Assembly (NCBI GenBank): GCA_964590575.1
Contig: CAZPWM010000056.1
Location: 1 to 11,381, forward strand
Reading direction: 5' to 3'
Source: an uncultured archaeon
Lineage (GTDB): Archaea > Asgardarchaeota > Thorarchaeia > Thorarchaeales > Thorarchaeaceae
Length of the DNA: 11,381 nt
The position numbers and the translations under genes are program-made. This document shows, piece by piece, positions 1 to 11,381 of the stretch. Each line of letters starts with the position of its first letter. Within the stretch, counting starts at the first letter, position 1. The notes below the pieces were generated by a model that was given only the letters and a program-made list of their open reading frames with translations, was not told the origin of the DNA and searched no databases.

Positions 1-141
1 ACTATTGATTCAGAAACCACACTTTCAAAGGGCTGTGAAGTAAGAGATGCAGTGATTTTTGGCAAGTCAAATCTCTCAACTCAGGACCGAGTGTACAGAA
101 GCGTCATCTATAACTCCAAACGATATGATGCGGAGGTGTGA
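1..141 (+). CDS. 3' end of an upstream gene (partial), probably the left-handed beta-helix tail of a sugar-phosphate nucleotidyltransferase
   Basis: Frame 1 is open from base 1 to TGA 139-141: TIDSETTLSKGCEVRDAVIFGKSNLSTQDRVYRSVIYNSKRYDAEV*. The pattern (GCEVRDAVIF, RVYRSVIY) resembles hexapeptide repeats. It ends 3 nt before the next ATG. Confidence 0.55.
   Translation, partial: TIDSETTLSKGCEVRDAVIFGKSNLSTQDRVYRSVIYNSKRYDAEV
132..138 (+). promoter_or_regulatory. Shine-Dalgarno site for the gene at 145
   Basis: GGAGGTG lies 6 nt upstream of ATG 145, inside the last codons of the upstream gene, consistent with an operon. Confidence 0.75.
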
Positions 142-144
142 GAA

Positions 145-753
145 ATGCCCAGTAAATTCAGAGTCAGACGTATCTTCAAGGGTCTTGTCTGGTGGATCGC
201 ACGTCCACTAGCTCGAGCGGGAGCTAGGCCAAATACAATCACATACTTCAGCCTTCTGTTAGCGCTGCTGGCTGCATTGATTCTGAATCTCACGGGGTCT
301 TCCATTGGGTTTGGTGTACTGGTGTTTCTCTGTGGTCTGTTCGATGGGGTTGATGGAGCAGTAGCTCGTGAGAGGAACCTTTCCACTGATGCCGGAGCCT
401 TCACAGATTCGGTTGTGGATAAAGTGGCTGAAGTCCTGATTTTGGGGTCAATTGCAATTGCTTTCTCGGGTACAACTTTTCTTAGCTTACACGTCGAATG
501 GTGGGTGATTCTAGCAATTATAGGCTGGCTATTGACAAGCTATACGAGCGCCCGTGCATCTAGTTTGGGTGTGACTGACCTTGACATTGGGCTAGGGGCT
601 CGCTCTGAGAGATTGCTCACTTTAGTAGTATTTTCTGTTCTAAATCAGCTATTATTGGGACTGGTTGTCGTTAGTGTAATGGGTCTTCTTACAGCAGGCT
701 ATAGGTTCTATAATTATCATCATGAAATTGTTCGACAGAGTAAATCCCAATAA
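145..753 (+). CDS. pgsA: CDP-alcohol phosphatidyltransferase (archaetidylinositol-phosphate synthase / PgsA-like)
   Basis: Full family signature DGVDGAVAR-x8-GAFTDSVVD, the N-terminal PNTIT motif, an RSER motif and several hydrophobic helices. Substrate specificity cannot be read from the sequence. Confidence 0.9.
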   Translation: MPSKFRVRRIFKGLVWWIARPLARAGARPNTITYFSLLLALLAALILNLTGSSIGFGVLVFLCGLFDGVDGAVARERNLSTDAGAFTDSVVDKVAEVLILGSIAIAFSGTTFLSLHVEWWVILAIIGWLLTSYTSARASSLGVTDLDIGLGARSERLLTLVVFSVLNQLLLGLVVVSVMGLLTAGYRFYNYHHEIVRQSKSQ

Positions 754-823
754 CTGCAGACCATTATACTTAAGAGCCAAGTCAAACAGGCCGCGTACGA
801 ATCATTGATTGGAGTTTCAATTC

Positions 824-1240
824 ATGGCCAAATTCAGAGCGGATCATTATCTCATTGCAGAATTCGAACAGATTTCCGATACGAAAGAGATTGGAGAGAA
901 AGTTCTGGCAGCTTTGAAAGAGTTGCCCGAGATGAAAGACCTAGCAATTGTTTCTAAACGTATGGAAGGCAAGTCCTGGTCAGAGATCGTGGGACGGATA
1001 GATGTCCCAGCGGGGTCAAAGGCATTCTGGGCTATGATTAAGAAAGGCATCACCGACAGAGAACCCTATCATCTCTTCATTAGGTTTGATATGAATGGTG
1101 AAGGCGAAACCATAGACGAAGCTCGCTCTAATGTTAGAATTTGGGTTGAAGGAAATGTAGTTCCAAAGATTGAAGCATTAACTAGAGTGAAATCCATCAA
1201 TGTTCTTCAAGCTAATGAAATCTTCATGCCCAAGTTGTAA
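824..1240 (+). CDS. Hypothetical soluble alpha/beta protein (138 aa; alternative TTG start at 809)
   Basis: Clean ORF with normal composition. GGAG at 811-814 precedes ATG 824, and TTATACTTAA near 764-773 is TATA-like. No motif recognised. Confidence 0.75.
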   Translation: MAKFRADHYLIAEFEQISDTKEIGEKVLAALKELPEMKDLAIVSKRMEGKSWSEIVGRIDVPAGSKAFWAMIKKGITDREPYHLFIRFDMNGEGETIDEARSNVRIWVEGNVVPKIEALTRVKSINVLQANEIFMPKL

Positions 1241-1247
1241 GAACCAA

Positions 1248-2255
1248 TCACTCTTCTTGGATATCGATTAGATAAAGATCAGGTCCAACTGCCTGAACAA
1301 GCTCTGGACGAGAGTCCCCGTTTATATCACCTATGGCTATGTGTGAATCGGTAGATTTTCGTGATGTCTTAAGTGATGTATCTTCAACAATTCTATTACC
1401 CACGAATCCAAGAACCGTGATAGTTGAGTTTGAGTGGCTTGTTATTATCTGGCCATTCCCATTCTTCCAAAAGTTCCCTATTTGTAACGATGTTACAGGT
1501 TTTGGAGCTTTTACAGAGTCGTGCTTCTCTAGAGCCCCTTTTACGATGCCAAACAAACTAAGATTACGTCCATCCGATACTATCAAGATTTCGGAGTTAC
1601 CATCTTGAGTCATATCTCCAGATGCTACTAGACCAATCTCCCCTCCATTACTGATCCTAGCTCTTTCATGAAGTCTATCATCCGCATATTGATAGACGAA
1701 GAGATACCCCGAATCATCCCCAAAAACAAAGCGACTATAGGGAATACCTTTACTATTTAACGGTTGAATTGAGAATACAGGTCGTTCTAACACTTTATGG
1801 GCGAGTTTATCCAAAGCCACATCATACCAACCATAACATCGCAGGTTGCCATCGGTTGTAGCCACAACAACCTCTGATCTATCATCATTTAGCACATTCA
1901 GAACTGCCACAGCTGTAGGTAAAGATCCCAGTGGGGTTGTAGCCTTCACACTAAGCTCTCCATCCATGTGTACAAGAACTCGTAGGATGTTGTCTAGTCC
2001 ACCAATCACAAAATCGGGTTTTCCGTTACCAATCACATCTCCGATTCCCATTGCGGCTAGAGGTGGCAATCCACTCACTCTTCCAATCTCATTTACTTGA
2101 CCACTGTCATCCTTCTCGGTTTCATAGATAACGAGGTCGCCCCCTAAAGTTGTGACTACAACATTGGATCTCCCTGAACTTGAAAAATCAACTAGCTCAA
2201 CGGACGTGATGACTTCTTTGAAAGAAACCTTTGAGATAACTTCAAGATTGGTCAT
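1248..2255 (-). CDS. FG-GAP/VCBS-repeat beta-propeller protein without a signal peptide
   Basis: Repeated D-x-x-x-D/N-G-x-x-D/E-hhh loops about every 45 aa: DFSSSGRSNVVV, GDVIGNGKPDFVIG, NVLNDDRSEVVVA, GDMTQDGNSEILIV, GNFWKNGNGQIITS, GDINGDSRPELVQA. 335 aa fits one 7-bladed propeller. Confidence 0.85.
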   Translation of the reverse strand: MTNLEVISKVSFKEVITSVELVDFSSSGRSNVVVTTLGGDLVIYETEKDDSGQVNEIGRVSGLPPLAAMGIGDVIGNGKPDFVIGGLDNILRVLVHMDGELSVKATTPLGSLPTAVAVLNVLNDDRSEVVVATTDGNLRCYGWYDVALDKLAHKVLERPVFSIQPLNSKGIPYSRFVFGDDSGYLFVYQYADDRLHERARISNGGEIGLVASGDMTQDGNSEILIVSDGRNLSLFGIVKGALEKHDSVKAPKPVTSLQIGNFWKNGNGQIITSHSNSTITVLGFVGNRIVEDTSLKTSRKSTDSHIAIGDINGDSRPELVQAVGPDLYLIDIQEE

Positions 2256-2398
2256 GCGAGGTGTCCTCTGGGTTGAAGAAGCTGGTTACCTCGTGACAAT
2301 TAAAACTTGTTCCATCAAAGTGAATTATTGAACTACATGAACCATAGAGATTTAGAACTGATGAGCTTAAGAATATCCTTACTGAATGGGATATTGTC

Positions 2399-2932
2399 AT
2401 GAGCCAGGAGAAACTCGATCCAGATCTCTGGGTTGAGAGCGCAGAGGTTGTAGCTGAACAGCTGCATGAATTCATCAAGGAGTTTGCATCTTTCACTCCT
2501 GAACGCTTTGTACACATCAAGTTTCATCTCTTGAGAGGCCCAGGTCTTATAAAACAAAGCCGAGATGAACTATGCGAACTCTCCATTCATGGTAAGTTTT
2601 GTCCAAAATGTGATCTACTATATGTTGCGAAAAAATGCTTACTTTGGTACGAATTATTCCAAATAATCCAATGGAGAACTGTTGAGAGAGCACCTCCCTG
2701 TATTCGCCTAGCATTTGCAAAGAAAAGCATCAAGACTGTAGCAACCTATCTGTCTAAAACGAATCTCATTGTTGCTCCATTCTACAAGTCGCGAGGGTCC
2801 ACATCCTGCAATATCATGCGTCGATGGGGGTATTGTCAGCCGAATGAATACTGTCGAGCTATGGAGCGAGAAAATACATTGGAGTATATACCTGCTCGCG
2901 AACGTGTGAAAATCTCGCGGAAATTAAGTTAG
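2399..2932 (+). CDS. Small Cys-rich protein with a primase large subunit (PriL) C-terminal Fe-S-like motif
   Basis: PPC101I...SC137NIMRRWGYC146QPNEYC152...NTLEY resembles the archaeal PriL C-terminal pattern PPC...SC-x2-M/L-x3-G-x-C-x5-C...NPL-x-Y. A second Cys cluster is C59/C68/C71/C80. Confidence 0.65.
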   Translation: MSQEKLDPDLWVESAEVVAEQLHEFIKEFASFTPERFVHIKFHLLRGPGLIKQSRDELCELSIHGKFCPKCDLLYVAKKCLLWYELFQIIQWRTVERAPPCIRLAFAKKSIKTVATYLSKTNLIVAPFYKSRGSTSCNIMRRWGYCQPNEYCRAMERENTLEYIPARERVKISRKLS

Positions 2933-2950
2933 TTCTTTTATTGTGATGGC

Positions 2951-2957
2951 TTAAATA
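2951..2957 (+). promoter_or_regulatory. Candidate TATA box for the HD-domain gene
   Basis: TTAAATA in the 44-bp gap, about 20-35 nt before ATG 2977/2992. The same heptamer occurs upstream of actin. Confidence 0.4.
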
Positions 2958-2976
2958 CTGGCTCAGGTTCAGTCTA

Positions 2977-4500
2977 ATGGGGTTCAAGACTATGCCAGAT
3001 GATATCGATACTGATGCCATTAAACTCATCCGCTTGACTGGATTAAGAGAATCTGTGATTGACACAGCTCGTATGCAGAAAGGAGCTGACTGGGACCGTA
3101 TCCAGAAAGCTGTAGGTGAACACAATCGTTTCATATCTATGGGTGAGAAACACACCCGTCAGAAGGCAGTCCAAGACCCTGTGCATGGGGCTATACTACT
3201 TGAACCCTGGGAACTCGACATTATATCTACTTGGGAGATGCTAAGACTTAGATATGTGCGACAGTTGGGGCCGGCTCATTTAGTCTATCCGGGTGCTACA
3301 CACACACGATTCGAACACTGTCTGGGTACAAACTTCCTAGCGCAGAAATCCATCCGAGTTGTGAACTACTGCGAGGATTTAGATACTGCATGCTTCATGC
3401 CATTCTCTCGCCTCCTTGAAGATTACCATCAGAAACTGTTTCGAGCTGCAGCGCTACTGCATGATGTTGGACACCCTCCCACGAGCCATACTATCGAGTA
3501 TGCCCTTGAATCATGGATTGGTCTTGACCATCTCGACCTTGGCGAGTACCTTATACTCTATAGTAGCCTCACAGATGTTCTTACGCAGAATGGCATCGAA
3601 CCCAGTGATGTCGTTAGCATCCTTCGAAGACGCGCAAAGGATCCGGTCATGAGTCTACTCTCAGATTTTCTCGACCACCCTCTAGACATCGACAAGACAG
3701 ACTACCTCATTCGAGATGCACACTTCAGTGGAGTTCAGCTTGGCATATTCCCTGCTGAGAGAGTGATGTTGACCAATCGTGTGGTAAAAAACAAAGACGG
3801 CAAGTACATTCGCGCTTTCATGTTGAAGGCTATTCATTCATTGGAAGCATTGATTCTCAGCCGTAATTGGATGTTCAGTGATTTATACATCCACCCCACC
3901 GTCAAACTCGCTGAAGCACTAATCTCCAAGGCTACATACTTCAGGATGCAGGAGGAGGACCTATCAAAGAATGAGTGCATAGGTCTGTTTACGCGCATGA
4001 CCGATGGAGACCTTTTCAGATGGCTAGATGAATCTGAGATTGCTTTCGTTAAGGAGTATGCAGGCCGAATAAGATATCGCAAGTTGTTCAAGGTTGTGCT
4101 GTCGCGACCACTGGTATCCTTTGAGAAAGACACACAGAAGCTATTTCGTGAAACACTACACGACATCAAGAAACTGATAGATGCTGAGAATGAGATTGCT
4201 GAGGCACAAGGGAGTGTTGTGATTGACGTGGTTTCTCCGCCCCTTGGTGAAAACTTCTTGGGTTCAATCCCAATATTAGTGGGCGGTGTGAAGGGCTTCG
4301 ATATTGTCAATCTTGATGAGACCCAAGAAGGCCGCCCATTGATGCAAATCCTGAAGCAACAGTCACTGACGATACCTTCGGTCAGAGTTTATGCCGATAC
4401 AAAAATCGCGGAGAAGGTGCGAAAGCGTTTCGACCAGAGATACCCAGTTTCTGATACTCCTGCATACCGCGAAGATGAGTACGACCTCACCGAGTATTGA
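2977..4500 (+). CDS. HD-domain phosphohydrolase, SAMHD1/dNTP triphosphohydrolase-like
   Basis: Motifs DPVHG, RLRYVRQLG, YPGATHTRFEHCLG, LLHDVGH-x-P-x-SH, DIDKTDYLIRD, YIHP and MTD. The metal ligands H...HD...D are all present. Confidence 0.92.
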   Translation: MGFKTMPDDIDTDAIKLIRLTGLRESVIDTARMQKGADWDRIQKAVGEHNRFISMGEKHTRQKAVQDPVHGAILLEPWELDIISTWEMLRLRYVRQLGPAHLVYPGATHTRFEHCLGTNFLAQKSIRVVNYCEDLDTACFMPFSRLLEDYHQKLFRAAALLHDVGHPPTSHTIEYALESWIGLDHLDLGEYLILYSSLTDVLTQNGIEPSDVVSILRRRAKDPVMSLLSDFLDHPLDIDKTDYLIRDAHFSGVQLGIFPAERVMLTNRVVKNKDGKYIRAFMLKAIHSLEALILSRNWMFSDLYIHPTVKLAEALISKATYFRMQEEDLSKNECIGLFTRMTDGDLFRWLDESEIAFVKEYAGRIRYRKLFKVVLSRPLVSFEKDTQKLFRETLHDIKKLIDAENEIAEAQGSVVIDVVSPPLGENFLGSIPILVGGVKGFDIVNLDETQEGRPLMQILKQQSLTIPSVRVYADTKIAEKVRKRFDQRYPVSDTPAYREDEYDLTEY

Positions 4501-5185
4501 TCAGATGTGGTACTTTTTTCAATACCATCTTGTACTCAAACTCTAAGTAAATAATACCGTAGACTGCCTCCACAAGCGTACCTTTGTCATGGTCCATCTC
4601 TAATTGACTTGGTGGGTCGGGGTCAAAATGAATGCGGTACTCGTACAGATTCCACTTGTCGCAGAGTTTTGCCATGTGACTATTGCTCACTATCTCCGCC
4701 TTCCTCTGAGTGATCTTGCCTGCGTCACCTAGGTGTGGTTTCCATAGATGCTGAAGAACCGCTGATGAGATAACCGCATCACCTACCAGTGCCAGAACCT
4801 TCGCCATCTCTCCAAGGTTTATCATCTGTGCAAACCCGTCTGAACCAAGTGGGTCGTTTTCGCTTCTACGATACTGGGTTTCTAGCTCCATGAAGATATT
4901 CTTCGTACTTGGTTGAAACATCGTTACCTGAAAGAGTTCTTCGTTCTTGAAGTCAAGCTCGAATATTCTCTCTAAGTCCGGCACAAGGTCAGATTTTATC
5001 CTCTTCAAACTCTCTTGTATTGACCCAAGGTCCAACAACCATCGGTCCAGTTTCGTGAGTAATCTAGTGTTATTCTCCGGAGTTTCTCTTTGTGTTGCCT
5101 GAATTGTCTTGGTCAAGGCAGCGAGTCTATCTTCAATGTGTATTGGATTGTATGAGAGTGCTGGAATTTTATCCTCTTCCTTCAA
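4487..5185 (-). CDS. Ribonuclease III-domain protein lacking a dsRBD (Mini-III-like), with an N-terminal helical extension
   Basis: LALVGDAVI (RNase III signature), GKITQRKAEIVSN and KGTLVEAVYGIIYLE. The protein ends about 15 aa after the nuclease domain. The start is placed at TTG 5185 (GGAAGTGA upstream, 13 nt after the previous stop) rather than ATG 5269, which overlaps the upstream gene by 71 nt. Confidence 0.85.
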   Translation of the reverse strand: MKEEDKIPALSYNPIHIEDRLAALTKTIQATQRETPENNTRLLTKLDRWLLDLGSIQESLKRIKSDLVPDLERIFELDFKNEELFQVTMFQPSTKNIFMELETQYRRSENDPLGSDGFAQMINLGEMAKVLALVGDAVISSAVLQHLWKPHLGDAGKITQRKAEIVSNSHMAKLCDKWNLYEYRIHFDPDPPSQLEMDHDKGTLVEAVYGIIYLEFEYKMVLKKVPHLINTR

Positions 5186-5198
5186 AGAATCACTTCCT

Positions 5199-5978
5199 TC
5201 AGTAGTAGCTGACCTCCGCATCAGCAGCATCATATCGCGAAACATGGAATGCTGTTGTGGAGTATTCATGTGCTAGTTTTGCCATAGCTAATGTGATGAG
5301 GGTTGGTCCCAATGTCAGGTCGAAGATGATATTGTGGGTTTGAAGATGCTTGAGAATCTCGTTCTCAAGGAACTCGTAGGTCTTCTGCAGATTACCATAA
5401 TCCAATTCTTGCTCGCCTCCCATGACCTTTGTTGGAACCTCTCTCCATTCAGTTGTCCATACACGAAATGCGTCATCTGGGATAAACCGGTCCATAATAC
5501 GCGATACTCCTCGGGTCCAATGTAGCGCTTCGACAAAAACAAGTAGTTTCTTTGGATTGAAATAGGGGTTATTTACAAGCCACTGTACAAATGGGCGCTG
5601 GTCTTCTGGATTGTTCAACGAAGTAACATACATTAGCGGTTTTGTGATACCTAGAGCCTTGCGGACCGGATGTATTGCTCGCGGGTCCAACTCAAAGAGG
5701 CGATACTGAGATTGTTTCCAACTGACTATGATTCCAAGTTCTTCAAGTCGTTGTGTATTATGATAGAGTTTAGGACTTGTCACTTTGACCTTGGCGATCT
5801 CTTTCTTACTGGCACCTTCCGCTACCATCTGTGCTTTGATATCTGTAGTAATCTTTTCTCGGAGCTCTGCTCCTGTCAACAGTCCTCCCTCAAGCTGGTC
5901 CAGGATGATTCTCCTGGCTCGAACGGTTTCAATCTCTTCGAGGATAATTTCTTCAACAGGCTTCCTGAGCAATTTCAA
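5199..5978 (-). CDS. Winged-HTH (ArsR-like) transcription regulator with a C-terminal CARF-like Rossmann domain
   Basis: N-terminus RARRIILDQLEGGLLTGAEL...SPKLYHNTQRLEELGIIVSWKQSQYRLFEL fits a wHTH with an insertion. The C-terminus has strands LMYVTSL and PKKLLVFV and the motif IIFDLTLGPTLITLAMAKLA followed by AFHVS, like CARF motif II (D/N-x-T/S-G-G-x-K/R). TTG start. Confidence 0.72.
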   Translation of the reverse strand: MKLLRKPVEEIILEEIETVRARRIILDQLEGGLLTGAELREKITTDIKAQMVAEGASKKEIAKVKVTSPKLYHNTQRLEELGIIVSWKQSQYRLFELDPRAIHPVRKALGITKPLMYVTSLNNPEDQRPFVQWLVNNPYFNPKKLLVFVEALHWTRGVSRIMDRFIPDDAFRVWTTEWREVPTKVMGGEQELDYGNLQKTYEFLENEILKHLQTHNIIFDLTLGPTLITLAMAKLAHEYSTTAFHVSRYDAADAEVSYY

Positions 5979-6225
5979 GCACCTTTCGCGGATATATTAG
6001 CTAGTAATTATGAGTAGATTATTTTTATACTTATCGAAGATAAACATCCAGAAACGGCGAAAAACGGCGTGAAATAGCTCAACAATATACATAATTCAAA
6101 TACTTTTCGAATAAGTCGGCACCTGTCGGACGTACCCTTAAATATCTTCTTCATGAACAAATTGCTAGAACAGAGTCTCAAAAGCTCTGAGCTGATCAAC
6201 AATCACAAACGAGGACCGATAAAAA
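5979..6225. promoter_or_regulatory. Divergent promoter region between the regulator and actin
   Basis: 247-bp AT-rich gap. Minus-strand TATAAAAATA at 6020-6029, plus-strand TTAAATA at 6139-6145, GAGG at 6211-6214, and several short repeats (see findings). Confidence 0.65.
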
Positions 6226-7365
6226 ATGGCTGAAGACGAGTTTCTTGGCGCTAAGCCCGTTGTCATCGACAATGGTACTGGCTTGAGCAAGAACGGTTAC
6301 GCAGGCGAAGATCAGCCACGAAGCGTTTGGCCCACACTAATTGGATATCCACGATACGAGTCAATCATGACTGACGTGGACCACTACACACGTGACTACT
6401 ATATTGGTGAAGAGGCTATCAACCTCCGTGGTGTACTCCGTCTGGTCTATCCTATCTCTCACGGTAAGATAGAAGACTGGGATGCTATCGAGAAGATATG
6501 GAGCTATACGTTCTATAACGACTTAAAGATAGACCCAAGTGAGAATCCGGTGCTCCTCACAGAGGCACCATTCAACCCTAGAGAAAACAGAGAGCGTATG
6601 GCATCTGTCATGTTCGATAACTTCGGCGTGCCTGCAGTGTACGTAGCCACACAGGCTGTACTGTCACTGTACGCATCTGGAAGGACCACTGGTCTGGTCA
6701 TTGACTCAGGCGATGGTGTGACCCACATAGTACCAATCTATGAGGGCTTTTCAATCAACCACGCTATCCGAAGAATTGACCTGGCTGGTCGAGACATCAC
6801 CGAGTATCTGCGCAGACTCCTCAGACAGAGGGGTTACACTTTTGTGAGTGGTGCAGAGAAAGAGATTGTCAGAGATGTCAAAGAGAAGCTCTGTTATGTA
6901 GCTCTTGATCCCGAGAGGGAGAGGACAGTTGCTGACAAGGCTGGTGTTGACAAACCTTACATGTTACCCGACGGTGAGGTAATCACTGTTGGTGCAGAGA
7001 GGTTCCAAGCCCCCGAGCTGTTCTTCAACCCAAGTGCCATTGGTCTAGATACTATGCCACTCGACGACCACATTGTCGAGTCAATCAAGGCCTGTGACGT
7101 CGACTTGAGGCGTGATCTGTACGCCAACATCGTACTATCAGGTGGCTCAACCATGTTCCCAGGGCTCAAGGAGAGGCTCCACAAGGAGATCACCGAGCTA
7201 GTCCCAGAGAACATCGAGGTCCGAATCATCGCTCCTCCCGAGAGACAGTACTCTGTCTGGATTGGTGGAAGCATTCTCGGCTCACTCAAGACATTCCAGA
7301 AGATGTGGGTGTCCAAGAAGGAGTTCGAGGAAGTAGGACCCGAAGTGATACACCGCTGTATCTAG
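6226..7365 (+). CDS. Asgard actin (Lokiactin-like, close to eukaryotic actin)
   Basis: 379 aa, collinear with eukaryotic actin: [130 protein letters not shown]-terminal HRCI. Confidence 0.98.
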
Positions 7366-7386
7366 TACACAACCTAGTTTCCGAAG
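7320..7386 (+). repeat. Direct repeat copy 1 (actin 3' end plus downstream TAGTTTCCGAAG)
   Basis: 7320-7366 matches 7660-7706 at 45 of 47 positions, and 7375-7386 is identical to 7713-7724. Confidence 0.95.
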
Positions 7387-7424
7387 GTGGGCTGCAAGGC
7401 CCCCTTCGTACTCTCTTTTCTTCT
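7382..7424 (+). terminator. Hairpin plus pyrimidine tract after actin
   Basis: CGAAGG-T-GGGCT-GCAA-GGCCC-CCTTCG (GNRA loop, one bulge) followed by TACTCTCTTTTCTTCT. Confidence 0.75.
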
Positions 7425-7659
7425 ATCTCTAATAACTGACTAAAATCTTCTTCAAGTTTTTCCAATTCGTTGCTAAAAATCAAGATTAAACTTTTATCCT
7501 TTTTTTAAATATCTAATATTCATCTATTACTATAAACACTTGATTAAACATTGACACTCTTTATTATTTCCTTTATCATAGTATCTAGATTGCGTTTAAT
7601 CTACCAGGGGGGGTCATTGTTTTTGCTTACAATAATTGAAATCCTACTGGTTATCACTT

Positions 7660-7724
7660 GGAGCTCGAGGAAGTAGGACACGAAGTGATACACCGCTGTA
7701 TCTAGTGTGCTTTAGTTTCCGAAG
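7660..7724 (+). repeat. Direct repeat copy 2 (orphan actin 3' fragment encoding ELEEVGHEVIHRCI*)
   Basis: 340 bp downstream of copy 1. Mismatches only at 7324/7664 and 7340/7680. No upstream actin sequence is attached. Confidence 0.95.
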
Positions 7725-7756
7725 AGGGATTCATTTCCTCTTCGCTCTCTTGTTTT
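7720..7756 (+). terminator. Hairpin plus pyrimidine tract, copy 2
   Basis: CGAAGAGGGA-TTCAT-TTCCTCTTCG (10 bp, one G-U pair) followed by CTCTCTTGTTTT. Confidence 0.7.
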
Positions 7757-7816
7757 GAAATTTCTAAGACTTCTGAAAAGAGAAGATTCTTGAATCTACG
7801 ATGATATTCTTGTTCT

Positions 7817-8518
7817 ATGGACGGGAGTTTGAAGAAGAGACTGCTAGTAGTCCTAATCATTGGTACAATTGGCATCTCTGCGGTCACATTTATGGTGTTG
7901 CAATCTCAACGAGGAGTCATTATCTCTGGAACCAATCTCACATGGGCCTTCAATGAAGGTGATGAGATCTCATTCGCTGTGAATGTGACAGGGAGCGAAT
8001 CATCTTGGTATGGTGAAAACACGTTTACTGAGTTCAATTGGTCTTCTGATAATGTAACTCTACGAGTTCTTGAGTTACCCGAAATTCCAAGTAGTGTTGA
8101 TAAGAACCTCTTCATCACAGACATTATTGTACCCACGAAAATCCAATGCATCTCAACCGAGATTCCACAGAATTATTCATCCCTACTTGTTTCCATTCTA
8201 TCCAAATTTCTCCTTCCAACAGAGTCTTGGGATATGCTAGACTTGATGTTTGATGATAGTCTTCCAACAGCTGGAGGCTATCCCCCTCTAAACGACCTTG
8301 AGTTTGATACAGATTACTTTGCTGGAATTTTTTATGACTCAAGTTTCTACTTAGGACTAAGACGATTTAGTGATCGTTTTCCAAACTGGAGTACGGAAAC
8401 ATGGACTGGTTGGATAGACCTCGAATCAGGAATCCCTGATGTCGTAACCTACCAAAAGTATGTGCCTGATTGTACGGCCTCCTATTCAATATCTATGAGT
8501 GTGAGAATGAACTCTTAA
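7817..8518 (+). CDS. Hypothetical exported or N-terminally membrane-anchored protein
   Basis: KKR followed by the hydrophobic stretch LLVVLIIGTIGISAVTFMVL. The rest is acidic, rich in Ser/Thr and aromatics, with several N-x-S/T sequons (NLT, NVT, NWS, NYS). Confidence 0.8.
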   Translation: MDGSLKKRLLVVLIIGTIGISAVTFMVLQSQRGVIISGTNLTWAFNEGDEISFAVNVTGSESSWYGENTFTEFNWSSDNVTLRVLELPEIPSSVDKNLFITDIIVPTKIQCISTEIPQNYSSLLVSILSKFLLPTESWDMLDLMFDDSLPTAGGYPPLNDLEFDTDYFAGIFYDSSFYLGLRRFSDRFPNWSTETWTGWIDLESGIPDVVTYQKYVPDCTASYSISMSVRMNS

Positions 8519-8637
8519 TCACTCCAATTCAAGCCAGCTCTAGATTTCCTAAGGCGGTTTGTTATCCCTCCTCGAACCTCTTTCTTCGTTTACAAACCCT
8601 GTTGCTCTCGAAGATTAAGACGGGTATAAGTAGGATT

Positions 8638-8680
8638 AACGAAGAGGGACCTTTCCCTCTTCGTTCTCTTGTTTTCTTTC
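8638..8680 (+). terminator. Hairpin plus pyrimidine tract, copy 3
   Basis: Perfect 12-bp stem AACGAAGAGGGA-CCTT-TCCCTCTTCGTT followed by CTCTTGTTTTCTTTC. Confidence 0.75.
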
Positions 8681-8716
8681 CTGCAATTATCTGACAGTTA
8701 TCGTAGTCAAAATCAG

Positions 8717-8737
8717 AGGGCGAGACTGACCCGCCCT
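8717..8737 (-). terminator. Possible hairpin downstream of the DUF998 gene
   Basis: AGGGCG-N9-CGCCCT, 9 nt past the stop, followed on the minus strand by CTGATTTT. Confidence 0.35.
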
Positions 8738-8746
8738 ACAAGATAC

Positions 8747-9376
8747 TCACTTTCTATTTGATGTTCCCATCAAGTAGCTACCAAAGGCAATACTCCAGGC
8801 AAGAATGGGATCAATTGCCCAACGTTCCATGGACCCCTTTGCCATTCCGAGAAATGTTTCAGTTGATCCAAACGGAAGTCCTAGATATGGGATGAAAACC
8901 ATTGCTAAGATAAATGACATGAGTCCAAGGACTACTGAGATAATCGACATGGGTTTAGCTTGATAGGCATAGGAACCAACAGCTGCAAACGATCCAAACA
9001 AGATTGCTAGTAGAGTGAATACACTGTGCATGGGCTGCAGATTTGCTGGAAATACACCCACTCCCATTGCACCTATTCCACAGATAGTTAAGAGAATCGG
9101 TAGAAGTATTCTTTTTTGAGCCTTGTACAAAAAGAATGTTCCAAGTACAATGAATGCTCCTAACAAAAAGACTGATAGATTGTAAATGAACGCAGTTGGT
9201 CCAGTTCCGAGGTCACTGACATAGTCGATACGGCTACTATATCCATCATACCATGATTCTGCGGCAAGCATGCCCAAGAACCACTGAACGCCTCCGAGTA
9301 GAAAGAAGCTACCGCTTAGAGTTGTCGTATCGAACCGCTTTGTTAGACTAGTTATTGAAGTTACAGATTTAGACAT
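8747..9376 (-). CDS. DUF998-family integral membrane protein
   Basis: About 6 hydrophobic helices with GYS-x4-YVSDLG, IYN, GVGVFP, a conserved His (PMHSV) and G-x-x-ER near the C-terminus. Confidence 0.85.
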   Translation of the reverse strand: MSKSVTSITSLTKRFDTTTLSGSFFLLGGVQWFLGMLAAESWYDGYSSRIDYVSDLGTGPTAFIYNLSVFLLGAFIVLGTFFLYKAQKRILLPILLTICGIGAMGVGVFPANLQPMHSVFTLLAILFGSFAAVGSYAYQAKPMSIISVVLGLMSFILAMVFIPYLGLPFGSTETFLGMAKGSMERWAIDPILAWSIAFGSYLMGTSNRK

Positions 9377-9529
9377 CGTAATTCACGAGTATGAACATGT
9401 ATCGTATGAATATAAGACGTGGACAATCTTTGAGATACATCGTTGTCTGTGGCGCAAACTAGCTTATGATCAAAATGCCCTCTTTACTTTGTTTCTGTAT
9501 GTACTCAACAAGGAAAGTAATCACTAGTT

Positions 9530-10117
9530 CTATTTCGAGAGTTTCGCTTCCATACTAACTTGTAGATGAAACTTGTCAAGTAACTTGTCTGAGGGGTCTA
9601 GCTCTGTCGCTTTTGTCAGTGATTTGAAAGATTCTTGAACACGCCCCAATCCATAAAACGCTGCACCAAGCATATACCAGCCTTCTGCAAGATTCTTATC
9701 ACATAGAAGGGCTGATTTTACTACATTGCTAGCCTCTCGTAATTTTCCACGAAATGCATACGCTGAGGACAACAGCTTCAATGAGCGGATATCATCTGGA
9801 TCTTCTTTCAAACTCGTCTTTGCTTCTTTTTCAATTGACTTCAACTCTTTGTCATTCATCTCTGCAGAGTCTGTTTGAAGCAGTTGCCAGAGAGATATGT
9901 GGAATGGTAGCAAGGCCATCATCCTTGTTTCAAGAATAATCATGTATCTGAACTGTTTAACACCCAATGGGTCTGATTTAGGTGGCTCTCCAAGTCGAAG
10001 TTGTTTCAAGGCAGTCTTTGTAAGACTCCTTACAATGGTCTGGTCAACTTTGCTGTTGAAAAAGGATGAATTAGCCATTGTTGCCTTCATTATTCTCAAT
10101 AATGGTTCGTCAGACAT
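9530..10117 (-). CDS. Tetratricopeptide-repeat protein
   Basis: Two to three C-terminal TPRs: DPDDIRSLKLLSSAYAFRGKLREA... and AEGWYMLGAAFYGLGRVQESFKSLTKATELDPSD. Confidence 0.85.
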   Translation of the reverse strand: MSDEPLLRIMKATMANSSFFNSKVDQTIVRSLTKTALKQLRLGEPPKSDPLGVKQFRYMIILETRMMALLPFHISLWQLLQTDSAEMNDKELKSIEKEAKTSLKEDPDDIRSLKLLSSAYAFRGKLREASNVVKSALLCDKNLAEGWYMLGAAFYGLGRVQESFKSLTKATELDPSDKLLDKFHLQVSMEAKLSK

Positions 10118-10217
10118 GAGTTCCCCCTCAAGATAGTACTACATCTGAAGGTGAGAGTCTCTGATTCATCTCTTATCCCAACTCATTGTTGTCTCCTATG
10201 AAACTCATCCTTCCCTT

Positions 10218-11381
10218 TCATTTACGCCGGAACCAGATTAGAGCTCCAATTACAACAACAACTCCTGCCACAGAAAGTCCACCAAAGAGAATAAGCGGAT
10301 CAATAGATCCCCCTCCATTCGGTGTCGTTGTTGTAGCACCAGTAGCGATGAACATGAATGACTCATGACTCCAGACACCATCCGAATTAAGAGCATACAC
10401 ATCAAGCGTGTGCTCGCCATTGGCATTAGGAAATCCGGTCAATTCCGTCTGATTCTCACCTGAATCCCATGAGAAATACTTCTCCACAGGAACCTCACTG
10501 AACAATATGACTGGCATTGTCCCTACTGGTTTTGTAGCTCCATTAGGAATTATACGATGTTCAATCTCAATGGGTCCAGAATAGGGCAGTTGGTAATTAT
10601 GAGCAACAGACCCATCCAGCTTGATAGCTGTAATATTGATATGACTTGAACTCACATCTGTTCTCACATAATGGTAGTAACCGCCGCCCCATGTTGGAGT
10701 GTTGTAGAGCGGTGCTCCACCACCACCAGAAATAATCTGAACGAGTCCATTTACAGTGAGTCTGTTGAAACAATGATCGTGTCCAGTGATCAGTAGTGAA
10801 ACATTATGTTGTGTATAGAGTGCCAGAAGCGCATCTCTTTCTGCTGCTGGAATCTCGTTATATGAATCATCAATGTGCACAACTGGGTACATCGGACGAT
10901 GGATAACAACGAACTTCATCTCACTACTAGTCGTTTCTAGGTCATTTTCAAGCCAAGTGAGTTGATCCCCAACTATTCTTCCTTCATATCCCTTCTCCTC
11001 TGATGTCAACATTGTGAAGTGAACTCCAGCATAGTCAAATGAATAGTAGGGTGACGGCTCTCCATATAGTACAAATGAGTCAAAAAAGTATTCCAGCTTT
11101 AGAGTTCCAGTTTTAGCTCCGGTATCATGGTTACCTATCACAGCATAAATCGGGGCATAGTGCCCAATAGTATCGCTGATGTTAGTAAAATATTCCCATG
11201 CTAGGAGATTATCCGCATGATTATCAGTCACTTCCATGACAAAGTCTCCGGACATGATGACTATGTGGGGATCCTCTGCTATAATCATCTGAGCAAGTTG
11301 AGCAAACTCTGCAGGTTGTTCAGAGGTCTCACTCGGTCGATTATCTCCTATCAGTATCATCTTGAAGTTGTCACCATCTGC
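10218..11381 (-). CDS. Calcineurin-like metallophosphoesterase (purple acid phosphatase-like) with a C-terminal membrane anchor; 5' end outside the window
   Basis: Motifs GDNR, GDFV, GNHD, HRPMY, GHDH and SGGGG. The C-terminus has a TTTTPNGGG linker, a TM helix and RRK. The frame stays open to the window edge (ADGDNFK before MILIGD). Confidence 0.9.
   Translation of the reverse strand, partial: ADGDNFKMILIGDNRPSETSEQPAEFAQLAQMIIAEDPHIVIMSGDFVMEVTDNHADNLLAWEYFTNISDTIGHYAPIYAVIGNHDTGAKTGTLKLEYFFDSFVLYGEPSPYYSFDYAGVHFTMLTSEEKGYEGRIVGDQLTWLENDLETTSSEMKFVVIHRPMYPVVHIDDSYNEIPAAERDALLALYTQHNVSLLITGHDHCFNRLTVNGLVQIISGGGGAPLYNTPTWGGGYYHYVRTDVSSSHINITAIKLDGSVAHNYQLPYSGPIEIEHRIIPNGATKPVGTMPVILFSEVPVEKYFSWDSGENQTELTGFPNANGEHTLDVYALNSDGVWSHESFMFIATGATTTTPNGGGSIDPLILFGGLSVAGVVVVIGALIWFRRK

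What the first reader, a model, noticed from the sequence alone, without database searches (positions are those of the whole stretch)
2399..5978. Candidate CRISPR-independent nucleotide-sensing module: wHTH-CARF regulator and Mini-RNase III facing a SAMHD1-like dNTPase and a PriL-like Fe-S protein
Seen: a tightly coupled minus-strand pair (wHTH-CARF-like, 13-nt gap, RNase III-like) runs tail-to-tail into a SAMHD1-like HD gene with a 14-nt stop overlap (4487-4500), which is itself preceded by a PriL-CTD-like gene. No cas, cyclase or RtcB gene is in the window. Known: CARF domains bind cyclic oligoadenylates (Csm6/Csx1/Csa3) or RNA ends (RtcR), and SAMHD1 and some bacterial dGTPases restrict viruses by depleting dNTPs. 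Inference: this may be an undescribed Asgard sensor-regulator/RNase/dNTPase stress or antiviral system. I do not know of a described CARF-regulator + RNase III operon. The convergent orientation means the HD gene may only be a neighbour.
Basis: partly seen in the sequence, partly recalled or inferred. Interest (0 to 1): 0.78.

Follow-up and report, generated by a model that had tools for sequence, protein, structure and literature searches.

The report
Asgard CARF regulator beside actin gene
The supposed four-gene antiviral module is really an old, always-present Asgard sensor-regulator gene (DNA-binding domain plus CARF nucleotide-sensing domain) that sits head-to-head with the actin gene, and only in Thorarchaeia carries an RNase III gene behind it; the dNTPase and the cysteine-rich gene are just neighbours.

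Summary
The minus-strand pair is a wHTH-CARF protein (5199-5972) and a single RNase III-domain protein (4487-5185). It converges on a SAMHD1/EF1143-type HD gene (2977-4500), which follows a 177-aa protein with eight invariant cysteines (2399-2932). Two labels fail. The RNase matches Drosha and bacterial RNase III better than Mini-III. "PriL-CTD-like" rests on a cysteine motif only.

The four-gene defence reading is not supported. The CARF protein belongs to the catalogued family CARF_m5. It is single-copy in 80 of 87 genomes of its class (24 of 24 high-quality ones), while Cas10 occurs in about 10 of 87. The own genome shows no Cas10, SMODS, DAC or GGDEF gene. Outside Thorarchaeia the CARF gene occurs without the RNase III, HD and 177-aa genes, yet lies divergent to actin in 13 of 21 loci from 8 families. 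Two genera have lost the HD orthologue and kept the pair.

The CARF-actin spacer holds two copies of a 12-nt box, conserved in 25 of 26 congeners. It is the only such pair in the genome.

Best reading: a ligand-gated local transcription factor, CRISPR-independent, with a translationally coupled RNase III in Thorarchaeia. Actin control is a hypothesis.

The parts
2399..2932 (+). 177-aa all-alpha protein with 8 invariant Cys (C59, C68, C71, C80, C101, C137, C146, C152) and no assignable family. Probably in one operon with the HD gene (44-nt gap). A neighbour, not part of the CARF unit.
   Evidence: 18 orthologues; model pLDDT 80.1, pTM 0.55; no PDB hit by profile or by fold; only 16 representatives among 1.84 billion. 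PPCI plus 3 Cys align to PriL's Cys motif at probability 0.34%.
2977..4500 (+). SAMHD1/EF1143-type HD phosphohydrolase (HD + HD_assoc_2), 507 aa. Convergent neighbour, one of three paralogues in the genome.
   Evidence: The orthologue is missing in G013 and reduced to remnants with stops in G079.
4487..5185 (-). RNase III-domain protein of 232 aa from TTG 5185; in-frame ATGs at 5221-5269 would lengthen it. It has an N-terminal region of about 125 aa with no Pfam family plus one RNase III domain and no dsRBD. It is the only RNase III-domain gene found in the genome.
   Evidence: In Thorarchaeia it is always directly downstream of the CARF gene.
5199..5972 (-). wHTH-CARF protein of family CARF_m5, 257 aa from TTG 5972 (the ORF also opens at TTG 5978). 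wHTH about residues 8-110; CARF about 112-257, with the loop DLTLGP after beta-4.
5991..5999 (-). AT-rich TATA-like element about 20-27 nt upstream of the CARF start; candidate promoter of a (near-)leaderless CARF-RNase III transcript. Inferred only.
   Evidence: sequence; an AT-rich block is conserved at this position in 22 aligned Thorarchaeial spacers.
6027..6038 (+). Box 1, ATACTTATCGAA: first copy of a 12-nt direct repeat; candidate operator.
   Evidence: repeat D1; both boxes present in 25 of 26 congeneric spacers; only 3 exact copies in 3.4 Mb.
6100..6111 (+). Box 2, ATACTTTTCGAA: second copy, 73 nt from box 1 and 26 nt upstream of the actin TATA box; candidate operator.
6137..6144 (+). 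CTTAAATA, the TATA box of the actin promoter, 89 nt upstream of the ATG.
   Evidence: found in 23 of 24 representative spacers and in 49 of 50 Thorarchaeial and sister-family loci.
6211..6216 (+). GAGGAC Shine-Dalgarno-like element of the actin gene.
   Evidence: (GAGGAC/GAGGAG conserved in all 22 aligned spacers).
6226..7365 (+). Actin (379 aa), divergently transcribed from the CARF gene; candidate regulatory target.
   Evidence: PF00022, E 3e-131. for the pairing. RNA contigs in 4 metatranscriptomes.

Best explanation
The core of the finding is a CARF_m5-family protein: an N-terminal winged helix joined to a C-terminal CARF domain. It is an ancient, vertically inherited, single-copy Asgard gene. 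I read it as a ligand-gated local transcription factor that does not depend on CRISPR.

Shown: its fold, its family membership, its near-universal presence in Thorarchaeia, its presence in at least 13 other Asgard families, and its conserved head-to-head position with the actin gene. Also shown: in the own genus, two copies of a 12-nt box lie between the two promoters, and this is the only such pair in the genome.

Inferred: a dimer binds these boxes. On binding an unknown nucleotide-type ligand in the CARF pocket, it changes transcription of its own operon and possibly of actin.

In Thorarchaeaceae a gene for a single RNase III-domain protein was placed directly behind it, often with a 4-nt stop/start overlap. 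The only RNase III-domain gene found in the genome is therefore co-expressed with the sensor, which would add a post-transcriptional arm acting on double-stranded RNA. This step is also inferred.

The SAMHD1-like HD gene and the 177-aa cysteine-rich gene form a separate, convergent, Thorarchaeia-specific pair. They are syntenic neighbours and not parts of the unit.
For: Fold and family.
- PADLOC CARF_m5 matches at 5.8e-25.
- The model (pLDDT 87.6) hits the CARF domains of Csm6, Card1, Can2 and Cam1, and ArsR-type wHTH proteins.
- 10 of 10 non-Thorarchaeial orthologues hit CARF_m5 at 1.5e-22 to 2.3e-77.
- The family rings in 0 of 14 control genomes.

Core-gene behaviour.
- The gene is found in 80 of 87 class genomes, 24 of 24 high-quality ones and 17 of 17 genera, almost always once.
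- It is found in 141 of 400 Asgard genomes.
- Identity is 68-90% in the genus, 35-49% in other genera and 21-29% in other families.

CRISPR independence.
- The own genome has no Csm1, Cmr2, SMODS, DAC or GGDEF match.
- Cas10 models hit 10 of 87 class genomes.

Actin link.
- The genes are divergent and adjacent in all 49 loci of the own class that hold both genes (48 Thorarchaeaceae and one of sister family f2), with a spacer of 166-549 nt.
- They are divergent and adjacent in 13 of 21 loci outside the own family (one of them that f2 locus), covering families f2, f4, f5, f6, f14, f16, f28 and f29. They are tandem in one more locus (f17).
- These loci were picked by CARF matches only.

Cis elements.
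- The box ATACTT[AT]TCGAA occurs at least twice, in the same orientation, in 25 of 26 congeneric spacers. That is 62 hits against a shuffle mean of 2.9 and maximum of 8.
- There are 3 exact copies in the genome, 2 of them here, and this is the only pair within 200 nt.

Operon with RNase III.
- The RNase gene is adjacent in 19 of 20 loci from other genera.
- The stop and start overlap by 4 nt in 9 of 19 loci.

Phylum-wide invariant residues cluster in the wHTH (R20, L24, L27, G30, G34, L37, R38, Y70, N72, L76), which implies a conserved DNA-binding role. One RNA-library contig covers 5515-5833 of the CARF gene with 0 differences.
Against: - No binding, ligand or regulatory effect has been shown.
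- The CARF gene sits at the end of a long Asgard-wide syntenic array: Cgi121, THUMP, Sua5, NTP-transferase, CDP-OH transferase and ComDEAB-like genes. Its place beside actin could therefore be inherited gene order without function.
- In three families (f15, f18, f19; 6 loci) actin is not adjacent, while the ComB-like gene still is in 4 of them.
- The 12-nt boxes are conserved only within one genus of related genomes. Other genera show only AT-rich repeats, and a strict palindrome is not supported: 6 of 24 against a shuffle mean of 1.9 and maximum of 8.
- CARF-domain residues are much less conserved across the phylum than wHTH residues. The D of the D-x-[ST]-x-G loop is N or E in 3 of 19 sequences, so ligand binding may not be universal.
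- No source of a cyclic oligonucleotide was found.
- RNase homologues function without a CARF partner in Loki-type genomes.
Confidence: 0.5

Rival explanations
1. A two-gene RNA-metabolism unit, with actin as a bystander. As with RtcR and rtcBA, the CARF factor senses an RNA-derived signal and controls only its own operon, whose payload is the RNase III-domain enzyme. That enzyme could process rRNA or antisense RNA, or clear double-stranded RNA. The position beside actin is inherited synteny.
For: - Translational coupling and strict adjacency throughout Thorarchaeaceae.
- It is the only RNase III-domain gene found in the genome.
- The surrounding array of unrelated housekeeping genes is syntenic across the phylum too, so synteny here can persist without a functional link.
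- Actin adjacency is broken in f15, f18 and f19.
Against: - In the other Asgard families the CARF gene has no RNase III gene, nor any other conserved co-directional downstream gene. The factor's ancestral role therefore cannot be control of RNase III.
- Box 2 lies 26 nt upstream of the actin TATA box, about 130 nt from the CARF start.
Confidence: 0.27
2. One reading: a CRISPR-independent antiviral or stress system. CARF senses a nucleotide alarm, RNase III degrades RNA, and the SAMHD1-like dNTPase depletes dNTPs, with the Fe-S protein as an accessory.
For: - CARF, RNase and dNTPase domains are all used in known defence systems. The HD protein has weak hits to anti-phage dGTPase models.
- The four genes are adjacent in 16 of 20 loci from other Thorarchaeial genera.
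- RNase homologues are patchy, with up to two copies per genome, in Loki-type genomes.
Against: - The linkage exists only inside one family, where the whole block from the CDP-OH transferase gene to actin is syntenic.
- The HD orthologue is absent in G013 and a stop-ridden remnant in G079, and both keep CARF and RNase III.
- The HD and 177-aa genes are on the other strand and convergent, so they share no promoter with the pair.
- The CARF gene is a single-copy gene in 24 of 24 high-quality genomes. Its neighbours in other families are housekeeping genes, not defence genes.
- Apart from the CARF hit, PADLOC gives only a weak dGTPase hit at 2e-5.
Confidence: 0.08
3. Independent housekeeping genes. 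The CARF-like domain is a degenerate structural or dimerisation domain with no ligand. The protein is a constitutive DNA-binding or chromatin protein, and all adjacencies are historical.
For: - Phylum-wide conservation is concentrated in the wHTH, while the CARF part is poorly conserved and carries an insert of about 25-30 aa in Thorarchaeia.
- No messenger synthase was found.
Against: - The loop after beta-4 keeps the CARF-type pattern [DN]-[LV]-[TS]-x-G in 18 of 19 sequences spanning the phylum, with acidic D itself in 16 of 19.
- The domain is still recognised as CARF by profile and by fold in every lineage tested.
- 4-nt overlaps with the RNase gene are not expected for unrelated genes.
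Confidence: 0.12

Closest known systems
CARF_m5 (profile PDLC01987 in PADLOC-DB; by its name it derives from the CARF classification of Makarova et al. 2020, NAR 48:8828, which I could not read)
   Same: The window protein and 10 of 10 tested orthologues from other Asgard families match this profile over nearly its whole length. This is the family it belongs to.
   Different: The Thorarchaeial members are divergent (E 5.8e-25 against 2.3e-77 for the best lineage) and carry an insert in the CARF domain. What the authors wrote about the family's context is unknown to me, because the paper is not held and supplements are closed.
Csa3 (CARF plus wHTH transcription factor of CRISPR loci that binds cA4; PMC8844856 and PMC8699464, abstracts seen in the listing)
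   Same: A CARF sensor fused to a winged helix, working as a ligand-gated transcription factor. There are weak profile hits to Csa3 on the wHTH part.
   Different: The domain order is reversed, with the wHTH first. There is no cas neighbourhood and no Cas10 in the genome. It is a near-universal gene in its class, not a CRISPR accessory.
RtcR (bacterial CARF-containing activator of the rtcBA RNA-repair operon; recalled, not looked up here)
   Same: A CRISPR-independent CARF regulator encoded next to an RNA-metabolism gene that it could control.
   Different: No AAA+/sigma-54 module is present; the protein is 257 aa with only wHTH and CARF. RtcB lies on another contig. The partner here is an RNase III-domain protein.
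RNase III family: bacterial Rnc, Mini-III (4oun), Drosha and Dicer RIIID
   Same: It has one RNase III catalytic domain (PF00636) with invariant G135-D136 and E206 at the signature positions. Like Mini-III it has no dsRBD.
   Different: The best profile matches are Drosha at 1.7e-13 and Campylobacter RNase III at 3.7e-7; Mini-III scores only E 0.25. An extra N-terminal region of about 125 aa carries the invariant motif FQPST. In the alignment to Drosha, the first acidic residue of the signature is Ala and the position three residues before the catalytic Glu is Thr.
Asgard Rnc-Argonaute-helicase clusters (bioRxiv 10.1101/2023.12.14.571608; passages read)
   Same: RNase III-domain genes in Asgard archaea found in conserved gene associations.
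   Different: Those Rnc proteins carry a dsRBD and flank Argonaute genes. Here there is no dsRBD, no Piwi-domain gene in the genome, and the partner is a CARF regulator.
SAMHD1 / EF1143 / Aq_1910 dNTP triphosphohydrolases
   Same: The HD gene aligns over about 330 residues, including the H...HD...D metal motif, and carries HD_assoc_2.
   Different: It scores far below the curated cut-offs of the dGTPase and anti-phage dGTPase models. It is one of three paralogues in the genome, and its orthologue has been lost in two genera.

Membership tests
CARF superfamily | Rossmann-like alpha/beta fold of the CARF type | tested here: met
   Model with pLDDT 87.6. Of 34 Foldseek hits at E<=0.001, the top ranks are CARF domains of Csm6, Card1, Cam1, Can2, Cdn1 and Sso2081.
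CARF superfamily | Conserved loop after beta-4 of the type D/N-x-S/T-x-G, and a small or polar residue after beta-1. This motif definition is recalled from the CARF literature. | tested here: met
   DLTLGP lies at 220-225 after strand 216-220, and VTSL lies at the end of strand 115-121. The pattern [DN]-[LV]-[TS]-x-G is kept in 18 of 19 sequences across the phylum.
CARF superfamily | Binds a cyclic oligoadenylate or other nucleotide ligand | not testable with these tools
   No assay is possible. No Cas10, SMODS, DAC or GGDEF gene in the genome.
CARF_m5 (PADLOC PDLC01987) | Match to the family profile over its length | tested here: met
   E 5.8e-25, profile positions 3-186 of 195. Single genomic match.
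Csa3 | N-terminal CARF followed by C-terminal wHTH | tested here: not met
   The order is wHTH (about 8-110) then CARF (about 112-257).
Csa3 | Encoded in or beside CRISPR-cas loci | tested here: not met
   No cas gene in the window. No Cas10 in the genome.
RtcR-type regulator | CARF plus AAA+ sigma-54 activator module, next to rtcBA | tested here: not met
   No AAA+ domain. RtcB lies at C4:60163-61473.
RNase III family | RNase III catalytic domain with the signature G-D and a downstream E | tested here: met
   PF00636 at 50 bits, above its cut-off of 27. G135, D136 and E206 are invariant in 18 orthologues.
RNase III family | Full set of four acidic metal ligands. E. coli numbering E41, D45, D114, E117 is recalled. 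| tested here: inconclusive
   In the alignment to Drosha, the position of the first Glu is Ala, and the position three residues before the catalytic Glu is Thr. Activity cannot be judged from sequence.
Class 1 bacterial RNase III (Rnc) | C-terminal dsRNA-binding domain | tested here: not met
   No dsrm hit in Pfam. The protein ends about 15-20 residues after the RNase III domain.
Mini-III | Sequence membership in the Mini-III family; a protein consisting of the RNase III domain alone | tested here: not met
   4oun scores E 0.25, ranked below some 30 Drosha, Dicer and Rnc sequences. There is an additional N-terminal region of about 125 aa.
SAMHD1/EF1143 dNTPase | HD fold with H...HD...D motif and the associated C-terminal region | tested here: met
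   HTRFEH, LLHDVGHPP and DKTDYLIRD align to the corresponding motifs of 2hek.
PriL C-terminal domain | Match to the PriL family or fold | tested here: not met
   The Pfam scan gave no family. The A2 profile has 0 PDB hits. Foldseek gives 0 hits at E<=10. hhalign against the genome's own PriL gives probability 0.34%.
PriL C-terminal domain | Four Cys ligands of a 4Fe-4S cluster, the first in a PPC motif (recalled) | tested here: inconclusive
   C101 (in PPCI), C137, C146 and C152 are invariant. In the weak hhalign alignment they line up with PPCI...GC...LC...LC of the genuine PriL. Four further invariant Cys have no counterpart.
Mobile anti-virus defence system | Patchy distribution, variable location, defence-island neighbours | tested here: not met
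   Present in 24 of 24 high-quality class genomes at a fixed locus. Neighbours in other families are KEOPS/Sua5, lipid-synthesis and ComABDE-like genes and actin.

The most novel reading that the evidence does not exclude
CARF_m5 is the dedicated, nucleotide-responsive regulator of the Asgard actin gene. A sensor domain otherwise known from CRISPR signalling would then gate expression of the cytoskeleton's main building block. This head-to-head gene pair would date back to early in Asgard evolution. In Thorarchaeia the circuit would have gained an RNase III arm.
Probability: 0.25. Interest if true: 0.85.

Novelty: new variant of a known kind. Interest (0 to 1): 0.6.

Why it matters
CARF domains are known mainly as receivers of CRISPR type III signals. 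This family is a near-universal, CRISPR-independent CARF transcription factor in the archaea closest to eukaryotes, so it points to a housekeeping use of such sensors and to a ligand not yet identified.

If its conserved head-to-head partner, actin, is its target, the finding gives the first concrete and testable handle on how Asgard archaea regulate their actin cytoskeleton. The materials for that test are a purified 257-aa protein, a 253-bp spacer and two 12-nt boxes.

The coupled RNase III-domain protein is the only one found in the genome. It is closest by profile to Drosha's first RNase III domain, which bears on the discussion of where eukaryotic double-stranded-RNA processing came from.

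The work also removes a false lead: the dNTPase and the Cys-rich protein should not be tested as parts of a defence system on the strength of this neighbourhood.

Tried and rejected
- Complex prediction on CARF (A1) with RNase III (A3) returned 'no answer' (score 0.00). It is neither evidence for nor against binding.
- A palindromic operator ATAC-N5-11-GTAT, suggested by the multi-genus alignment, is not supported: 6 of 24 spacers against a shuffle mean of 1.9 and maximum of 8. Repeat searches in other genera and families gave only AT-rich, low-complexity pairs.
- PriL-CTD as a family is rejected.
- Protein Atlas gave nothing usable for the 177-aa protein (best score 0.75) or for the RNase N-terminal region (best 0.87, no family).
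- The long representatives that share the N-terminal half of the 177-aa family have no Pfam family, except a weak VapE-like hit in one of them (1.4e-4, below cut-off).
- RNA runs. No RNA contig lay on 2300-5485 or 5840-6193. With contigs this proves nothing about expression of the HD, 177-aa or RNase genes.
- Two RNA contigs from two runs start at 6222/6223. I take this as a break of assembly at the edge of the conserved coding sequence, not as a transcript start.
- The sigma-70 and terminator scans are uninformative for an archaeon: 2 promoter-like sites against 3.5 expected, and 0 terminators.
- The third exact copy of the box (C76:6404) lies inside a 2309-aa ORF and is taken as chance.
- Literature. 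Searches for CARF with Asgard and actin, 'CARF domain' with Asgard, RNase III with Asgard and Drosha, RNase III with Asgard archaea and 'CARF domain' with RNase III and wHTH found no description of this pairing. One search was too loose to be useful. One search (CARF_m5) found nothing.
- The key classification paper (Makarova et al. 2020) is not held, and supplements are closed. What it says about CARF_m5 may already cover part of this.

Full report
WHAT IS IN THE WINDOW. The window is a whole 11,381-bp contig (C56) of a 3.4-Mb genome that is 91% complete. Protein names given by public sources to near-identical homologues place it in Thorarchaeota. The genes in order are:
- CDP-alcohol phosphatidyltransferase, 145-753(+)
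- a 143-aa ORF, 809-1240(+)
- an FG-GAP/BBS-like beta-propeller, 1248-2255(-)
- the 177-aa gene, 2399-2932(+)
- the HD gene, 2977-4500(+)
- the RNase III-domain gene, 4487-5185(-)
- the wHTH-CARF gene, 5199-5972(-)
- actin, 6226-7365(+)
- further genes downstream that are not conserved

The 13-nt gap holds if the RNase gene starts at TTG 5185.

IDENTITY OF THE FOUR PROTEINS.

(a) The 259/257-aa protein.
- Pfam and NCBIfam give no hit.
- It matches the PADLOC profile CARF_m5--CARF at E 5.8e-25.
- An AlphaFold2 model built on 26 homologues has pLDDT 87.6 and pTM 0.83.
- Foldseek aligns its C-terminal half with the CARF domains of Csm6, Card1, Cam1, Can2, Cdn1 and ring nuclease Sso2081. It aligns its N-terminal part with ArsR/SqrR, LmrR and TubR winged helices.
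- The loop after strand 4 reads DLTLGP, a CARF-type motif.

(b) The RNase.
- It has one RNase III domain (PF00636, E 5.7e-13), no dsRBD, and an N-terminal region of about 125 aa with no Pfam family.
- G135, D136, N168 and E206, and the motifs FQPST and RIHFDP, are invariant in 18 orthologues.
- A profile of these orthologues hits Drosha at 1.7e-13, Campylobacter RNase III at 3.7e-7, Dicers at about 1e-6, and Mini-III (4oun) only at E 0.25.
- 'Mini' thus describes the architecture loosely. It is not a family assignment.

(c) The HD protein is a SAMHD1/EF1143/Aq_1910 homologue with an intact H...HD...D motif.

(d) The 177-aa protein.
- It has eight invariant cysteines.
- It belongs to a tiny family: 16 representatives among 1.84 billion.
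- Its model is all-alpha, with pLDDT 80 and pTM 0.55.
- It has no PDB match by sequence, profile or fold.
- Against the genome's own PriL, hhalign gives probability 0.34%. The aligned stretch nevertheless places PPCI and three Cys on PriL's Cys motif.

HOW THE GENES BEHAVE IN RELATIVES.
- The CARF protein is found in 80 of 87 genomes of the class, in 24 of 24 high-quality ones and in 17 of 17 genera. It occurs almost always once.
- I examined 20 loci from 16 other genera of the family and one sister family. The block CDP-OH transferase, orf143, FG-GAP, 177-aa, HD, RNase III, CARF, actin recurs in the same order. RNase III is next to CARF in 19 of 20 loci, the 177-aa gene is present in 17 of 20, and a substantial HD gene in 17 of 20.
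- There are three exceptions. G013 has no HD gene between the 177-aa and RNase genes. G079 has only HD remnants with stops. G001, of the sister family, has actin, CARF and FG-GAP only.
- Genome-wide, G013 and G079 keep only paralogues (36-41% identity) that the own genome also has. The HD orthologue is therefore dispensable to the CARF-RNase pair.
- CARF stop and RNase start overlap by 4 nt in 9 of 19 loci and lie within 14 nt in 15 of 19, using first-start ORFs. That is strong evidence for one operon.

BEYOND THORARCHAEIA.
- A profile of the CARF family finds it in 141 of 400 Asgard genomes: 78 of 85 in the own family and in at least 13 other families. It is absent from f8 (0 of 31), f10, f11 and f13, and only partial in f22.
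- 10 of 10 orthologues tested match CARF_m5 at 1.5e-22 to 2.3e-77.
- I chose 21 loci outside the own family by the CARF match alone. None has the RNase III, HD or 177-aa gene.
- In those loci the CARF gene closes a deeply conserved array: Cgi121, THUMP, Sua5, NTP-transferase, CDP-OH transferase, ComDE/PALP/ComA-like genes and a ComB-like gene. It is convergent with ComB in 9 loci.
- It is divergent and adjacent to actin in 13 of the 21 loci (families f2, f4, f5, f6, f14, f16, f28, f29) and tandem with actin in one (f17). Actin is 3.3 kb away in one locus and absent from five (f15, f18, f19). One locus ends at the contig edge.
- All 49 loci of the own class that hold both genes (48 Thorarchaeaceae and the f2 locus, which is also among the 21) have them head-to-head, 166-549 nt apart.
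- The RNase protein is in 79 of 85 genomes of the own family. Elsewhere it occurs as full-length homologues (29-41% identity) in about 20 genomes of Loki-type families. In 18 such loci it stands alone among unconserved neighbours, without CARF.

CRISPR INDEPENDENCE. The own genome has no match to Csm1, Cmr2, SMODS, DAC or GGDEF. It also has no Piwi-domain gene. Across the class, Cas10 models hit 10 of 87 genomes, 6 of 24 high-quality ones and 0-1 of 27 in the own genus. The CARF gene is in 80 of 87.

THE SPACER BETWEEN CARF AND ACTIN.
- An alignment of 22 Thorarchaeial spacers shows an invariant CTTAAATA (window 6137-6144, 89 nt before the ATG). It also shows a conserved GAGGAC before the actin start, and an AT-rich block about 20-27 nt from the CARF start.
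- In the window a 12-nt box occurs twice in the same orientation, at 6027-6038 and 6100-6111.
- Allowing 2 mismatches, both copies are present in 25 of 26 congeneric spacers, mostly 73 nt apart. That is 62 hits against 2.9 expected and a maximum of 8 in shuffles. Sequence between the boxes varies.
- The genome holds 3 exact copies: the two here and one inside a 2309-aa ORF. This is the only pair within 200 nt.
- These genomes are related, so conservation alone overstates the case. Still, a locus-specific repeated box between two divergent promoters, next to a gene for a DNA-binding protein, is the classic layout of a local regulator.
- The boxes are not recognisable in other genera.

EXPRESSION. 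Contigs from four metatranscriptome runs cover actin. One contig, with 0 differences, covers 5515-5833 of the CARF gene. These are contigs from RNA libraries, so they show presence only.

INTERPRETATION.
- The evidence fits an ancient, vertically inherited, ligand-gated local transcription factor, and not a mobile defence system.
- The conserved partner across the phylum is actin, not the RNase III or HD gene. Whether actin is a target is inference. I put it at about 1 in 4, because the CARF gene also sits in a long syntenic array of unrelated genes, and because three families have broken the pairing.
- The RNase III gene is a Thorarchaeaceae-specific addition to the regulator's transcript.
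- The HD and 177-aa genes are a separate convergent pair.
- Across the phylum the invariant residues lie in the wHTH. This argues for a conserved DNA-binding role and leaves the state of the ligand pocket less certain.

COMPARISON WITH WHAT IS KNOWN.
- The family is already catalogued as CARF_m5 (PADLOC). I could not read the source paper.
- It works like Csa3 or RtcR, being a CARF-gated transcription factor, but it fails the membership tests for both. The domain order is reversed and there is no cas context, so it is not Csa3. There is no AAA+ module and no adjacent rtcB, so it is not RtcR.
- RNase III genes in Asgard archaea are known beside Argonautes, and those carry a dsRBD. This one is of a different architecture and sits in a different context.
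- The held literature contains no description of a CARF regulator with an RNase III operon, or of a CARF-actin gene pair.

VERDICT. The four-gene antiviral interpretation is not supported. A narrower and different finding remains: a CRISPR-independent CARF regulator paired with actin, with an RNase III arm in Thorarchaeia. It is a new variant of a known kind.

Noticed in passing
L037:6543-7712(-), L040:6423-7592(-), L043:6309-7478(-), L050:9168-10337(+); equivalent to about window 7300, where the window itself has no insert: In four other Thorarchaeial genera the actin gene carries a 30-nt insert with an in-frame stop between the codons for FQK and MWV. Removing it restores the conserved sequence. 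RNAalifold on the 4 sequences gives an exon-exon helix, a 4-bp central helix, two bulges that hold the two junctions (each 2 nt 3' of the central helix), and an inner hairpin with 4 compensatory pairs. That is a bulge-helix-bulge-like mini-intron in an mRNA. One literature search found no description of it.
   Followed up: partly
L051-L070, e.g. L055:1222-8757: An Asgard-wide conserved gene array precedes the CARF gene in many families: PRTase, Cgi121, THUMP, Sua5, NTP-transferase, CDP-OH transferase, ComDE-like TPP enzyme halves, PALP enzyme, ComA-like and ComB-like genes. In Thorarchaeia the Com-like genes are replaced by orf143, FG-GAP, 177-aa, HD and RNase III.
   Followed up: partly
window 1248-2255(-): A 335-aa beta-propeller hits FG-GAP_3 and the BBS7 beta-propeller model above their Pfam cut-offs (36.2 and 34.7 bits). 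It also hits BBS2_Mid just below cut-off. It is conserved at this position in Thorarchaeia and next to the CARF gene in sister-family genome G001.
   Followed up: no
L071-L088 (e.g. G221:C1:2549988-2550647, G339 two copies, G235 two copies, G355 two copies): Full-length homologues of the RNase III-domain protein (about 228 aa, 29-41% identity) are scattered over a minority of Loki-type genomes, sometimes twice per genome, with unrelated neighbours each time. This suggests transfer or a mobile context there.
   Followed up: partly
L039:9479-12240 (G079) and L036:5753-7247 (G024): In G079 about 2.4 kb of other sequence separates the RNase gene from short HD remnants that contain several stops. 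In G024 the HD gene matches in two frames, so it is a possible frameshift or an assembly error.
   Followed up: no
G000:C76:2282-9211(-): A 2309-aa ORF on another contig holds the only other exact copy of the 12-nt box (at 6404). The giant protein was not examined.
   Followed up: no
window 6052-6073: Between the two boxes lies a short repeat (AACGGCG twice, 7 nt each). In congeners its two halves change together, for example to ATGGCT twice. This may be another protein site or a small hairpin.
   Followed up: no
window 6222-6223: RNA-library contigs from two runs (X14, X18) both begin 3-4 nt before the actin ATG, although the TATA box lies 89 nt upstream. This is probably a break of assembly where strains diverge. 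Raw reads would be needed to say more.
   Followed up: no

Follow-up and report, generated by a model that had tools for sequence, protein, structure and literature searches.

The 47-nt duplicate of the actin 3' end in the window, i.e. in the complete 11,381-nt stretch of the Thorarchaeaceae contig CAZPWM010000056.1 that was analysed (here C56; genome G000, assembly GCA_964590575.1), is probably a recombination-site repeat in a cassette array behind the actin gene, built up by repeated Campbell-type insertion. A sequence-only reading of the same DNA had interpreted the duplicate as the attL/attR scar of a single integrated element. Instead, it proved to be one step of a multi-cassette array. 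The proposed role of the actin 3' end as an integration site was upheld in so far as this is a recurrent insertion site, whereas a mobile element with an integrase was not found in the searches described below.

The array is based on a unit of ~100 nt, in which the last ~15 actin codons and their stop are followed by a short linker, a hairpin and a T-rich tract (Table 1). The left part of unit 1 is formed by the last ~15 codons and the stop of the actin gene itself, and the first copy of repeat D1 corresponds to the last 14 codons of the actin ORF with the TAG stop. The repeat finder, the sequence and the folds all confirmed the duplication of the actin end, the shared 12-mer and the hairpin behind each copy. 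The stems of both hairpins start with CGAAG and end with CTTCG, while their inner sequences are unlike. The actin-tail copy in unit 2 is untranslated; the reading frame opens first at 7640, behind a TGA. Unit 3, a tail-poor copy that was absent from the sequence-only reading, is 86% identical to unit 2 across 36 nt, and in its decayed upstream tail part ~19/33 positions still match by eye. Based on base composition, ~6e-17 pairs with at least 45/47 identical positions are expected per window, and thus the D1 duplicate is not due to chance. Likewise, the longest exact direct repeat comprises 26 nt, compared to at most 17 nt in 100 mononucleotide shuffles.

Table 1 Features of the array in the window
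Feature	Position	Strand	Evidence and details
Actin gene, 379 aa	6226..7365	+	ORF; Pfam Actin, E 3.2e-131
Direct repeat D1	7320-7366 and 7660-7706		47 nt, 96% (45/47), spacing 340; repeat finder
Direct repeat D4	7375-7386 and 7713-7724		TAGTTTCCGAAG, 12-mer, 100%; repeat finder
Unit 1	7318..7419	+	nhmmer unit model positions 1-100, E 9e-29; repeats D1, D4
Unit 1, parts	7320-7386		actin tail 7320-7366, stop codon 7363-7365, linker, TAGTTTCCGAAG 7375-7386
Unit 1, hairpin	7382-7408		type A, one bulged T; fold -19.3 kcal/mol, z -4.4; T-rich tract up to 7419
Spacer (AT-rich, non-coding; empty or decayed cassette)	7420..7659	.	29% G+C; no protein match beyond chance level or unit overlap
Unit 2	7660..7757	+	nhmmer unit model positions 3-102, E 5e-27
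Unit 2, parts	7660-7757		actin-tail copy 7660-7706 (45/47), linker, TAGTTTCCGAAG 7713-7724, T-rich tract
Unit 2, hairpin	7720-7744		type B; fold -14.6 kcal/mol, z -4.1
Cargo gene of the second cassette, 233 aa	7817..8518	+	N-terminal hydrophobic segment; no Pfam or PADLOC family
Unit 3	8634..8676	+	nhmmer unit model positions 57-102, E 1e-6
Unit 3, hairpin	8638-8665		type B, with T-rich tract; fold -21.5 kcal/mol, z -6.1
DUF998 membrane protein gene	8747..9376	-	Pfam DUF998, E 5e-16; convergent with actin

Within the complete 3.4-Mb genome, regular expressions and nhmmer detected three unit matches, all of them on C56 and on one strand, and additional BLAST searches revealed no further copies in the rest of the genome. 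A dispersed repeat of the MITE or REP type was rejected, as the three copies in G000 occupy a single locus on one strand. Nor is a casposon or other transposon indicated; terminal inverted repeats with a short target-site duplication were not observed, the repeats are direct and ~100 nt long, and the only inverted pair in 6000-8500 reported by the repeat finder is a 13-mer at 7044/7577. The Rfam and tRNA scans of the window gave no match. Elsewhere in the same genome, a second array with a different hairpin unit was seen on contig C102, and a triple repeat resembling a tRNA 3' end on contig C6.

The DNA between the first two copies is AT-rich, as had been noted (7400-7659 at 29% G+C vs 43% for the genome). 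The spacer between units 1 and 2 contains stop codons in all six frames, protein homology searches gave nothing beyond chance-level or unit-overlap matches, and similar DNA was found in none of the fetched relatives. At 7581-7594 it contains GTATCTAGATTGCG, a 14-mer that also occurs where tail and linker meet in unit 2 of relative G004. The suggestion that a former insert has mostly been deleted is therefore plausible for this non-coding ~250-nt spacer, which retains a 14-nt relic of another unit junction. For the 233-aa protein encoded by the second cassette, the nearest Atlas clusters are hypothetical proteins from Thorarchaeota and Bathyarchaeota. The DUF998 gene is the usual right-hand flank of the array and stands directly behind the last unit in G000, G007, G011, G019, G024 and on metagenome contig L090. 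The conserved neighbours of actin encode proteins of the CARF, RNase III-like and HD types.

The unit is present in 26 of the 28 genomes of the same Thorarchaeota genus, and according to a tally of the fetched stretches at least 19 of them have between 2 and 8 copies, without exception on the actin strand. When 60 stretches (some of which are duplicates of one contig) were oriented, 129/129 unit matches lay on the actin strand, 69 of these being additional to the one match per stretch that fixed its orientation. Each stretch contains 1 to 8 units at a spacing of 332-3430 nt (median 785), with cassettes of 0.3-3.4 kb between them; the maximum is four units for a genome contig (G015) and eight for a metagenome contig (L090). 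The cargo amounts to 78 ORFs in 41 unrelated families (plus strand 37, minus strand 41), including a nitroreductase, an ABC transporter, a deaminase, a radical-SAM protein, peptidases, a short-chain dehydrogenase, NUDIX and DinB proteins and a thioesterase. The actin protein itself has 97-98% identical counterparts in 20 same-genus genomes with a full-length match. Gene order is constant upstream of actin and variable downstream as far as DUF998. As the sequence-only reading had proposed for a comparison behind actin in sister genomes, both empty sites and larger inserts were found. Five relatives have an empty, single-unit site (G001, G003, G014, G019 and G041), and in G019 only 74 nt separate the actin stop codon from that of DUF998. 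As for att-type sites, direct repeats flank the inserts in the window and in the relatives, and one of them overlaps and restores the actin 3' end. At eight actin loci outside the genus there was no duplicate of the tail within 1.5 kb on each side, more distant copies being beyond the reach of this search.

Indications of movement were obtained from the relatives, of which the closest fetched contig is ~88% identical to the window, a distance at which gain and loss within species is not visible. G007 and G017 form a pair of an occupied and an empty site, with a nitroreductase cassette between actin and the f8 cassette in G007. The linker and hairpin that precede f8 are located at actin in G017; in G007 they follow the inserted tail copy, which is what a Campbell-type event would produce. 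The DNA of the nitroreductase cassette is 93-94% identical among G007, G022 and G016, compared to 67-73% for the neighbouring core gene, and for the f24 cassette the values are 85% vs 68%. Judged by these identities, the nitroreductase and f24 cassettes have moved between species recently. Four of the six cassette families tested (f26, f28, f8 and DUF998) are approximately as diverged as the core gene, and most cassettes are thus old and not actively hopping.

The hairpin is conserved as a structure. When the copies were folded one by one, 74/82 folded at z below -2. Among the six outer pairs counted, there is one stem pair for which 39 copies have A-U and 38 have G-C, and two G016 strains show compensating stem changes between identical flanks. 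RNAalifold predicted no pairs on a MAFFT alignment of the 82 hairpins; copies were folded separately because the stems of types A and B are out of register by the bulged base. The hairpin and T-tract are kept by selection and most simply represent a putative transcription terminator that insulates actin and each cassette; in addition, the hairpin may be the protein-binding core of the recombination site. In RNA run X8, contigs are confined to the actin ORF and do not extend past 7365; they are uninformative on termination or cassette expression.

The array most likely originated from circular DNA that was inserted repeatedly, in the Campbell manner, at the 3' end of actin. A circle with one unit and its cargo would recombine with the unit already present at the actin end, and the crossover would lie in the tail or just behind it. 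By this, the incoming linker, hairpin and cargo would end up directly behind an intact actin gene, whereas the incoming tail copy, fused to the old hairpin, would be displaced downstream. In the window, the newest event would have left unit 1, the now gene-less ~240-nt spacer and unit 2, and an older cassette with the 233-aa gene would end at the decayed unit 3. Among cassettes with unrelated cargo, the tail copies share a sharp left edge at ~7312-7320, and a contig of run X1 likewise breaks at 7312. Tail-less units arise via deletion with the hairpin retained. The site was presumably founded by integrase-type elements aimed at the conserved 3' end of actin, and the present cassettes may be integrase-less passengers, moved in trans or via homologous recombination between units. 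How unrelated genes each gained a flanking unit is left unexplained by Campbell-type insertion.

In line with the statement that the window contains no integrase, a Pfam scan detected no recombinase among the ORFs of C56, nor among 50 proteins encoded in or beside the arrays of relatives. Only faint hints were seen, namely an HNH endonuclease on contig L102 and a sub-threshold resolvase-type HTH within a TetR protein. Tyrosine recombinase (PF00589) matches occur in 9/28 genus genomes, none of them on a unit-bearing contig and none in the whole of G000; conversely, the unit was absent from six fetched integrase loci. PF16795 was matched in 0/5 genomes and PF00239 above the cut-off in 1/5. The frequent cassette protein f28 (~310 aa) is integrase-sized but was rejected as the enzyme, since its signal peptide and C-terminal anchor point to a surface protein, and orf259, conserved upstream of actin, is a CARF-domain protein rather than a recombinase. 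A virus or plasmid contig carrying the motif beside a recombinase, which the sequence-only reading had envisaged, was not encountered: four exact patterns of the unit had no match in viral contigs, and BLAST revealed nothing similar to the unit in phage and plasmid records. Several contigs bear units but no actin (G015:C181, G010:C228, G010:C264, G043:C267, L102, L092, L110 and L112); followed up in the search for an attP-bearing mobile element, they proved to be array fragments or cargo and encode no recombinase. Excision junctions, as suggested earlier, and circle junctions were not seen in the contigs of public runs, which is a weak result as contigs drop rare forms. In metagenome contig L107 (1126 nt) both ends consist of a tail copy, the form in which any repeat-bounded cassette would assemble.

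Homologous recombination alone might also account for the array. Two units of ~100 nt would then allow the host to loop out a one-unit circle and to reinsert this circle, or DNA acquired from a relative, at any unit; a site-specific enzyme would play no part today and was perhaps never needed after a single founding duplication. The units are indeed 80-96% identical to each other across ~100 nt, the cassettes lack an integrase and 19/28 genomes lack a tyrosine recombinase match. Cassette order is also permuted between close relatives: DUF998 precedes the homologue of the 233-aa gene, itself bounded by units, in G020 and G016 but follows this gene in the window. Moreover, units with mixed hairpin arms or with the right arm only exist at G015 11410, G012 1774 and G020c424 831. 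Nevertheless, this explanation accounts neither for the founding duplication nor for the same left edge of the unit next to 41 unrelated cargo families, and it does not predict the conservation of the hairpin, unless the hairpin is merely a terminator. The 3' end of a conserved gene together with its terminator is a typical target of integrases, and the tRNA-end-like triple repeat on C6 resides in the same genome. Taken together, we consider homologous recombination alone unlikely, but as an explanation to be taken seriously.

In integrons, cassettes generally share one orientation and carry attC sites, i.e. imperfect inverted repeats with conserved R'' and R' boxes, beside intI and attI. The actin array might be a gene-capture platform comparable to these, in which a chromosomal recombinase of an unrecognised family would act in trans at the hairpin-bearing unit, with the actin terminator as primary attachment site. 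Up to eight units in one orientation with mostly single-gene cassettes, the compensating changes that preserve the hairpin and the second array on C102 agree with this. So does the gradient along the arrays, as the proximal units are the most intact and the distal ones often tail-less. Against it, no candidate enzyme was found on C56 or among the array proteins, the actin neighbours being the CARF, RNase III-like and HD proteins, and neither C56 nor G000 encodes a tyrosine recombinase that could correspond to IntI. The cargo lies on both strands, unlike integron cassettes, most cassettes are as old as the species and the repeat contains a piece of the actin coding region. By eye, the unit seems to lack the R''/R' boxes of attC sites, with no R' box apparent behind the conserved stem. 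A platform of this kind is therefore quite improbable. We give slightly more credit to a broader version, though it stays rather doubtful: an integron-like capture system independent of known integrases, in which an unrecognised recombinase or specialised host recombination would insert single-gene cassettes. Its hairpin-bearing attachment site would be the actin 3' end with the terminator, and it might form further arrays on other units, such as the one on C102 and the tRNA-end-like repeats on C6. In Ghaly et al. 2022 (PMC9668308), integrons and attC clusters without integrase are described from Archaea, the integrase-less clusters being enriched in Asgard genomes; they resemble the actin array in their small cassettes, structured repeats, mostly accessory cargo and frequent lack of an integrase.

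It is very improbable that the structure is the relic of an actin tandem duplication, i.e. a decayed paralogue, or of local unequal crossing-over without incoming DNA. The extra copy is close to the actin tail of the window itself (45/47). However, none of the 28 genus genomes has a second actin downstream, additional protein-level matches cover only residues 357-379 (G015) or 362-379 (G016), every tail copy has its left limit at the same place, ~50-60 nt into the gene, the copies enclose 41 unrelated cargo families and the spacer resembles neither actin nor DNA of relatives. The collapsed tandem actin duplication named as the alternative by the sequence-only reading was thus refuted, with no second actin at this place in 41 genomes and copies of at most ~60 nt of coding sequence.

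A mis-joining of strain variants at a repeated k-mer can practically be dismissed, even though the contigs of relatives often break at the unit (G001, G004, G007, G008, G019 and G020), which marks a hard-to-assemble site, because contigs from three public runs bridge the structure, crossing copy 1 or the spacer to reach copy 2 and the gene behind it, because the copies differ at two positions and in linker and hairpin, and because many independent assemblies share the architecture. The earlier argument against an assembly artefact was hence borne out. The bridging contigs span 7338-7895 with 1 difference (run X1, record 7), 7420-8320 with 21 differences (run X2, record 10) and 7442-7814 with 0 differences (run X3, record 15). 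As runs X1-X3 may include the source sample of the genome they are not fully independent; independent support comes from the many independently assembled relatives with the same architecture.

For a cassette array formed by repeated Campbell-type insertion, parallels exist in other systems. In Streptococcus thermophilus, integrase-less cis-mobilisable elements bounded by att sites occur in tandem at the 3' end of fda and are presumed to be mobilised by a related element; for this site, a cognate integrative conjugative element that carries an integrase is known. The actin array is likewise tandem, repeat-bounded, integrase-less and located at the 3' end of a protein gene, but no helper was found for it in our searches. 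In genomic islands of marine cyanobacteria, tRNA gene 3' ends are repeated and phage integrases have been implicated. There, as in the actin array, copies of a gene 3' end mark the repeated remodelling of a hypervariable island, but the actin array targets a protein gene and yielded no integrase on its contigs. Among Archaea, integrated elements use the 3'-distal parts of protein genes and form arrays, as set out by Krupovic et al. 2019 (PMC6563490). The likeness includes the conserved gene 3' end that is restored by the incoming copy, direct repeats around each insert, reuse of the site resulting in arrays and the existence of empty and occupied sites in related genomes. Those elements, as described there, encode an integrase or casposase and measure several kb or more, and the att repeats of the thaumarchaeal elements are characterised as short (PMC6563490). 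In contrast, the actin cassettes are mostly single accessory genes of 0.3-3.4 kb, none with an integrase found, and their repeat of ~100 nt includes a hairpin. Actin as an integration target was not mentioned in the literature text searched, including portions of PMC8813620, PMC9668308, PMC11529989 and PMC6563490, supplementary tables, which may list targets, aside.

Across the whole genus, a hypervariable array of accessory genes with a precisely defined boundary unit of ~100 nt is thus anchored at a fixed point, the gene of the hallmark eukaryote-like protein actin, and at least two of its cassettes have moved between species recently. Asgard archaea have been studied for gene gain and loss, and to our knowledge hardly any mobile elements or insertion sites have been described from them. 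As the locus can be addressed by PCR, it offers access to gene flow in natural Thorarchaeota populations and to the enzyme that may move the integrase-less cassettes. On the practical side, genome bins of this genus break exactly at the array behind actin, which can be corrected, and short actin-like fragments downstream of the gene should be annotated as recombination scars and not as pseudogenes.

The duplicated actin end in the window is one of the boundaries of a cassette array that lacks an integrase, is anchored on the 3' end of actin and recurs across the genus. The sequence-only reading, which took this end for a possible integration site of a mobile element since mostly deleted, held in substance and was too narrow. 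The duplication itself was confirmed: positions 7320-7366 and 7660-7706 match at 45 of 47 nt, and the repeat finder placed TAGTTTCCGAAG at 7375 and again at 7713. The actin ORF ends with GAG TTC GAG GAA GTA GGA CCC GAA GTG ATA CAC CGC TGT ATC TAG. Each of the two copies is followed by a hairpin that starts with CGAAG and ends with CTTCG, with unlike inner stems, and next by a T-rich tract. Based on base composition, about 6e-17 such repeat pairs are expected by chance in the window, and the longest exact repeat has 26 nt versus at most 17 nt across 100 shuffles. The DNA at 7400-7659 has a G+C content of 29% versus 43% genome-wide, and every reading frame in it is interrupted by stop codons. 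Coordinates are collected in the table.

Features of the actin locus and of other repeats in the same genome (contig C56 unless stated otherwise)
Feature	Position	Strand	Basis or remark
HD-domain protein gene	2977-4500	+	
RNase III-like protein gene	4487-5269	-	70-nt overlap with CARF gene
CARF-domain protein gene	5199-5978	-	PADLOC CARF_m5, E 6e-25; no Pfam match above cut-off
Actin ORF	6226-7365	+	Pfam Actin, E 3e-131
Unit 1	7318-7419	actin strand	nhmmer
Unit 2	7660-7757	actin strand	nhmmer
Unit 3	8634-8676	actin strand	nhmmer; tail decayed
Run X1, record 7	spans 7338-7895		
Run X2, record 10	spans 7420-8320		
Run X3, record 15	spans 7442-7814		
55-nt repeat copies	11327-11381 and 11482-11536		first copy reaches the last bases of the window
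Units of contig C102	about 1042, 1917, 4118, 5845		

Contigs from three public sequencing runs span the duplicated structure; the source sample is possibly among these runs, and the independent argument is the same architecture in many other assemblies. With the bridging contigs and the relatives taken together, an assembly artefact is very unlikely. Separately, 55-nt exact direct repeats with a constant 155-nt spacing occur on five contigs of the same genome (C56, C20, C107, C129 and C148) and look like an assembler artefact.

A third match, to the hairpin part, lies at 8640-8675 beyond the next gene and came from searching the genome to which the window belongs. The repeated unit comprises about 100 nt: the last ~15 actin codons, the stop codon, a linker of 6-9 nt and the hairpin part, in which (T/C)AGTTT(CC/AA)GAAG leads into a 10-11-bp stem with a 4-6-nt loop, then CTCTCTTGTTTTT. 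Copies from relatives were aligned (59) and an nhmmer model was built from 56 of them. This model found exactly three units in the 3.4-Mb genome, all on C56 and all on the actin strand, and a regular-expression search for the hairpin motif agreed with this result. Since the units are confined to C56, a dispersed repeat or a general terminator motif was excluded.

In the 20 genomes of the genus where actin matched over its full length, the protein is 97-98% identical. Isolated second protein matches covered residues 357-379 in the relative G015 (about 5 kb downstream) and 362-379 in G016, and contigs of G001 and G019 end at the actin tail. When 7300-7410 was searched as DNA against the 28 genomes of the genus, 26 had the unit, often multiple times; in the two negative genomes the actin 3' end is unassembled or actin is absent. 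At eight actin loci outside the genus, no tail duplicate was present within 1.5 kb to either side. The regions downstream of actin in relatives were then combined with 32 metagenome stretches containing a 24-mer of the tail, all oriented by actin. The model search gave 129 units over 60 stretches, all on the actin strand, of which 69 are informative because one same-strand hit per stretch is given by construction. One unit was present in 22 stretches, two in 22, three in 10 and four to eight in 6, counts that are non-independent because several metagenome stretches duplicate genome contigs. Spacing ranged from 332 to 3430 nt (median 785), and by manual tally at least 19 of the 28 genus genomes have two or more units. 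A relic of an actin paralogue was excluded, as the extra copies share one short extent and no second actin occurs in 41 genomes.

A single unit followed by ordinary genes was found in G001, G003, G014, G019 and G041. In G019 the actin stop codon lies only 74 nt from that of a convergent DUF998 gene, and this arrangement is an empty site. Upstream of actin the gene order is constant (CDP-alcohol phosphatidyltransferase, propeller protein, HD protein, RNase III-like protein, CARF protein), the last three being conserved genus-wide; downstream it is variable up to DUF998 and a metallophosphoesterase gene. Four metagenome stretches (L094, L100, L103, L120) have the actin frame split into two ORFs (111 aa and 255 aa) separated by about 100 nt; a frameshift, an insertion or a stop codon could explain the split. 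In a genome of the same phylum that consists of a single 1.4-Mb contig, the actin match (G026:C1 534612-535773) splits near the 3' end into two overlapping pieces, residues 4-364 and 340-378, which suggests a frameshift or a local duplication.

When the hairpins were folded, 74 of 82 distinct copies had z below -2 versus shuffles, with a mean of -16 kcal/mol, and at the six outer stem pairs 94.6% of cells were paired versus 47-59% with the partner slid. At one stem position 39 copies have an A-U pair and 38 a G-C pair, a split that few events may have produced. Two strains of G016 have identical flanks and loop and stems that differ by compensating changes. In distal units, including unit 3 of the window, the tail is often deleted and the hairpin and T-tract are retained. 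The simplest reading is that of a putative transcription terminator insulating actin and each cassette (the DNA between two units); the hairpin could also be the protein-binding inverted repeat of a putative recombination site.

Between first and last units, a simple greedy call (at least 80 aa) gave 78 ORFs, which group into 41 families; 37 of the ORFs lie on the plus strand and 41 on the minus strand. Cargo named by Pfam includes nitroreductase, a deaminase-TPR protein, S15 and S9 peptidases, ArsR and TetR regulators, DUF1801, DinB, NUDIX, short-chain dehydrogenase, thioesterase, a histidine-kinase ATPase, a geranylgeranyl-reductase-like flavoprotein, a beta-lactamase-fold hydrolase and TPR and LRR proteins. 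A 1038-aa radical-SAM/HD/B12 protein and a three-gene ABC transporter, so named from its sequence, are also present. In the window, units 2 and 3 enclose a gene for a 233-aa protein, membrane-bound or secreted, that belongs to no known family. Units 1 and 2 enclose an empty 'cassette', in which the one recognisable trace is a 14-nt stretch identical to the tail/linker junction of a G004 unit; this suggests that the spacer is the remnant of something larger. A perfect 13-nt inverted repeat has one arm within actin (7044-7056) and one in the spacer (7577-7589), the latter overlapping the 14-nt relic. In the third cassette of G015 (L033 5444-8493) lies a four-gene block without Pfam matches; the first of its proteins has a PADLOC match to the candidate-defence family PDC-M19A (E 5e-15), so the array may also carry defence or toxin-antitoxin-like cargo.

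How cassettes may be added is illustrated by the nitroreductase cassette, present in G007, G022 and two strains of G016. Homology runs from linker and hairpin on the left through the gene to the tail copy on the right, and the sequence outside both ends is different in each genome. In the close relatives G017 and G007 (core gene 87% identical), the f8 cassette adjoins actin in the former and the nitroreductase cassette lies between actin and f8 in the latter; the linker and hairpin before f8 (AATTAGTTT...) are at actin in G017 and behind the inserted tail copy in G007. This arrangement is the prediction of a single crossover between a circle and a resident unit: a circle of linker, hairpin, cargo and tail would recombine by one exchange within the tail or immediately behind it. 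Applied to the window, this would mean that the unit 1 hairpin, the spacer and the unit 2 tail arrived together, and that the unit 2 hairpin is the former actin terminator belonging to the 233-aa cassette. The right flank of the unit 2 hairpin is 92% identical to DNA before the orthologous gene in G020.

At the DNA level, three genomes share the nitroreductase gene at 93-94% identity and their adjacent core gene at 67-73%; for family f24 the values are 85% versus 68%. Judged from these identities, some cassettes have been transferred recently between species. Families f26, f28, f8 and DUF998 diverged about as much as the core gene, and thus most of the array is passed on vertically, with no more than occasional remodelling. 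The order of cassettes can change as well: DUF998 stands before the 233-aa gene in G020 and G016 and after it in the window.

None of 50 proteins scanned with Pfam in and beside the arrays was a recombinase; the nearest were an HNH endonuclease (L102) and, below threshold, a resolvase-type HTH within a TetR protein. Cassette protein f28, which is frequent and 310 aa long, was dropped as an enzyme candidate, being a surface protein. No recombinase is encoded on C56 (19.8 kb, of which the window is the first 11.4 kb). PF00589 had no match in the window's genome and matched in 9 of the 28 genus genomes, never on a unit-bearing contig; the six integrase loci inspected had no unit. PF16795 matched in none of five genomes and PF00239 above cut-off in one of five. 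The unit was absent from the viral contigs, phage records and plasmid records searched. Given these negative searches, the cassettes are passengers. The mover could be an integrase acting in trans from elements that the bins did not capture, homologous recombination by the host across the ~100-nt units, or an enzyme of an unrecognised family. We favour founding of the site by an integrase-type event, with later movement in trans or by homology, because of the type of target, the sharp common left edge at 7312-7320, also seen in a contig of run X1, and a triple repeat resembling a tRNA 3' end elsewhere in the genome. As 19 of the 28 genus genomes, including five of the seven bins of highest quality (completeness of at least 90%, contamination of at most 5%), had no PF00589 match, a Xer-type chromosome resolvase seems absent or unrecognisable in the genus. 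Three consecutive tyrosine-recombinase genes occupy a 2.4-kb contig of G020 (C116 394-2727, L130).

Archaeal integrated elements are known to insert into protein genes at their 3'-distal parts and to accumulate there as tandem arrays (PMC6563490), and integrase-less integron-like attC clusters are reported as enriched in Asgard genomes (PMC9668308). The actin-end array shares the logic of both, but its inserts have no integrase, unlike the former, and it has no intI or attI and carries cargo on both strands, unlike the latter. It fails the defining tests of both integrated elements and integrons. Actin as insertion target was not mentioned in the covered parts of the literature searched on Asgard and archaeal mobile elements, supplementary tables excepted.

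The triple repeat lies on contig C6 of the same genome (25916-30295; L127, about 3917-8296), where 37-52 nt resembling a tRNA 3' end (T-arm plus acceptor end) occur three times, 1.2 and 3.1 kb apart. ARAGORN and Rfam found no complete tRNA there; between the copies are a DUF3800 gene, an octopine-dehydrogenase-like gene and a B12-binding mutase-like gene, and no integrase. Contig C102 (L128) carries a second cassette-like array with four copies of a different hairpin-plus-T-tract unit of ~75 nt, and its blocks contain a rhodanese gene, a PIN-domain gene and several paralogous PEMT/ICMT-like membrane methyltransferase genes.
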